Source of the DNA: a virus
Taxonomy: Duplodnaviria; Caudoviricetes
DNA length: 64,000 bases
Reading direction: 5' to 3' (one strand)
Virus record (IMG/VR): IMGVR_UViG_3300021256_000011
Coordinates: 8,789 to 72,788 of that record
Shown: piece by piece, positions 1-64,000 of the stretch
How positions within the stretch are numbered: position 1 is the first letter of the stretch
How the letters are laid out: each line of letters starts with the position of its first letter
Notes under the pieces: model-generated
Database searches by the model: none
What the model was told of the DNA's origin: nothing
The model's input: the letters and a program-made list of their open reading frames with translations, nothing else
Program-made: the position numbers and the translations under genes

Positions 1-680
1 GTCCTTATACATGGATGCCTTGTAGGAAGATCTGTATCGTGAACACCAACGCCGAAAACAAGCTTCCCGCGTTTTTCCTGGGCGCACTTCTTGCACCCGG
101 GACCGCGATATAAGTGATAAGATGGGCGCACAAGGAAGTCTCCGTGTTTCTTACATGTAACCACAACTTTGGTAAAACTGTCCACATATTGCGTTTTATC
201 GTAAGAAAACTTGGAACCGTATCTGGCTTTTGCTAATTTAATAAATAGGTCGGTTGTCATCCGCTGCAACTCAATCCTTGAATTCAGACCGCAATAAGGG
301 CACCCGTGTCCACTCAAATGAACATAAGCCTGCTGCGTGAACTCTCCGTGTTTCGGGCAGACAATCAGAACATCCTCGTAGCAACCTTTATAAACAGTCC
401 TCGAGTAATCGTACCGATAATTATGCTTTTTGTTCGCCTCGTCTATAAATTGCTGCGTGTCTTTCTTTCGCTTCGCTGCAGATAGAAGCTTGCCACACTC
501 AGGGCATCCGTGCCCTCGCATAAGGTGAACTGGTTTTGCATAGAATTCCCCGTGCCTTTTGCATACGACAAGAACTCGTGTCGTACTATTCTTGTATTCG
601 CTCTTTGAAAAATCGTAGTCATTCCCAAGAGCGGCGCTCGCCCTTTCGATAAACTCGCTCTGTGTTATTTTTGCTGGCAT
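1..680 (-). CDS. Putative homing endonuclease with three Zn-binding repeats (DUF723-like), truncated at window edge
   Basis: Absent from the ORF track because there is no stop in the window. My translation from the ATG at 680 gives MPAKITQSEFIERASAALGNDYDFSKSEY...VCKRHGEFYAKPVHLMRGHGCPECG, then VCPKHGEFTQQAYVHLSGHGCPYCG, TCKKHGDFLVRPSYHLYRGPGCKKC, then KLVFGVGVHD. The frame is open to base 1. Confidence 0.8.
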   Translation of the reverse strand, partial: MPAKITQSEFIERASAALGNDYDFSKSEYKNSTTRVLVVCKRHGEFYAKPVHLMRGHGCPECGKLLSAAKRKKDTQQFIDEANKKHNYRYDYSRTVYKGCYEDVLIVCPKHGEFTQQAYVHLSGHGCPYCGLNSRIELQRMTTDLFIKLAKARYGSKFSYDKTQYVDSFTKVVVTCKKHGDFLVRPSYHLYRGPGCKKCAQEKRGKLVFGVGVHDTDLPTRHPCIR

Positions 681-682
681 AA

Positions 683-946
683 CTACAACTCTTTAGGCTT
701 CTCAACATTCTGCAACTCGAACCACCCAAGGTTTGTCAGGAAGTCGAATACGCCACCCTCCGGCTCATAGGCTATATCAATAATGCCATATTGCTCGCCG
801 AATGCGCGAAGAATCCCAGCCAGTATTTCAAAATCGGAATCTTTCGAGTCATCCATCTTAACCAACACGTTAACCCAACTGCGATTTCTGACAATCTGCC
901 CAAAACGATAAATGTCAGATTTCTGATAATGCTTTTTCTTTCTCAT
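683..946 (-). CDS. Hypothetical protein
   Basis: 87-aa ORF, co-oriented and tightly packed; follows a promoter and structured leader. Confidence 0.6.
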   Translation of the reverse strand: MRKKKHYQKSDIYRFGQIVRNRSWVNVLVKMDDSKDSDFEILAGILRAFGEQYGIIDIAYEPEGGVFDFLTNLGWFELQNVEKPKEL

Positions 947-949
947 GAC

Positions 950-1055
950 GCATAAAAATTAGTTGCCCCGAACTTTCAGCCAAAGAGAGAGCGTAGCGGC
1001 TTCCAGTCCGGGGACTATAAATTTCTATGTCTTACGCTCTCTGGTTACAAAGATA
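950..1055 (-). promoter_or_regulatory. TAnnTTTG promoter plus structured 5' leader (copy A)
   Basis: TATCTTTG at 1055-1048; AGAGAGCGTA/TACGCTCTCT and CCCCGGACT/AGTTCGGGG pairings; ATAGAAATTTA shared with copy B. Confidence 0.6.
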
Positions 1056-1079
1056 GTAAAACATTTTGGATTATGCAAA

Positions 1080-1376
1080 TTAAATCGGGTCGTTGCTGCT
1101 CGGAGCAGATTGGTCAAGCTTCCAGGACCAGCAGTTAATGTCGGTGTAGTATTTGCCGTTGTACTCTCTGGTCTTGAAGTCGACCTGGAATGTACCAGTC
1201 TGGCCTACGCCAATACTTGCAAAGTTTTCCGCGTCTTTCGAGTTCTGAAGCGCGATGCTCTTAGGATACTGCCCGGATTCATACTCCAGGATGATCGTTG
1301 CGCGGGCCCAGGGGCCTCTGTTGCCCACTCCCCTTTCAATCGGCAGAACTGCCGTTACTCTTCCTTTGAATTCCAT
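1080..1376 (-). CDS. DUF3127-family OB-fold/SSB-like protein
   Basis: MEFKGRVTAVLP...GPW...GQYPKSIAL...FKTREYNGKYYTDINCW pattern. Confidence 0.8.
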   Translation of the reverse strand: MEFKGRVTAVLPIERGVGNRGPWARATIILEYESGQYPKSIALQNSKDAENFASIGVGQTGTFQVDFKTREYNGKYYTDINCWSWKLDQSAPSSNDPI

Positions 1377-1378
1377 TT

Positions 1379-2017
1379 CTATTCGTTTTTGTTCTCTTCT
1401 TCAATTTTCGTGCCAATCTTATTCGGCATGTCAAGCATGTCTTTGTTTTCATAGTGGACCCCGCTCTCTTCGCCAAATGTCCGATAGCGGCAGTATTGGC
1501 ACAAGTCTTCACATTCATGCTCGCAGAATACGCGGTAACGACAGTCGGAACATCGTTCTGCCAAAAATCTTTGAGGAGCCACTTCTACCTCTTCCCCGCT
1601 GTCGAGGATACCGACCTTGTCAAGCAACTTAAGCACGAAGTCGGGGTCATCCGCCTGATCGATATTATCAGCAAGCGTGATGGCAAACTCCGTCGCCTTC
1701 GCTTTTGCCTTTGCCTTCCTTTCCTCCAGCGACCCGACCGGCGTTTCCTTCTTCGCCACGGGATGCAGCACGGCATCAAGAGTCGCCTGGTATGCTTCGA
1801 TGTACTCCTTGACTTCCTTTCGTGCGTAGAACTGCTTGACATAGTCTTCTACAGCCGCCTTAGCCTTGGATGCCATCATGTCAGGACGAACAAAAATAAG
1901 CAGCGCGTCCTTCCGGGGACAGCCGGACAGAAGGTACCAGCTCAAAGCGTTCTGCTCCTCCTGACTAAGAGAAGAGCGGAAGTTGTCCGGACGAATTGGT
2001 ATGATACTCTTGGGCAT
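1379..2017 (-). CDS. Putative terminase small subunit-like protein
   Basis: Helical N-terminus (FYARKEVKEYIEAY), Cys-rich C-terminus, own promoter; assignment by resemblance only. Confidence 0.35.
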   Translation of the reverse strand: MPKSIIPIRPDNFRSSLSQEEQNALSWYLLSGCPRKDALLIFVRPDMMASKAKAAVEDYVKQFYARKEVKEYIEAYQATLDAVLHPVAKKETPVGSLEERKAKAKAKATEFAITLADNIDQADDPDFVLKLLDKVGILDSGEEVEVAPQRFLAERCSDCRYRVFCEHECEDLCQYCRYRTFGEESGVHYENKDMLDMPNKIGTKIEEENKNE

Positions 2018-2021
2018 AGCG

Positions 2022-2029
2022 CAAAGATA
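2022..2029 (-). promoter_or_regulatory. Bacteroidota-type -7 promoter box
   Basis: TATCTTTG 5 nt upstream of the ATG at 2017. Confidence 0.6.
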
Positions 2030-2245
2030 CTACTTTTTCTCGGGATTGCAAGCGCGAAGGTAGTCTACAATTTCCGCGAGCGTATCAAAGGTGATATCGC
2101 CATCAATGTATATAGCGTCAACGCGTTCATCGTAACCCCAGTCGTTTTCTTTCTCGAAGTCAAGCGGCCATGATATGTAAATATGGTGCGGCGCAAGGAT
2201 TTCCTCGATGTGCCGGCGCTGTTCTTCTGTGGCGGCTCTAAGCAT
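2030..2245 (-). CDS. Hypothetical protein
   Basis: 71-aa ORF in operon. Confidence 0.65.
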   Translation of the reverse strand: MLRAATEEQRRHIEEILAPHHIYISWPLDFEKENDWGYDERVDAIYIDGDITFDTLAEIVDYLRACNPEKK

Positions 2246-2630
2246 TCAGGTATTCGTTAATAATAGTTTTAAATTGATCCAGACTGCGGCACAAACAATA
2301 CTTGTAGCCTTGCTGTTCGAGCCGCGACTGAAAAGCCTTCTGCTCGGCGCTCTGAACTCCCGTTTCGGTCTTATACTCGATAGCGAGACCAAAGTAGCCG
2401 CGGCGTGCAATGAAGAGAAAAGTATCTGGTGCACCTGCGACTAATCCTAATGCCTTTCGCATCGCTCCATCAAGTTTGCTACTTCTGTTCCCCTCGTTCG
2501 GAATATGAATGTATAAACCACGAGTTTCCGGGTAATTATTCCATAGAAACTCAACACAGCTCGCCTGTATTCTCGCCTCGGGCTGGGTATGCTTACGTTT
2601 CTTCGGTTGTGGATTTATCTCTATTATCAT
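2238..2630 (-). CDS. VRR-NUC domain nuclease
   Basis: EARIQ...HIPNEG...GLVAGAPD...LAIEYKTETGVQSAEQKAFQ, PD-(D/E)xK motif. Confidence 0.9.
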   Translation of the reverse strand: MIIEINPQPKKRKHTQPEARIQASCVEFLWNNYPETRGLYIHIPNEGNRSSKLDGAMRKALGLVAGAPDTFLFIARRGYFGLAIEYKTETGVQSAEQKAFQSRLEQQGYKYCLCRSLDQFKTIINEYLNA

Positions 2631-3342
2631 GTTGAAATATTAAATCAAAAACAGCATCCTTGTCTTCTGGGTATTTCCACACAAAACCTCTAGCGGTTTT
2701 TCTGCCACCAACACAACATCTCCGTATAAGATTATGGTTCACCCCGACAACTCTTTCTGCTTCTCGCGCAGAATACCATATCTGCACCAACTCCATATCC
2801 TTTGTGTACTGCAAGACAGGAATACATCGAAGTCTAATAGCGTCTTCTGTTTTGTTCCACTCTGTCAATCTGTCCTTTTGTTCCTGAGACAAATGCTTTC
2901 CATACCAGTGGTTCTTTTCTCCCCTTTGTGAATCTCCAATTTTTTTACGAACTTCAGCCGATGGAGACTTCCCAAACATAGGATTTTTCTCGCCGAGTTT
3001 AGAACGCCGTATAGCCTCGATAGTTAATGGGTTGTTTTGGTTTTCCTTCGCCGTACACCACCGTAAATTGCTCGCCCTATTATCAGTCCTAATGCCGTTT
3101 ATATGGTCTATAAACGGCTTGCCGTCTGGATTCGGACAAAAGGCTTCTGCGACGAGTTGGTGAACGAGTCTCTTCTTGAATATGCCGTTATAATATAAGT
3201 GCACACTAACATATCCCTGCTTCGTAATCCATCCATTAAGAATTCGATTCCCCTTTCGAGGATTCCTGACATGTCCATAGTCGCTAACCTCGTACAATCC
3301 ATCCCAGTCTTTTACCGGCTTCCATTCTTCAATTTGTTCCAT
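2593..3342 (-). CDS. NUMOD4-HNH homing endonuclease with NUMOD3/NUMOD1 motifs
   Basis: EEWKPVKDWDGLYEVSDYGHV (NUMOD4); IDHINGIRTDNRASNLRWCT (HNH); GEKNPMFGK/GEKNHWYGK (NUMOD3); C-terminal NUMOD1-like segment. Start set at MEQ. Confidence 0.92.
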   Translation of the reverse strand: MEQIEEWKPVKDWDGLYEVSDYGHVRNPRKGNRILNGWITKQGYVSVHLYYNGIFKKRLVHQLVAEAFCPNPDGKPFIDHINGIRTDNRASNLRWCTAKENQNNPLTIEAIRRSKLGEKNPMFGKSPSAEVRKKIGDSQRGEKNHWYGKHLSQEQKDRLTEWNKTEDAIRLRCIPVLQYTKDMELVQIWYSAREAERVVGVNHNLIRRCCVGGRKTARGFVWKYPEDKDAVFDLIFQHDNRDKSTTEET

Positions 3343-3455
3343 TGTAAAAATCGAAGTCCCGAGGTTCAAATAGTGATGCGAGCACTATCCTACTAATCGG
3401 GACTCTTAAATTTCTATCCACCTTCTCGCATAAGGCGTTTAACAATGCAAATATA
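3343..3455 (-). promoter_or_regulatory. TAnnTTTG promoter plus structured 5' leader (copy B)
   Basis: TATATTTG at 3455-3448; ATGCGAG/CTCGCAT and AGTCCCGA/TCGGGACT pairings; ATAGAAATTTA. Confidence 0.6.
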
Positions 3456-3469
3456 CGAAAAGTTTTTGT

Positions 3470-3685
3470 TTATTCAAAAATCTTCTTGTAATGCTCGCAC
3501 AGCGCCTCGCGGGTGGGGAAGAAATCGAAGCCAAGTTGATATACTCCTATATGTTTACCGAAATGTCCGGCCACGATTGCAACGCCTTCGGCCTCAATAA
3601 CCTCTTCACTTACTATTTTATGTCGAGCATCATCAAACACCCACACCTTGTCTCCTGGTTTCATATTACCTCTTTCTATTCCCAA
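3470..3685 (-). CDS. Hypothetical protein
   Basis: 71-aa ORF in operon. Confidence 0.6.
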   Translation of the reverse strand: MGIERGNMKPGDKVWVFDDARHKIVSEEVIEAEGVAIVAGHFGKHIGVYQLGFDFFPTREALCEHYKKIFE

Positions 3686-3879
3686 TTAATAAAATAATCG
3701 CCCTCGCGAGGTGAACGCCCCCGTTCGTCGCAGTAATTATCAAAGAGATCCTCATCTGATGCAGTTAACTCATACGGATCCGGCATATCATAAGCGAGAT
3801 ATGTTCCGTCCTTTGAGAACCAGATAAGTCTATCTTGGTCTAAGTCTTTAAGTTCTTCTATGAATTCTCTGACTGTCAT
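3676..3879 (-). CDS. Hypothetical protein
   Basis: MTVREFIEELKDL start; small phage protein. Confidence 0.6.
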   Translation of the reverse strand: MTVREFIEELKDLDQDRLIWFSKDGTYLAYDMPDPYELTASDEDLFDNYCDERGRSPREGDYFINWE

Positions 3880-3880
3880 A

Positions 3881-4063
3881 TCACTTCTCCTCCCATCCAA
3901 GCACTTCCAGAGTAATCGGCACAGGAGCATACCCGAGCGGAGTATGCAGCTTCCAGGACTCGCCGTCCCACATTCCGATGCCGGCGGCCATCTTCTTGGT
4001 TAATTTATGCAAAACATGGACCTTTACATCCTTGTTCGGTTCGGGCTTTTTGTCAATAATCAT
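3881..4063 (-). CDS. Hypothetical protein
   Basis: 60-aa ORF in operon. Confidence 0.55.
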   Translation of the reverse strand: MIIDKKPEPNKDVKVHVLHKLTKKMAAGIGMWDGESWKLHTPLGYAPVPITLEVLGWEEK

Positions 4064-4100
4064 ATCTCAAAATTTTTCACTGCTACTGCAAATCCCGTGC

Positions 4101-5609
4101 CTAAAACAGTTTCGGCGAGGAGTCGTCTTTTTTCTTGACCTTTGCCTTACTCAATATATTGTTTTTAAATGCCCACCAGTACTTAGGGCTGATATTCGCA
4201 CCGTGTTTCGTCCTCAAAACCTCGATTGCTCTCATAAACGCTTCCTTTTGGTGTTCTGGGTTCTTAATACAAACCTGGACAAGAATCCAGTTGCTGCTTT
4301 TACCTTCCAACTTCTTCCTGGCAACATACCCCTCGATAGACTCTTCCTCCTCCCTTGCGGCCACCTCCTGCAACTCTGCGACATAAGTCTCCTGCTGTGT
4401 CGGCCAGTGATAGCCGCAGAATTTACAGTCAGTCCATGACACCGGCACCAACTTATGGCACTGTGGACATTCCTTTGTAGGCGGGACCCCGCCGCCGGAG
4501 CCTGTGTTGTGCCAGACGGACCACACACGATCATCCTCGTACCGGCCTAGCCGCTCATAGTTACGGCCAAAGTCCAAACACAGAAACTCATTATCCTTCC
4601 CTGGCGCAATCCGGCTCGCTCGGCCCAGGCACTGCATGTATTTCACCAGCGAGGTCGTAGAGAACATCAGCATCACGACCTTGATGTCCGGGATGTCGAT
4701 TCCTGTCGTAAATAGACCGTAGTTGACTAGGACCGGGAATTCGCCACGGGCAAAAGCGTCCACGACATCCTTGCGCTCACCGCCATATTCCTCGTCTTCG
4801 TCGAAGTCGCCGGAAAGGCAGTATTTAGCCTCTATGCCGCGTTCGCAGAATTCGCGTGTAAGATTTATCGTCTGCTCAGACGAACAGCAAAATACGAGGC
4901 ATTTCTGGCCCTTGCAGAGCCTTTCGTAGTTGTCAACCGCTCCAACATATCTCGCTCGAGACTTGAACTTAGCCGACATCTGACCAAGATTGTAGTCTCC
5001 GCGACCGGAACTCCACTCAACATCGTCCATAGAGGGGGCATCCAGCGAAAATAAACGGCATCGGCAGAGATATCCGAGGTCAATCAGCTCCTTCACTTGC
5101 GGACCTACCACAACGGCTCCATAATCCATTCCGAGCTGGCGCATCTGGCCGTAGCGGGCAGGGGAAGCGGAAAGACCAACGACAAAAGTACGGTCAATAC
5201 CCTGCTGCTCGAAGATAAAGTCAAATTCAGCGCGATGGCACTCGTCCAGGATAATCAACTTGAATGTATCGAACCAGTTCGTCCATTCGTCCCTTTTAAG
5301 CCGCTGGCGAAGCGTCTGAGCCATCATACAGCAGCACTCTGCATCGGGACGCTTTCTGGTCCTAGCGAAGACTTCTGCTGCATTTACGCCCCATTTACGA
5401 GCATGGCCTGCGTCCTGGGTGAGAATCTCCTCGCTGTGCGCAAGAATCAGGACGCGGTTACCCTTCCTCGTAGCCATTGATGCCATCGAACCGATAAGAA
5501 CCCCTTTGCCGCTTCCAGTGGGAGACTGAACAATAATGTGCTTGTGCTTAGCAAGTGCCTGGCGGGACTCGGAGATGAGAGTCTGCTGGTATTCGCGTAA
5601 CTGGATCAT
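4101..5609 (-). CDS. SF2 DEAD/DEAH-box helicase with C-terminal Zn finger
   Basis: QSPTGSGK (Walker A), DECH, SAS, QCLGRASR (motif VI), CPQC...CKFC. Confidence 0.95.
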   Translation of the reverse strand: MIQLREYQQTLISESRQALAKHKHIIVQSPTGSGKGVLIGSMASMATRKGNRVLILAHSEEILTQDAGHARKWGVNAAEVFARTRKRPDAECCCMMAQTLRQRLKRDEWTNWFDTFKLIILDECHRAEFDFIFEQQGIDRTFVVGLSASPARYGQMRQLGMDYGAVVVGPQVKELIDLGYLCRCRLFSLDAPSMDDVEWSSGRGDYNLGQMSAKFKSRARYVGAVDNYERLCKGQKCLVFCCSSEQTINLTREFCERGIEAKYCLSGDFDEDEEYGGERKDVVDAFARGEFPVLVNYGLFTTGIDIPDIKVVMLMFSTTSLVKYMQCLGRASRIAPGKDNEFLCLDFGRNYERLGRYEDDRVWSVWHNTGSGGGVPPTKECPQCHKLVPVSWTDCKFCGYHWPTQQETYVAELQEVAAREEEESIEGYVARKKLEGKSSNWILVQVCIKNPEHQKEAFMRAIEVLRTKHGANISPKYWWAFKNNILSKAKVKKKDDSSPKLF

Positions 5610-6311
5610 CTAAAACAAAGACAGTTGGTATGATGTGTTCCCTATATTAAAAACAACAGGTATCGGCTCTAGATCAAAATACTTTTCACAAATGTCAACA
5701 ATGTGCTCACACAGTTGGGGTGGGTATGCCGAACGAAGGCTTTTGTCCGAGATGCCCTGAAGACCAGTTTTCGACCCTCTTGGCGCAGGCTGATGACACG
5801 GGTCGCCGTTCTTGCATGGCGGCAAGAATTCTGGACACGGGTGATTGGTAAAAATATCTGTCGCTTTCCTGTATGGGAATCCGTACTTGCAGTATGTTAT
5901 AAGATACCGAGGAATTCCATGCATATAATCCATCTTTCTAAGACCGCCCATTGGATTCTCAATAAAGAAAAACCTGGGGCTCAAATCTCGAATTAGTTCA
6001 AGGGTATGCCGGTTCACTAGGTCTGCCTTTGCTGCTTTTTCGGTCTTTGGATCAAGAGAACCTGTTACAGGATTCTTCTTTCTGTGATGACCGATTGCAG
6101 CGACGCTAAATGTCGTGCAATCGTTACCACTCCAAATGATATCTGGCCTCCCAAACTCACGCAACACCATCTCTGGTGTAAGTTCCATAATATCTATATG
6201 CAGCGATGAGGGGAATTTCTTCTCCCAATCTACCGTATAGCACTCGTGCCCTCTGGACCGGAAGGCGTTGCTTATGCATTCAGTACCACTGAATAATTCT
6301 AAGATTTTCAT
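5610..6311 (-). CDS. DNA cytosine-5 methyltransferase-like protein
   Basis: KILELFSG (motif I), WSGNDCTTFS (motif IV-like), IENP (motif VI). Start moved to MKILE because the upstream extension overlaps the tRNA-like element. Confidence 0.8.
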   Translation of the reverse strand: MKILELFSGTECISNAFRSRGHECYTVDWEKKFPSSLHIDIMELTPEMVLREFGRPDIIWSGNDCTTFSVAAIGHHRKKNPVTGSLDPKTEKAAKADLVNRHTLELIRDLSPRFFFIENPMGGLRKMDYMHGIPRYLITYCKYGFPYRKATDIFTNHPCPEFLPPCKNGDPCHQPAPRGSKTGLQGISDKSLRSAYPPQLCEHIVDICEKYFDLEPIPVVFNIGNTSYQLSLF

Positions 6312-6326
6312 TCTATAAAATACTTG

Positions 6327-6392
6327 CGGATGGGGGCGGGCTCGAACCGCCGACTGTGGCTTTTGCCTCTCTACCAACTGAGTTACCCATCC
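6327..6392 (-). tRNA. tRNA-like element with truncated anticodon arm (no anticodon assignable)
   Basis: GGATGGG/CCCATCC acceptor; TAACTCAGTTGGTAGAG D arm; GGCGG-TTCGAGC-CCGCC T arm; anticodon arm reduced to GGC-AAAA-GCC. Confidence 0.75.
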
Positions 6393-6396
6393 AAAA

Positions 6397-6540
6397 ATCG
6401 GTGCGTGACATCCTCACTTTGGCTCTACGATGTCAGCTTCACGGATAATCCCAAATTTTCTTCTCCGCTACTCTTATTCACTGCCTTTCCGCACCGATGC
6501 GCCGCCGTTAGTGCACTCCTTGGGAATTACCCCGTGCCCG
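6397..6540 (-). ncRNA. Candidate structured ncRNA immediately upstream of the tRNA-like element
   Basis: ATCGGTGCG/CGCACCGAT closing stem, inner TGACATC/GATGTCA stem, further hairpins; intergenic. Confidence 0.4.
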
Positions 6541-6543
6541 ATA

Positions 6544-6816
6544 TTAAATTTTAATAAGTTTTACCAAATGCCAATAATCGCTTACTTGCCCGAGCCGTCC
6601 AATCCAGATGGACCTTATTGCCTGAAACGAGCATCCGTATTCGCGCTGGCAGATATCCTCGAGCTCATTATCGAAGACGCCTCCAGCATTGTTCCAGGTA
6701 GTTTGGAACTCCGTCTGGCACATTACGCCGTCTGCGGTCTCGATTTCTCCGCGTCCAATGCCATTCTCCGGCACCAGTAGTTTCTCTGCAAATTTAGCTT
6801 TTATTTTCATAAACAA
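6544..6816 (-). CDS. Hypothetical protein
   Basis: ORF in operon. Confidence 0.65.
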   Translation of the reverse strand: MFMKIKAKFAEKLLVPENGIGRGEIETADGVMCQTEFQTTWNNAGGVFDNELEDICQREYGCSFQAIRSIWIGRLGQVSDYWHLVKLIKI

Positions 6817-7132
6817 CCAATATACATTTTGTCCTGCTCAAGATATCTTTACCATGTCCTTCTAGCATGGCGTAACTCAGCCACCGTTTAAAGGCCGCGT
6901 CCCAGGTTATCCCGTAGCGCATCTTACAAAGGAAGTCGCATGTCCTATCGCAAGCAATAAGGAAGACGCTCTCGATGGTCACTTCCGGTCCATTAAAGAA
7001 CCGCATCGTGTCTCCGGACTTAGCGTCCAAAAAAGACCGCGTCTTCTCGTAGAACCTACCGTATGGCAGCAGAATGTAGTTTAGCCACATCTTCCCCGGT
7101 TCCTCATGAGCCGGCTTGAACACCCTTCCCAT
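6794..7132 (-). CDS. Hypothetical protein
   Basis: 112-aa ORF in operon. Confidence 0.7.
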   Translation of the reverse strand: MGRVFKPAHEEPGKMWLNYILLPYGRFYEKTRSFLDAKSGDTMRFFNGPEVTIESVFLIACDRTCDFLCKMRYGITWDAAFKRWLSYAMLEGHGKDILSRTKCILVVYENKS

Positions 7133-7133
7133 A

Positions 7134-7694
7134 TCAAATCTTCCTTGTCAAGTCATACAACGCCAAGCAGTACGAGTCCATCGTTCCCTGAGACACCTTC
7201 CGGTCTTCTTCAGGCAAAAGCCGATACGCATACGCAAAATCGTGCATATAAGAGATGTAGTCCCCCCGTGTGAAATTCTTCACTGGAGCACCCGGGTCCC
7301 AATGCACCTTTGGGGTCCCCTTGAAGACCTCGAGGCCGGTATGGTTCGGATACTTCAACCACTCCTCTACACCGAGCAGATAAAACCGCATGCAGTACGG
7401 CAGGAAGCACCAGACGGAGTCAATCTTCCGGATCTTGAAAATGTAATTCTCCGCCAGCGATTTCATCCCGGCCTTCCGGGCCCACCAGTACAAAGAAAAA
7501 CGATACATCTGCCAATCAAGCTCCTCGGGCTTACCGAGAACACCAAATTGCCAGTCCTCGCTCCTGGAGTCCAAGAAATCCCTTGCGCCAATATCGTCAC
7601 CAAATTCACAGGCGTCCAGGACCCCCCGCTTGAAGCAAGTGTCATAGAAGCGCAGAATGTGCGGCGCAATAGCCCTATTAAGAGTAAATCTCAA
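7134..7694 (-). CDS. Hypothetical protein
   Basis: 186-aa ORF in operon. Confidence 0.7.
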   Translation of the reverse strand: MRFTLNRAIAPHILRFYDTCFKRGVLDACEFGDDIGARDFLDSRSEDWQFGVLGKPEELDWQMYRFSLYWWARKAGMKSLAENYIFKIRKIDSVWCFLPYCMRFYLLGVEEWLKYPNHTGLEVFKGTPKVHWDPGAPVKNFTRGDYISYMHDFAYAYRLLPEEDRKVSQGTMDSYCLALYDLTRKI

Positions 7695-7866
7695 AGCCTA
7701 ATTCCCTTAAATAGCCAAGAATGTAAAAATACATCCCGAGAGAGCACGCGGGCAACCTCTCTACCACGAGGCCGTTCTCCGTCTCCCGAACATTCGCCAT
7801 AGCTACGCCGGCGTCATCTTTCACGATGCAGCCGTTCATATCAATAATATCGTTCGCTGTCTTCAT
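7678..7866 (-). CDS. Hypothetical protein
   Basis: 62-aa ORF with coupled overlaps. Confidence 0.6.
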   Translation of the reverse strand: MKTANDIIDMNGCIVKDDAGVAMANVRETENGLVVERLPACSLGMYFYILGYLRELGFEIYS

Positions 7867-8594
7867 CTATTACACAGTTTTCCGTTCTCGTCTACAAACC
7901 ACTCGCCCTTCTTGAACTCAGAAGGATTGATGTCGCTCGCGATAAAAGCGTTGAACAGTTTAATCCTTTCGGCTAACACTGAGATGCTAGCTTCGTAGTC
8001 CTTCCTCTCAAATTCAAAAACCATGCCACGCCAGGGAGCGAGAGGAGAATCTGTGTCCTGAAGAATATCGTCGTTGCAGGGACAATACTTCAAAAGACGG
8101 ATGAGTAGGACCTTCGGATTGGACAAAAACTGCCCGAGAATCTGGTCCCCATGCTCTTTCCAAACCCGTGCCTTCTTCTCTACAAAAGATGTAGCCGGGT
8201 CAAAGAAGAACTCAATGGTCGAGTTTCCGACAGTGGTCTTTATCTCCACAACAATCATCTCGTCTGCCGAGAACGCATCAGGGCTTGCGCCATAGTTTGG
8301 CACAAGCTCGTTGGTCCAGAAAGGAATCTCAGGTAATTCCTGGCTGTAAATAATCGGAGACTGAGGGTTGTTCGCCCTATACCACTCGATGGCATAAGGC
8401 TCGCAAATCTTCCCCTGTTCCATCTCATAGGAAGAAACTGGAAGGGCAAAACCATGGTTTCGCTCCCAGCGTTTTTTACGAATATAGGAAATGTTTCCGT
8501 CGATAATCTTCCCCGATGCGCTCATAATAGAGTCAAGCTCGGACGCTGTAATCAGCCCGAGCCTTTTTTCTTTCCATTTATCTTCTTTCGTCAT
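7863..8594 (-). CDS. YqaJ/lambda-exonuclease family protein
   Basis: W...RLGLITASEL, MEQG...EP.A, GASPDA...VEIKT. Confidence 0.85.
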   Translation of the reverse strand: MTKEDKWKEKRLGLITASELDSIMSASGKIIDGNISYIRKKRWERNHGFALPVSSYEMEQGKICEPYAIEWYRANNPQSPIIYSQELPEIPFWTNELVPNYGASPDAFSADEMIVVEIKTTVGNSTIEFFFDPATSFVEKKARVWKEHGDQILGQFLSNPKVLLIRLLKYCPCNDDILQDTDSPLAPWRGMVFEFERKDYEASISVLAERIKLFNAFIASDINPSEFKKGEWFVDENGKLCNR

Positions 8595-8597
8595 ACG

Positions 8598-16680: not shown

Positions 16681-17213
16681 TCAGCCCTCCCTACTACCGG
16701 TGTTACATCATACACAATAACCCAGGGGTTCAACAGGTACGGCACCTTCGACACCTTGTCGAAATACCACCTGAAGATAACCCTCCAGTCCAGATCCGAG
16801 CCGCCGCAGTCGCCGCCGAACATGTAATACCCCGCAGGATTCTTATGGACGCCCATCTTCAGGACATCCTCCTCGGTCAAATCCTGGACGCGCACGCAGC
16901 GAACACCCTCTATCACTACACGATGCGGCATATAAGCCGGGTTCACCCTGGACTTATCCCTCCAGCCAGGAGTTTTCCCAAACACGTCCTGGTCCAGCCC
17001 GGCCTTCTGGTAACTCATCGCGACGGAAACGGACTCGCCGACAGCCCAACGGGTATGCACCCTCTCACCATCGCTGAACTCATAGTACCTTCCGTCCTCT
17101 TTGACCGAATCCTTCCCGGTAGCATCAACAACCCTACCCATTAAGATACCAATCTCTCCCGCGAGAAACTTGCTCGTGAGACAAAACTTGTCGTCTAAAC
17201 ACACTTTCTTCAT
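16677..17213 (-). CDS. ASCH/PUA-like phage protein
   Basis: MPHRVVIEGVRCVRVQDLTEED...NPWVIVYD pattern. Confidence 0.55.
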   Translation of the reverse strand: MKKVCLDDKFCLTSKFLAGEIGILMGRVVDATGKDSVKEDGRYYEFSDGERVHTRWAVGESVSVAMSYQKAGLDQDVFGKTPGWRDKSRVNPAYMPHRVVIEGVRCVRVQDLTEEDVLKMGVHKNPAGYYMFGGDCGGSDLDWRVIFRWYFDKVSKVPYLLNPWVIVYDVTPVVGRAE

Positions 17214-17283
17214 ACTCTAATAGTTTTAATTTTCGGCAAAAATAAAAACAACTTTTCAAAAACGCAAATTTTTCTCGCAATCA

Positions 17284-17600
17284 ATGTAGTTCTGTGTAGT
17301 TTGTGTAGTTCCATTTTTCACAACTACATTACAACTACATCTCGCTGAGCCATAAGCGGTTATACCCCGTTTTGGGCCCCAAAATCGACCAAAAATGTAG
17401 TTGTCTTCCTATGGAGGCTCTAGAGTTTTCCTTTTAATATCTTATGTTTCCAAAAACCTACCACATTCCATTCCATAAATTCATACCTTACTACATAACT
17501 ACACATATCCTCACAAACTACACATAATCAACATATTTAACAATGTAGTTCGCAATGTAGGCGGTACACTTATGGACGGAAAGGCTACATCTGACTACAT
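17284..17600. repeat. Cluster of about 13 TGTAG/CTACA short repeats in both orientations (iteron-like)
   Basis: Counted by eye, e.g. TGTAGTT x3 at 17285-17310, AACTACA x2 at 17322-17339, more copies to 17600. Confidence 0.7.
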
Positions 17601-17919
17601 TCGACCAGGACCGCTCAGCTACGGCCCTATATATACGCGCGCGCGAGAAAAAATCGCAAAAAAAAATTTCAGAATCCCACCACAGCGTTGCGTTTCGTGT
17701 CGCTCCCAGCCCCTCGGTGCCCTTGTAAACTTTTGACGCTTAAAACCTTACATTTGTGAAACGGACGGCACACAAGCGCAAGAAAGTAAAGCCGTATCAA
17801 TTTATATCGTGCGCGATGTTCCACGGAATGTTCCACACATTGCGCCAAAACATTGCGCAAGCTCATGTGTGTGTGGGTGTGCTATTAAGGTAGTACACGC
17901 TGTGTACGGCACGGGAATA

Positions 17920-18246
17920 TAAGTATTTGAATATCAATAAGTTATGCGTAAAGTATTGATAGTCAGTGCTTTATGTTTAGAGGATGTGAGTTTAGTGTAT
18001 TAGTGTGCTAATACAGTGGCTGTATATGTTGTATATAGGTATACGCGTGTGTGTGCGTATGTGTATGTGTATTTTTGCGTAAATTGTTGATTATCAAGCA
18101 TTTAAGTTTTTAAAATAATTTATTTGCATTTTCTCACAAAATAGTGATTAAGTTTTTATAATTCATTGATTATTAATGTGTTACGGCTAAAATTTTTTTC
18201 GTTATTTTTTCTTTGTTTGTATAAGTATTTGATATTCAGGCGTTTA
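17920..18246. repeat. Five 25-bp spaced palindromes TAA-N5-TGA-N3-TCA-N5-TTA
   Basis: Copies start at 17920, 17949, 18080, 18159 (one mismatch) and 18222. Confidence 0.8.
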
Positions 18247-18305
18247 TATAAAAGTCAATTTGGAATATTTCTAAAATAATATTTGTATAGTATTAAAAAC
18301 CGCCG

Positions 18306-18313
18306 TATCTTTG
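18306..18313 (+). promoter_or_regulatory. Bacteroidota-type -7 promoter box for the rightward early region
   Basis: TATCTTTG upstream of the first plus-strand gene. Confidence 0.65.
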
Positions 18314-18383
18314 CATTAGAGAAAGGGAAAAAGAAACACTCTTTCAGATTTTAAAAACTTTTAACAATTAAATTTATAACATT

Positions 18384-18788
18384 ATGAAAAACACTATTTT
18401 TAACGGAATTGAGAACATGACTAAAAAAGAGATTATTGTCGCACGTTCAACCGCAAAGAAAGAGATCCGCACAACGCTTGCAGATTTTGCGCTATCACTT
18501 GAAAGTGCATACAAACAATTAACTGCAACGGGTTCAACTTGCAGAAATAGCGCAAACGCTTGCAAAGGGACTTATAAAACAGCCGTTTTGGTTGTTGCAA
18601 ATTGTTACCCGTACCAAACAAAAACGGGTGAACTTTGCACCAAAACAAAGGACGGGTTTAAAATCAAAAATTTGAAAGGGACTGCAACGGCTTACAGCGT
18701 TGTGAAAACGGCTGTTTGCAATTTCATAGACTGGAAAACAGGACGTAAAACCGAATTAGTTCAAATTGTTGAACCCATAACCGAATAA
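18384..18788 (+). CDS. Hypothetical basic protein (first early gene)
   Basis: 134-aa K/T-rich ORF with A-rich leader. Confidence 0.7.
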   Translation: MKNTIFNGIENMTKKEIIVARSTAKKEIRTTLADFALSLESAYKQLTATGSTCRNSANACKGTYKTAVLVVANCYPYQTKTGELCTKTKDGFKIKNLKGTATAYSVVKTAVCNFIDWKTGRKTELVQIVEPITE

Positions 18789-18924
18789 CGGAAACACCTC
18801 AACCCGTGCACGGGTGAAACTTTGCACGGGTTCACTAAATCGGACTTTTTAGAACTGCAAGAATTTTCGAAAGGGACTGCAAGCAATTGCACGAACAAGA
18901 CAGAACCTATTGCACGACTAAAAC

Positions 18925-19430
18925 AGGCGGACGGTACGAGTGCGGAGGCCGTCTAACAAATAGAAAAACCGACACAGCCCGACTCTGGGAACGGCTGGGA
19001 TAAGTACGCCCTTTCCGGAACTGGCAAACGAACGAAAGCAACGGCCGAACGGCCTGCGCTGACTGACTGAGCCACGCCCGAACGAGAGCGGAAAAAAGAC
19101 TTCATGAAACAGGGGGAGGGCGCACGAAACGGGGGAGAAAATCCGGATTAGTGCCAAGAATAGAATTAGTGTAGGCATCCAAGAGCGATGTGGCCCGAAA
19201 CGAAAGAAGAAGGGCGAATGACGCGAAGACGGGAGTAAGTCCGAACTAGTGGTATAAATAGCGACCTATTGTGTTATGCCGATGACAAGGAACGACACAA
19301 TAGGGTAAACCGAAACAACAAACAACGAGCGAGGAGGGAGCCGAAGATCCCGAATTGCAATTTATCGGCCTGGGCTGGGCGACACCGGCTCAGGCTGCCA
19401 AGTATTAACCAAACGACCGCCGAAGGAGGG
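18925..19430 (+). ncRNA. Candidate large structured ncRNA
   Basis: About 500 nt with no convincing plus-strand ORF; many stems (CCTATTGTGTT/AACGACACAATAGG, CGCCCT/AGGGCG, CAGCC/GGCTG) with A-rich linkers. Confidence 0.4.
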
Positions 19431-19438
19431 CGGAGGGT

Positions 19439-19747
19439 ATGAATTACTGGGAAAATAAGCAGCGAAACGCTGACCGAATCAACGAGGCGTATTGTGCCCG
19501 CCTGAAGAGGCACGAAGAACAGCAGAAGGCCGAGCGGATGGCTTGGTATGCCGAGCGGTTCCCGAAGGACCAGCGAATCGTTTACCGTGGCTATGGTTTA
19601 GTGACGGATAACCATGGCTATACATGGACGATCGCAGGCCTTGGTTACGCTGGATTGCTTGGACTGAGAGAGGCCAAGCGAGCCGTGGACGACTATTTCC
19701 GTGCAGTTAATGCACAGAAGAGGTTTGAAGAACTGGCAGAGTTATAG
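19439..19747 (+). CDS. Hypothetical protein
   Basis: 102-aa ORF. Confidence 0.65.
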   Translation: MNYWENKQRNADRINEAYCARLKRHEEQQKAERMAWYAERFPKDQRIVYRGYGLVTDNHGYTWTIAGLGYAGLLGLREAKRAVDDYFRAVNAQKRFEELAEL

Positions 19748-19759
19748 GAGGGCTGAACG

Positions 19760-19936
19760 ATGAAGTACCGACTTAACGCGATGGCAGCATTTGCTGTAAA
19801 TATCGAGATTGAGGCGAACAGCCGTGAAGAGGCGTTTGCCGAGTACGACCGACTGCGCGAACGGGGCGAATTGTCCTGGCAGTTCGTGGGCACTATGGAC
19901 GTCAACTGCGACGAGATAACCAATAACAACAATTAA
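19760..19936 (+). CDS. Small protein resembling DpnD/PcfM-like family
   Basis: My translation MKYRLNAMAAFAVNIEIEANSREEAFAEY (58 aa). Confidence 0.5.
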   Translation: MKYRLNAMAAFAVNIEIEANSREEAFAEYDRLRERGELSWQFVGTMDVNCDEITNNNN

Positions 19937-20100
19937 ATCCGGGGACGGGGATAACCGAACGGACCGAGCAATGGCACGAATAGTTAAGTTAGTACCCTGG
20001 GGCGAGGAGGTATTGACCGACTGGCTCCCGATTAAGCAGATAGTAAGAGAGTACCGGACGAGGTGGATGGGATGTATAATCATAATAAAGAAGTAGCAAA

Positions 20101-20334
20101 ATGAAAACAGCAAAAGTGAACGCGGGTGATGTGCTTATCAGCCTGCCCGTTGAGTATTTGGATCAGCAGACCTCGATTAGCAGCGTATTTGACGATGTGC
20201 CGATTGAGAGCGTGGACATGGACGCCTTGATTGAGTCGAACAAGTACGGCGTTGCCTGGTATTACAAGAATTTAGGAGAGCGGAAGGTGCTGCACATCAG
20301 CGTACCGACCGAGTTAATCAAGTGGGAGGAGTAG
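20101..20334 (+). CDS. Hypothetical protein
   Basis: 77-aa ORF. Confidence 0.6.
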   Translation: MKTAKVNAGDVLISLPVEYLDQQTSISSVFDDVPIESVDMDALIESNKYGVAWYYKNLGERKVLHISVPTELIKWEE

Positions 20335-20647
20335 GCGATGAACAAGAAGAGAGTGAAGAGCGCAGCGAAGGCCGTTGCGACCGGCATCATCATTGCGGAA
20401 CTGGCTATCTTGGACTATGTAGCGGTTCAGTTGACGAGGGGCATCGAGATTGAGTACAACCTGGACGAGTTGGAGGGAGCGGAAGAGGTAGCGATGAAGG
20501 ACATGGAGGGCGAGTGATGTTCTGGTTAATATGCATTGCGGTTGTGGCTGCCGTGAACAGCTGGGCCGGCAAGAGCGAGTAGTGACGGGCCTGGGGAGCT
20601 GATGACTGCCCGGGCCTGCAAAGTATAAACCAATAAAGGAAAACGAT

Positions 20648-21067
20648 ATGGAAACTTACAAGAATTTTGGTGTTGTTATCAACCACCCTGCTTTTGGACG
20701 AATTAGGTCAGAAGCTAAATTTGACGGGGAGAATGTGGAGTTTGGAGAAGGTGCGCACACTGTTAGACTGCACATTTCGTATGCAATCAAGCGCGACATG
20801 AAGCGGTTTGAGGAGATGAACGAAGGTCTCAAACCGACCGACAAGGATTACATCGACATTTCGACAATGGAACTATTTGACGTAAATGTGGACGGGCAAT
20901 TTGTGAACCTGCGCTATGTGTTTGAGGAGAATTGGTATGACGGGAAGAAATGCGGAGGAAGGTGCGCAAATGGCGATATGTATAAGTGGTACCAGAGTAG
21001 TGATGACAAACGGCTATTCAACGTATCAAGGCCGGTTTTTGGAGTTGACGCTTTCGTGGCATGGTAA
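20648..21067 (+). CDS. Hypothetical protein
   Basis: 139-aa ORF. Confidence 0.7.
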   Translation: METYKNFGVVINHPAFGRIRSEAKFDGENVEFGEGAHTVRLHISYAIKRDMKRFEEMNEGLKPTDKDYIDISTMELFDVNVDGQFVNLRYVFEENWYDGKKCGGRCANGDMYKWYQSSDDKRLFNVSRPVFGVDAFVAW

Positions 21068-21086
21068 TGAATAGGAGGAACAAAAA

Positions 21087-21434
21087 ATGAAAACGATTGA
21101 GTTTTTTAAGCGAAAAGGATACAATCCGGCAGTTGATACGATTGGCGGAGAGGTTATGATGGACGGGATATGTGTAGGCGAGTGGAACGGTAGAACAAAC
21201 TATGTTTTATTCAAAGGCGGCGATGACAGTGAGCATTACGGCCAGAAGCATTTCGACTCTCTGGATGAGTGCGCAAAATGGATTGCCGGGTGCGGTCGGT
21301 ATGACCACGACTATGAACGGAACGACGGTGCTTTGTGTTACTATTTTAACACAAAAACGGGATACGACCACATTTCTAACTATCTGAAGCATTTCCCACT
21401 TATAGAGAAATACACTATTGAGATTGAGGCGTAA
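21087..21434 (+). CDS. Hypothetical protein
   Basis: 115-aa ORF. Confidence 0.7.
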   Translation: MKTIEFFKRKGYNPAVDTIGGEVMMDGICVGEWNGRTNYVLFKGGDDSEHYGQKHFDSLDECAKWIAGCGRYDHDYERNDGALCYYFNTKTGYDHISNYLKHFPLIEKYTIEIEA

Positions 21435-21460
21435 GGACAACGAATAAAAAATTAACGATT

Positions 21461-22300
21461 ATGGGTTACAGTAATTATGATGTCGCTCACCGCTGGATGA
21501 GCGGCCAGGGTGTTCGTTGCCAAGGCAGTAATATGTTTTTCGAGGGCGACGTGATTTATTCTTACGGCTATCATTTCGTGATTGCCCGCAAATGGAATGG
21601 TGTTATCCTGTGGAATGACGACACCTATAGCAACAGCACGAGCAAGCATCAGGGTTATGTACGTAGTGCGGCCTGGGGTAAGTTGGTTGATTGTGCGGTA
21701 CTCAAGGATGGTGTGGACCCGGCGAGTAACCGGTTCTACGAGGAGAATATGAAGATGTGGGCCGAGAAGATTCAAGACATCATCGAGTCCAAGTTGTCGA
21801 AGGCTCGCAAGCCGGAGAAGTACTTCAACGAGATTCTGACCATCGTAGACAAGGCCGAGCGGCTGTGCGAGGTTCTTGACCGCAAGTTACCGAAGGAACT
21901 GAAGGCTTACAGGGATAACACCTTAAGCCGTGACGAGTTGGTCAAGAAGGTGCAGGAGGACGCCAAGAAGAGGGCGGCTGCGGCTGAACGCAAGCGCAAG
22001 AAGGCCGAGAAGGAGGCTATTGAGAGGTTCCTTGAGGGCAAGACTCGATATGCGAACACCAAGTATCAGATTTGCAGGCTGAATACGGAGAAGAACCGGT
22101 TTGAGACATCGCTGGGCGTCGAGATCCCGTTTGAGATTGGTCGCAGGTTCTACGAGCAACTGAAGGCCGGAGTGGTCAAGGTGGGCGACAAACTGCTGTA
22201 TTACACTGTGCGCCACATCGGCAAGGAGATAGAAATAGGATGCCACACGTTCGAGCGTAAGTACCTTATGGAATATGGTAAGAAAGTGTTTAACAATTAA
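21461..22300 (+). CDS. Conserved-looking phage early protein of unknown function
   Basis: IYSYGYHFVIA...YSNSTSKHQ motif, central coiled coil. Confidence 0.75.
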   Translation: MGYSNYDVAHRWMSGQGVRCQGSNMFFEGDVIYSYGYHFVIARKWNGVILWNDDTYSNSTSKHQGYVRSAAWGKLVDCAVLKDGVDPASNRFYEENMKMWAEKIQDIIESKLSKARKPEKYFNEILTIVDKAERLCEVLDRKLPKELKAYRDNTLSRDELVKKVQEDAKKRAAAAERKRKKAEKEAIERFLEGKTRYANTKYQICRLNTEKNRFETSLGVEIPFEIGRRFYEQLKAGVVKVGDKLLYYTVRHIGKEIEIGCHTFERKYLMEYGKKVFNN

Positions 22301-22313
22301 AACGAGACGACAT

Positions 22314-22580
22314 ATGAAAGCAATTGAATTGATTAAGACCTTGTTCGACGGTTGGCTGAACCTCGAGCAGGGCGGAGTATTCACGATGGCCCCGGAAACG
22401 GACGAGCAGTTTGTGCAGCGGTTTTTCGGGGAGCATCGCGTGATTAGCGGAAAGTTGGTCGAGGGTGAGTATGTGTACTTCTATGGTCCGGAGCACGACA
22501 AGTTAGTGGTTGACTATCCGCCGGACGTGGTTCTCGTGACGAAGGACGACGAGAGCATAATGTTGTGGAGGGTTGAGTAA
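22314..22580 (+). CDS. Hypothetical protein
   Basis: ORF in operon, start MKAIEL. Confidence 0.6.
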   Translation: MKAIELIKTLFDGWLNLEQGGVFTMAPETDEQFVQRFFGEHRVISGKLVEGEYVYFYGPEHDKLVVDYPPDVVLVTKDDESIMLWRVE

Positions 22581-22840
22581 TGGAACGGATTTTCATCTAC
22601 AAGAGCGATGAGGGTTGCAGGAAAGGCTGTCACCCGGTCATTGAGCTATGGGCTGCAAGGCGTGGTGTGATTAACGAGATTCGCGTGTTCAGCGTGGACG
22701 AGCCGGGCGCATGGTTCGATGATTGCTGGAACTGCCATGTGGACGGTATGGACTTCGAGTGTGCGACCAGGGAGGATGCGATTGAGAAGGGCCTTAGCCA
22801 TTACGGGTATAACGATAACTATAAAATGTATTACGAATGA
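22580..22840 (+). CDS. Hypothetical protein
   Basis: Coupled stop/start. Confidence 0.65.
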   Translation: MERIFIYKSDEGCRKGCHPVIELWAARRGVINEIRVFSVDEPGAWFDDCWNCHVDGMDFECATREDAIEKGLSHYGYNDNYKMYYE

Positions 22841-23097
22841 AAACAATGAAACAAGTGCTGGCCGAGTTCCAGCGGATGCAGAAGCAGCTGATTTGCGACG
22901 GAGTGGTCGAGATCTATGTGTACCGCGACGGGACGTATTGGGCCATTAGGGTCCAGAGGGTAACCTTCACGGACAACCACGAAGTCAAGACACGCGACTA
23001 TGTCGAGTGGACCCATTACTCCGTACAGGACGAAGAGGATGAGCAGGATAACAAGGAGCGGCTGGCGGAGTTCAAGGCGAAGTTTAACCTTAAATAG
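22837..23097 (+). CDS. Hypothetical protein
   Basis: ATGA overlap. Confidence 0.65.
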   Translation: MKTMKQVLAEFQRMQKQLICDGVVEIYVYRDGTYWAIRVQRVTFTDNHEVKTRDYVEWTHYSVQDEEDEQDNKERLAEFKAKFNLK

Positions 23098-23105
23098 GAC
23101 TAGAT

Positions 23106-23492
23106 ATGTGGCAAATAGATTATGCAATGCAGGCTGCTGAGCAAATCAGTCGGCTTGGTTTCCGAGTGTTCGTGAAAAAGAATATGAGCACTTACGGTTT
23201 TTTCTCTGACGGCAAGGGAATAGGATATTTTCAGGCGAACTTTGACGGGATCGGCATCACGACCGTGAACGCCAAGGGGAGTGCTTGCAGCGGTTATTCG
23301 GTAAAGGGCGAGGAACCGGGGTACCTACTTAATGAGCTGACTCCCGATATCCTGCGCCAGGCGTTTGTGGCGTATCCGTCCTGGGTGCGTCCCTTTGATG
23401 CAAAGTTTGTCAAGAAGTACCGCGACCTTGAACACTTCCTGTCCGAGTATTGGGACAAAGATAATCTTATTGAGTATGAGAGCACAAATTAA
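23106..23492 (+). CDS. Hypothetical protein
   Basis: 128-aa ORF. Confidence 0.7.
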   Translation: MWQIDYAMQAAEQISRLGFRVFVKKNMSTYGFFSDGKGIGYFQANFDGIGITTVNAKGSACSGYSVKGEEPGYLLNELTPDILRQAFVAYPSWVRPFDAKFVKKYRDLEHFLSEYWDKDNLIEYESTN

Positions 23493-23727
23493 CCACGGCA
23501 AGCGGGGTGTCAAGATAGACACCCTACTGAAGATGTACGAGATGACCTATCCGCAGGACTACTACGACTATATCATCCAGTCGTATGAGTACGGGCACAT
23601 GGACCAGGTCATCAGTTTGTTTAACTGCATGAAGGGCGAGCAGCAGAAGAGCTTCCTTATGAATGTAAACCACATGGGCTACATCAAGGGAGAGCGCCTG
23701 CACGACTTCATCATAAGCAATTTGTAG
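23476..23727 (+). CDS. Hypothetical protein
   Basis: Start MRAQIN. Confidence 0.6.
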   Translation: MRAQINHGKRGVKIDTLLKMYEMTYPQDYYDYIIQSYEYGHMDQVISLFNCMKGEQQKSFLMNVNHMGYIKGERLHDFIISNL

Positions 23728-23729
23728 CC

Positions 23730-23942
23730 ATGGTACCGAACTACAAGGAACTGGACGAATTGTGCCGGTCAAGCATTGAGGACTATGACGAGAAAGTGAG
23801 CATCGCGTGGGGTTACATGGACCGCATGCGGTGCCCGCTGAGTATGGCTTTCCCAGAGCTTTATGACGAGATAGTCGAAGTCCTGGAGGATAACGAAATA
23901 GATTGGGAAAACTTAGATATAGAGGAGATTATATCATGTTAA
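23730..23942 (+). CDS. Hypothetical acidic protein
   Basis: 70-aa ORF. Confidence 0.6.
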   Translation: MVPNYKELDELCRSSIEDYDEKVSIAWGYMDRMRCPLSMAFPELYDEIVEVLEDNEIDWENLDIEEIISC

Positions 23943-24141
23943 TGAGGTGGGCGATACAAGAGGCGGTTTACAGAAACGATTTAAAGGTTTACGGAAATGA
24001 TTCCAGAGAGCGACGTGTGGGCAGTGATTCACAAGATCGAGTCGGCCACGAAACGGGACGGGTTGGAGGACCTGTCGAAACAAGAGTTGTGTAACCTGCT
24101 GAGAGATGTGTATGACATGCTCGGCGCAATAGTGATGTGAA

Positions 24142-24438
24142 ATGAAAAAGAAATTCATGGCGATGGGCTTGACCTTAGCCCTGGCGACAGACTTTGCGTG
24201 GTTGGTCAGCTGCGCAACGAGCAATGCGGAGTACGGATACGGAGTGAGGGAGTTGTTCAGAAGCAATGCGACCGCAAGAGACTTAATGGAGATTTCCGGG
24301 CACCGGATGCAACACATGATTGAGCTGGCCGGTCTGGTCGGTTGGAACATCGCAGCGGAGGACATGGGAGAGGCGAACGCGAAGATGCGGGAGTTCGAGG
24401 AAGAGGCTATTAAACAAGGATATATCATAATGGATTAA
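24142..24438 (+). CDS. Hypothetical protein
   Basis: 98-aa ORF. Confidence 0.6.
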   Translation: MKKKFMAMGLTLALATDFAWLVSCATSNAEYGYGVRELFRSNATARDLMEISGHRMQHMIELAGLVGWNIAAEDMGEANAKMREFEEEAIKQGYIIMD

Positions 24439-24450
24439 AGGAAAATAATT

Positions 24451-24975
24451 ATGGGATGGGATTATCATCACGAGGTAGCACCTTACGATAGAAGGGCTAT
24501 CTGCCGAAGCAACATCGGCAACGGATACGAGGTTGTCAAGGACGCTGTTGTCGGGACAACTTATTATGCAGCGGTAAAGAGTCCGCACGACGGGAGCATC
24601 AGCGCGGTCGTCATTCTTACTCATATCGACCGTGGCGGTTGGTGTAACTTCGGAATGAAGTTCATAGATGAGGACATGGGACCGTTGCACTATGACTGCC
24701 CGGAGTCTATACTGAAGGAACTCAGCCCGACTGGCAATAGTTACGCTCTGGAGTGGAGAGCGAAGTGCAGGGAGAAGCGGCAGGCAAAGCGAGAGAATGT
24801 ACTCGTGAAGGCTCCGATAGGGAGCAAGTTGAAAGTGACGCTGAAGACCGGCGTTGAGCGGATTGTGACGAAGCAGGCGCCAAACTTTCAGTTCAAGAGT
24901 TGGTGGCTCCTGGTTGAGGGGGCGCTGACCTATATTCCAAGAAACAGAGTTGAAAAAGCGGAGGTAGTGTTATGA
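24451..24975 (+). CDS. DUF6927-like protein
   Basis: FGMKFIDEDMGPLHYDCPESIL...ALEWRAKC. Confidence 0.7.
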   Translation: MGWDYHHEVAPYDRRAICRSNIGNGYEVVKDAVVGTTYYAAVKSPHDGSISAVVILTHIDRGGWCNFGMKFIDEDMGPLHYDCPESILKELSPTGNSYALEWRAKCREKRQAKRENVLVKAPIGSKLKVTLKTGVERIVTKQAPNFQFKSWWLLVEGALTYIPRNRVEKAEVVL

Positions 24976-25135
24976 GAGTCGCAGTATTAGACTACACAAC
25001 GGGGAATGTCGATGTGTTTGACGCCCCGGAGCATGTCGGACCGTCTGACATGGAAGAATATCTCATTAAAGAGAAAGGTTATGTGCACACCAGCATCGAA
25101 TGGATGTGCGGAGTTTCAAAAGTAAACATTGAGCT

Positions 25136-25420
25136 ATGACAATCAGCCTATTCAACGCAGAACGCTTGCGTTATGGTCGCGACTATGCGATAACAATCAA
25201 CGGAAAGAAGTACAAGGGCATCCTTTACGAGGACTGCAGGATAACCGAGGTGTACCGGAAGGGCCTGCACACATACGGCATGCGCCATCCAGATGACGAC
25301 ATGAGCGTACCGGCCACGGTATGCCCTGGGTATCCGATGGTCAACTTCTTCGGAACATTCGTAACTAACAAGCCGCTTCCTATTGAGGAGGAAACGGAGA
25401 TAGAATCATGGGAGGAATAA
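25136..25420 (+). CDS. LPD28-like (large polyvalent protein-associated) domain protein
   Basis: YGMRHPDDD..PATV...VNFFGTFVTNKPL. Confidence 0.65.
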   Translation: MTISLFNAERLRYGRDYAITINGKKYKGILYEDCRITEVYRKGLHTYGMRHPDDDMSVPATVCPGYPMVNFFGTFVTNKPLPIEEETEIESWEE

Positions 25421-25725
25421 CTATGACGATCTTAGCATTCTGGCCGGTAGGCTATATGGGAGAAAACATTCCCGAGCGTGACACTTTCGACTGCGTAACC
25501 CACGAAGAAGCATTCAAGGAACTCTGGGAAAAACGCAAAAAGTGGAATGTAAGATTCTACGATATGGAGTCCTTCATCCTCGATGATGCTCACGGTCTTC
25601 GCCGGCACTTTGGCGTTGCGGACGAATTCGAGGAAGACTACAACAACGAAGAACTTGACGGAGGATATTGGTGCAAGGCACTACTCGTTCCGTCGGATTA
25701 TGTTAAACAAGTAATAGGAGAGTAA
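25408..25725 (+). CDS. Hypothetical protein
   Basis: 105-aa ORF. Confidence 0.65.
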   Translation: MGGITMTILAFWPVGYMGENIPERDTFDCVTHEEAFKELWEKRKKWNVRFYDMESFILDDAHGLRRHFGVADEFEEDYNNEELDGGYWCKALLVPSDYVKQVIGE

Positions 25726-25896
25726 CATGGCAACATTCAAATTTGAAGCGACAATCTATGTGCAGGATGTGGAGACCGCACAAGATGCAATCAATGCACT
25801 GCAGACGGCGCTCGATGACTACGAGGATATGAACCCTGGTGGCGCGACAATCGTTATCCATCACGAAGAACCGAAACTGTTTGAGGAGGACTAACA

Positions 25897-26613
25897 ATGG
25901 CATCACACGCAACACTTAAAGGCGTACACAACTACGTCGAATTCAAGGACGAGACCATCCAGGGCAGAGTGAAGAAGATGGTGGAGATGAGGCAGACAGT
26001 GGATGTCGAGAACGCCCATGTAAAGTTCAGTTACGGCAACCGAAAGACAGGTAACTTGGTGCCGTCGGTATCACTCATTCCTATCGCCGATTGTGGCGCA
26101 AACTGCGCCTGCTGCGCGAAGGGCTGCTATGCCGCGAGGAACATTGCATGCTATAAGGCGAGCCGAGCATCATTCGCCAACAATAGCGCAATAGCCAGGA
26201 GAGACCCGGAGAAGTTCTTCCGAGAGGTTGACGGCGAGATGAAGAAGAACAAGTGGTTTAGGTTTTTCGTTTCGGGCGACATCTTGAGCGGAGACTTCTT
26301 TGATGGCATGGTCGAGGTGTCCAAGCGTAATCCTCACTGCCAGGTGCTTGCGTTTACGAAGCAATTTGATATCGTGAACCGATGGATTGACTACAACGGA
26401 GAACTGCCGGCGAACCTGCATATCATCTTCAGCGAGTGGCGTGGCTTGGATGTACCGAATCCTCACAACCTTCCGACATCGAGGCCGGTATGGAAGGGAG
26501 AGCTTGTTCCGAGCGGCATCTGGTGCGGCGGAGATTGCTCAGCGTGTGCCGTCAAGGACGAGGGCTGCTGGTCCCTGAAACCCGGCGAGAGAATCTTATT
26601 TGAAGCACACTGA
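25897..26613 (+). CDS. GP88-like, radical-SAM-like Cys-rich protein
   Basis: GNRKTG...DCGANCACCAKGCYA, FRFFVSGDI, AFTK, NLHIIFS, C-terminal CGGDCSAC. Confidence 0.7.
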   Translation: MASHATLKGVHNYVEFKDETIQGRVKKMVEMRQTVDVENAHVKFSYGNRKTGNLVPSVSLIPIADCGANCACCAKGCYAARNIACYKASRASFANNSAIARRDPEKFFREVDGEMKKNKWFRFFVSGDILSGDFFDGMVEVSKRNPHCQVLAFTKQFDIVNRWIDYNGELPANLHIIFSEWRGLDVPNPHNLPTSRPVWKGELVPSGIWCGGDCSACAVKDEGCWSLKPGERILFEAH

Positions 26614-26812
26614 TATGGAAAAGTGTTATGAAGTATGCCCTTACTGTGGCGAAGAGGTTGAACTTGATGCAGAGTTAAAGGTTCAAATATGTCCAAACTG
26701 CGGAAAACACATTGTGACCTGTTCAATGTGCCCCGCTTATATGAGTGAGGACCCCTCTGCGCCCAAGTGTAGCAATTGTATCTTAGAGTATCTGGCCCAT
26801 AAAAATAACTAA
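26600..26812 (+). CDS. Zn-ribbon small protein
   Basis: CPYC...CPNC...CSMC...CSNC. Confidence 0.65.
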   Translation: MKHTDMEKCYEVCPYCGEEVELDAELKVQICPNCGKHIVTCSMCPAYMSEDPSAPKCSNCILEYLAHKNN

Positions 26813-26816
26813 CATC

Positions 26817-27101
26817 ATGGAAACAATCGTAATCATGACCAACTGCAAGAGTCCTTACGGCTCTTACATCGAATTCAAAATCAAGGGCGGAGCGTTCATT
26901 GGAGAGGTGGACACGCTCAACAAACGCACCCACGGCAAGACTGGCTATCGAGTGTTCTACGGGGAACACTACAGGTCCAGGCAGATTGCCGACCGCTCCA
27001 ACAAGGACAGCGCAATCGCTCTCCTGCAGGAGTCAATTAAGGCCGGGATCCAGGGGCCGGTGGAGTTCAAGTGGAATGTAATGCAGTACAAATATAAATA
27101 G
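26817..27101 (+). CDS. Hypothetical protein
   Basis: 94-aa ORF. Confidence 0.65.
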   Translation: METIVIMTNCKSPYGSYIEFKIKGGAFIGEVDTLNKRTHGKTGYRVFYGEHYRSRQIADRSNKDSAIALLQESIKAGIQGPVEFKWNVMQYKYK

Positions 27102-27103
27102 CC

Positions 27104-27523
27104 ATGACAGCACAAGAGAAATTTGAGGCCCGGCTCAAGGAGTTGGGGCTATGGAAAGATTACGGAATGGATGATCATGTAGGAACTGTCCTACCGGACG
27201 GTCGGGTGGTCGTCCTGGTGCACATCCAGTCGGACCCGACGGATTCTTATACGGAATTTGATTACCAGTCGTTCGAGGATTTGTGGAAAGACGCCAAGTT
27301 CCGCGAGAAATGTAAGGAGCACTGGTACAAGGAAAGCGACGACTACGAGTTCATCGGTAAGCTCGCATACTGGCTCGATATCCACGATAAGTACGCTGAG
27401 TGCCCGCTCTTCCCTGTAGACCTTTACTGGATGGGCACAGAAAGCAAGTGGTTTGACTTCGAGGACGACAAAACCGCCGAAGAAATCATCAAAAACCTCG
27501 TGGCCGAGCATAGTTTGGCATAG
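27104..27523 (+). CDS. Hypothetical protein
   Basis: 139-aa ORF. Confidence 0.7.
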   Translation: MTAQEKFEARLKELGLWKDYGMDDHVGTVLPDGRVVVLVHIQSDPTDSYTEFDYQSFEDLWKDAKFREKCKEHWYKESDDYEFIGKLAYWLDIHDKYAECPLFPVDLYWMGTESKWFDFEDDKTAEEIIKNLVAEHSLA

Positions 27524-27673
27524 AATTTGCATAGTATAAGGTCATGAAATATTTACTGACAATATCTGCCGCGGTCGGCCTTATAGCTTACCACAACGCA
27601 TGGCAGACAATAGAGTGCCCGCTGTTAATAATCATGGCGGTGCTCGTATGTATCATTATTAAAACAAAAAGCA

Positions 27674-27949
27674 ATGAACAAAGACAGAAGAAAGGCTCTG
27701 AGAGAAGCCATTGACGAACTGGAAGAAGCCAGGGCTAAAATTGAATCGGCCAAGGCTACCGTTGACACCTGCAAGAGCGAAGAGGAGGACGCGTATGACT
27801 GCCTGCCGGAGAGTCTGCAGGAAGGCGAGAGGGGCGACACCATGCAGGAGAACATCGACAGCCTTGACGAGGCGTACAGCAACCTTGACGACATCTCGGA
27901 CACTATCGAAGAAGTAATCAACTCAATCCAGGAGGCCATTGACAGATGA
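27674..27949 (+). CDS. Acidic coiled-coil hypothetical protein
   Basis: MNKDRRKAL...EEEDAYDCLPESLQEGERGDTMQE. Confidence 0.75.
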   Translation: MNKDRRKALREAIDELEEARAKIESAKATVDTCKSEEEDAYDCLPESLQEGERGDTMQENIDSLDEAYSNLDDISDTIEEVINSIQEAIDR

Positions 27950-28085
27950 ATGCGTTGCTAGTTTACGAAGGCTACGCCCTCTACGAGTGGGGGCGAGCCT
28001 ACAAATCAGAGATTGACGGCAAGTGGCGCCAGTTCGACACTGCCGCACAGTGGGTACAATACATTAACTTAATAACAGGGAAGAA

Positions 28086-28319
28086 ATGAAGTACACCAAA
28101 AGAAAAATCATTCTTATAAATGAGCAGACAGGCGAGCGCAAGGATTTCGCTAGCATCAACGCCGCAGCGGGATTTCTTGGCTCCAACTTTGCCAATGTAC
28201 AGATGCAGGCATTCCGGAACGCAACGCTCCGTGGATGGCGGGTATATGAGGATGCAGAGACCATCCGCCAGCACATCAAGGCTCTGGAAGAGCAGTTAAA
28301 GATAATAGAGTCTAACTAA
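28086..28319 (+). CDS. NUMOD1-like HTH DNA-binding protein
   Basis: TGERKDFASINAAAGFLG. Confidence 0.55.
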   Translation: MKYTKRKIILINEQTGERKDFASINAAAGFLGSNFANVQMQAFRNATLRGWRVYEDAETIRQHIKALEEQLKIIESN

Positions 28320-28334
28320 TAAACACACAAAACC

Positions 28335-28640
28335 ATGAAAACTAAGACACAACTTGTTAAGCTCGGTCTGACAGAGATGCAGGCCGACCAGGTAATGCTT
28401 CTTGAAAGCGAAATGATGAAGCACGCTATTGCGTTCTCATTCAAAAAGAAGGACGGCACTATCCGCCAGGCCGTCGGCACTCTCGTCCGCGAGCGCATGA
28501 TTCAGCCGGACGGCAAGCTCTGGGAGCCGAAAGGAGCAGAGCGGATGCCGGAGCAGGACCTGTTCGTCAAGTTCTGGGACTGCGTTGCCCAGGCATGGCG
28601 CCAGTTCAATGTGTTCAACCTTATAGCAGTGGAGGGATAG
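28335..28640 (+). CDS. SH3 beta-barrel (WYL_2/DUF2693-like) protein
   Basis: FSFKKKDGTIRQAVGTL...FWDCVAQAWRQF. Confidence 0.75.
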   Translation: MKTKTQLVKLGLTEMQADQVMLLESEMMKHAIAFSFKKKDGTIRQAVGTLVRERMIQPDGKLWEPKGAERMPEQDLFVKFWDCVAQAWRQFNVFNLIAVEG

Positions 28641-28642
28641 CC

Positions 28643-28843
28643 ATGGCACGCAGAAAGAAAATAGACCTGGTGGTTGTGACATGTTATGGCACGCAGAAAG
28701 TGTGGGAGCGGAAAGATGCGATTGCGTTCTTCTTGCAGGGTATGAGAGAATGTGACGGTGCTGAGAGAGAACGATACACGGACATTTATATTCAACTCAT
28801 AGACGGCGCGAAGGAGGCGTCTGATGAAACAAGGTTACAGTAG
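28643..28843 (+). CDS. Hypothetical protein
   Basis: VVVTCYGTQKVWERKDAIAFFLQGMRECDGAERERY. Confidence 0.6.
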   Translation: MARRKKIDLVVVTCYGTQKVWERKDAIAFFLQGMRECDGAERERYTDIYIQLIDGAKEASDETRLQ

Positions 28844-29036
28844 TCAAATCTCAAAAGAAGAAATAGCCATGAATACGCTCAAAGACTTTATTGAAAAATA
28901 CTACACCGGCGAGCCTTACGAGGTTGCGCTCGGCCACCTGGCGGACTTCCTCCGCGACCTTGATATGATTAACGCTTTCGAGGGCGGCGTCTGGGGGCCG
29001 GATGACATTATGGATAACATCGAAATAGAGAAATAG
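28824..29036 (+). CDS. Hypothetical protein
   Basis: 70-aa ORF. Confidence 0.55.
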   Translation: MKQGYSSQISKEEIAMNTLKDFIEKYYTGEPYEVALGHLADFLRDLDMINAFEGGVWGPDDIMDNIEIEK

Positions 29037-29038
29037 CC

Positions 29039-29323
29039 ATGAAACTTTCAGAACTCACATACGAATACCTGCAGTCTGTTGGGATGTCCACGGTGTACAT
29101 GCACTATGACTGCGAGGACGCGTTGCGACAGGTAAGCAGCGCAGAAGCGCTCGACCTGGTTAAGCAAGAACTTTCCGCCAAATACGGCGATGTAGACCTA
29201 ATAATCAATCCTAAAGCGGCCTGGTTCGACCAGATTAAGATTGACGACGAGAAATGGCAGGCAGACTACGAGTCTTTCTGCAAAAAGAAGGCAGCATGGT
29301 GTGCGCAATATGGATGTGACTAA
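29039..29323 (+). CDS. Hypothetical protein
   Basis: 94-aa ORF. Confidence 0.65.
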   Translation: MKLSELTYEYLQSVGMSTVYMHYDCEDALRQVSSAEALDLVKQELSAKYGDVDLIINPKAAWFDQIKIDDEKWQADYESFCKKKAAWCAQYGCD

Positions 29324-29553
29324 TATGAAAATCTGCGTCATCAAACACTACAAAGACATTGACCAAAGACTACTTGCCTTATGACACCCTCTCTCCTCCA
29401 AGCCATCTCCGCCACGCCGGACTTACTACCAACCTGCGCTCACTACGCAGAACTTCTACAGGCCGCTCACGAAAGAACCGGCATCTCCTATGACAAACTC
29501 CGCGAACACGGAGGCGAGTTCACTTACGCCCAGTGGGCAAAATTCCTTGAAAA

Positions 29554-29838
29554 ATGAAACACAAAGACTTCATCCAGCACTTCATCAATGTCAAAGACGA
29601 ATTTGACGGCGACTGCTATATCATCTGGCTCCCCGCTTTTCCCGGCGGAGGCGTATTTAACAATGTGCTCCCGGGTACGAGGACGGATATCCTCGCCGCG
29701 TTCATGAACATCAATGACGGAAATCGCCTTACATTCCTGACAAGCAGCCCGGATGATCGCGAACAGTATTTTGCCGACCTTGGTGAACTCCCGGCCGGAG
29801 TACAGAAAAAACTCATTACCTACATTAAAAACCTTTAG
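29554..29838 (+). CDS. Hypothetical protein
   Basis: 94-aa ORF. Confidence 0.6.
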   Translation: MKHKDFIQHFINVKDEFDGDCYIIWLPAFPGGGVFNNVLPGTRTDILAAFMNINDGNRLTFLTSSPDDREQYFADLGELPAGVQKKLITYIKNL

Positions 29839-29841
29839 ACT

Positions 29842-30117
29842 ATGTTTTACCAGACACCTCAATTCATGGCAGAGCTGCTCGAGAAAGTGCAGGTCCTGCA
29901 GCTCGCCGTCATCCGTAAAAATGACGGTCATTCCCTCCACATTGACACCAACTCCCACAATGACTATTTCTACGGGACAGGCTTCCACGCCGGCTTTGAT
30001 GTCACTCTCTTCGACGGCTCGAACCTCGTCGAGTCCTGGGACTTCATGAGCAATCATGACGCCGACGAACTCAACCACATTCTTGAAGACCTCACATTCA
30101 AAATTAGCCGCCTGTAG
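29842..30117 (+). CDS. Hypothetical protein
   Basis: 91-aa ORF. Confidence 0.6.
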   Translation: MFYQTPQFMAELLEKVQVLQLAVIRKNDGHSLHIDTNSHNDYFYGTGFHAGFDVTLFDGSNLVESWDFMSNHDADELNHILEDLTFKISRL

Positions 30118-30196
30118 CCATGGTATTCATCATCGTTTATCTGCTTTGCGCAGTCTCATTCATCCCGGAACTGTTTAACGAAAAACGCTAAGAAAA

Positions 30197-30424
30197 ATGA
30201 AAACAAAAGAAGAACTCTACGACCTTTTCATGGCCAACGCATCCCTGGCAGACTGGGATGAATATGACCTCGTGGATCCTCCATACTGCGCGTCCGCGAG
30301 TATTTATCTCGAAGTGGACGGATACATATTCGAAGGAGACGGTATGATAACCTACCCGGACGACAAGGAAATCCTGGAACTTGAGTGCACCACGCCGGAG
30401 GGAGAAACAATTTCAATCATCTAA
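30197..30424 (+). CDS. Hypothetical acidic protein
   Basis: 75-aa ORF. Confidence 0.6.
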   Translation: MKTKEELYDLFMANASLADWDEYDLVDPPYCASASIYLEVDGYIFEGDGMITYPDDKEILELECTTPEGETISII

Positions 30425-30498
30425 GACTATGTTTTTCATCATTATGCTTTTGGCTTACGCCGATGATATGTTGGCCCGCCGCGACTAAACTTAATTCT

Positions 30499-31257
30499 AT
30501 GGTTTACAGTTATATACGATTCTCGACAACGAAGCAGGACGATGTCCAGCAGCAGCAAGCAATTAAGGAATGGGCGCAGCCGAGAGGCATCGTTATTGAC
30601 GAGTTCGTCTCGGACGAGGGTGTCTCCGGAGGCGTCTCATACAAGGACAGGAACCTTTACAAACTCGTTCGAAAACTGAAGGCCGGAGACACCTTGATTG
30701 TGTCGGAAATCTCCCGTTTGGGCAGATCTATGTCTGACCTTAACCTTCTCATCACCCAGGAACTGAAACCTCGCAAGGTGCGCCTCGTCTGCATCAAACT
30801 CAACCTGGATCTGGACTGCGCAAACATTAAGGCTATCGACGAGATGCTCCTTTTCGCATTCTCCTTTGCGGCGCAACTGGAAAAGGAGCTCATACAAGCC
30901 AGAACCCAGTCCGCCATCGACGCCCGCAAGGAAGCTATCAAGAAGGACGGCGGCTTTATGTCAAAGTCCGGCAACTGGTGCAAGAAGCTCGGCAACAAGA
31001 AGGGCGTAGACATGGCGCCCGCTCAGCAATCCTCCATCCTGGCCCGGCACAACAAGGCCCAAGGCTGGCGAGAAAGCTCTGCGCTGTATCGCCTGGTAGA
31101 GAGGGGCATCTTCAAGGGATGGACCCGTCAGCGCATCATGGAGGAGGCCATCAAGAAATACGACGAGGAGCCGGATGTCTATTGCACGAGGCAAGGTAAG
31201 CCGCTCTGCGAGGGGACATTGTCTCGCTGGGCAAAAGAAATTCAAATCGGTATTTAG
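30499..31257 (+). CDS. Small serine recombinase (resolvase/invertase family)
   Basis: YSYIRFSTTKQ (catalytic Ser), DEGVSG, GDTLIVSEISRLGRS, AQLEKELIQART. Confidence 0.92.
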   Translation: MVYSYIRFSTTKQDDVQQQQAIKEWAQPRGIVIDEFVSDEGVSGGVSYKDRNLYKLVRKLKAGDTLIVSEISRLGRSMSDLNLLITQELKPRKVRLVCIKLNLDLDCANIKAIDEMLLFAFSFAAQLEKELIQARTQSAIDARKEAIKKDGGFMSKSGNWCKKLGNKKGVDMAPAQQSSILARHNKAQGWRESSALYRLVERGIFKGWTRQRIMEEAIKKYDEEPDVYCTRQGKPLCEGTLSRWAKEIQIGI

Positions 31258-31267
31258 CCAATGATAT

Positions 31268-31630
31268 TTGGCATGTAATTTGCAAGCACACGAAGTTATG
31301 TTGAAAAAATTTATGGTAAATGTCCACCTCGATGGACACTACACAATAGAAGACCCCAGGTGCCCGTGGGGGTGGCACGGATCCGGCTGCTATGATATAG
31401 ACATCCACACATGGACCGACTTAGAAGTCGAAGTCTGGGCTGAAACGGAAGACCTCGCCGAGGAATACGCGCTGGACTACGAATATAAAGACATATCCTC
31501 GGATGTAGAACTCGACGCAGTCCAGGTCGAGGCGGTCAAGTTCGTAGAAGACCTGCCAGACCGTGACCCGGAAGAGGCCGGCGTGATTGAGCCGGTTGCA
31601 TACAACTGGAAAGAAATTGAAAAAGACTGA
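31268..31630 (+). CDS. Hypothetical acidic protein
   Basis: 120-aa ORF. Confidence 0.6.
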   Translation: MACNLQAHEVMLKKFMVNVHLDGHYTIEDPRCPWGWHGSGCYDIDIHTWTDLEVEVWAETEDLAEEYALDYEYKDISSDVELDAVQVEAVKFVEDLPDRDPEEAGVIEPVAYNWKEIEKD

Positions 31631-31634
31631 TAAT

Positions 31635-32465
31635 ATGGGAAAGTACGAAGAAGCCCTGGAGAGGGCAAAAGAGTTACATGAAGCCGGCAACGCGCTTACA
31701 AAGTCACAAATGGAGATTGTATTCCCCGAGCTCAAGGAGAGCGAGGATGAGAGGATAAGGAAATGGCTTATAGAAATGGTTGAAGAACTTAGAAAAGCAA
31801 ATCCAACCAATGCAGAACATAACGGGAATTGTAGTGAAGCTATTGCCTACCTCGAAAGGCAGAAAGATCAGAAGCCCGTAGAAGGCACTGCACTACAAAA
31901 AGCCTTCATTAATTCAAAAAGTTATACACTTGAGGAAAAATGCGATGCCTCGGATTATGCAGAAGCCATTCTTCCAACCAGCGTTACCTATGGAGAAAAT
32001 GAAGAAGAATATAAACTCCATAAGATTATTGAGGCAGCTTTTATTGCTGGTCAAAAGAAGGAACAGAAGCCAGCAGAAAAGCAGGACTACTCTGACCTTA
32101 ATGACTTTGAGAGAGCCATCCATCGTGGATTCCTTTCTGCCGGAGTTGAGAATGTCCCGGTTGCAATCATCAAAGAAACCGCACAGGAATGTCTTGCACA
32201 AATGAAGCCCGCAGAGTGGAGCGAGGAGGATGAGGATATGAGGGACACAATTATTCGTGATTTAAAGCGTCTTGGTGGTGATATAGTAAACGTTAAGCCA
32301 GCTTATAAAGCAGAAATAGATTGGCTCAAATCCCTCCGTCCCCAGCCTCGCTGGAAGCCGAGCGAGGAACAGATAGAGGCTTTGAAATATACACTCGGTA
32401 ATGGAGGTTTTTATAATAAAAAAGCCCTTGATTCTCTATTATCCGACCTTCAAAAACTACTTTAG
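31635..32465 (+). CDS. Hypothetical modular phage protein
   Basis: YEEALERAK, FPELKESEDERIRK, KPAEWSEEDE, WKPSEEQIEAL linker motifs. Confidence 0.75.
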   Translation: MGKYEEALERAKELHEAGNALTKSQMEIVFPELKESEDERIRKWLIEMVEELRKANPTNAEHNGNCSEAIAYLERQKDQKPVEGTALQKAFINSKSYTLEEKCDASDYAEAILPTSVTYGENEEEYKLHKIIEAAFIAGQKKEQKPAEKQDYSDLNDFERAIHRGFLSAGVENVPVAIIKETAQECLAQMKPAEWSEEDEDMRDTIIRDLKRLGGDIVNVKPAYKAEIDWLKSLRPQPRWKPSEEQIEALKYTLGNGGFYNKKALDSLLSDLQKLL

Positions 32466-32467
32466 CC

Positions 32468-32749
32468 ATGAAATACATTGACGCAGAAAAACTGACAAAG
32501 TTTGAAGAAATACTTGCTGATATAATCGTAAGTTCGCAAGGATTATGTACTTACGAGGCTTGTAAGGATATGGCGAAAAGAGAAGCACCATTCCTCATCA
32601 CCTCTCTCCAGCAGGAGCAGCTGGAGGTGGATTTAGAGAAAGAACTACACACCTACATCTGTTCAGATGAATACATGAACACCCGCGGGAATGGTTCTTT
32701 ACTTATTGCTCGCCATTTCTATGAACTTGGGCTTAACGCAAGAAAGTAA
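32468..32749 (+). CDS. Hypothetical protein
   Basis: MKYIDAEKL...FYELGLNAR. Confidence 0.65.
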   Translation: MKYIDAEKLTKFEEILADIIVSSQGLCTYEACKDMAKREAPFLITSLQQEQLEVDLEKELHTYICSDEYMNTRGNGSLLIARHFYELGLNARK

Positions 32750-33021
32750 TGACTGAATTTGAGCGAAACGCAAGGTATTCTTATGACGAGAAACTTGCAT
32801 ACTTGAAGCAATCACATGATTCCCAGCACCTGCAAACAATGTCTTATGGGGGCTATGATGTTATTATGCTGTCGGGGTTGGGGAAAGGGTTGAGATTCTT
32901 TTTCTACAAAGGTGGGCGTCTTATTAAAATGCGTGATAAAGTCTGGAAAGACAATATCCGACAATATGCACAAACATATATCGACCAAGTTCTTAACGCA
33001 AGAAGGGAGGAAAGCAAATGA
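32749..33021 (+). CDS. Hypothetical protein
   Basis: Coupled overlap. Confidence 0.6.
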   Translation: MTEFERNARYSYDEKLAYLKQSHDSQHLQTMSYGGYDVIMLSGLGKGLRFFFYKGGRLIKMRDKVWKDNIRQYAQTYIDQVLNARREESK

Positions 33022-33287
33022 ACGCACCAGATAAGATTTATTTGCAAGTGTGTGGGGATTGTCCAAAGGTTGATTGTAAGAACTGCAAATTTGAGGATTT
33101 GGAGGACAATGTAACTTGGTGTAAAGACCGAATCTTTGACCTGGATGTAGAATACATCCGCAAGGACGCGCTGCTGGAGTGGGCAAAAAACCTAAAAGAC
33201 CGATGGGAAGAACCGCCAATGTCTAAACATTCTCCAGGGTGTGTTTTTATGTTGGAGCAAGTCATCAAAAAAATTGAATCGCTATGA
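33018..33287 (+). CDS. Hypothetical protein
   Basis: APDKIYL...EYIRKDALLEW. Confidence 0.65.
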   Translation: MNAPDKIYLQVCGDCPKVDCKNCKFEDLEDNVTWCKDRIFDLDVEYIRKDALLEWAKNLKDRWEEPPMSKHSPGCVFMLEQVIKKIESL

Positions 33288-33466
33288 ACTGGAAAAAATT
33301 TTTTAAAGCCTGGCTAAAAGTATTAATACAATTTGGCTTGGTTTCTTTAGTAATGTGGTTTATTAAATGCGTCATACTAAAAACATCATTAGAGTTTACA
33401 GAACCTGCGCTTGCATATTTACTCGCAGAAGCTGCTGAAAAATATTACGATAAAAGTTAGAATCAC

Positions 33467-33967
33467 ATGACACAGGAAGAAACAATATCAAACCTCAAAG
33501 CCTATCTTGACGGAGATACGGCTATCGGCAACATCATTCCTCTGCGTTCAGTTTTGGAGTCTGCAATTAAGTATCTTGAGCCCTCCCTTCCATCCAATCT
33601 GAACGAAGCAGCAATGCAATTTGCAAAAAGAACATATTCACCATTTGATGACCCGTATGAAGTTTCCAAGGCTTTTGAAAATGATTTTAATTGCTTCAAA
33701 GCCGGAGCCGAGTGGATGGCGGGGCAAGAATGGATTGATGATGGAAGTATGCCTCCCGAAACGAAACAAGAGAGTGATACCCTACAAGGCCACAAAGAAT
33801 GGACTGAAAGCGAGCCAGTCCTTGCATGGGATTCTATATATAGGTGTCGTGTAGATTGGACGAGGAACGGCAAATGGGTGTCGGAACAAACGGGTGGATA
33901 TACCGGACAGGTTTGCCACGGGATTATTGCTTGGAGGCCGATACCAAAATATAATGAGAAACATTAA
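33467..33967 (+). CDS. Hypothetical protein (DUF551-like C-terminus)
   Basis: FKAGAEW...IIAWRPIP. Confidence 0.6.
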   Translation: MTQEETISNLKAYLDGDTAIGNIIPLRSVLESAIKYLEPSLPSNLNEAAMQFAKRTYSPFDDPYEVSKAFENDFNCFKAGAEWMAGQEWIDDGSMPPETKQESDTLQGHKEWTESEPVLAWDSIYRCRVDWTRNGKWVSEQTGGYTGQVCHGIIAWRPIPKYNEKH

Positions 33968-34146
33968 TTCGGCGAAAGCCTAAAAGAGAAAGAAGATGAA
34001 ATTTCAACTGAATATAGAAGTTGACGAAACCGAAACTAATCTCTCTCAAAAGGAGATAGTGAATTACGTCATTGATTCGCTCGCCGAAAGCTTAGAAAAG
34101 ACTGGCGCTTACTTTGATGTCGGAGTAGCGATTGATTCAATTATGA

Positions 34147-34716
34147 GTGGACTTACAAATTAGAATAGTTATGGCAAAGATACCTTTTGACATAAAGTAC
34201 AGGCCGCAGATTGAAAGCGGGGAATATAAGCTGGAAACTAAAGATGGAAGACAAGTTCGTGTTGTGTGTTGGGATGTGAAGAATTCATATTCAAAAGTAC
34301 ACGATGATATATTAGCTCTTGTCAAATCAAAAGGCGGGACAGAAAATGCTTTATTCTATGCACAAAATGGCTATTGCTTGTCTGATTCCTCAAGAGTTGG
34401 AAGAAAAGACCTTTTCATTGTCACGCCGGAGCCGGAACTGAGCAAGTTTGATGATTGTGTACGGAGATTGATTGATATGGCGCACAGCCTTGGAAAAGAC
34501 CATTCATATAACACGGATAAAGATGCACTTTTTGAACGCTACTCCGCTGAACTCCTTTCCCTTGCTCGCGAACAGTTTGTCAAGGACTTGCCGAGGTGGA
34601 AGAAAAAAGAAGATAGTATTGGTTATTATTGTAGTTGTGGTTTTCTTGTTTCAGATGGTTATGAAATATCAATATCTGAATTAAGAAAAAAACTTCCCGG
34701 ATTTAAGGAGGATTAA
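34147..34716 (+). CDS. Hypothetical protein
   Basis: KIPFDIKYRPQIESGEYKLETKDGRQVRVVCWD. Confidence 0.7.
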   Translation: MDLQIRIVMAKIPFDIKYRPQIESGEYKLETKDGRQVRVVCWDVKNSYSKVHDDILALVKSKGGTENALFYAQNGYCLSDSSRVGRKDLFIVTPEPELSKFDDCVRRLIDMAHSLGKDHSYNTDKDALFERYSAELLSLAREQFVKDLPRWKKKEDSIGYYCSCGFLVSDGYEISISELRKKLPGFKED

Positions 34717-34718
34717 GT

Positions 34719-34949
34719 ATGAAAAAGATAATAACAGTTTTTATTACATTACTCTGCTTATTGTCTTGCAAAGAATCAACTAAAGAAAGTCATAGGTATC
34801 TCGTAGAAGAAAAAATAACAACTCTGGGAGGTAACTATAGAATATTTCTTTCTGATCTTGATGATCGTCATTTATGTTCAATTGTCGTTGGAAAATATAC
34901 ATATGAACATACAAATCCAGGAGATACTTTAATTATTAAATATGAGTAA
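34719..34949 (+). CDS. Putative small lipoprotein
   Basis: MKKIITVFITLLCLLSC signal and lipobox-like Cys. Confidence 0.55.
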   Translation: MKKIITVFITLLCLLSCKESTKESHRYLVEEKITTLGGNYRIFLSDLDDRHLCSIVVGKYTYEHTNPGDTLIIKYE

Positions 34950-35196
34950 AAGAGCAGAAGAATATGCTAATAAGCAATTTCCGTATAAAATAAAAAAAGT
35001 TGGTTGGCTTCAACAGAATGAAGATGTCAACGCTACTTCCCGTCTGATTGCACAAGAGGCTTATGAGCAGGCAGAAAAAGATACGATTAAAAAAGTAGCA
35101 GAATATCTTGTTCGACATCTTGGAGAATTGTCGCAAAACCCTGATATAAAATATGCTTTTGTTAAGCAATTTAGAGCATCAATGGAGGAAAAATAA
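34942..35196 (+). CDS. Hypothetical protein
   Basis: 84-aa ORF. Confidence 0.6.
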   Translation: MSKRAEEYANKQFPYKIKKVGWLQQNEDVNATSRLIAQEAYEQAEKDTIKKVAEYLVRHLGELSQNPDIKYAFVKQFRASMEEK

Positions 35197-35546
35197 TGTT
35201 TGAGAGAATAAAAGATATAATCTACAAAATTAAGGATTACGATAGGCTGGAGAACGATTACTCTGTTTTATTGTGTCATGTCACAGATGGTAGATTAAGC
35301 AAAACCACTTACGACATTGACCGTCTTTTAACCGTAGTTAATGATATCCTTTATGAGCGGGATGAAGAAACGTACAAGGAATGCAAAAAAGACCTTGCGC
35401 TGACGTGGGAGGATGTAAAAAAGATAGAAGATTTATGTATGGAAATCGCGACACTTTTTGCATCGGTAGGAAGAAACAAAGTTATTCTTGAGCCGCCGTT
35501 CTATAAGGAAGTTGCACGGAGATTTAACGAACAGAAAAAGAAATGA
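35196..35546 (+). CDS. Hypothetical protein
   Basis: 116-aa ORF. Confidence 0.65.
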   Translation: MFERIKDIIYKIKDYDRLENDYSVLLCHVTDGRLSKTTYDIDRLLTVVNDILYERDEETYKECKKDLALTWEDVKKIEDLCMEIATLFASVGRNKVILEPPFYKEVARRFNEQKKK

Positions 35547-35839
35547 AAGCAAGAGAAAAAAATACTGGTAAAGAGATAACGATTCTTGGCATTTCAAAAG
35601 AATGGGGTACAGCAACCTATATCGAAGAAGGAATATTGCGCCAAAAGAATCTTTCTGGAGAATGGGAAATAATTGACGAGTCCGAATTTGTCGACTGGCA
35701 AGCATTCCGCAGAGAAGCGGCGAAGAATATACTGTGCGCGATGATTGAGGCGAGGAGGCCAGTAACATTTCAGCCTGTTCTCATAGAGAATGCTTTAATG
35801 TACACGAACGCATTAATCGAACAACTCAAACAAGAATAA
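35543..35839 (+). CDS. Hypothetical protein
   Basis: DWQAFRREAAKNILCAM. Confidence 0.65.
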   Translation: MKAREKNTGKEITILGISKEWGTATYIEEGILRQKNLSGEWEIIDESEFVDWQAFRREAAKNILCAMIEARRPVTFQPVLIENALMYTNALIEQLKQE

Positions 35840-35840
35840 T

Positions 35841-36194
35841 ATGGCGAATCTATTTCTTATTATTTTTATTAGCGCATTCGTGGCGCTGGTTATATTCTAC
35901 CAGGCCCTGCGCATCAGCTCCCTGAAACAAGAGGTTGAGCACCAAAGGAAAATCGCAGAAACGACCCAGGACATTTTCGATGGGTTTCGGGCCCGCTGCA
36001 TCAAGGAAGAGTACGGATACACTGTGTTTCGTGCCCAAACTGCAGAAAACACCCCGGACCGAATCGAAAGCATAAAACCCCAACTTGCCGATAGGTTAAG
36101 TAAGGAACTGCTTCAGAATTTTGAGCCCTCTGTCGACAGATCAGTCAGCGGTGGGAAGATTTATAGTCTTACGATAAAAGCCAAGAAGATATGA
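35841..36194 (+). CDS. Membrane-anchored hypothetical protein
   Basis: N-terminal hydrophobic helix. Confidence 0.65.
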   Translation: MANLFLIIFISAFVALVIFYQALRISSLKQEVEHQRKIAETTQDIFDGFRARCIKEEYGYTVFRAQTAENTPDRIESIKPQLADRLSKELLQNFEPSVDRSVSGGKIYSLTIKAKKI

Positions 36195-36493
36195 TTGCTA
36201 CAACAATAGCGCAGTCACAACGGCTGCTTAAGGCCAGAATTTCCAGGGCCACTGCGGATATGATGTGGGTCCCCGTCAACACCCATAAGGGCGTTGTCGA
36301 TGCACTCTATGTCGGGTCCGCCACGCCCAACGGGCTGCCGGCATGGTCACTGTCTGCACTGTGGGATGTCTTCTACAACATGGATAAGACCTATGAATTT
36401 CCCACAAACCTGTCTAGCGACGAACTTATAGAAAACTTAGTAAATATCATCATTTCAAGAACAGAATACAATGGACTACGGAAAAGCATTTAA
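36191..36493 (+). CDS. Hypothetical protein
   Basis: TADM.W...PAWSLSALW. Confidence 0.65.
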   Translation: MIATTIAQSQRLLKARISRATADMMWVPVNTHKGVVDALYVGSATPNGLPAWSLSALWDVFYNMDKTYEFPTNLSSDELIENLVNIIISRTEYNGLRKSI

Positions 36494-36692
36494 AGAGTGC
36501 CGGGAGGAAATGGGAATAACCCGGGAGAAAGCCTCAGAAATGACAGGCTTCTCACTTCCAACATTTTCGAAAATAGAGCGAGGCAAGACAATTCCCAAGC
36601 AATCTACGATTGAAACATTTTGCAAGAAGATAGGAGTCCCTGTCGCCAGGTTCTTCTATTACGCGATGGAGCCTCAAGACTTCCGGCTATAG
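36471..36692 (+). CDS. XRE-family HTH transcriptional regulator
   Basis: GKAFKECREEMGITREKASEMTGFSLPTFSKIERGKTIP. Confidence 0.9.
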   Translation: MDYGKAFKECREEMGITREKASEMTGFSLPTFSKIERGKTIPKQSTIETFCKKIGVPVARFFYYAMEPQDFRL

Positions 36693-36699
36693 AATAAAG

Positions 36700-36743
36700 A
36701 AAGCTCCTCGAAGGAAAACCGCAATAACCCTCGAGGAGCTTTT
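36700..36743. terminator. Probable bidirectional intrinsic terminator at the convergence point
   Basis: AAAGCTCCTCG...CGAGGAGCTTTT between converging genes. Confidence 0.7.
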
Positions 36744-36765
36744 GCCGACCGAGCGCAACTTGCCG

Positions 36766-37176
36766 CTACTCGTGCCGGCTATTACAGTGCGGGCATGAGA
36801 GCTCGCAGACGACGTAAGAGATGTCGTGAGATATATCTCCCATAAGGTAGGCCAGTTCTTCGCTGTACGGGTCTATCCCGTCCTCTTCTGCGATGTGCAT
36901 CGCGACATGAGCTATCTCGTGGATCGTCGTATTGAGGAATTCCGGGCCGGATATAGTTTCACTGACGGCGACTACGCTCCTGCGCAGTTTTGGATTACTA
37001 AAGCAGAATCCCTCATTAAAGTTTCCGGAACTGACGCTTTTAGACGCCTGTCGAATGATAGAAGCGGGAGCGTCGGCCCAGAGAAGGGCGTCCTTAATAA
37101 TCCCTTTATCATAGGCATCGAAGGAAAAGTAGAAAGCAATCTGCCAGTCCCGGATATGAATCTTGCGGATGGTCAT
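36766..37176 (-). CDS. Putative zincin-like metallopeptidase (HExxH)
   Basis: NTTIHEIAHVAMHI...EELAYLMG. Confidence 0.6.
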   Translation of the reverse strand: MTIRKIHIRDWQIAFYFSFDAYDKGIIKDALLWADAPASIIRQASKSVSSGNFNEGFCFSNPKLRRSVVAVSETISGPEFLNTTIHEIAHVAMHIAEEDGIDPYSEELAYLMGDISHDISYVVCELSCPHCNSRHE

Positions 37177-37177
37177 T

Positions 37178-37579
37178 TTACAGAAGGTCTTCCCAGGGGA
37201 TAGAAATGCCCTTTGCACTCATCTTGGCAAGGAACTCGTCGAATGCCATTGTCTCGTAGCCATCCTTGTCCGTAAAGAACTCTTTCACGGCCATAGCGAG
37301 ATGTGCCTCATCCGGGATGGATCCACCCATAGAATCCGACTTCTTGCGCAAAAATACGAAGGGGATGTCATAGCCGGCCTCAGGAAGGTCGGTCACCCCG
37401 TTTCGCTTCAGAATGTCCATCACCTGGTCCTTCTCCATAAACTCCACCTTGTTCCCGTTGCGGTCTTTCATCATCGAAACGGCCCAGCGATACATCGGCT
37501 TGGAGAAGTGGAAACCATTAAAAGAGAGATATCTCCGCATTCCTTCCGGAATGTCGTCGTAATAGTCTAGCCTGTTCAT
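37178..37579 (-). CDS. Hypothetical protein
   Basis: 133-aa ORF in operon. Confidence 0.75.
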   Translation of the reverse strand: MNRLDYYDDIPEGMRRYLSFNGFHFSKPMYRWAVSMMKDRNGNKVEFMEKDQVMDILKRNGVTDLPEAGYDIPFVFLRKKSDSMGGSIPDEAHLAMAVKEFFTDKDGYETMAFDEFLAKMSAKGISIPWEDLL

Positions 37580-37621
37580 TTCTTTGCGTTTTTAAGGGGC
37601 GAGTTTCCCCGCCCCGTTGTT

Positions 37622-37870
37622 TTACATAAAGCGCCCCATGCGGTCGCGACGACGGCGTTCGCCGTACATATCGTCGTCATCCCAGTCACGCCGGCCATAG
37701 TCGCCGCGCATGCCGTAACGGTCACCGTAGTTTCCGCGCTCTCCGTAACGGTCGCGCATTTCTTCGGCCAGCTCACAAACGCGAGCCATGCCTTCCTTTG
37801 CCATTTCAAGAGCCTCGTCAAACTCGTGACTTTCGCTCCTGCCTCGGAAGCTAATTACTCTGTAAGACAT
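37622..37870 (-). CDS. Low-complexity R/G/D/Y-rich protein
   Basis: YGERGNYGDRYGMRGDYG...RRRRDRMGRFM. Confidence 0.75.
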   Translation of the reverse strand: MSYRVISFRGRSESHEFDEALEMAKEGMARVCELAEEMRDRYGERGNYGDRYGMRGDYGRRDWDDDDMYGERRRRDRMGRFM

Positions 37871-37873
37871 CTT

Positions 37874-38389
37874 TTATTCCTCCTTGGGTTTCTTGCCAAG
37901 GGACTTTGACAGAAGTCCCGTCATGGCCGCAATCTGTTCACTCATACCCGCTATTTGCTCTTCCAGCTTGGCAATCTTTCCGGCCTGCTCCTGCTCATGT
38001 TTAAGCTGGGGATTGAGGTCCAGGAGGAGCTGGTCACATGTGGCGATAATCCTCTTGTGAAGGTCCACCTGATCAATGGCCATCTGGCTTGCATTCTTAA
38101 TCGCTCCGATCTCGTTGACCAGGCCCTCCCTTGTCTCGCTCAGGATAATTCCCTTGTCCGGGAATTCCGCAATAGAGGAAGAAATTGGTATTCGAGGGAA
38201 GTTTTCGGTCTTTCCATCGACCTCGACAAGGAGGTCGACCATCATACCCTGCGTCGGGTTGAGGGCTTGCTGAAGGTTAAACTGCGGCGGGTATTGGTTA
38301 CTGACTTGTGCGACCTTTCCTACCGCGAATCGCGGTTCGTTCTTATAAAGAACATACACGGGAGTATTCTGTCTAAGTCCACTTAACAT
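37874..38389 (-). CDS. Hypothetical protein with C-terminal coiled coil
   Basis: 171-aa ORF. Confidence 0.75.
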   Translation of the reverse strand: MLSGLRQNTPVYVLYKNEPRFAVGKVAQVSNQYPPQFNLQQALNPTQGMMVDLLVEVDGKTENFPRIPISSSIAEFPDKGIILSETREGLVNEIGAIKNASQMAIDQVDLHKRIIATCDQLLLDLNPQLKHEQEQAGKIAKLEEQIAGMSEQIAAMTGLLSKSLGKKPKEE

Positions 38390-38408
38390 AGGTTAAACTT
38401 TTTGATAA

Positions 38409-38744
38409 TTAAACGATTGGTGATACTACCTGGAGGATGCCATTGAACCAGTCGTAGAAGACGGTAATGACGCCTGCTCCAGTTAGATCGGCGGCGGTAA
38501 CTGCTACCCCGCCAAACGAGGTCAGCGCACGGGTCTGCCCATTGAGGGTGAACCGGACCGGAAGGGTGCCGGTCGTACCTGTAGGAATCGCCTCAGCGAT
38601 GCGAATCGTAAGGTAACCGACGCGGGGAATAGCCCTGAAGCCCAGGGTAAAATCCACCGCGTCAGTCCCTACGGTCACACCGGTTGTGGTGAAGTAGGGC
38701 ACTCCACGTGTATTGGTCGTTGCTATGCAAACACAATTACACAT
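38409..38744 (-). CDS. Hypothetical beta-rich protein
   Basis: 111-aa ORF. Confidence 0.7.
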   Translation of the reverse strand: MCNCVCIATTNTRGVPYFTTTGVTVGTDAVDFTLGFRAIPRVGYLTIRIAEAIPTGTTGTLPVRFTLNGQTRALTSFGGVAVTAADLTGAGVITVFYDWFNGILQVVSPIV

Positions 38745-38756
38745 GGCTCATCCCTC

Positions 38757-39722
38757 CTAGAAAACAAGTCCGTTTCCGCCATAGCCCCAACCCGGGCCAT
38801 AATAAGCCCCGTTGCCATAGCCTCCCTGATAGAAGCCACCTGCCACATAGGGCGTGGAATTCACGGCGACCAGGTTCGGATACTGCACGCTGACGGTGCT
38901 CGGCTGCTTGCACTTAATGTCGTCGACCTCCTTTGCAAGAGAAGCGAGAGCGGCGTTCACGGGAGCGACGGCCTGCTGTACGATACCTGCAGTGAAGTTC
39001 TGGGACTCAAGCTTGGCGACCTTGGCGGTGAGAGAGGTGATTTCACGATCCTTCCTGCTGGACTCAAGAGCGTCGATCTTGTTGTCGAGAGCGAGGTAGT
39101 TCCGGTTCATCGTGTCCGTCAGTGCGTAAGTCTGCTGGCACATCGCAAGCTGGTCTGCGGCAGACTTGGCCTCGATGGCGGTGCGGACACCAGCGATGTC
39201 GCTCTGGATGGCGTTGGTCTGCTGACAGATGGCAAGCTGATTGTCGCAGCAGCACTTCTGGAATGCGCTGATGATGCTGGCGTCACCGGAAGCAATGGAG
39301 TTCATGATTTGAGGAACGGAGACAGCCTGCTGCAGAGCCAGGGAGCTCAGGGCGTTCTGGACGTTCATGACGGCTGCGTTGACCAGGTTGAAGTCCTGGC
39401 CGAGCATGTTGGACAGGTTGGAGATGGCGGTACGGGAAGCCTCGCCCTGGGACGTTACGGCGTTCATGATGAGCTCGCGTCCGCTGTCGTTGTTGAGCTG
39501 GTTGGAGAGAAAGCCAGCGGCGCCGGCGCCTCCACCGAAATTGCCACCCGCCCAGTTGCCGCCGTTCCAGCCAAACATGGACGCAATGATTGCGAGACCG
39601 AAGAGGTCTGCGATGCTGTTGAAGGAGCCGAATCCACTACCGAATCCGCCTCCGTAGACCGGGTAACCATAGCCAGGATGGCTGTTATCCGGAAGGATAA
39701 TTGTGCTACGATCGTCTGCCAT
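38757..39722 (-). CDS. Gly-rich protein with CCC motif and coiled coil, function unknown
   Basis: Gly-rich/hydrophobic N-terminus, QKCCCDNQLAICQQT, coiled coil, YG-rich tail. Confidence 0.8.
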   Translation of the reverse strand: MADDRSTIILPDNSHPGYGYPVYGGGFGSGFGSFNSIADLFGLAIIASMFGWNGGNWAGGNFGGGAGAAGFLSNQLNNDSGRELIMNAVTSQGEASRTAISNLSNMLGQDFNLVNAAVMNVQNALSSLALQQAVSVPQIMNSIASGDASIISAFQKCCCDNQLAICQQTNAIQSDIAGVRTAIEAKSAADQLAMCQQTYALTDTMNRNYLALDNKIDALESSRKDREITSLTAKVAKLESQNFTAGIVQQAVAPVNAALASLAKEVDDIKCKQPSTVSVQYPNLVAVNSTPYVAGGFYQGGYGNGAYYGPGWGYGGNGLVF

Positions 39723-39789
39723 ATAGCATTAAGATTAAAGGTTAGATATTTCCGTAGCAGTGTTTCTGCTACCGAATGCAAAGTTGACG

Positions 39790-39818
39790 AAAAAGCCCAC
39801 CCCTTTGAAGGGATGGGC
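39790..39818 (-). terminator. Intrinsic terminator
   Basis: GCCCATCCC-TTCAAA-GGGGTGGGC-TTTT on the minus strand. Confidence 0.65.
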
Positions 39819-39842
39819 AAGAAAAAGATATGAGCCTGATTA

Positions 39843-40127
39843 TCAGTGCTTCTTCCGCCAAGATGACGGTATACGCCTGCAGAATTCCTTGAAGTTATAG
39901 AGCGTCACATTGCGCTTCGGCTTGGAAAACATCTTGTTTTTGATGATACTGTGGACAGCATCGCGAGATTTGCCGAAGTGCTCGGCTATATCATCAGCCG
40001 TTGCGCCGACAGGCATGACCTCGGATAGCGCATGGTATAAAGCATCTTCTTGCTCCTTGGTACAACTATCATTTTTCAGTTGTACCTTGAACAGGTCCAG
40101 TAGTTCGATTAGATATTCCTTTTCCAT
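39843..40127 (-). CDS. Putative HTH DNA-binding protein
   Basis: ATADDIAEHFGKSRDAVHSII. Confidence 0.6.
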   Translation of the reverse strand: MEKEYLIELLDLFKVQLKNDSCTKEQEDALYHALSEVMPVGATADDIAEHFGKSRDAVHSIIKNKMFSKPKRNVTLYNFKEFCRRIPSSWRKKH

Positions 40128-40534
40128 TATTTCATGAAGACATTATATGCAGCAAAAAGTAATAGCACAGCCATAGCGCCAAATAATATTATGTTAACTT
40201 GCGCGGCTACTTCAGTAAGTTCGATAAGGTAGTAATCAACAAAGGATACGGCTTGAGGAAGAAGCGGAAGTATGCAGGCGGTCTTATGCCAGCAACAGAG
40301 GCGGAGAAGTTTCGAAAGGACCAGGAAAGCACAAACGGTTACCGGAGAGACATAGAAGAGAGTGTCGAAGAGTTTGACGATATCTTCTGGCGCTTGAGAA
40401 GTTATGATGAGCGTAACAAGATATGGTATTGTATAAAGAAACGGCATCAGCTGTACGGCTAATGTCACATATCGTAACTTCTTAACGAGTCCATCTAGGT
40501 CTAAAGTTCTTCGGCCTTGTTCCACGGCGTACAT
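40127..40534 (-). CDS. Multi-pass membrane protein
   Basis: About four hydrophobic segments. Confidence 0.7.
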   Translation of the reverse strand: MYAVEQGRRTLDLDGLVKKLRYVTLAVQLMPFLYTIPYLVTLIITSQAPEDIVKLFDTLFYVSPVTVCAFLVLSKLLRLCCWHKTACILPLLPQAVSFVDYYLIELTEVAAQVNIILFGAMAVLLLFAAYNVFMK

Positions 40535-40673
40535 GGGTTATTACTTCCGCCTTTGTCTGATACAATCGTCCGCCTCTCGGGTTATCGTTCGGCACAACGG
40601 CTACTGGCACTCTTGCAAGAAGCGTGCCAGATTTACCGGGCTTAACCGTAACTTTGACCTTCGCCTTGGACAT
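40482..40673 (-). CDS. Small basic hypothetical protein
   Basis: 63-aa ORF. Confidence 0.45.
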   Translation of the reverse strand: MSKAKVKVTVKPGKSGTLLARVPVAVVPNDNPRGGRLYQTKAEVITHVRRGTRPKNFRPRWTR

Positions 40674-40674
40674 A

Positions 40675-40971
40675 CTACTTTATGAAAGGCCAAACCAGCC
40701 AACCGAGAGCGATATATACCCATTCCGGCTTGTCGCACGGGAAATCCAGGTCGCAGTCTTTTGTCCGGGCCCGCTTATATCCGATCATGTAGCAGAAGTT
40801 ATGGACGGCTAGTTCCCTTATCAGCGACTTGTCGGTCCGCAGGAAGATAGGCTGTTTCCCGTGGATTGCCTTGATCTGGTTGAGTGTTTTCTGGAAATCC
40901 TTCTTCGGTACATCGAATGAATCGAAGATAGTCAGCACGCAGCCCGAGTCTGTAAATTGATACTTTACCAT
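40675..40971 (-). CDS. Hypothetical protein
   Basis: 98-aa ORF following the lysis genes. Confidence 0.65.
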   Translation of the reverse strand: MVKYQFTDSGCVLTIFDSFDVPKKDFQKTLNQIKAIHGKQPIFLRTDKSLIRELAVHNFCYMIGYKRARTKDCDLDFPCDKPEWVYIALGWLVWPFIK

Positions 40972-41366
40972 AGTCTTATCAGTTTTAGGATTGGTTTACG
41001 AAATATCCAAACAAGTGCTGCCGCCAGGGCCGAGATAAGCCACCAGAAAGCGCCAATTTTGAAGGATTTCCAGGCGGACAAGGATTTCTCTACCGGGACC
41101 TCCACGGCTGTCGTATCGTGGACTTCTCGCAGGAGTGTGTCGGTCTTGTACTTATCCTTGTAGATATACCTGTACTTAAAGCGGTCGATGTAGACGGTGT
41201 CGCCCTTGATCTGCTCCTTTATGTAGATACTATCCCGGAAGTACAGCGAGTCTCTCTGTACCCGGTCACGGTATTCAATCTGCGTCCGGACACGCTCTAC
41301 GATGCGGGGACTGCAGGATACCGCCATCAGGAGACAGGCAAGGAGTATGCTAAGCCGTAAATTCAT
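40965..41366 (-). CDS. Putative unimolecular spanin-like lipoprotein
   Basis: Lipobox LMAVSC, beta-rich RDS repeats, C-terminal TM helix; directly after the endolysin. Confidence 0.6.
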   Translation of the reverse strand: MNLRLSILLACLLMAVSCSPRIVERVRTQIEYRDRVQRDSLYFRDSIYIKEQIKGDTVYIDRFKYRYIYKDKYKTDTLLREVHDTTAVEVPVEKSLSAWKSFKIGAFWWLISALAAALVWIFRKPILKLIRLW

Positions 41367-41796
41367 AGACTTTTTCTGTTATGCCGTACTGTGGACAAAC
41401 ATCAAAATGCAACCATGAGACACCTTTTTCTATACGAATAGGGCACGGTAGTTTGTGCGCATTGGCCTTAATCAGTTCGCGCATCTTCTCGGCCTTCATC
41501 GTAGGGCATGATAGGTCCAGGGCCTTCCCGAAGATGTGGGACGATAGATAGACAGAAGTCTTAGACTTGACCATTTGGCACATATTGCAGCGGAGCCCTC
41601 GCTGGTGCTGCGACCTGGAGTTGCAGTACATCGGCATCTTGATGATCTCTCGCCTGATTACGAGCAGGCACCATAGAAGATTCGTGTCGAGAAACTGCCA
41701 GGAATTCTCGCCCCACTTGGCATAGGTGTGGTCACAAACCAACTCATCTATGTCGAAGTAGGGCTTGATTTCCTTGAGTATTTCTTCCCTAGTCAT
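41350..41796 (-). CDS. Endolysin, peptidase M15-like
   Basis: RGLRCN...SSHIFGKALD...WLHFD (H-D-H zinc motif). Confidence 0.75.
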   Translation of the reverse strand: MTREEILKEIKPYFDIDELVCDHTYAKWGENSWQFLDTNLLWCLLVIRREIIKMPMYCNSRSQHQRGLRCNMCQMVKSKTSVYLSSHIFGKALDLSCPTMKAEKMRELIKANAHKLPCPIRIEKGVSWLHFDVCPQYGITEKVYEFTA

Positions 41797-41800
41797 GGCC

Positions 41801-42241
41801 TTATTTGAACATGGGGAACAGGGCCTCGATGACACCGCAGTCGTAGTCCTGCTTTCCGTACTCCTCAGCGAACTTCTCGCCGTCGATGGAGGGAACATCC
41901 ACCTCTTCGTTATCGAGGTCGTTTATGGCCTTATTGAAGCCGTTGATGGCCTCCAGGAGGTCGGTGTGAGAGTTGATCTTCTCGACGAGCTCTTTCCTCT
42001 TAGCGGCGTCGCTTTCCTGGTTGAGCTGGTTCTGCATCTCCTGCACCTCTTTCAGTTCGGCGTCATAGGGGCCGAGATGGGCAACCCGGAGGTCTTCGAT
42101 GGCAGCATCGTACTTCTTCCCCTGCCCGAGCAGGAAAAGATGGTTCTTGATGATTGTGTTTCGAAGTTCCTTGTCCTCAATACGTGGAATCTTGATGGTC
42201 TTCAGCGCATTCAGCGCGGGCTTGATTTCTCTTTTCTTCAT
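41801..42241 (-). CDS. Hypothetical coiled-coil protein (tail-fibre-adjacent)
   Basis: 146-aa ORF. Confidence 0.7.
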   Translation of the reverse strand: MKKREIKPALNALKTIKIPRIEDKELRNTIIKNHLFLLGQGKKYDAAIEDLRVAHLGPYDAELKEVQEMQNQLNQESDAAKRKELVEKINSHTDLLEAINGFNKAINDLDNEEVDVPSIDGEKFAEEYGKQDYDCGVIEALFPMFK

Positions 42242-42264
42242 ATTGATATAGTTAGTTAAATAAG

Positions 42265-43758
42265 TTATTCTACAGAGTATATATTCAGCCTATAAAGAGC
42301 TCCATAAGTGTTGTTTCTGAATACTACCTGATAGTGCCTTCCTGCGGGAAGTTCGATAAGATTCACAACCGTACATGTAGTGACTTTATATGGCACACCT
42401 GGATAGGGGGCCGCAGACGAAGCTGGTCCCACACTTATTTCGGATGATGCGTCATGCTCATCTCCCTCACTATCTATCCAAACGATGCTACCTCTCTCCC
42501 ACGCAATATCGGAGGTAATATAGAAGGCTTTTTCGGCCTCAATACGATTAGTACTAAGCTGGAGTAGGTTGCCGATAGAGTTGCCCTCACTGTCGGTATG
42601 GTCGATTTCGTGTACTTTCTGATTGCACTGCTGTCTCACGCGGAAGTCGATATAATAGTTAGGGCTGTCTGTAACTACGCCGGGGGCGTCTATGCGCACC
42701 GTGGTTGTATAATAACCCTCAAAGGTGGCGATGTTTGCGTTACCGACATTCAATTCAACCTCTGCCCAGTTAGATATGGTTCCTCCGTGGTCCGGACTTA
42801 ATGTCATGAGGATAGGCGCATCAGGATTGCCTTTTCCTCCCCAATTCGAGCCCCAATTATAGCCTGAGATTTTAAGTTGCCTTGAACCACCCGTCTTAGG
42901 GAAGTTAAGGGTCTGTCCCTCTATCGAGACATCGTTTTCGTCCAGGACAGAGAGCAATGAGAGCTTCATCTGACAATAAGTCTTGGGGAAGAAAGTCGCC
43001 CAATAGGTGCCGTTCTTTAATACATAAGCGATAAACACCACATCATAAGTCACGGGCGAAGCGTAACTTGACGGCGGGGTAAAACTCACAGGCTGAGCGT
43101 ACCCATCGAAGTTATCTATACTTTGGTCGCCAGCCGAGCCGACAGACGCGAGTGTAGGTACCGCTGTCGGGGTGCTTGCATTACGATAGAGATATCCAAA
43201 ACGGAAATCATCTGGGATATCCCCTTTTCTTGTAAGTGCTTCAACGAGGTCACATGGTTGGAGATTTCTTCGAATATTATCAACAATATCCTTCTGCGCC
43301 ACAACGGGAAGCCTCTGCCAAATCTGCTCCTGGCTCGTCGGGGAGGTGACATTCCCCACGATATCCGGTATCTGGGCAAAAGGCGGCCTCGGGGCATTGT
43401 AATACCCGTCAAAGTCAAGAACGCGATACCATGTAGATGGTGGAATCATGTTCCAATCATTAACGGCCTTTGCCCTCGTAAGAAGTTCTCCAAGATTAGA
43501 GGAAAAACATCCCGTTGCGGTGTCGGAGCAGTCAACTCCGTAGTTTACGCCTCCCCTCATGGCATCCGTCAGCTCTATGGGCTGAGGATGCTCTATGGGC
43601 TTATATTTGGCGTACTTTTTTATAGCATTTACGTGGACGCCCATTTCGTCCACATCCGCGCACAACAGACCTACAGCCCCGGTACTTCTTCCGAGGACAT
43701 AGGCAATGTCTTCTACCACCCGTACAGGTGCTGATATGATTCCGTTGCTATTTCCCAT
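42265..43758 (-). CDS. Putative tail-fibre-associated/receptor-binding protein
   Basis: NGIISAPV...VLG...GLLC...KYAKYKP N-terminus, beta-rich C-terminus; position after the fibre gene. Confidence 0.6.
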   Translation of the reverse strand: MGNSNGIISAPVRVVEDIAYVLGRSTGAVGLLCADVDEMGVHVNAIKKYAKYKPIEHPQPIELTDAMRGGVNYGVDCSDTATGCFSSNLGELLTRAKAVNDWNMIPPSTWYRVLDFDGYYNAPRPPFAQIPDIVGNVTSPTSQEQIWQRLPVVAQKDIVDNIRRNLQPCDLVEALTRKGDIPDDFRFGYLYRNASTPTAVPTLASVGSAGDQSIDNFDGYAQPVSFTPPSSYASPVTYDVVFIAYVLKNGTYWATFFPKTYCQMKLSLLSVLDENDVSIEGQTLNFPKTGGSRQLKISGYNWGSNWGGKGNPDAPILMTLSPDHGGTISNWAEVELNVGNANIATFEGYYTTTVRIDAPGVVTDSPNYYIDFRVRQQCNQKVHEIDHTDSEGNSIGNLLQLSTNRIEAEKAFYITSDIAWERGSIVWIDSEGDEHDASSEISVGPASSAAPYPGVPYKVTTCTVVNLIELPAGRHYQVVFRNNTYGALYRLNIYSVE

Positions 43759-43801
43759 AATTTGTTTCGAAATTACAGTAATTTTTTGACTTATGCAAGA
43801 A

Positions 43802-46800
43802 TTATGCCAGCCTGCTTTCCAGTTCTTCAATCCTCTTTTTGAGGCTCTGGATGACAGGGATGACAATACCCCAGAGGCTGTTGTAGTTCAGCGAGAGTTT
43901 GTCGTTGAATTCAAGGACTGCCCAAGGCATAACCTTCTGGACCTCCTGTGCGACAAGACCGCTTCCGTGCTGACCGTAGAGTCCTGACTTCTCGTTCCAG
44001 TCCCATTCGGCACCCCTCAGAGAAGAGAGGATGGAAAGGGCCTTGTCAGTGGAGATGGCGGAGACATTGTCCTTGAGCCTTGCATCGGAACTGGCCGCTG
44101 CCGCCCCAGCCGTGATATATGCGTTACAGACAATGCCATCGGTCACCGTGAGGATACCTCCCGTGGTGATGTGCATATAGTGGGTGGTAGCGGCATTGTC
44201 GGGCCTTATCTTCAATCCCTCCTGAGAATCGGCATCAAGGACAAAACAAGGAGCGGAGGGCTCGTCTTTTCCGACGTAGACCTTTCCCGCCAGGTTGCTG
44301 TCTCCGAAGATGCTGAAGATTTTCCTTGCCGAAGAAGTGCCCACCGTGAGATTACCGCCGATGAGGCTGTTGCCCGTGGCTCTGAATGTGCCGGAGACAT
44401 CGAGCTTATGAGCAGGCGAGGATGTACCGATGCCGACTCTACCGTTTGTTGTATCGAAGTAGAGCAGAGAGTCAATGCTTGTGGCCCCGGTGATAGTCCC
44501 GGCGAGGGTCAGGTTCCTCACTGCCCAGTCAACGGTATTGAGGTTGGAGTTGCCGGAGTGGTAATACGCCGTGTTGTCCACCGACCCGTTGGCCTTAAGG
44601 AACTGACTTGCCGTGCCACCGGACTTGACGAAAGAGCCTGCGGTGATTGCTCCGCTTGCATCTATCGTGGTCACTCCCGTCAACGCTCCGCTCACCGGGG
44701 AAGAGCCGTCGAAGGTCTGCCCCCAGATGGTCTGGGCGTTGAGAAGCCTGCCTGCGGTGGCTGCGTACTGACTGGTTGCGGCATCGTTGTTCTCGCTGGC
44801 TGAGTAGGTTATGTCTGCCCTGAACGGAGCGGACAGGCCGTCAGCATTAGGACTGATTCTCGCCTCAGTAGTACCTGCCTTCACCGTGGGCACAAGAGGC
44901 TCGGCGAGTTCGTATTCGACGGGGGTGGCGAGGACATAGTTCAGCATAACACCAGACATTGCTATCTTGAAGGCGCCAGCATCTCTATCTTCCGTACCAA
45001 TATATAGCTCTTTATTATTGGTATAGCTATTATATATGCAGTTGTTGGCTTTTATTGAACTCCAACTATCACTTCCACGGACTTCAAATTTTGAACAAAT
45101 GATACTTTTATCTCCAGAAGAAGCTATTTTTTTGTCAGTAAAAGAGGTGGTATACATTTCGTTTTTGTCGGCACCAGAAAGCCAATTCAGCGTTCCCATA
45201 TCCACTTCTCCCACTCTCTTTATTAACTTATTCCCGACAATCTCGTCATAGACTGAGCCTGCGGATTTTACTCCATTTATTGTCAGTATCCCGTGCGGCT
45301 CATACTGTCCGTTGAAGGAGGAAGAGACGTTGATGCAGATGTCGTTGTTGTAGGTCGTGCGTGAATAAACAAAGAAAGCTATATAATAACAATCCTGTGG
45401 GGTTTCTATAATACCCGAGTTTAGTCTTTGCGCATCGTAACCGATATACGATTTGTCTTTCCGGTAAAAACGCTGCCGAATATCTCCTCCCGGAACATTT
45501 ATATAGTATTGGGTCGATGGCAACACGGGAATAAGATTTTTACACATCATATATGAGTCGTTGTAAATCTTACGACCATCTTCGGCTGCATAATACCCAT
45601 TCTCCCACTCCTCGTCCCATATATTGTGGCTCTTTACCCTGATGTTGTTCAGGCCGAGGTGGAGAGTGGACTTGCGGTAAGGCTCGTATGTCCCGTTCTT
45701 CGAGGCGTCGGAGAGGTTGATGCAGAAATCGCTTGCATTCCAACTCGCATTGGCGTAAAAATGAATATAGAAACAATTTGCTGGAGTTTGGTGTACTGTA
45801 TTCCTTTGTACAGACCCGTCACTTGCCGATGAACCAAGATAGTTCATCCCCGCATCGTAATAGAGCAAATAAGCAAAACCGCTATTATTGGATTTGACAT
45901 AATAATCCGTATTAGGGAAAGCCATAATTGGGTTCTTACTCCTTTTCCAAGATGAACTTGTAACTGGTTGTCCGTTATTAGTGTCGTAATAACCGCTTTC
46001 AAGTACACCATCCCACTTGTTGAACCCGACTGTCTCCAGCGCAGAGGCGTCGTTGCTAATCAGCGTGCCTGCGTTATATTCGTGGTAGCCCGTGCCGAAA
46101 TCAGCCTCGTACTTCGCAAGGATTTGCTCATCGGTCAGGCCGTCTATTTCCGTGCCGTAGAGAAGGGTGAGGTCGACGATTGTCATATTTCTATAGTTAT
46201 GTACATCACCTGAATAACCGTTGTGAAGACGAACCGCATTATATGTAGAAGAGGCACAAGTAACTATATGGTCTTTACGCTCCCATGTATCGGCGTTAAT
46301 ACAACTATATAATGATCGGTTCGTACCAGGCTCTCCATAAAAAAATATGACACATGTACGACCAGCCACATTTGCTTTAATCTCCACTCCTATCTTATAT
46401 TTATGACCAACAATCATTGCTACATTTTGTTGTAAAAATCTGTCTCCACTGCTTTGGGCCTCAACTGTAGCAACATTGTTGGATACGGAAAATGTTATAT
46501 CTTGTGATGACCTCGACCAATTGGACGTGTTTTCAAAATTCCCGTTTTGCACCAACTGATTCCACGAGAGCGTCCTGCCCTTGATCCTGTCGAGAGTGAG
46601 GGATTTGGCCTTGATGGTATTAGGGCTCTTCCTAAACACGAACTCCTGGTCGGTAAGGGCCTCCGAGATGCCTTCTATGGGCATATAGATATCCGCAAGG
46701 GCACTGAACTGCTGCTGGAGGTAGGTGTTCAGTCCCAGTACGGCTTCCATAACGGTGCGGGGAAAGCGGTTCTCAAGAGCTGCCCCCGTCTTGCCGTTGG

Positions 46801-46834
46801 TCATTTGATAAATCTTTCCTGTTATCTGTGTCAT
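43802..46834 (-). CDS. Tail fibre/spike with C-terminal peptidase S74 intramolecular chaperone
   Basis: SSDARLKDNV...GLVAQEV...LNYN...IEELE chaperone motif; beta-sandwich modules. Confidence 0.88.
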   Translation of the reverse strand: MTQITGKIYQMTNGKTGAALENRFPRTVMEAVLGLNTYLQQQFSALADIYMPIEGISEALTDQEFVFRKSPNTIKAKSLTLDRIKGRTLSWNQLVQNGNFENTSNWSRSSQDITFSVSNNVATVEAQSSGDRFLQQNVAMIVGHKYKIGVEIKANVAGRTCVIFFYGEPGTNRSLYSCINADTWERKDHIVTCASSTYNAVRLHNGYSGDVHNYRNMTIVDLTLLYGTEIDGLTDEQILAKYEADFGTGYHEYNAGTLISNDASALETVGFNKWDGVLESGYYDTNNGQPVTSSSWKRSKNPIMAFPNTDYYVKSNNSGFAYLLYYDAGMNYLGSSASDGSVQRNTVHQTPANCFYIHFYANASWNASDFCINLSDASKNGTYEPYRKSTLHLGLNNIRVKSHNIWDEEWENGYYAAEDGRKIYNDSYMMCKNLIPVLPSTQYYINVPGGDIRQRFYRKDKSYIGYDAQRLNSGIIETPQDCYYIAFFVYSRTTYNNDICINVSSSFNGQYEPHGILTINGVKSAGSVYDEIVGNKLIKRVGEVDMGTLNWLSGADKNEMYTTSFTDKKIASSGDKSIICSKFEVRGSDSWSSIKANNCIYNSYTNNKELYIGTEDRDAGAFKIAMSGVMLNYVLATPVEYELAEPLVPTVKAGTTEARISPNADGLSAPFRADITYSASENNDAATSQYAATAGRLLNAQTIWGQTFDGSSPVSGALTGVTTIDASGAITAGSFVKSGGTASQFLKANGSVDNTAYYHSGNSNLNTVDWAVRNLTLAGTITGATSIDSLLYFDTTNGRVGIGTSSPAHKLDVSGTFRATGNSLIGGNLTVGTSSARKIFSIFGDSNLAGKVYVGKDEPSAPCFVLDADSQEGLKIRPDNAATTHYMHITTGGILTVTDGIVCNAYITAGAAAASSDARLKDNVSAISTDKALSILSSLRGAEWDWNEKSGLYGQHGSGLVAQEVQKVMPWAVLEFNDKLSLNYNSLWGIVIPVIQSLKKRIEELESRLA

Positions 46835-46838
46835 CTCA

Positions 46839-49800
46839 TTAAGAGTTTATATGGATATAATCTTCTGTATCGTAAGTAGCCGCGTTACGCACAAAGTTCC
46901 ACCCTATGTCATCAAGGTAGTCCTGCGTAATCTTGCTTCCGTTCCACACGCCAGTTGTAATGGTGCCGAGGGTTGTAATTTTATCCGTTCCAACCCAGGT
47001 AGAAAGAGCCGTGTTCTCAACATTGTTTATTGATAGCAGGGAGCGTAGGTTTGCTGCGGTTATTACCCCTCCGAGGCTTACCGATGTCCCCGCAATCGTT
47101 ATATAGCTGTTTGCAAGTTTCGCATTGGTAACCTTACCATCCCCGATGGTAACGGCTATACTGGTTGCACCGCTTCCGCTCACATCCCCGGACAATGTGA
47201 TGGACTGGTTGCCCGTGAGGTAGTTCTTTCCCGATATCCAAGTTTCGATGTCCGTGACCTTGTCGGTCGTTATGTTCGGGATGTGCGCCGGGTTTATCGT
47301 TACATTCGGGAAATCAGTATTATTGGTCAGCGACTCCCAAACTCTATTGAGGTCGATAGAACTGCCACCGCCGCCAGACCCCTGACCTCCGGCCGTCATG
47401 AAGCCTTCGGAATAGACACCGTGGGAGAAGTGGAACCCTGTGGAATCCAGTTCAAGGTAATGGTCGGTGTCGCCAAAGTAAATCCTCTTGGTCGTGGACA
47501 GTGTGAGCGCACCTGTTGCCGTTATCGAGCCTATTCCCGTGAGGTTCTGGGCCTGGGATGAGGTCTGCACTCTAGTCGTACCAATGTAAAGCGTAGGCTG
47601 GCCCGTCACAGACTTCGGCACGCCGTCGGCCCAGTACTCCACGCCCCAGATGGAATAAGCCGATGTACCTGAAAGCCTTGTTGCCGACTTCGCTTCACCG
47701 TTGATGACATCAATGACATTAAGGCTCGTGACGGTCAATTCATCCAGTTCTGGCGAGAGGAACCAATTCTCTATTGTTGTCACCCGTCCTGAGACATTGG
47801 AAATAGCCTCGGACAGCGTAGCTGGCTGTACGGCCGTATCGGCAAGGCCAAGGCTGGTCTGGACTGCCGATGCAAGGTCGGTCTTAGGGATTCCGGCGCT
47901 GGGTTTTTGATACGCCGTGTCTGCCTTGCCCAGGGAGGTCTGAACGCCACTCTCAAGGTAAGCCCTTTCGATAGCCGTGCCGTGCCACACTCCGCTTGTT
48001 ATCGTGCCGACGGTGCTGAGGTTGGATTCAAAGGTCCCATTGTTGTTCCTTATGTAGAAACTCTCTCCGCCGAAGAACAGCGAGGCCAGATTGCTCTTGT
48101 TTGTGATGGTTAACTTACCGCTGACCTCCGTGGGGCTGTCCAGAGAGATAAAGCCGTGGGTGGTATCATTATGGCCTATCTCTATGCTGTCATCCTGTAT
48201 GATAATACGGCCATAGTGCGTTGACAGGCCAAGCGAACACTCGTCATCTATATAGATGCTTCCCTGGTCATTGTTCCTATCATAATAAATTTCCAGGGGC
48301 CCTATATTAACCTCGTGGGCAATCATGTGCGTCCCGTAGATGTAGTCCCACGGAGATTGCTCACTTCCGAGGTCAAGGTTTCCGCTCGGCACAAGGGTCC
48401 TCCCGACAGTGATGTTATTGCCAAAGGCCAAATCGGTGGTGTTGATAGCCGTTACGCCCGTCAGGTCGGTCACAAGGGCCCAAGTGTTTGTGTTTGCGGC
48501 GGTTTTCTTCAGATATCCCGATGTGGCCGTCAGAGCCTCGATAGCCTTAAGGTCATCGGCACCCGTCACATTGGCAAGGGCAATCGTTGTGGGGAGCGTA
48601 CCCATCGTCAAGGTGAGGGTGTTCCCGCTCTTGCTGAACCCAGCTACATAGTTGCCCGTACCTGATGCCACCACGGAGTTCACATAGGAAGATAGGTCAA
48701 TGGTGGTCTCGCCTATCTTAGTCCAAGTGGAATTGGCGTAGACATACTCCTCGTACTTGTCCGCTCCGCTCCCGGAAGGGCCGATGAGGTAAAGCACATT
48801 CCCTTCTCCAGTGGCTGGCAGCGTGGCATAAATCTCGTAATGAAACTGATTGATAGCACCGATAAGGCTCTCAACCTCGCTCTTGAGGTAGTAGTTGGTC
48901 AGGTCGTTGACGGCCTTTGTGATGTAAGCCTTTCCGCTTATCCAGGTCTCAAGGTCGCTTATCTTTGCCGTGGTCAGTGAGGGGATGTCGGCGGCGACAA
49001 GCGCCCGGAAGGAGGCCGCCCCGTTTGTCCCGTTAGGAGCAGCCAGCACGGTGTTCGCATTTCTTGAAGCCGTAGCATCATAGACTCTTGTGCCGAAGTT
49101 TGCAAGGCTTTCAATGTTCGGGACTTGAGAGGCCGTTGCTTTTCCGCTTATCTCGCTGAAGGCATACGAAGGCTTGTTTTCGGCCTTTGCCCAGGCGTAG
49201 ACATCCGATGCTGGCAAGGAAGTGGGGTAAGCGGGGAGTCCCACTACGCCGTTCACATCGGGAGAGTATTGCGTACTGCCGACATCCACCCTTGTCACCG
49301 TGCCCTGCGTCTGTCCCGTGACACTGAGAACGCCATTATTGATTACGAGACCACTACCTACCTTAATGAGGCCCAGGGTGTCGGCGCTTGCCGTAGGAAC
49401 GCTTGTGAGGTATCCCGCGCTGGCGTGATTGCCCCAGCCGTAAGCCGTCTCTCCGTGGGCCGCCTGAGACCTGATGGTTGCAAGGTCGCTAATGGTATCC
49501 TGTTTTCCCGACACCACTACTTCGAGGGCATCAAGGTCGGTGGCCGTGGCGAAGTAATTGCTATCGTGGCCGCCCAGCCTTATGGCGTTGTAGGCCGCCC
49601 CTCCGATAAAATAGCCTTCAAGGACACCGAGCCTGCTATTGATTCCGTCCAAAGACTGGGCCTTCAACAGGGTCTTGGATACACCGTTGACTGAGAGAGA
49701 GACCTGATTGGCGCTCTCTGCGCCCCAAAGGACGGTTCCTGTCTCCCCGGCATCCTCAATGGTGATTTCCTCACCGGCCTCAGGGTCAACATACGAAAGC

Positions 49801-52800
49801 CGATCGTCAAGGGGCATGTGTGCAAGGTCAAGGATACCATCCGTGAAATAGCCGTAAATGGTATGTCCCTCATTTGCCCTTTCCCTTATGGTAGAAAGGT
49901 CATTGATAGTGGCTTGCTTGCCATTCAGGGCTGTCTGGAGTCCGTTGACCTTCGCAATGGACAGAGCGCCGTCGGCAATACTCGTTGCAATGCTAGTCGT
50001 TCCGCTACCTGTCACTACGCCCGTAAGGGTTATGTTCTGATTGCCCTTGAGGTAGCCGTAGGTAGACGCCATATCGGGGATATGCGCAGGGTTTATCTTG
50101 ACATTCGGCTTATCCGTGTTGTTTGTGAGGGATTCCCACATACGGTTAATGTCAATTCCCCCTCCGCCTCCACCGGAGCCAACTCCCCCTGCGGTAATAA
50201 AGCCGTCGGCGTAGAAGTTGCCTATAAGGTGCCAGGCGTTGTTCTCGGCATCCCATACGAGTTTGGAGTCCTTGCTATTGTACTGTCCTCCGAGGGATAT
50301 GCCCCCCTGGATAGTGGCGAGTCCGCTTGCCGCGATGGTGCCGATACCTGCGAGGTCCTGCGATTGCGATGTCGTCTGGACCCGCGTTATTCCGATATAG
50401 AGGTTAGGTCTGCCCGTAACGGACTTGGGGACGCCATTGGCCCAGTATTCCACGCCCCAGATGCTATATGCATCTGTGCCGGAGAGCCGTGCCGCACTAT
50501 TGGCAACACCGTTAGTGAAATAGCCTTGGAGGGTGCTGACATCGGAAGCCGTTCCGAAATAGCTCGCGGCGTGGTTCTCAAGGGTGGATGCGTTGGTCGC
50601 AAAGGCCACCGTGAGTTTCTTGTTAGTTCCTCCGATGGTGATGCTCAACTGGTTTGAACTGTTATCAAGGAGCGTGAAGTATTCGCCTGCCGCCATGTTG
50701 TCCACTTTGCCGAGGCCCACATCGCCTTTCGTCACAGTCACATCGGAAGTAAGGGCGTGTCCGTTGACCGTTCGGGAAGCAAGGGCGTAGGTGTTAGTAT
50801 CAAGCGTCCAAGTGTTCGCCGCAGTCTTTTTGAGGAATCCGCTTTCCCCGGCGAGTCCGGCAATGGCCGTAAGGTCGGCGTCAAGGGGTTGCTTGCCATC
50901 AAGTTCATCCTGCAGCCCCGTTATCTTTGAGATTGCGAGGTTCGGCACATCAGCCGCATCCAGGTTGGCTTTCTTCGCCCAGGCATACACATCAGAAGCA
51001 GGAAGCGTTGTAGGTAGCGTCCCTAGGGTCAGGGTCAGCTTGTTGCCACTCTTACTGAAGCCGCTGACATAGTTGCCGCTTCCTGACGCCACAACGGAGT
51101 TGACATACGAGCTAAGGTCGATGCTTGTGTCACCTATCTTGGTCCACCCCGCAGTAGCGTTAGGATAGACATATTCCTCATACCTGTCAGAGCCGGACCC
51201 CGTGGGGCCGATGAGATAGAGGACATTCGATTTGGGGTCGGTGACCGCGCTTGTCGAAGCGGCTATCTCATAGCGGAACTGATTGATTGCACCGATAAGG
51301 CTGTTAACCTCATCCTGGGTGTAGGTCTCCGTCTTGAGATAGTAGTTCGTAAGGTCGTTGACAGCTTTGGTGATGAATCCCTGCTGATTTACCCAGGACT
51401 CCGTGGCGTAACCGGCAAGGCTCTGGTGCGCAGTAAGGACATCGTGGGAGCTGCTGCCAAGGGTTATCCTGATCTTGTCGGCGACACCTGCGGAACTGAA
51501 CTTGGCGTCGGTAATGCCATAGCCCGCAAGGGTCGTGGGCTTAGAGCCTATCTCCGAGAAGTCATACGAAGGCTTTGTGTCAGCCAAGGCCCAGTCGCTG
51601 ATTCCGAGAGTGGACTTGATGTTGGCCTGTGTGAAGTTGGCCGCATTGAACGGAGTGTATCCCAAGGCAGTTGTTACCATTGCCGAGGTGATGCCGGAGA
51701 TATAACCGGCATCATTGGTAAAGGCCGATACTACGGTGGGAACCACTGGATAGGCCGGGAGCGAAACAACGCCGTTCGTGTCCGGGGCGTACTGAGAGCT
51801 TCCCACATCTACCCGGGTAACTGTGCCGAGCGTCTGCCCGACTACGCTGAGAATGCCATCGGCGTCAATGGAAAGGCCGTTACCCACCCTGATGCCACCG
51901 AGGGCGTTTGCGGATGCTTTGGGAAGAGTATATATGGTATCCGTCAGTTTGTATCCGGCGGCTGTAAGGGCGTCCGCAATTTGTGTCGTAGTCACATCCC
52001 CTTCGATACCGGCGACGGAACTGACGCCCGTCACGAGAGCATCAACCACGGAGGCCGCAGCAAAGTAGTTCGCATCATGACCGCCCAGGCGGACAGCGTT
52101 ATATGCGGAGCCTCCAACGAAATAGCCTTCAAGGACACCGAGGCGGCCGAAGATGCCATCCAGAGACTGCGCTTTCAGCAATGTCTTGGATACGCCATTG
52201 ACGGAAAGAGCTACCTGGTTGGCGGATTCCGCGCCCCAGAGGACCGTCCCCGTCACCCCGGGGTCATCTATTGTTATCTCCTCGCCGGACTCAGGATCCA
52301 CATAGGATAGGTCGTTTCCGTCCAGGAGGTTACGAGCCCTGTCAATGACAGTGGGAATTTCCGGTGTACCGCTTATCTGGGAATATGGTATAATCGGAAT
52401 GTGCGCGATGTGTATTTTTACATCCGGTTTATCCGTGTTGTTTGCCAAGGACTCCCAAACCCTATCAAGGTCCACTCCTCCTCCTCCGCCGCCACCGCCG
52501 GAACCGACTCCGCCGGCAGTAATGGCGCCATAGGAATAGAAGTTACGGGCCACAAGCGAGCCCTCCACGGTCTTTCTGCGGACATAGACATCTCCGTTGG
52601 CGTCCTCATCAAACCAGCTTATGATTCTTCTGACAGCCGTAATCAACTCAGTAACAGAGTCGCCTGTCAGCGATTCGAGCTTTACATCTCCGCTGATAAT
52701 CACCGCGTCGCCATCCCAGCGGATGCCGGGGATATGGCCGCTGCCGTTCTTATCCCAGCCGATGTTGCCGGAGGCGAGGTAGCCTGAGCCGTCGAAGCGG

Positions 52801-55800
52801 AACAAAGACTTTGCGAAGTTCGTCGCCGTATCGTCGGCCTCATGGTCCACCATAGGGCCGCCATACCAGGCCGCTATGCTTTTGAGAGGGTCCGCGAGGT
52901 CAGTATCCAGTAGTCCGTTAATACCGGACATCACATTGTAGACGCCTCCATTATTGTAGCCGAGTTGAATCAAGCTTGTTAGGACCAGGCCGCCGTCGAT
53001 AAGTGTGCCCTGGTTGGTCGCTTGCTTCAGATACTGCAGCCCGGCCATTCCTTCTTTTAAGGTCTGAATGTCATTTAGGGCCTGGGCAAGTTCCTCGTCG
53101 GACAGGCGCATCCAGTAGAAGGCGCCGTCGTTCGGAAGCCTCGTGTAGCGATAGCCCTGGCCGGTTAGGTCGTCAACATAGATGTCACCGAAGTGCTTGA
53201 GCCTGGTAGCATCGTCGGTCCAGCCGTTGGCCGGGGCGTTGGCTGTAGACGGGTCCACCTGCCCCTGCTCGTCTTTTGCGGGAAGAGGCTGGCCGTTGCC
53301 GGACCAGGACTGGATTTGACCGTCTATCTGGGCCTGCAGCGAATCCGTCAACTGCTTTTCTGCTGCGATATAATCGGCCATTGACTGGTAGGTCCCGTCA
53401 GACCTCATCACCGTCAATCTGCCCTTGATGTTAAGCCTGCCGTTCGTGTATTCGGCAAACTCCCCGGCAGCGTCCCCGACAAACCAGCGGGGCCCCTGAC
53501 CGGACTGACGGCCAGCGAAATAATACTCGTCGCCGTCAGCCGTGACAGTAGAAAGGCCAGACAGCATTCGCTCGTACCCACCTCCGATCACATCTCGGAT
53601 GATAACATACTGTCTGGCACTGTTCGTATCATTACCATACTGGACAATGACATCCCCTTCCTGAGGAATGCCGGCGCCATCTTTGACTGACTTGGATAGC
53701 TTTATGTAGTCTACTCCCACCTCATCGACACGGAAGCGGTAGTAGCGCAGCTCCAGATTCTCCGGATCAAACTGCTGGCCCATAGCGAAGTCGCCCACCT
53801 CAAAGAGGTTGGCCACTGACCCCTGCTTCTGGTCGAAATAGCAGTAGTAATAGTCGCCGTCATCTACGACCTGCGTGCAGTTGATGGATGCCGCTGAGAG
53901 AACCTGCTTGCCGCCGATATAGGTAATCTGGTTAGCGACAAGCGAATTGACCCTCATCTCCTTGCGGATAATGAGCTTATCCAGCTCGAGAACGGAGTCA
54001 CCGTCGCCATCTTCATAATGGCCCCAACCGGCGCCACCGATGTCACCCTGGCGGAAATTACGCGAAGATATCTTGCTGGCAAAGACTGTGGGCGATATGG
54101 ATGTGTCCGACTCGCCCGTCTTCTTCAGGAACAGGGGAGACGCCACCCGGCGGACCACAGCCTCAATGTCTGCGGTCTTTGCATAGGTGGAGCGCACAAT
54201 CTGCATCTCGTTGCTCAGCTTGCCTATGGGATTGCTGACGGCCAGGACTTTATCGGAGAGCACAACCTCGATGTTCGGAACCTGGTCCCCTTCGTTCCAT
54301 GTGTAGGTGATAGACTGGACATAAAGAGTCAGGGCCTGGCCCCGGGTAAACCTACGGTCCAGAGTCCTCACCATGCAGCCTGCGGAGAGCCTGTCAGCCA
54401 GGAGGACGCCGTAGTCTTCATCTTCCAGAGTGTGGACGCGAATCTTATCGAGGTTGATGACCCACACCGGGTTAATCTCTTTCGTCTCTTCCAGCTTTGC
54501 GACCTTCGCCTTATTGACCTCCTCCTCGGCCCATACGACATACTGGTTTGGCATGTCGATGCCGATGAAGAAGAAGTGGTCACCGGCGGTCGGCTTGCCA
54601 CCAGTCTTCGAGTTCGGAATATACAGCCCGGTGGCATCGAATTCGGCATCCGACTTGCGGAGGGTTATCTTCCACTCCGAGGGGACCCCGTTGATGCTCT
54701 TGGTCCTGTCGGGAACGGGGTAAGAGACAATGGGGAATTCGTAATCCTGCGATACGGCCATGAAGCCGTCAGAGAAAACCACTTTGGCCTCGCCCCCCGT
54801 ACGGTCCCCGAGAATAGGGGCCCATACTCGTTCTGCATAGGCTTGGTCGGATTCGCTGGCGCCTTGCGTCGTCGCCCAGATGTTCTTAATCCATATATCG
54901 AAAGTAGGCTTCCAGGCGTCAGCGTTCTCATCGGACATGACAACCTTCAGCGAATTGAGGCCGTAGGTGCCTTGGATAGAGGATTGAGTGCTGGCGTTGG
55001 TTACGGTCAGCGTCACCCTGACAATGTAGTGACCGGAAGGGATGCCTGCTGCGGGCACGATGTCTCCAGTCTGGACGTTTTCGACCGTGACGACGCCAGG
55101 ACTGGTATCCAGGACAAGTAGCGCCGGTGCCGGAAGCAGCCAGTCGAACTCAATGTTGCCAATCTTGCCTTCGGGGATATAGAACTCATTGGACCTTAGG
55201 CCGTCAGTATTAGATGCATTGGGGCCCACCGTCCTGGTGATTGTCTTGGTACCGCCGATGGAGTTTTCCGTGACAGCGGCCTTGGCGGCCTCATCAATGT
55301 CGTCGGTAACGATTTCGGAGACATCGACAATCTCATCAACCCTGTTTCCAGCCGGGCGCTCTATGCCTTGTATCGTCGGGAAGATTTCGTCGTTGTTATC
55401 CAGGGCCCCCCACCGCTCGCCGTATTTCGCAATAGACTCGTCATCCTTGACGAATTCTACCGGATTGAATTTGGCGTCGGTCTTGCCCCGGCGGAAGGCG
55501 AACAGGGAGTCGGCTGGACAATCCTGTTCCGTGTACTGAGGATAGGTATAGCCGGCGTTTTCCCAGGTTTTGTCCCTTTTGTCGTTCTGCATCCATCCGC
55601 GAACATACCAGCGGAAGTTGATGTCTCTGATACGGTCGAAATAGATGTCCTTCAGTTCATACAGCGCGTCAGGATCCTGGGCCCATGAAGGATTCTGCTC
55701 ATCAACTCGCTTGAAGTAGCGATAAGGGACATTCTTCTCGCCACCACGGCCAAGGAGAATGTTGTTGATAGTCTCGTCCTGGACTTGGCGCTCGAACTTC

Positions 55801-56441
55801 AGGAGGCCGCCCTTGTAGCCGTATTCGAAGTCATGGTCGTCGATAGAGGCAGCGGGATATCCAGCCTTGATGACATAGGTGTCGGTCGTGGCGTCATATT
55901 CGAATCTCCAGCGAATGTCGAAGAGCTCGTGGAACTTCGTCAGGACATCCCAAATGTAAGTATAGTTAATCTCTACGGCCACAGGGTTGGTGCTGTAGAT
56001 GCCCGTCCCCATGCCGAAAAGGTCCATGCGAATCTTGTCCCCGAAGTAATACTTCAGGACGGAATTGAACAGTTCGACAAACTGCTCCAGGGGCAGCGTC
56101 ACAGAAGCGATGTATTGGTCCGGAATGGCGACGCCGGTCCGGACTTCCGACAAGGACATGAAGAAGTACCGCTTGAGTTGCTGGATTGCCCACGACTGGA
56201 ATACAAGGTCAACTAGGGAGTTTCTGGTCGTATTGTCTTTGGTCGCCTGGGGGTCCCTGTAGGGAAGGACGAAGCGCTCGCCCTTAAATTCCAACTCCCA
56301 TCCTTCGAAATCCGGAACAATGTCGCCGTCAATCTTGACCTGTGTGGATATGGTTCGTTCACCCATCTCGGCAAGTGAGACGGTGGCCTGGTGCAGTGTC
56401 GCGTATGACGGGAAGTTAATTTCCCTGATTTGCGGTATCAT
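46839..56441 (-). CDS. Giant (3200 aa) tail protein: baseplate-hub/central-spike N-terminus plus repeated fibre modules
   Basis: Uninterrupted ORF after the distal-tail-like gene; T/G/A/S-rich repeats. Confidence 0.88.
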   Translation of the reverse strand: MIPQIREINFPSYATLHQATVSLAEMGERTISTQVKIDGDIVPDFEGWELEFKGERFVLPYRDPQATKDNTTRNSLVDLVFQSWAIQQLKRYFFMSLSEVRTGVAIPDQYIASVTLPLEQFVELFNSVLKYYFGDKIRMDLFGMGTGIYSTNPVAVEINYTYIWDVLTKFHELFDIRWRFEYDATTDTYVIKAGYPAASIDDHDFEYGYKGGLLKFERQVQDETINNILLGRGGEKNVPYRYFKRVDEQNPSWAQDPDALYELKDIYFDRIRDINFRWYVRGWMQNDKRDKTWENAGYTYPQYTEQDCPADSLFAFRRGKTDAKFNPVEFVKDDESIAKYGERWGALDNNDEIFPTIQGIERPAGNRVDEIVDVSEIVTDDIDEAAKAAVTENSIGGTKTITRTVGPNASNTDGLRSNEFYIPEGKIGNIEFDWLLPAPALLVLDTSPGVVTVENVQTGDIVPAAGIPSGHYIVRVTLTVTNASTQSSIQGTYGLNSLKVVMSDENADAWKPTFDIWIKNIWATTQGASESDQAYAERVWAPILGDRTGGEAKVVFSDGFMAVSQDYEFPIVSYPVPDRTKSINGVPSEWKITLRKSDAEFDATGLYIPNSKTGGKPTAGDHFFFIGIDMPNQYVVWAEEEVNKAKVAKLEETKEINPVWVINLDKIRVHTLEDEDYGVLLADRLSAGCMVRTLDRRFTRGQALTLYVQSITYTWNEGDQVPNIEVVLSDKVLAVSNPIGKLSNEMQIVRSTYAKTADIEAVVRRVASPLFLKKTGESDTSISPTVFASKISSRNFRQGDIGGAGWGHYEDGDGDSVLELDKLIIRKEMRVNSLVANQITYIGGKQVLSAASINCTQVVDDGDYYYCYFDQKQGSVANLFEVGDFAMGQQFDPENLELRYYRFRVDEVGVDYIKLSKSVKDGAGIPQEGDVIVQYGNDTNSARQYVIIRDVIGGGYERMLSGLSTVTADGDEYYFAGRQSGQGPRWFVGDAAGEFAEYTNGRLNIKGRLTVMRSDGTYQSMADYIAAEKQLTDSLQAQIDGQIQSWSGNGQPLPAKDEQGQVDPSTANAPANGWTDDATRLKHFGDIYVDDLTGQGYRYTRLPNDGAFYWMRLSDEELAQALNDIQTLKEGMAGLQYLKQATNQGTLIDGGLVLTSLIQLGYNNGGVYNVMSGINGLLDTDLADPLKSIAAWYGGPMVDHEADDTATNFAKSLFRFDGSGYLASGNIGWDKNGSGHIPGIRWDGDAVIISGDVKLESLTGDSVTELITAVRRIISWFDEDANGDVYVRRKTVEGSLVARNFYSYGAITAGGVGSGGGGGGGGVDLDRVWESLANNTDKPDVKIHIAHIPIIPYSQISGTPEIPTVIDRARNLLDGNDLSYVDPESGEEITIDDPGVTGTVLWGAESANQVALSVNGVSKTLLKAQSLDGIFGRLGVLEGYFVGGSAYNAVRLGGHDANYFAAASVVDALVTGVSSVAGIEGDVTTTQIADALTAAGYKLTDTIYTLPKASANALGGIRVGNGLSIDADGILSVVGQTLGTVTRVDVGSSQYAPDTNGVVSLPAYPVVPTVVSAFTNDAGYISGITSAMVTTALGYTPFNAANFTQANIKSTLGISDWALADTKPSYDFSEIGSKPTTLAGYGITDAKFSSAGVADKIRITLGSSSHDVLTAHQSLAGYATESWVNQQGFITKAVNDLTNYYLKTETYTQDEVNSLIGAINQFRYEIAASTSAVTDPKSNVLYLIGPTGSGSDRYEEYVYPNATAGWTKIGDTSIDLSSYVNSVVASGSGNYVSGFSKSGNKLTLTLGTLPTTLPASDVYAWAKKANLDAADVPNLAISKITGLQDELDGKQPLDADLTAIAGLAGESGFLKKTAANTWTLDTNTYALASRTVNGHALTSDVTVTKGDVGLGKVDNMAAGEYFTLLDNSSNQLSITIGGTNKKLTVAFATNASTLENHAASYFGTASDVSTLQGYFTNGVANSAARLSGTDAYSIWGVEYWANGVPKSVTGRPNLYIGITRVQTTSQSQDLAGIGTIAASGLATIQGGISLGGQYNSKDSKLVWDAENNAWHLIGNFYADGFITAGGVGSGGGGGGIDINRMWESLTNNTDKPNVKINPAHIPDMASTYGYLKGNQNITLTGVVTGSGTTSIATSIADGALSIAKVNGLQTALNGKQATINDLSTIRERANEGHTIYGYFTDGILDLAHMPLDDRLSYVDPEAGEEITIEDAGETGTVLWGAESANQVSLSVNGVSKTLLKAQSLDGINSRLGVLEGYFIGGAAYNAIRLGGHDSNYFATATDLDALEVVVSGKQDTISDLATIRSQAAHGETAYGWGNHASAGYLTSVPTASADTLGLIKVGSGLVINNGVLSVTGQTQGTVTRVDVGSTQYSPDVNGVVGLPAYPTSLPASDVYAWAKAENKPSYAFSEISGKATASQVPNIESLANFGTRVYDATASRNANTVLAAPNGTNGAASFRALVAADIPSLTTAKISDLETWISGKAYITKAVNDLTNYYLKSEVESLIGAINQFHYEIYATLPATGEGNVLYLIGPSGSGADKYEEYVYANSTWTKIGETTIDLSSYVNSVVASGTGNYVAGFSKSGNTLTLTMGTLPTTIALANVTGADDLKAIEALTATSGYLKKTAANTNTWALVTDLTGVTAINTTDLAFGNNITVGRTLVPSGNLDLGSEQSPWDYIYGTHMIAHEVNIGPLEIYYDRNNDQGSIYIDDECSLGLSTHYGRIIIQDDSIEIGHNDTTHGFISLDSPTEVSGKLTITNKSNLASLFFGGESFYIRNNNGTFESNLSTVGTITSGVWHGTAIERAYLESGVQTSLGKADTAYQKPSAGIPKTDLASAVQTSLGLADTAVQPATLSEAISNVSGRVTTIENWFLSPELDELTVTSLNVIDVINGEAKSATRLSGTSAYSIWGVEYWADGVPKSVTGQPTLYIGTTRVQTSSQAQNLTGIGSITATGALTLSTTKRIYFGDTDHYLELDSTGFHFSHGVYSEGFMTAGGQGSGGGGSSIDLNRVWESLTNNTDFPNVTINPAHIPNITTDKVTDIETWISGKNYLTGNQSITLSGDVSGSGATSIAVTIGDGKVTNAKLANSYITIAGTSVSLGGVITAANLRSLLSINNVENTALSTWVGTDKITTLGTITTGVWNGSKITQDYLDDIGWNFVRNAATYDTEDYIHINS

Positions 56442-56444
56442 AGG

Positions 56445-56912
56445 CTATATGCTAAAATCACATAGACTCGGTTTCGTTACTCTAATGGTCCATTCTACAA
56501 TGACAACATCGTTGACCTGGTTCGTCTTGTCACGCCAGAAATCCGTGGCCTCGGATATCGGCATCGGATAGCCGACAATCTTGTGGCGCTTGTAGTCGTT
56601 ATAGAACTCAACCTGCTTATAAGTCTTGACGGAACTGCCTGGGTCCTGGGTGTACAGCTGAGCATTGAAGGCGGCAATCTTTTCATTGGCGTTTTCCAAC
56701 GAGTCGGCTTGGATGAAGAACTTGACCTTGTAGTCGAAGGCTGCGTCCACGGTCTTCGGGATAATGTGCTCGCCCTCCTCCTCGGGATACTGAGTCGATT
56801 CAAACCCCTTTGAGTCCGGGCCGACCCTCTTGTCAGAATCAAGATAGACAAGACCGTAGTCCTGCGTATCCTTGATTTCGCCGTTACCTATTTTAAGCCT
56901 TACTGTAATCAT
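56445..56912 (-). CDS. Putative distal tail protein
   Basis: Position between tape measure and tail hub; beta-rich. Confidence 0.55.
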   Translation of the reverse strand: MITVRLKIGNGEIKDTQDYGLVYLDSDKRVGPDSKGFESTQYPEEEGEHIIPKTVDAAFDYKVKFFIQADSLENANEKIAAFNAQLYTQDPGSSVKTYKQVEFYNDYKRHKIVGYPMPISEATDFWRDKTNQVNDVVIVEWTIRVTKPSLCDFSI

Positions 56913-57267
56913 TTCCGGAATCCTTTAAGTAACAGTCCTTGCATTTCTCGTCAAGCAAATCCTCGTGAGCCAGAACGGGGCAACCGTCCCCTTCAGCCGT
57001 GTACTTGCACTTGTTGGCCTTGCGGATTGACTCGCGCTTGTCGTCCAGCTTTTTCTCTAGCCTGGCATTCATGTCGCGGGTCTTCTTGTTCTCGGCGTCC
57101 TGGTCCGCTATATACTTTTTCTGCAGGTCAAGTATCTGCGTCACATTTTGAAGAATATCGGCCTCTTTCTTCTGCCTGGAGCGAAACAGGTGAGCAAACC
57201 AGCCGCCAACAAGCGTAAGAATCGGAACCAATACGCGCTCGGCCAAATCAAGGACAATTGTATCCAT
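56893..57267 (-). CDS. Putative holin/antiholin-like membrane protein
   Basis: Single N-terminal TM helix, coiled coil, Cys-rich tail. Confidence 0.45.
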   Translation of the reverse strand: MDTIVLDLAERVLVPILTLVGGWFAHLFRSRQKKEADILQNVTQILDLQKKYIADQDAENKKTRDMNARLEKKLDDKRESIRKANKCKYTAEGDGCPVLAHEDLLDEKCKDCYLKDSGNDYSKA

Positions 57268-57268
57268 A

Positions 57269-57748
57269 CTACTTTACTCCGAATTTATAAGTTACACAAG
57301 CGATATCCTCTGACTGTTCGCAAGTAATATGGTTATCGCCGAAAATATATAATGGGACTCGGACATTATGGCCGGTGCCAGGGATGCCTTTTACTGTCAT
57401 GTCGCAATCGTTCGCAAAGTAAAGCATAGGGATAATGGCCCGGTCTACATTCAGGCCGGTGCGAATCGTCCCGGTACACTCGTGAAAGACATATACCTGC
57501 TGCTCGTCCAGAATCTCTCCGTCAAAGTGCTTACCAACAAAAACGCCGGCAGCTTCACAATCAGCGAAGTCGCGGCGCAAGGTCTGTATGCACGGATAGC
57601 CCTCTTCCAGGGCCCAATCTATCGTGCGCTTATAAAGATTGATGGCGTCAATCTTGGACTCCACAGAGTCAAGAGCACTACGATTTTCCTCACACATATG
57701 GTGCAAGGACGCCTCGCGGCGAAGTTGTTTCTGCCATCCTGTCTTCAT
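57269..57748 (-). CDS. Hypothetical protein
   Basis: Start MKTGWQ, with own promoter. Confidence 0.7.
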   Translation of the reverse strand: MKTGWQKQLRREASLHHMCEENRSALDSVESKIDAINLYKRTIDWALEEGYPCIQTLRRDFADCEAAGVFVGKHFDGEILDEQQVYVFHECTGTIRTGLNVDRAIIPMLYFANDCDMTVKGIPGTGHNVRVPLYIFGDNHITCEQSEDIACVTYKFGVK

Positions 57749-57755
57749 GATGTTG

Positions 57756-57763
57756 CAAATATA
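57756..57763 (-). promoter_or_regulatory. Bacteroidota-type -7 promoter box
   Basis: TATATTTG just upstream of the ATG at 57748. Confidence 0.6.
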
Positions 57764-57794
57764 AAAAAAAGCCCCGGATTTATCAACCCGGGAC
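57763..57794 (-). terminator. Intrinsic terminator after the tape measure gene
   Basis: GTCCCGGG-TTGATAAAT-CCGGGGC-TTTTTTTT. Confidence 0.7.
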
Positions 57795-57802
57795 ATTAAA
57801 AT

Positions 57803-60800
57803 TTAAGACATCTTTACTTCTACCGCCCGCTTTGTCCCGTTCAAGGTTATCACGCTGCGCAACTCACCCAAAATGTCAAGCAACGAGACATGAATATCAG
57901 GGATGTGTTGGGCATAGGACAGCATCGCATCTTTGTACGGATCGACGAATTCCCCGGTAGTACCAGACTGGGCCGAGGTGCCCCCCCCGGTCAGCGCGGC
58001 AAGGATGGCGGTCACATTCATGTCGATATGCTGCATATAGAAGTTCTGCGTGTTAATGCCGGCGGCCAGGCCGTTGATAGACTCCTCGGAAGCGCCAGCA
58101 ATGTCCCTGGATATTCCCGTAAGGGCCCCGGCCTGCTGACGGAGGTTTACACCGGCAGCCGTCAACTGATTCATCAGGGTATTCATGGACCCGTCAATCA
58201 TATTCAGCCGCTCGGGAATCATAGCGGAAATGGTGGCGATGTCTGCCGCGGTAAGAGCCCCATCTTCGGAAGCATCATCAATGGCTTTGAAGACGGGTTT
58301 CAAAATGCCCTGGATGAGCTGGGCCGCCAGAGAGTTCACCACCATGTTTTCTATCATATCGTGGAACTTCTCCTTCATTGCATCAGTCGTATTGCCGAAC
58401 TCCTTGTAGGCATCAATCCACGCGCTGGCAAAGTCCTTGGCCGCAGAAGTCAGGTCGGTGCCAGACATAAACTCGGAGACCTGGCTGGCCATTTCTCGAA
58501 TCTTGTCTTCGACATCCCTTGCCGAATTATCGAATTCCTGGGCCGTGTCTTCATTGGCCTTCTTACCCTTGCTTCTTTCCGCTTCGGCTTGGGCCCTATA
58601 AGCATCTGCTTCGGCTCGCAAAATATTTAATTGCTGTCTATAGTTAGCAATATAATCTGAGCCAAAGGATTTCTCAATAGCCTTCTCCAGACGACCATAA
58701 GAGTATTCCAGGTCTGCAATGAGTTTGTTTTGCTCCTCAATGGTCTTGTTTGCGGCATTAATTTTCAGCTGCTGAGCGGTGCCGAAAATTCCAGCAATAG
58801 TCTCGCCAATACCTTTAATCAGTGAGGGGATAGCAGTAAAGTCACCTGCCAGCAGTCTTGCGGCACTGCCGGCTGTTTGAGTGAGTCCGCCAAGAGTTTT
58901 CTCGACACCCTGAGAAACAATATTAAATGTCTCAGCAGTCTCGTCGCTGGCAAATGTGGAGACAATTTCTCCTATGCCAGAAAGAGATTCGCTTACATAA
59001 GAGGTCCATTCTTTCATGCCGTTTGCGGCGTCTTCGATATGTTTTAAGGCGATTCGATAAGAATTGGCTGTCTTTTGTGCAGCCTCTGCCTGTTCCATGG
59101 CCTTGTCCGTAGCTTCAGCCTGAATATCAAGCGCCTTTTTAGCCGCTGCAATCTCTTCTTTCGTCGCGCCCTCCTTATTCTTTATCGCCTCATAATTTTT
59201 CGCGGCCACTTCAAGAGCCGCTTTTTGAGTATTAGCTTGATCCGTCAAAGTAGAAGCATTGAGATCCGCTTTGGCTCTGCTCATTGTTTTACTCAAAGAG
59301 CTATACTCTTTTATCGAATTTATAAGAGATTTAAACGGATTGCGAGTGGCAAGCTGTTTCTCGACATCGTCTAGTTTTGTCTGCAACTCTCGAAGTTCTC
59401 TTGGAGAAAGATTCTTCCACTGCTCTTTCAAAGACTCCAGATTCGTCTTCATGTTTTTCAGCATTCTTGTGGACGCCCCCTCAAGATTTTCGAAAAGTTC
59501 GATGTACATAGGGGACTCTCTGAATGCTTCGTATTGAGCCCTGGCGGTTTCTTCGGCCTCCTTAATTGCATTCTGTTTGATTAACTTATCTTTTTGGGGC
59601 TGAGGAATTTCCCGCGCATTTATTTCAGCAATCCTCTTTGCTGATTTTTTCGCGATTTCAACCCGCTTGTCTCCATATGTTTTCGCTTTTTGCAGAGTCT
59701 TTATGAAGTTTTCGACGATGCCGGCGTTATATTGTTCGGAATCACTCGCTACCCGCTTTACGGTGGCACGGAGCTCCTTTGGCACCTTCTCCAGATTCTT
59801 CATGAGATACTCGTAGTCGCCCTTTTCGAAGGCTTCGCGAATTGCATCGTCTAGTCCCTTGAGGGAATCTTTGTCAAGAGAGTTTAAGGAATCCACCAAC
59901 TCCTTTTTGATTCTGTCCTTAAAATCTTGGCCAATACCACCGTAGACAGACACTGACAGGGATTGGGCAAGGTCCTCATCCCCAGTGAGACCGAGAATGT
60001 TATTATAAAAATTGTGGGCTATCTCGGAGTGCTTTATCTCGTCTGAGACCTTCTTTAATTTGTCGTCTATCGTCTCTTTAAGTTTATCGAAGCTAAGGTT
60101 GGACACTTCAGTATCAATAGCACGTTGCATTTCAAGATAGACCTTGTCTTTAGGCCCATTATAGTTGTCAAGCAGACCTTTAAGCTTGGCAATAGTTTTC
60201 TCAAAAGTCGGTTCGAAACCTTTCAGTTGAGGAAACAGCACACCAATCTCGTCCAGCGCCCTTTGTTCAGACATGTACTTCCTTAGTTCTAGGAACTTCT
60301 TGTAAGCGTTGGTTATCTCGCCGATGTCCTTTTTAAGGTTGGACAGACGATTGTCGGAACCGTGAGTCTGCTTCTTAGATAGGAGGCCGCCGAGTAATGC
60401 ATCTAAGGCCTGCCATGCAGCAAAGGTATCGGCTGCGGCATCGCGGTCTTTAGTCAGTTCAGGTCTGACCAGAGCGCCCCCTTCTTTAACGGCATTTACA
60501 AGACCATCATATGTCTTTTTGGCCTCTTCAAATTGCGGTTTGAGTTTCTTTATTGCCTCGCCAAGAGAATCCCAGCCCTGCACATCTTTGTCCGTAAAAA
60601 GGAGTTTCGGAATGCCTTCCGATGTATACTTACTAGCACTAATAAGAAGATTTTGCCATTCCGCCATAGCATTTTTTACTTCCTCGGGGAATGCTAATTT
60701 CCTCAGTTCCGCCTCGTCCCTTATTGCCTTTGCAAGGGTTTCCGCCGCAGCTTCGTATGCTTCTTCGGCCTTTCTCGCCGCTTCTGCGGCTTCATTTGTG

Positions 60801-62809
60801 CGCTTTGCTAATTGCTCCGGAGAACCACCGCCCACGACAGGATGTGCCTCGATGTACTGGGCTGTCTCAAGCCTTCTTTGCGCGGTTTCCATCGCCTGTT
60901 TCGCGGCATCTTTCTCTGCCCTGTATCCCCTGATGAGTTCCTTCTGGGTATTTAACTGGGCCTTGGCTCTATCGACTGCGGCTTGATGCGCATTTCCCGC
61001 CGCATCCTTTAATAATTCAACCTGCTCCGCAAGTGGCACATTAGTATCGCCAATCTTATCTGCAAGTTCGGGATATGCTCTTTTCAATTCTTCAACAGCT
61101 GAAGCTAGTTGCTTACTCTGGGTGGCTGTTTTTTCTGTAATATTGGATAGCGACTCATAGTTGCTGATGATGCCTTTTTGGTAAGCAAATTCCTTATTTG
61201 CCTCTTTCATATCAGCTATAGCCCTTTCCATATCAGAAAGTTCTTCCTTGGCTTCTTTTGTCTTATTCTTAAATGTAGTAAAAAGCGTAATAAGGCCGGT
61301 TATTGCCCCTATTGCTATTCCGACCCAGTTTGCTTTCATAGCGAGCCACAACCTTCTAAATGCTGCAGTCAGACCAGCAACACCAAATGTAAGAGTTTTT
61401 ACAGCGCCATACTCCTTGATAAACATCCCGGTGAGTCGAACCCCATAAGAAATCCCCGACTTGGTCGTCACCCAATATGCGGCCCACGCCATTGACGCCG
61501 CATTAACAACGCGGACTATGCCGTTAAGATTCTTAGCAAGCCCGTTGAGAATTTTCAAAATTGTGTCGTTCCAACTCTGGAAGGTTGAGCTATCGCCAAG
61601 ACTCATCAAAGCCTGGTCGTAGGCATCTTTTAATTTCTCCCAACGTCCCTTAAGCGTTTTCGCCTGTTCTTCCTGCATTTTGTAGAACATGCCTCCGGCG
61701 TTTGTCAGGTCCTCGAATATTTCCTTAATATACTCAAATGGGACGGCCCGCTCGGAGATAAGTTTAAACACATCTGCAGTCGTAGTCCCTTCTCGCCCTA
61801 ATTCGCGGAATTTTTCAGCAAGAAGCTCCACGAGCGGAATGCCAGCCTCCGTAAATTGCCTCAATTCCTGTCCGCGAAGGACAGACGCTGCTCGCACCTG
61901 GCCGTAAGCAAGGATAAGCCTATTCATATCAACGCCAAGACCAGCAGAGATATCAGCAAGGCGCTGGGTGGTGTCGAACAAATTTTCTTGCTCGATACGA
62001 TAAGCGGCAAGTTGCTTGGTGTATGTTACAAGCTGTCCAATACGGAAGGGGGATTCTTTCGCCGCCTCTACTGTTTTAGCAAAGAGTTCATTTCCGAAAT
62101 CGGCGTCCTGGAGAAGATGACCAAGGGCAACGCGCTGATACTCCAATTCTCCGGTTACATCGCGCACCTGCTTAACAAATCGGACGAGGGAATGGACAGC
62201 ATAGAGACCGCTGAAATAACCAGTCAACTGCTTTACGATTCCAGCTTGTTTGTGATAGGCAGAGGTGCTGGCGTCAATACCAGCCTTATATTGCATTTGC
62301 TGTAATGTAAGGTCTGCAAGTCTCTTTCTTTGTATCTGAAGTTCGTAGTTGATTTTATTATACTGATCAGAACCGACACTAAGACTAGACAACTTGCTCT
62401 TCATGTCGTTTATCTTATAAGACACCTTTGCTATGTTATCTTCAAGGCGCATAGCCGCGACAGTGTTTGCGTTGTAAAACCCCTTAACACGCTGTTCAAG
62501 AAGGCCATATGCTTTGGCGAGATTATTGACGGTTGCCGATGTCTTCGTTTTATTGGCTCCTTTTACGACGGCTTCGTCAAAAGCCTTTCGTACACGTTTC
62601 AACGCGTGTTCTAATTCGCCAGCGCTCATGGTCGTATCTGTAAGCAGGTTACGAACCGTGTTCATCGAACCACCGCCCATGTCAATTTTTATGCTCAGCG
62701 CCTGTCTGCTCAAAACCTTTTCAAGTTTCGGCATCTCTTTCGGAATCTCACGGACAGCCCTGTCAAACGCGCCCTGTATGTCTACATATACCGGTATTTC
62801 AACTGCCAT
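57803..62809 (-). CDS. Tail tape measure protein
   Basis: 1668 aa, helical; SPF..GQLVTYTKQLAAY...RLILAYGQVRAASVLRGQELRQFTEAGIPL tape-measure domain. Confidence 0.95.
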   Translation of the reverse strand: MAVEIPVYVDIQGAFDRAVREIPKEMPKLEKVLSRQALSIKIDMGGGSMNTVRNLLTDTTMSAGELEHALKRVRKAFDEAVVKGANKTKTSATVNNLAKAYGLLEQRVKGFYNANTVAAMRLEDNIAKVSYKINDMKSKLSSLSVGSDQYNKINYELQIQRKRLADLTLQQMQYKAGIDASTSAYHKQAGIVKQLTGYFSGLYAVHSLVRFVKQVRDVTGELEYQRVALGHLLQDADFGNELFAKTVEAAKESPFRIGQLVTYTKQLAAYRIEQENLFDTTQRLADISAGLGVDMNRLILAYGQVRAASVLRGQELRQFTEAGIPLVELLAEKFRELGREGTTTADVFKLISERAVPFEYIKEIFEDLTNAGGMFYKMQEEQAKTLKGRWEKLKDAYDQALMSLGDSSTFQSWNDTILKILNGLAKNLNGIVRVVNAASMAWAAYWVTTKSGISYGVRLTGMFIKEYGAVKTLTFGVAGLTAAFRRLWLAMKANWVGIAIGAITGLITLFTTFKNKTKEAKEELSDMERAIADMKEANKEFAYQKGIISNYESLSNITEKTATQSKQLASAVEELKRAYPELADKIGDTNVPLAEQVELLKDAAGNAHQAAVDRAKAQLNTQKELIRGYRAEKDAAKQAMETAQRRLETAQYIEAHPVVGGGSPEQLAKRTNEAAEAARKAEEAYEAAAETLAKAIRDEAELRKLAFPEEVKNAMAEWQNLLISASKYTSEGIPKLLFTDKDVQGWDSLGEAIKKLKPQFEEAKKTYDGLVNAVKEGGALVRPELTKDRDAAADTFAAWQALDALLGGLLSKKQTHGSDNRLSNLKKDIGEITNAYKKFLELRKYMSEQRALDEIGVLFPQLKGFEPTFEKTIAKLKGLLDNYNGPKDKVYLEMQRAIDTEVSNLSFDKLKETIDDKLKKVSDEIKHSEIAHNFYNNILGLTGDEDLAQSLSVSVYGGIGQDFKDRIKKELVDSLNSLDKDSLKGLDDAIREAFEKGDYEYLMKNLEKVPKELRATVKRVASDSEQYNAGIVENFIKTLQKAKTYGDKRVEIAKKSAKRIAEINAREIPQPQKDKLIKQNAIKEAEETARAQYEAFRESPMYIELFENLEGASTRMLKNMKTNLESLKEQWKNLSPRELRELQTKLDDVEKQLATRNPFKSLINSIKEYSSLSKTMSRAKADLNASTLTDQANTQKAALEVAAKNYEAIKNKEGATKEEIAAAKKALDIQAEATDKAMEQAEAAQKTANSYRIALKHIEDAANGMKEWTSYVSESLSGIGEIVSTFASDETAETFNIVSQGVEKTLGGLTQTAGSAARLLAGDFTAIPSLIKGIGETIAGIFGTAQQLKINAANKTIEEQNKLIADLEYSYGRLEKAIEKSFGSDYIANYRQQLNILRAEADAYRAQAEAERSKGKKANEDTAQEFDNSARDVEDKIREMASQVSEFMSGTDLTSAAKDFASAWIDAYKEFGNTTDAMKEKFHDMIENMVVNSLAAQLIQGILKPVFKAIDDASEDGALTAADIATISAMIPERLNMIDGSMNTLMNQLTAAGVNLRQQAGALTGISRDIAGASEESINGLAAGINTQNFYMQHIDMNVTAILAALTGGGTSAQSGTTGEFVDPYKDAMLSYAQHIPDIHVSLLDILGELRSVITLNGTKRAVEVKMS

Positions 62810-62812
62810 ATC

Positions 62813-63280
62813 TTATTCCTCCTTAATCTGTTTTATAATGTGATTCTGAATTTCTTCTGTAGTTTCGGGCTTCTTCCTGGCCACGCCAATTCCGAAGCCT
62901 GCGAGGATGCCGCGAATCTCTTCGTCAGAGCGGACAGTGTCTTCCCAGCGAAGTTCCCGCTCGCACTTTTCAAAGTCGTAATCATAGTACCCCTTGTCAA
63001 GTAACATCATTGTTACATAGTTTGCGGAATCGAGGTACCAGTACCGAAGCCACGACCAAAAACCGAAGTTTCCGTAGACATGCTTAATCCTCTCGTTATG
63101 CTCAGACGCCGCGAATGCGCTCCCTACTTGTTTTCCTCTTTTATCCCCAAAGCGTCCGTCTCCAACATATTCATCACGCTTTCCAGCCGCTCTAGCTGCT
63201 GCTTGGCGACTTCGCCAACCGGTCTCATATAAAGCTCGCGTTCCTGCTTTGAGATATCCCAGTTGGCCTTGGAAAAACCC
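62813..63280 (-). CDS. Tail assembly chaperone GT extension, reached by -1 frameshift
   Basis: The -1 frame is open from G-GGT-TTT (63280-63274) to the stop at 62813. Confidence 0.7.
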   Translation of the reverse strand, partial: GFFQGQLGYLKAGTRALYETGWRSRQAAARAAGKRDEYVGDGRFGDKRGKQVGSAFAASEHNERIKHVYGNFGFWSWLRYWYLDSANYVTMMLLDKGYYDYDFEKCERELRWEDTVRSDEEIRGILAGFGIGVARKKPETTEEIQNHIIKQIKEE

Positions 63281-63657
63281 AAGTCGGCGCTGACGACTCC
63301 TGCTTCGTTGATTCTAAAGGTAGTTTCGTTGCCACGGAGTTGAAGGATGTGCCATTTTATCCACCATAGCCAGGGGCAGAAGATGGCCCAATTTCCGAGA
63401 AGGTAGTAGGCGGCCTTCTTCGAATGGAGAGAAAACAACTTGTGGGTTATTTTCTTTGCCTCTTTCGCAGATACGCCCTGTTTGCCACGGACTTCCAGAA
63501 CCTGTGCTTCTTGTTCCAGGAGAGCAATGCGCTCTTTGACGGCCTGGGCCACCTGGCGGACCTTATATTTGCGCCGGCCAACCATAACCACGCATGGCGC
63601 ACCGACAATGGTTTGGTATGCGCCATTCAAAAACTTTTCGCTTGCGGATTTTTCCAT
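63124..63657 (-). CDS. Tail assembly chaperone (G-like)
   Basis: Lies between the probable major tail gene and tape measure; contains the slippery heptamer. Confidence 0.75.
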   Translation of the reverse strand: MEKSASEKFLNGAYQTIVGAPCVVMVGRRKYKVRQVAQAVKERIALLEQEAQVLEVRGKQGVSAKEAKKITHKLFSLHSKKAAYYLLGNWAIFCPWLWWIKWHILQLRGNETTFRINEAGVVSADLGFSKANWDISKQERELYMRPVGEVAKQQLERLESVMNMLETDALGIKEENK

Positions 63658-63668
63658 ATACTTAAATT

Positions 63669-63696
63669 AAGAAAGGGCGGGCGTAACTGCCCGCCC
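63669..63696 (-). terminator. Intrinsic terminator after the probable major tail gene
   Basis: GGGCGGGC-AGTTAC-GCCCGCCC-TTTCTT. Confidence 0.7.
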
Positions 63697-63721
63697 AGTT
63701 CGGTTCGGTTTCAAGACGCGA

Positions 63722-64000
63722 CTAAGCAGCCTTCTCGACAATCATACCGGTTGCGAGGGTCTGGTTGCCTTCGTTGTCGCGGATGTCCAGGTTCTCGGCC
63801 AGCACAACGGCGTGGATGCGGTACAGACCGTCAGCCAAGGTAAGGTTGGAGGTAATCTTTGCCTTGGGGTAGATCCAGGCACGGTTCAGTTCGTCGTTCA
63901 GAACACCGATAGGACGGGTCATCACGGGAAGAGCAGTGCCAAAGCCAACAGCAGCAACAGTGCCGTCGAACAGGCTAGCGAGAGCGGTGCCAGTGATGTC
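63722..64000 (-). CDS. Probable major tail protein, C-terminal part (truncated at window edge)
   Basis: Frame open to base 64000 (DITGTALASLFDG...MTRPIGVLNDE...); position upstream of the chaperones. Confidence 0.65.
   Translation of the reverse strand, partial: DITGTALASLFDGTVAAVGFGTALPVMTRPIGVLNDELNRAWIYPKAKITSNLTLADGLYRIHAVVLAENLDIRDNEGNQTLATGMIVEKAA

Follow-up and report, generated by a model that had tools for sequence, protein, structure and literature searches.

What does a tRNA-shaped sequence that cannot decode do directly in front of a methylase gene? The question is posed by a rumen phage whose 72,788-bp viral record carries direct terminal repeats. We analysed bases 8789-72788 of that record, a stretch of 64,000 nt referred to here as the window. 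A first-pass annotation of its letters had described a minus-strand tRNA-like element with an almost deleted anticodon arm, and had proposed that it could act as a processing or stability element for the mRNA that follows. We asked whether the element is kept as an RNA fold, how it is placed among related phages, and which role best accounts for both.

A tRNA body with a stub at the anticodon position

Re-reading the minus strand across 6327-6392 gave a base-by-base parse identical to the earlier one, including its perfect acceptor and T stems. The parts of the element are:

6327..6392, minus strand: tRNA-like element, 66 nt, recognized by RF00005 (36.7 bits), fold, homologues and covariation
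6392-6386 paired with 6334-6328, minus strand: acceptor stem, 7/7 Watson-Crick
6383-6368, minus strand: D arm
6358..6367, minus strand: stub hairpin of 3 bp and a 4-nt loop, sitting at the anticodon-arm position
6357-6352, minus strand: linker, 6 nt
6351-6335, minus strand: T arm, stem 5/5 Watson-Crick, loop TTCGAGC
6327, minus strand: discriminator G

The D arm has three pairs and an A10/A25 mismatch, and its loop holds A14 and a GG (G18G19). The bases of the tertiary contacts are present (U8, A14, the GG and G15-C48), with A9 following U8. The 5-bp anticodon stem and the 7-nt loop with U33 and the anticodon are absent, and the stub GGC-AAAA-GCC replaces the 17-nt arm. No anticodon is possible because there is only a 4-nt loop on a 3-bp stem. 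The earlier statement that the element cannot decode therefore stands, and it extends to the relatives described below, in which a canonical anticodon arm occurs in 0 of 17 members at this site.

Scanned locally with Rfam, the element scored 36.7 bits against RF00005 (E 8.8e-6; gathering score 29) in an alignment that sets 11 nt of the element where the model has the 17-nt anticodon arm. At E values up to 10, tRNA was the only Rfam family matched. The element went undetected by ARAGORN and by a whole-window Rfam scan with default filters. Its minimum-free-energy fold is the cloverleaf (-26.7 kcal/mol, z -2.9), which is retained when the element is folded within a 246-nt context.

Genomic setting and probable co-transcription

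The element lies between a conserved leader and the methylase gene:

6500..6536, minus strand: conserved leader motif, 37 nt, common to 23 viral loci
6397..6498, minus strand: long hairpin module with a conserved 9-bp closing stem, a variable interior and a T-run end
6393..6397, minus strand: five consecutive T immediately preceding G1, a T run being seen in nearly all relatives
6312..6326, minus strand: A/U-rich spacer, 15 nt, from the discriminator to the methylase ATG
5610..6311, minus strand: DNA methyltransferase gene, 233 aa, directly downstream (phrog_757, E 1e-35)

The spacer begins with CAA, so CCA is not encoded after the element. Both the 15-nt distance given by the first-pass annotation, with the ATG at 6311, and its naming of the downstream gene as a methylase agree with our analysis; the latter rests on the phrog_757 match, and against Pfam PF00145 the protein reaches only 21 bits, just under the cut-off.

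A nucleotide search of the phage collection returned no match. We found relatives through the 112-aa upstream protein (12 related viral loci) and through the conserved 18-nt core of the leader motif (23 loci). In these rumen-phage contigs, a tRNA-like gene follows the leader motif and directly precedes the next ORF, often with one or two long hairpins ending in T runs ahead of it. Where downstream DNA was available, 14 of 15 members have the ATG of an ORF of at least 60 aa 4-17 nt past the discriminator. The usual spacer before that ATG is CAA..TATG, and in most relatives the spacer measures 4-6 nt. The downstream gene itself varies by phage and may be this methylase, a Dam-like methylase, a third methylase type, a helicase, a small ORF or another gene.

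The element is on the same strand as the methylase, with no consensus promoter between them. No sigma-70-like site was found near it on the minus strand, and no Bacteroidota-type TAnnTTTG (-7) box on that strand from 6796 to 5190. Because no promoter fits between the two, we infer that the element is transcribed as part of the downstream gene's pre-mRNA. A Bacteroidota host is likely because, judged by helicase, Parabacteroides and Cellulophaga phages are the nearest cultured relatives, and because the phage makes modest use of Shine-Dalgarno sequences. Among cultured relatives, the closest helicase is that of Parabacteroides phages (42% identity), which carry no such element upstream of the helicase.

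Upstream, the T run occurs in relatives regardless of the sequence farther up, and the hairpin module is optional. The module is terminator-like in look; a simple terminator scan did not call it because its loop is too long. Hairpin and T run together could limit read-through into the element, which counts against the processing interpretation given below. Equivalents of the module are found in L095, L098, L104, L106, L110, L113, L114 and L116, with at least four unrelated interiors of 45-110 nt, and some relatives have a second module type, AGGG.GCG...CGC.CCCTTTTT. These modules share a design with the tRNA-like element, namely constant handles around a swappable interior.

Within the leader motif is a small hairpin in which the third pair varies among relatives (G-C, C-G or T-A). 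Upstream of the motif in many of them (L096, L097, L099, L101, L109 and others) is a GGGGCT..GCCGCCG..AGCCCC segment that begins at the stop codon of the preceding ORF and could form an H-type pseudoknot with the motif's CGGCGGC; the segment is missing in the window. We rejected a programmed -1 frameshift with a pseudoknot at the end of the upstream ORF: the A run is limited to five residues, the frame that closes with the TAA of the motif stays open for no longer than 10-30 codons, and the window is without the 5' half of the putative pseudoknot.

Selection on the fold

Across the relatives we distinguished 17 versions at the same site, alike in their acceptor, D and T arms. An arm-by-arm manual parse of these site members found the acceptor stem paired in 91/91 cells, with pair 4 appearing as U-A, U-G or C-G and pair 7 as G-C, G-U or A-U. 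T stems were paired in 84/85 cells and came in four different sequences. The D stem was paired in 59/64 cells, with G-C, C-G and A-U/G-U variants. U8-A14 is retained in all in-register members, and at the tertiary 15-48 pair 10 members have G-C and 4 have A-T.

We also built a covariance model from five short members and re-aligned 25 matches. In this alignment, which includes a few tRNA-like genes of other sites, the acceptor and T helices were 98.5% paired and double-sided changes were seen at 12/12 pairs; none of 500 column shuffles reached any of five measures, and as a control, sliding the partners by 1-3 columns dropped pairing to 43-59%. Because the model alignment takes in genes of other sites and wrongly puts long inserts into the D loop, the D-stem and tertiary-pair counts are those of the manual parse. 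The first-pass annotation had staked its interpretation on conservation of the stems in relatives; in our alignments they are conserved, with compensatory changes.

These substitutions bear on whether the element is a functionless relic of a tRNA gene, decaying after deletion of its arm. Its inability to decode, the absence of an ARAGORN call and the A/A mismatch in the D stem are what a decaying gene might display. Decay would strike all stems, however, and the 17 diverged copies keep their acceptor and T stems almost without exception, in a fixed position before ORF starts. We therefore find a pseudogene hardly credible. The sequence comparison indicates that the tRNA-shaped fold is maintained and the anticodon arm is not, and excludes decay because the stems stay paired through compensatory changes. 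By the same evidence, we regard the element as a conserved, functional, non-decoding RNA of tRNA shape.

Covariation also weighs on a second alternative, in which the element acts mainly as DNA, a conserved patch for recombinational swapping of the gene cassettes that follow. There are traces of such exchange. The window and L086 are 95% similar through the leader up to a break about 24 nt into the element, past which they differ in both arm and downstream gene; in L097, a small inserted ORF is followed, 218 nt downstream of the element, by an incomplete second copy of an element's 3' end; and downstream genes are highly variable. Yet a recombination patch predicts sequence identity rather than paired double changes, and the stems and the tertiary pair covary, which only selection on the RNA fold explains. 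We consider this alternative very unlikely; the conservation of the element probably led to recombination there, rather than the reverse.

The L097 copy (reverse strand) consists of the 3' strand of the T stem, the acceptor's 3' strand, G and CAAT. A 66-aa ORF precedes it and the helicase ATG follows directly; L084 has a degenerate version. We read it as the footprint of a cassette insertion by recombination within the element. We looked beyond the methylase cassette for a direct repeat, of the integration type, of the element's 3' end and found none in the window; a clear one occurs only in L097.

A candidate processing signal

Our leading interpretation, to which we give about an even chance, is that the element is a phage counterpart of plant mitochondrial t-elements, excised by host RNase P and RNase Z so as to set the 5' end of the mRNA. 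Bacterial RNase P and RNase Z recognize the acceptor/T stack, the D/T elbow, a U at -1 and a non-CCA trailer. The element keeps a 12-bp acceptor/T stack, the D/T elbow and a U before position 1, and it has no CCA, so that handling like a pre-tRNA is expected. Under this interpretation, the tRNA-maturation enzymes of the host would handle the element like a pre-tRNA. Cleavage by RNase P at the 5' end would take off the leader hairpins that lie upstream, and a second cut, made by RNase Z or through a different 3' pathway, would fall after the discriminator. The products would be a 66-nt RNA and an mRNA whose leader measures 15 nt in this phage and 4-6 nt in most of its relatives. Among 44 early- and middle-region ORFs we found no RNase, RNA ligase, synthetase or CCA-adding enzyme, so the work would have to fall to host enzymes. 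The anticodon arm would be irrelevant to recognition by RNase P and RNase Z and would be free to drift, shrink or be swapped, cleavage itself presumably being what selection maintains.

We count in favour of processing that the arm is unconstrained in length and sequence. We also count in its favour that relatives lacking the element (L085/L104 and L111) have, after the T run, a promoter-like TTTG...TAnnTTTG and a different cassette; that the element is missing from some relatives counts against it. The cassette that replaces the element in L085/L104 and L111 is of the HNH-NUMOD type. The window has an HNH-NUMOD homing endonuclease gene of its own at 2593-3369 (minus strand), with a Bacteroidota-type promoter (TTTG, 19 nt, TATATTTG) at 3455 (minus strand).

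Two features go beyond what processing predicts. The minimal requirements of RNase P and RNase Z are limited to the elbow and the acceptor/T-arm stack. That the D stem, U8-A14 and the 15-48 pair are so strictly kept goes beyond these requirements, and the element may have further partners. These may include a CCA-adding enzyme, modification enzymes or a synthetase, and hence a role for the released RNA. The second feature, long inserts that are shared across scaffolds with compensatory changes, is not predicted by a purely unconstrained arm.

Variation of the arm and the question of cargo

Between the D and T arms, the middle segment is 16 nt long in the window and reaches 71 nt in other versions, and the arm spans 10 to about 65 nt. 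L116 is the one other stub member, with an independent stem of 4-5 bp and a short A-rich loop; L114 has a 17-nt arm with a Val-like loop and a broken stem; the remaining members carry inserts of 18-65 nt. The description 'almost deleted' thus fits the stub of the window but fails as a rule, as relatives more often carry longer, structured inserts. Several relatives' elements score 39-51 bits as tRNA in Rfam, and ARAGORN isotype calls are mutually inconsistent across the family. A metagenome scan for the truncated-arm subtype returned only the contig of L116 itself.

Several known kinds of RNA were considered for the longer versions and rejected. Rfam scans of 15 loci gave only tRNA hits and revealed no large ornate RNA of the ROOL or GOLLD type in the relatives' extra 400-1000 nt. 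There was no Rfam match to a known ribozyme or intron in the inserts, and, judged by eye, excising an insert never restores a canonical anticodon loop.

The inserts suggest a further alternative, in which the tRNA body is a natural chassis that expresses, trims and stabilizes variable RNA cargos, the copy in the window being empty or minimal. The same inserts of the 60-nt class occur on different scaffolds (L089 and L109; L107 and a second site in L103), two of them with compensatory changes, and one insert type is confined to tRNA-like scaffolds at two sites in the same phages. Set against this, the arm of the window is a bare tetraloop hairpin and that of L116 is similar, so the element is kept without cargo; no insert matches an Rfam family; and shuffled sequence folds as stably as many of the predicted arms. 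As an account of the element in the window we think cargo carriage quite unlikely. Judging from the inserts, it stays alive for the relatives, but the window copy has no cargo.

A structured insert of about 55 nt was seen at L103:9654-9757, L212:1444-1512, L213:437-509 and L107:4056-4175 (all minus strand), with a conserved core on two tRNA-like scaffolds at two genomic sites in one phage group. It shows the compensatory change CAAG/CTTG to CGAG/CTCG, and the insert was not found elsewhere in the viral collection or in Rfam.

Other tRNA-like genes and a possible role in trans

The element is solitary, 8 kb from the other tRNA-like genes of the phage:

14098-14180, minus strand: second tRNA-model hit, 47.4 bits, normal body, 17-nt loop at the anticodon position
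14449-14527, minus strand: third tRNA-model hit, 41.7 bits, normal body, 12-13-nt loop at the anticodon position

L101:1589-1668 is a homologue of the 14098-14180 gene with a 14-nt loop, and it keeps the stem by compensatory change (CATGG/CCATG versus CATCC/GGATG). Directly after the 14098-14180 gene, at about 14064, is a Bacteroidota-type promoter (TTTG, 19 nt, TAACTTTG).

In a side search we used a deliberately narrow pattern, one common D-arm sequence with a T arm too near to leave room for a normal anticodon arm. The pattern returned 74 viral loci, and inclusion called for a minimum of 6/7 pairs in the acceptor and 4/5 in the T stem, and for a D-to-T linker of 9-19 nt. We obtained 43 distinct arm-less tRNA-like genes in unrelated viral contigs (L121-L194), none of them called by ARAGORN (0/43). 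CCA is encoded in 3/43. Canonical tRNAs on the same strand lie within 1 kb of 17/43, in arrays, and the other 26/43 are solitary. Only 1/43 is within 20 nt of an ORF start, so tight coupling to an ORF is a feature of the methylase-site family.

Examples of the arm-less genes are L126:6685-6742, L131:5091-5158, L145:1387-1454 and L138:8238-8304. Their D arms are canonical and the anticodon arm is missing or a stub; several types recur in 3-9 contigs. At L118:3997-4066, from a different habitat, a 5-bp stem is capped by a GCGA tetraloop. This side result, which may matter more widely, points to an entire class of viral tRNA mimics that now goes unannotated.

Such genes bring in the possibility that the arm-less RNA, once released, trimmed by the host and CCA-tailed, works as a tRNA mimic in trans. 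Its target could be a host factor that recognizes the acceptor or elbow, such as a tRNA-targeting toxin or a defence enzyme, which it would occupy as a decoy or sponge; alternatively, it could be a chargeable, non-decoding carrier of an amino acid. The element keeps an entire tRNA core with its tertiary pairs, beyond the minimum for RNase P and RNase Z; the anticodon arms of the phage's tRNA-like genes are unusable in all three; and arm-less tRNA-like genes are common in unrelated phages, mostly away from ORF starts. The tRNA region of phage T4 likewise yields two small RNAs with roles unknown, RNAC and RNAD (PMC3014915). A mimic would leave the constant abutment of the element on an ORF start in this family unexplained, however, and no partner protein is encoded nearby. 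Nor does the acceptor stem occur in any cellular tRNA in about 185,000 species genomes, so the element is not a mimic of one particular host tRNA, and a 3-70 pair of A-U means that the alanine identity mark is missing. We consider a trans-acting role possible for the released RNA but, as the main explanation, somewhat unlikely; it is compatible with cis processing, and the two are not mutually exclusive.

A copy of a host tRNA was rejected as an origin of the element, there being no cellular tRNA with an identical acceptor stem. The first 15 nt of the element recur in tRNAs for Lys, Arg, Val and Phe from unrelated phyla; being common to four isotypes, they do not allow an isotype to be assigned.

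The widest synthesis we can offer is that a lineage of Bacteroidota-type rumen phages uses the tRNA body as a general RNA chassis. Mimics with no arm or with a cargo, excised from early mRNAs and CCA-tailed by host tRNA enzymes, would act in trans, perhaps by titrating a host factor that senses tRNAs or attacks them at the elbow or acceptor end. Anti-restriction methylase mRNAs would get their 5' ends from that cut, and the 43 arm-less genes would belong to the same widespread class. In this combined form we hold the proposal to be unlikely.

Comparison with known systems

To our knowledge, it is mainly in organelles that the cutting of transcripts at tRNA shapes by RNase P and RNase Z has been documented, and the tRNA punctuation model of mitochondrial transcripts is the broader parallel to a processing signal of this kind. 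The closest likeness is with the t-elements of plant mitochondria, non-canonical tRNA-like structures with a conserved T arm that direct the RNase P and RNase Z cuts forming mRNA ends (PMC1920247). The T arm in the window fits GGTTCRANYCC, the motif used to find t-elements (Forner et al. 2007, PMC1920247). Both kinds of element reside in mRNA precursors (by inference here), adjoin coding regions and have no decoding role. They differ in that ours is in a phage and not an organelle, and in that the full core, with D arm and tertiary pairs, is kept by covariation. The phage element also lies 4-17 nt from a start codon and has a hypervariable arm, often with long inserts. Plant t-elements direct the RNase P and RNase Z cuts and, once excised, gain non-encoded C and A residues (PMC1920247); cleavage in the phage is predicted. 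The processing or stability role proposed by the first-pass annotation is thus plausible and partly supported: the anatomy is compatible with a phage variant of tRNA-like processing signals, and the function would follow from that likeness.

A full-text literature search did not find anticodon-arm-less tRNA-like leaders described in phages, and a large survey of structured virus RNAs mentions tRNA-like candidates in general terms only (PMC10690425). If our leading interpretation is right, phages punctuate early transcripts with tRNA shapes that are cut by host RNase P and RNase Z, which would explain the blanks left by tRNA-finders and annotation pipelines in these intergenic regions. The element would also offer a compact test system, short at 66 nt, with a single reporter gene downstream and arm variants supplied by nature.

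Like tmRNA, the element combines an open acceptor stem and a T arm with a replaced anticodon arm. Unlike the element, tmRNA has no D stem, and it carries a G3-U70 alanine mark and a tag reading frame; here the D stem is present, position 3-70 is A-U in 13/13 in-register members, the 66-nt element has no tag ORF and no room for one, and ARAGORN made no tmRNA call. RNAC and RNAD, the small RNAs of the T4 tRNA region (Uzan and Miller 2010, PMC3014915), are, compared by description only, likewise phage small RNAs tied to tRNA genes and non-decoding. Those lie inside a tRNA cluster, whereas the element stands alone in an mRNA leader.

YrlA, reportedly described by Chen et al. in 2014, is said to be a bacterial and phage Y RNA with a tRNA-like module and no anticodon loop, and so also mimics a tRNA body without that loop. 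YrlA is permuted: its acceptor end is closed by a loop, its termini lie at the position of the anticodon stem, and it has a Ro-binding helix. In the phage element the acceptor end is open, the stub is closed, and Rfam gives no match other than tRNA.

In engineered tRNA scaffolds and tRNA-gRNA arrays, an RNA replaces the anticodon arm and the tRNA body provides processing by RNase P and RNase Z as well as stability. That is the architecture of the long-insert relatives, with the differences that the scaffolds are man-made and the phage elements natural, and that the copy in the window carries no insert. If our interpretation is correct, these phage elements would be a natural counterpart to the engineered tRNA scaffold.
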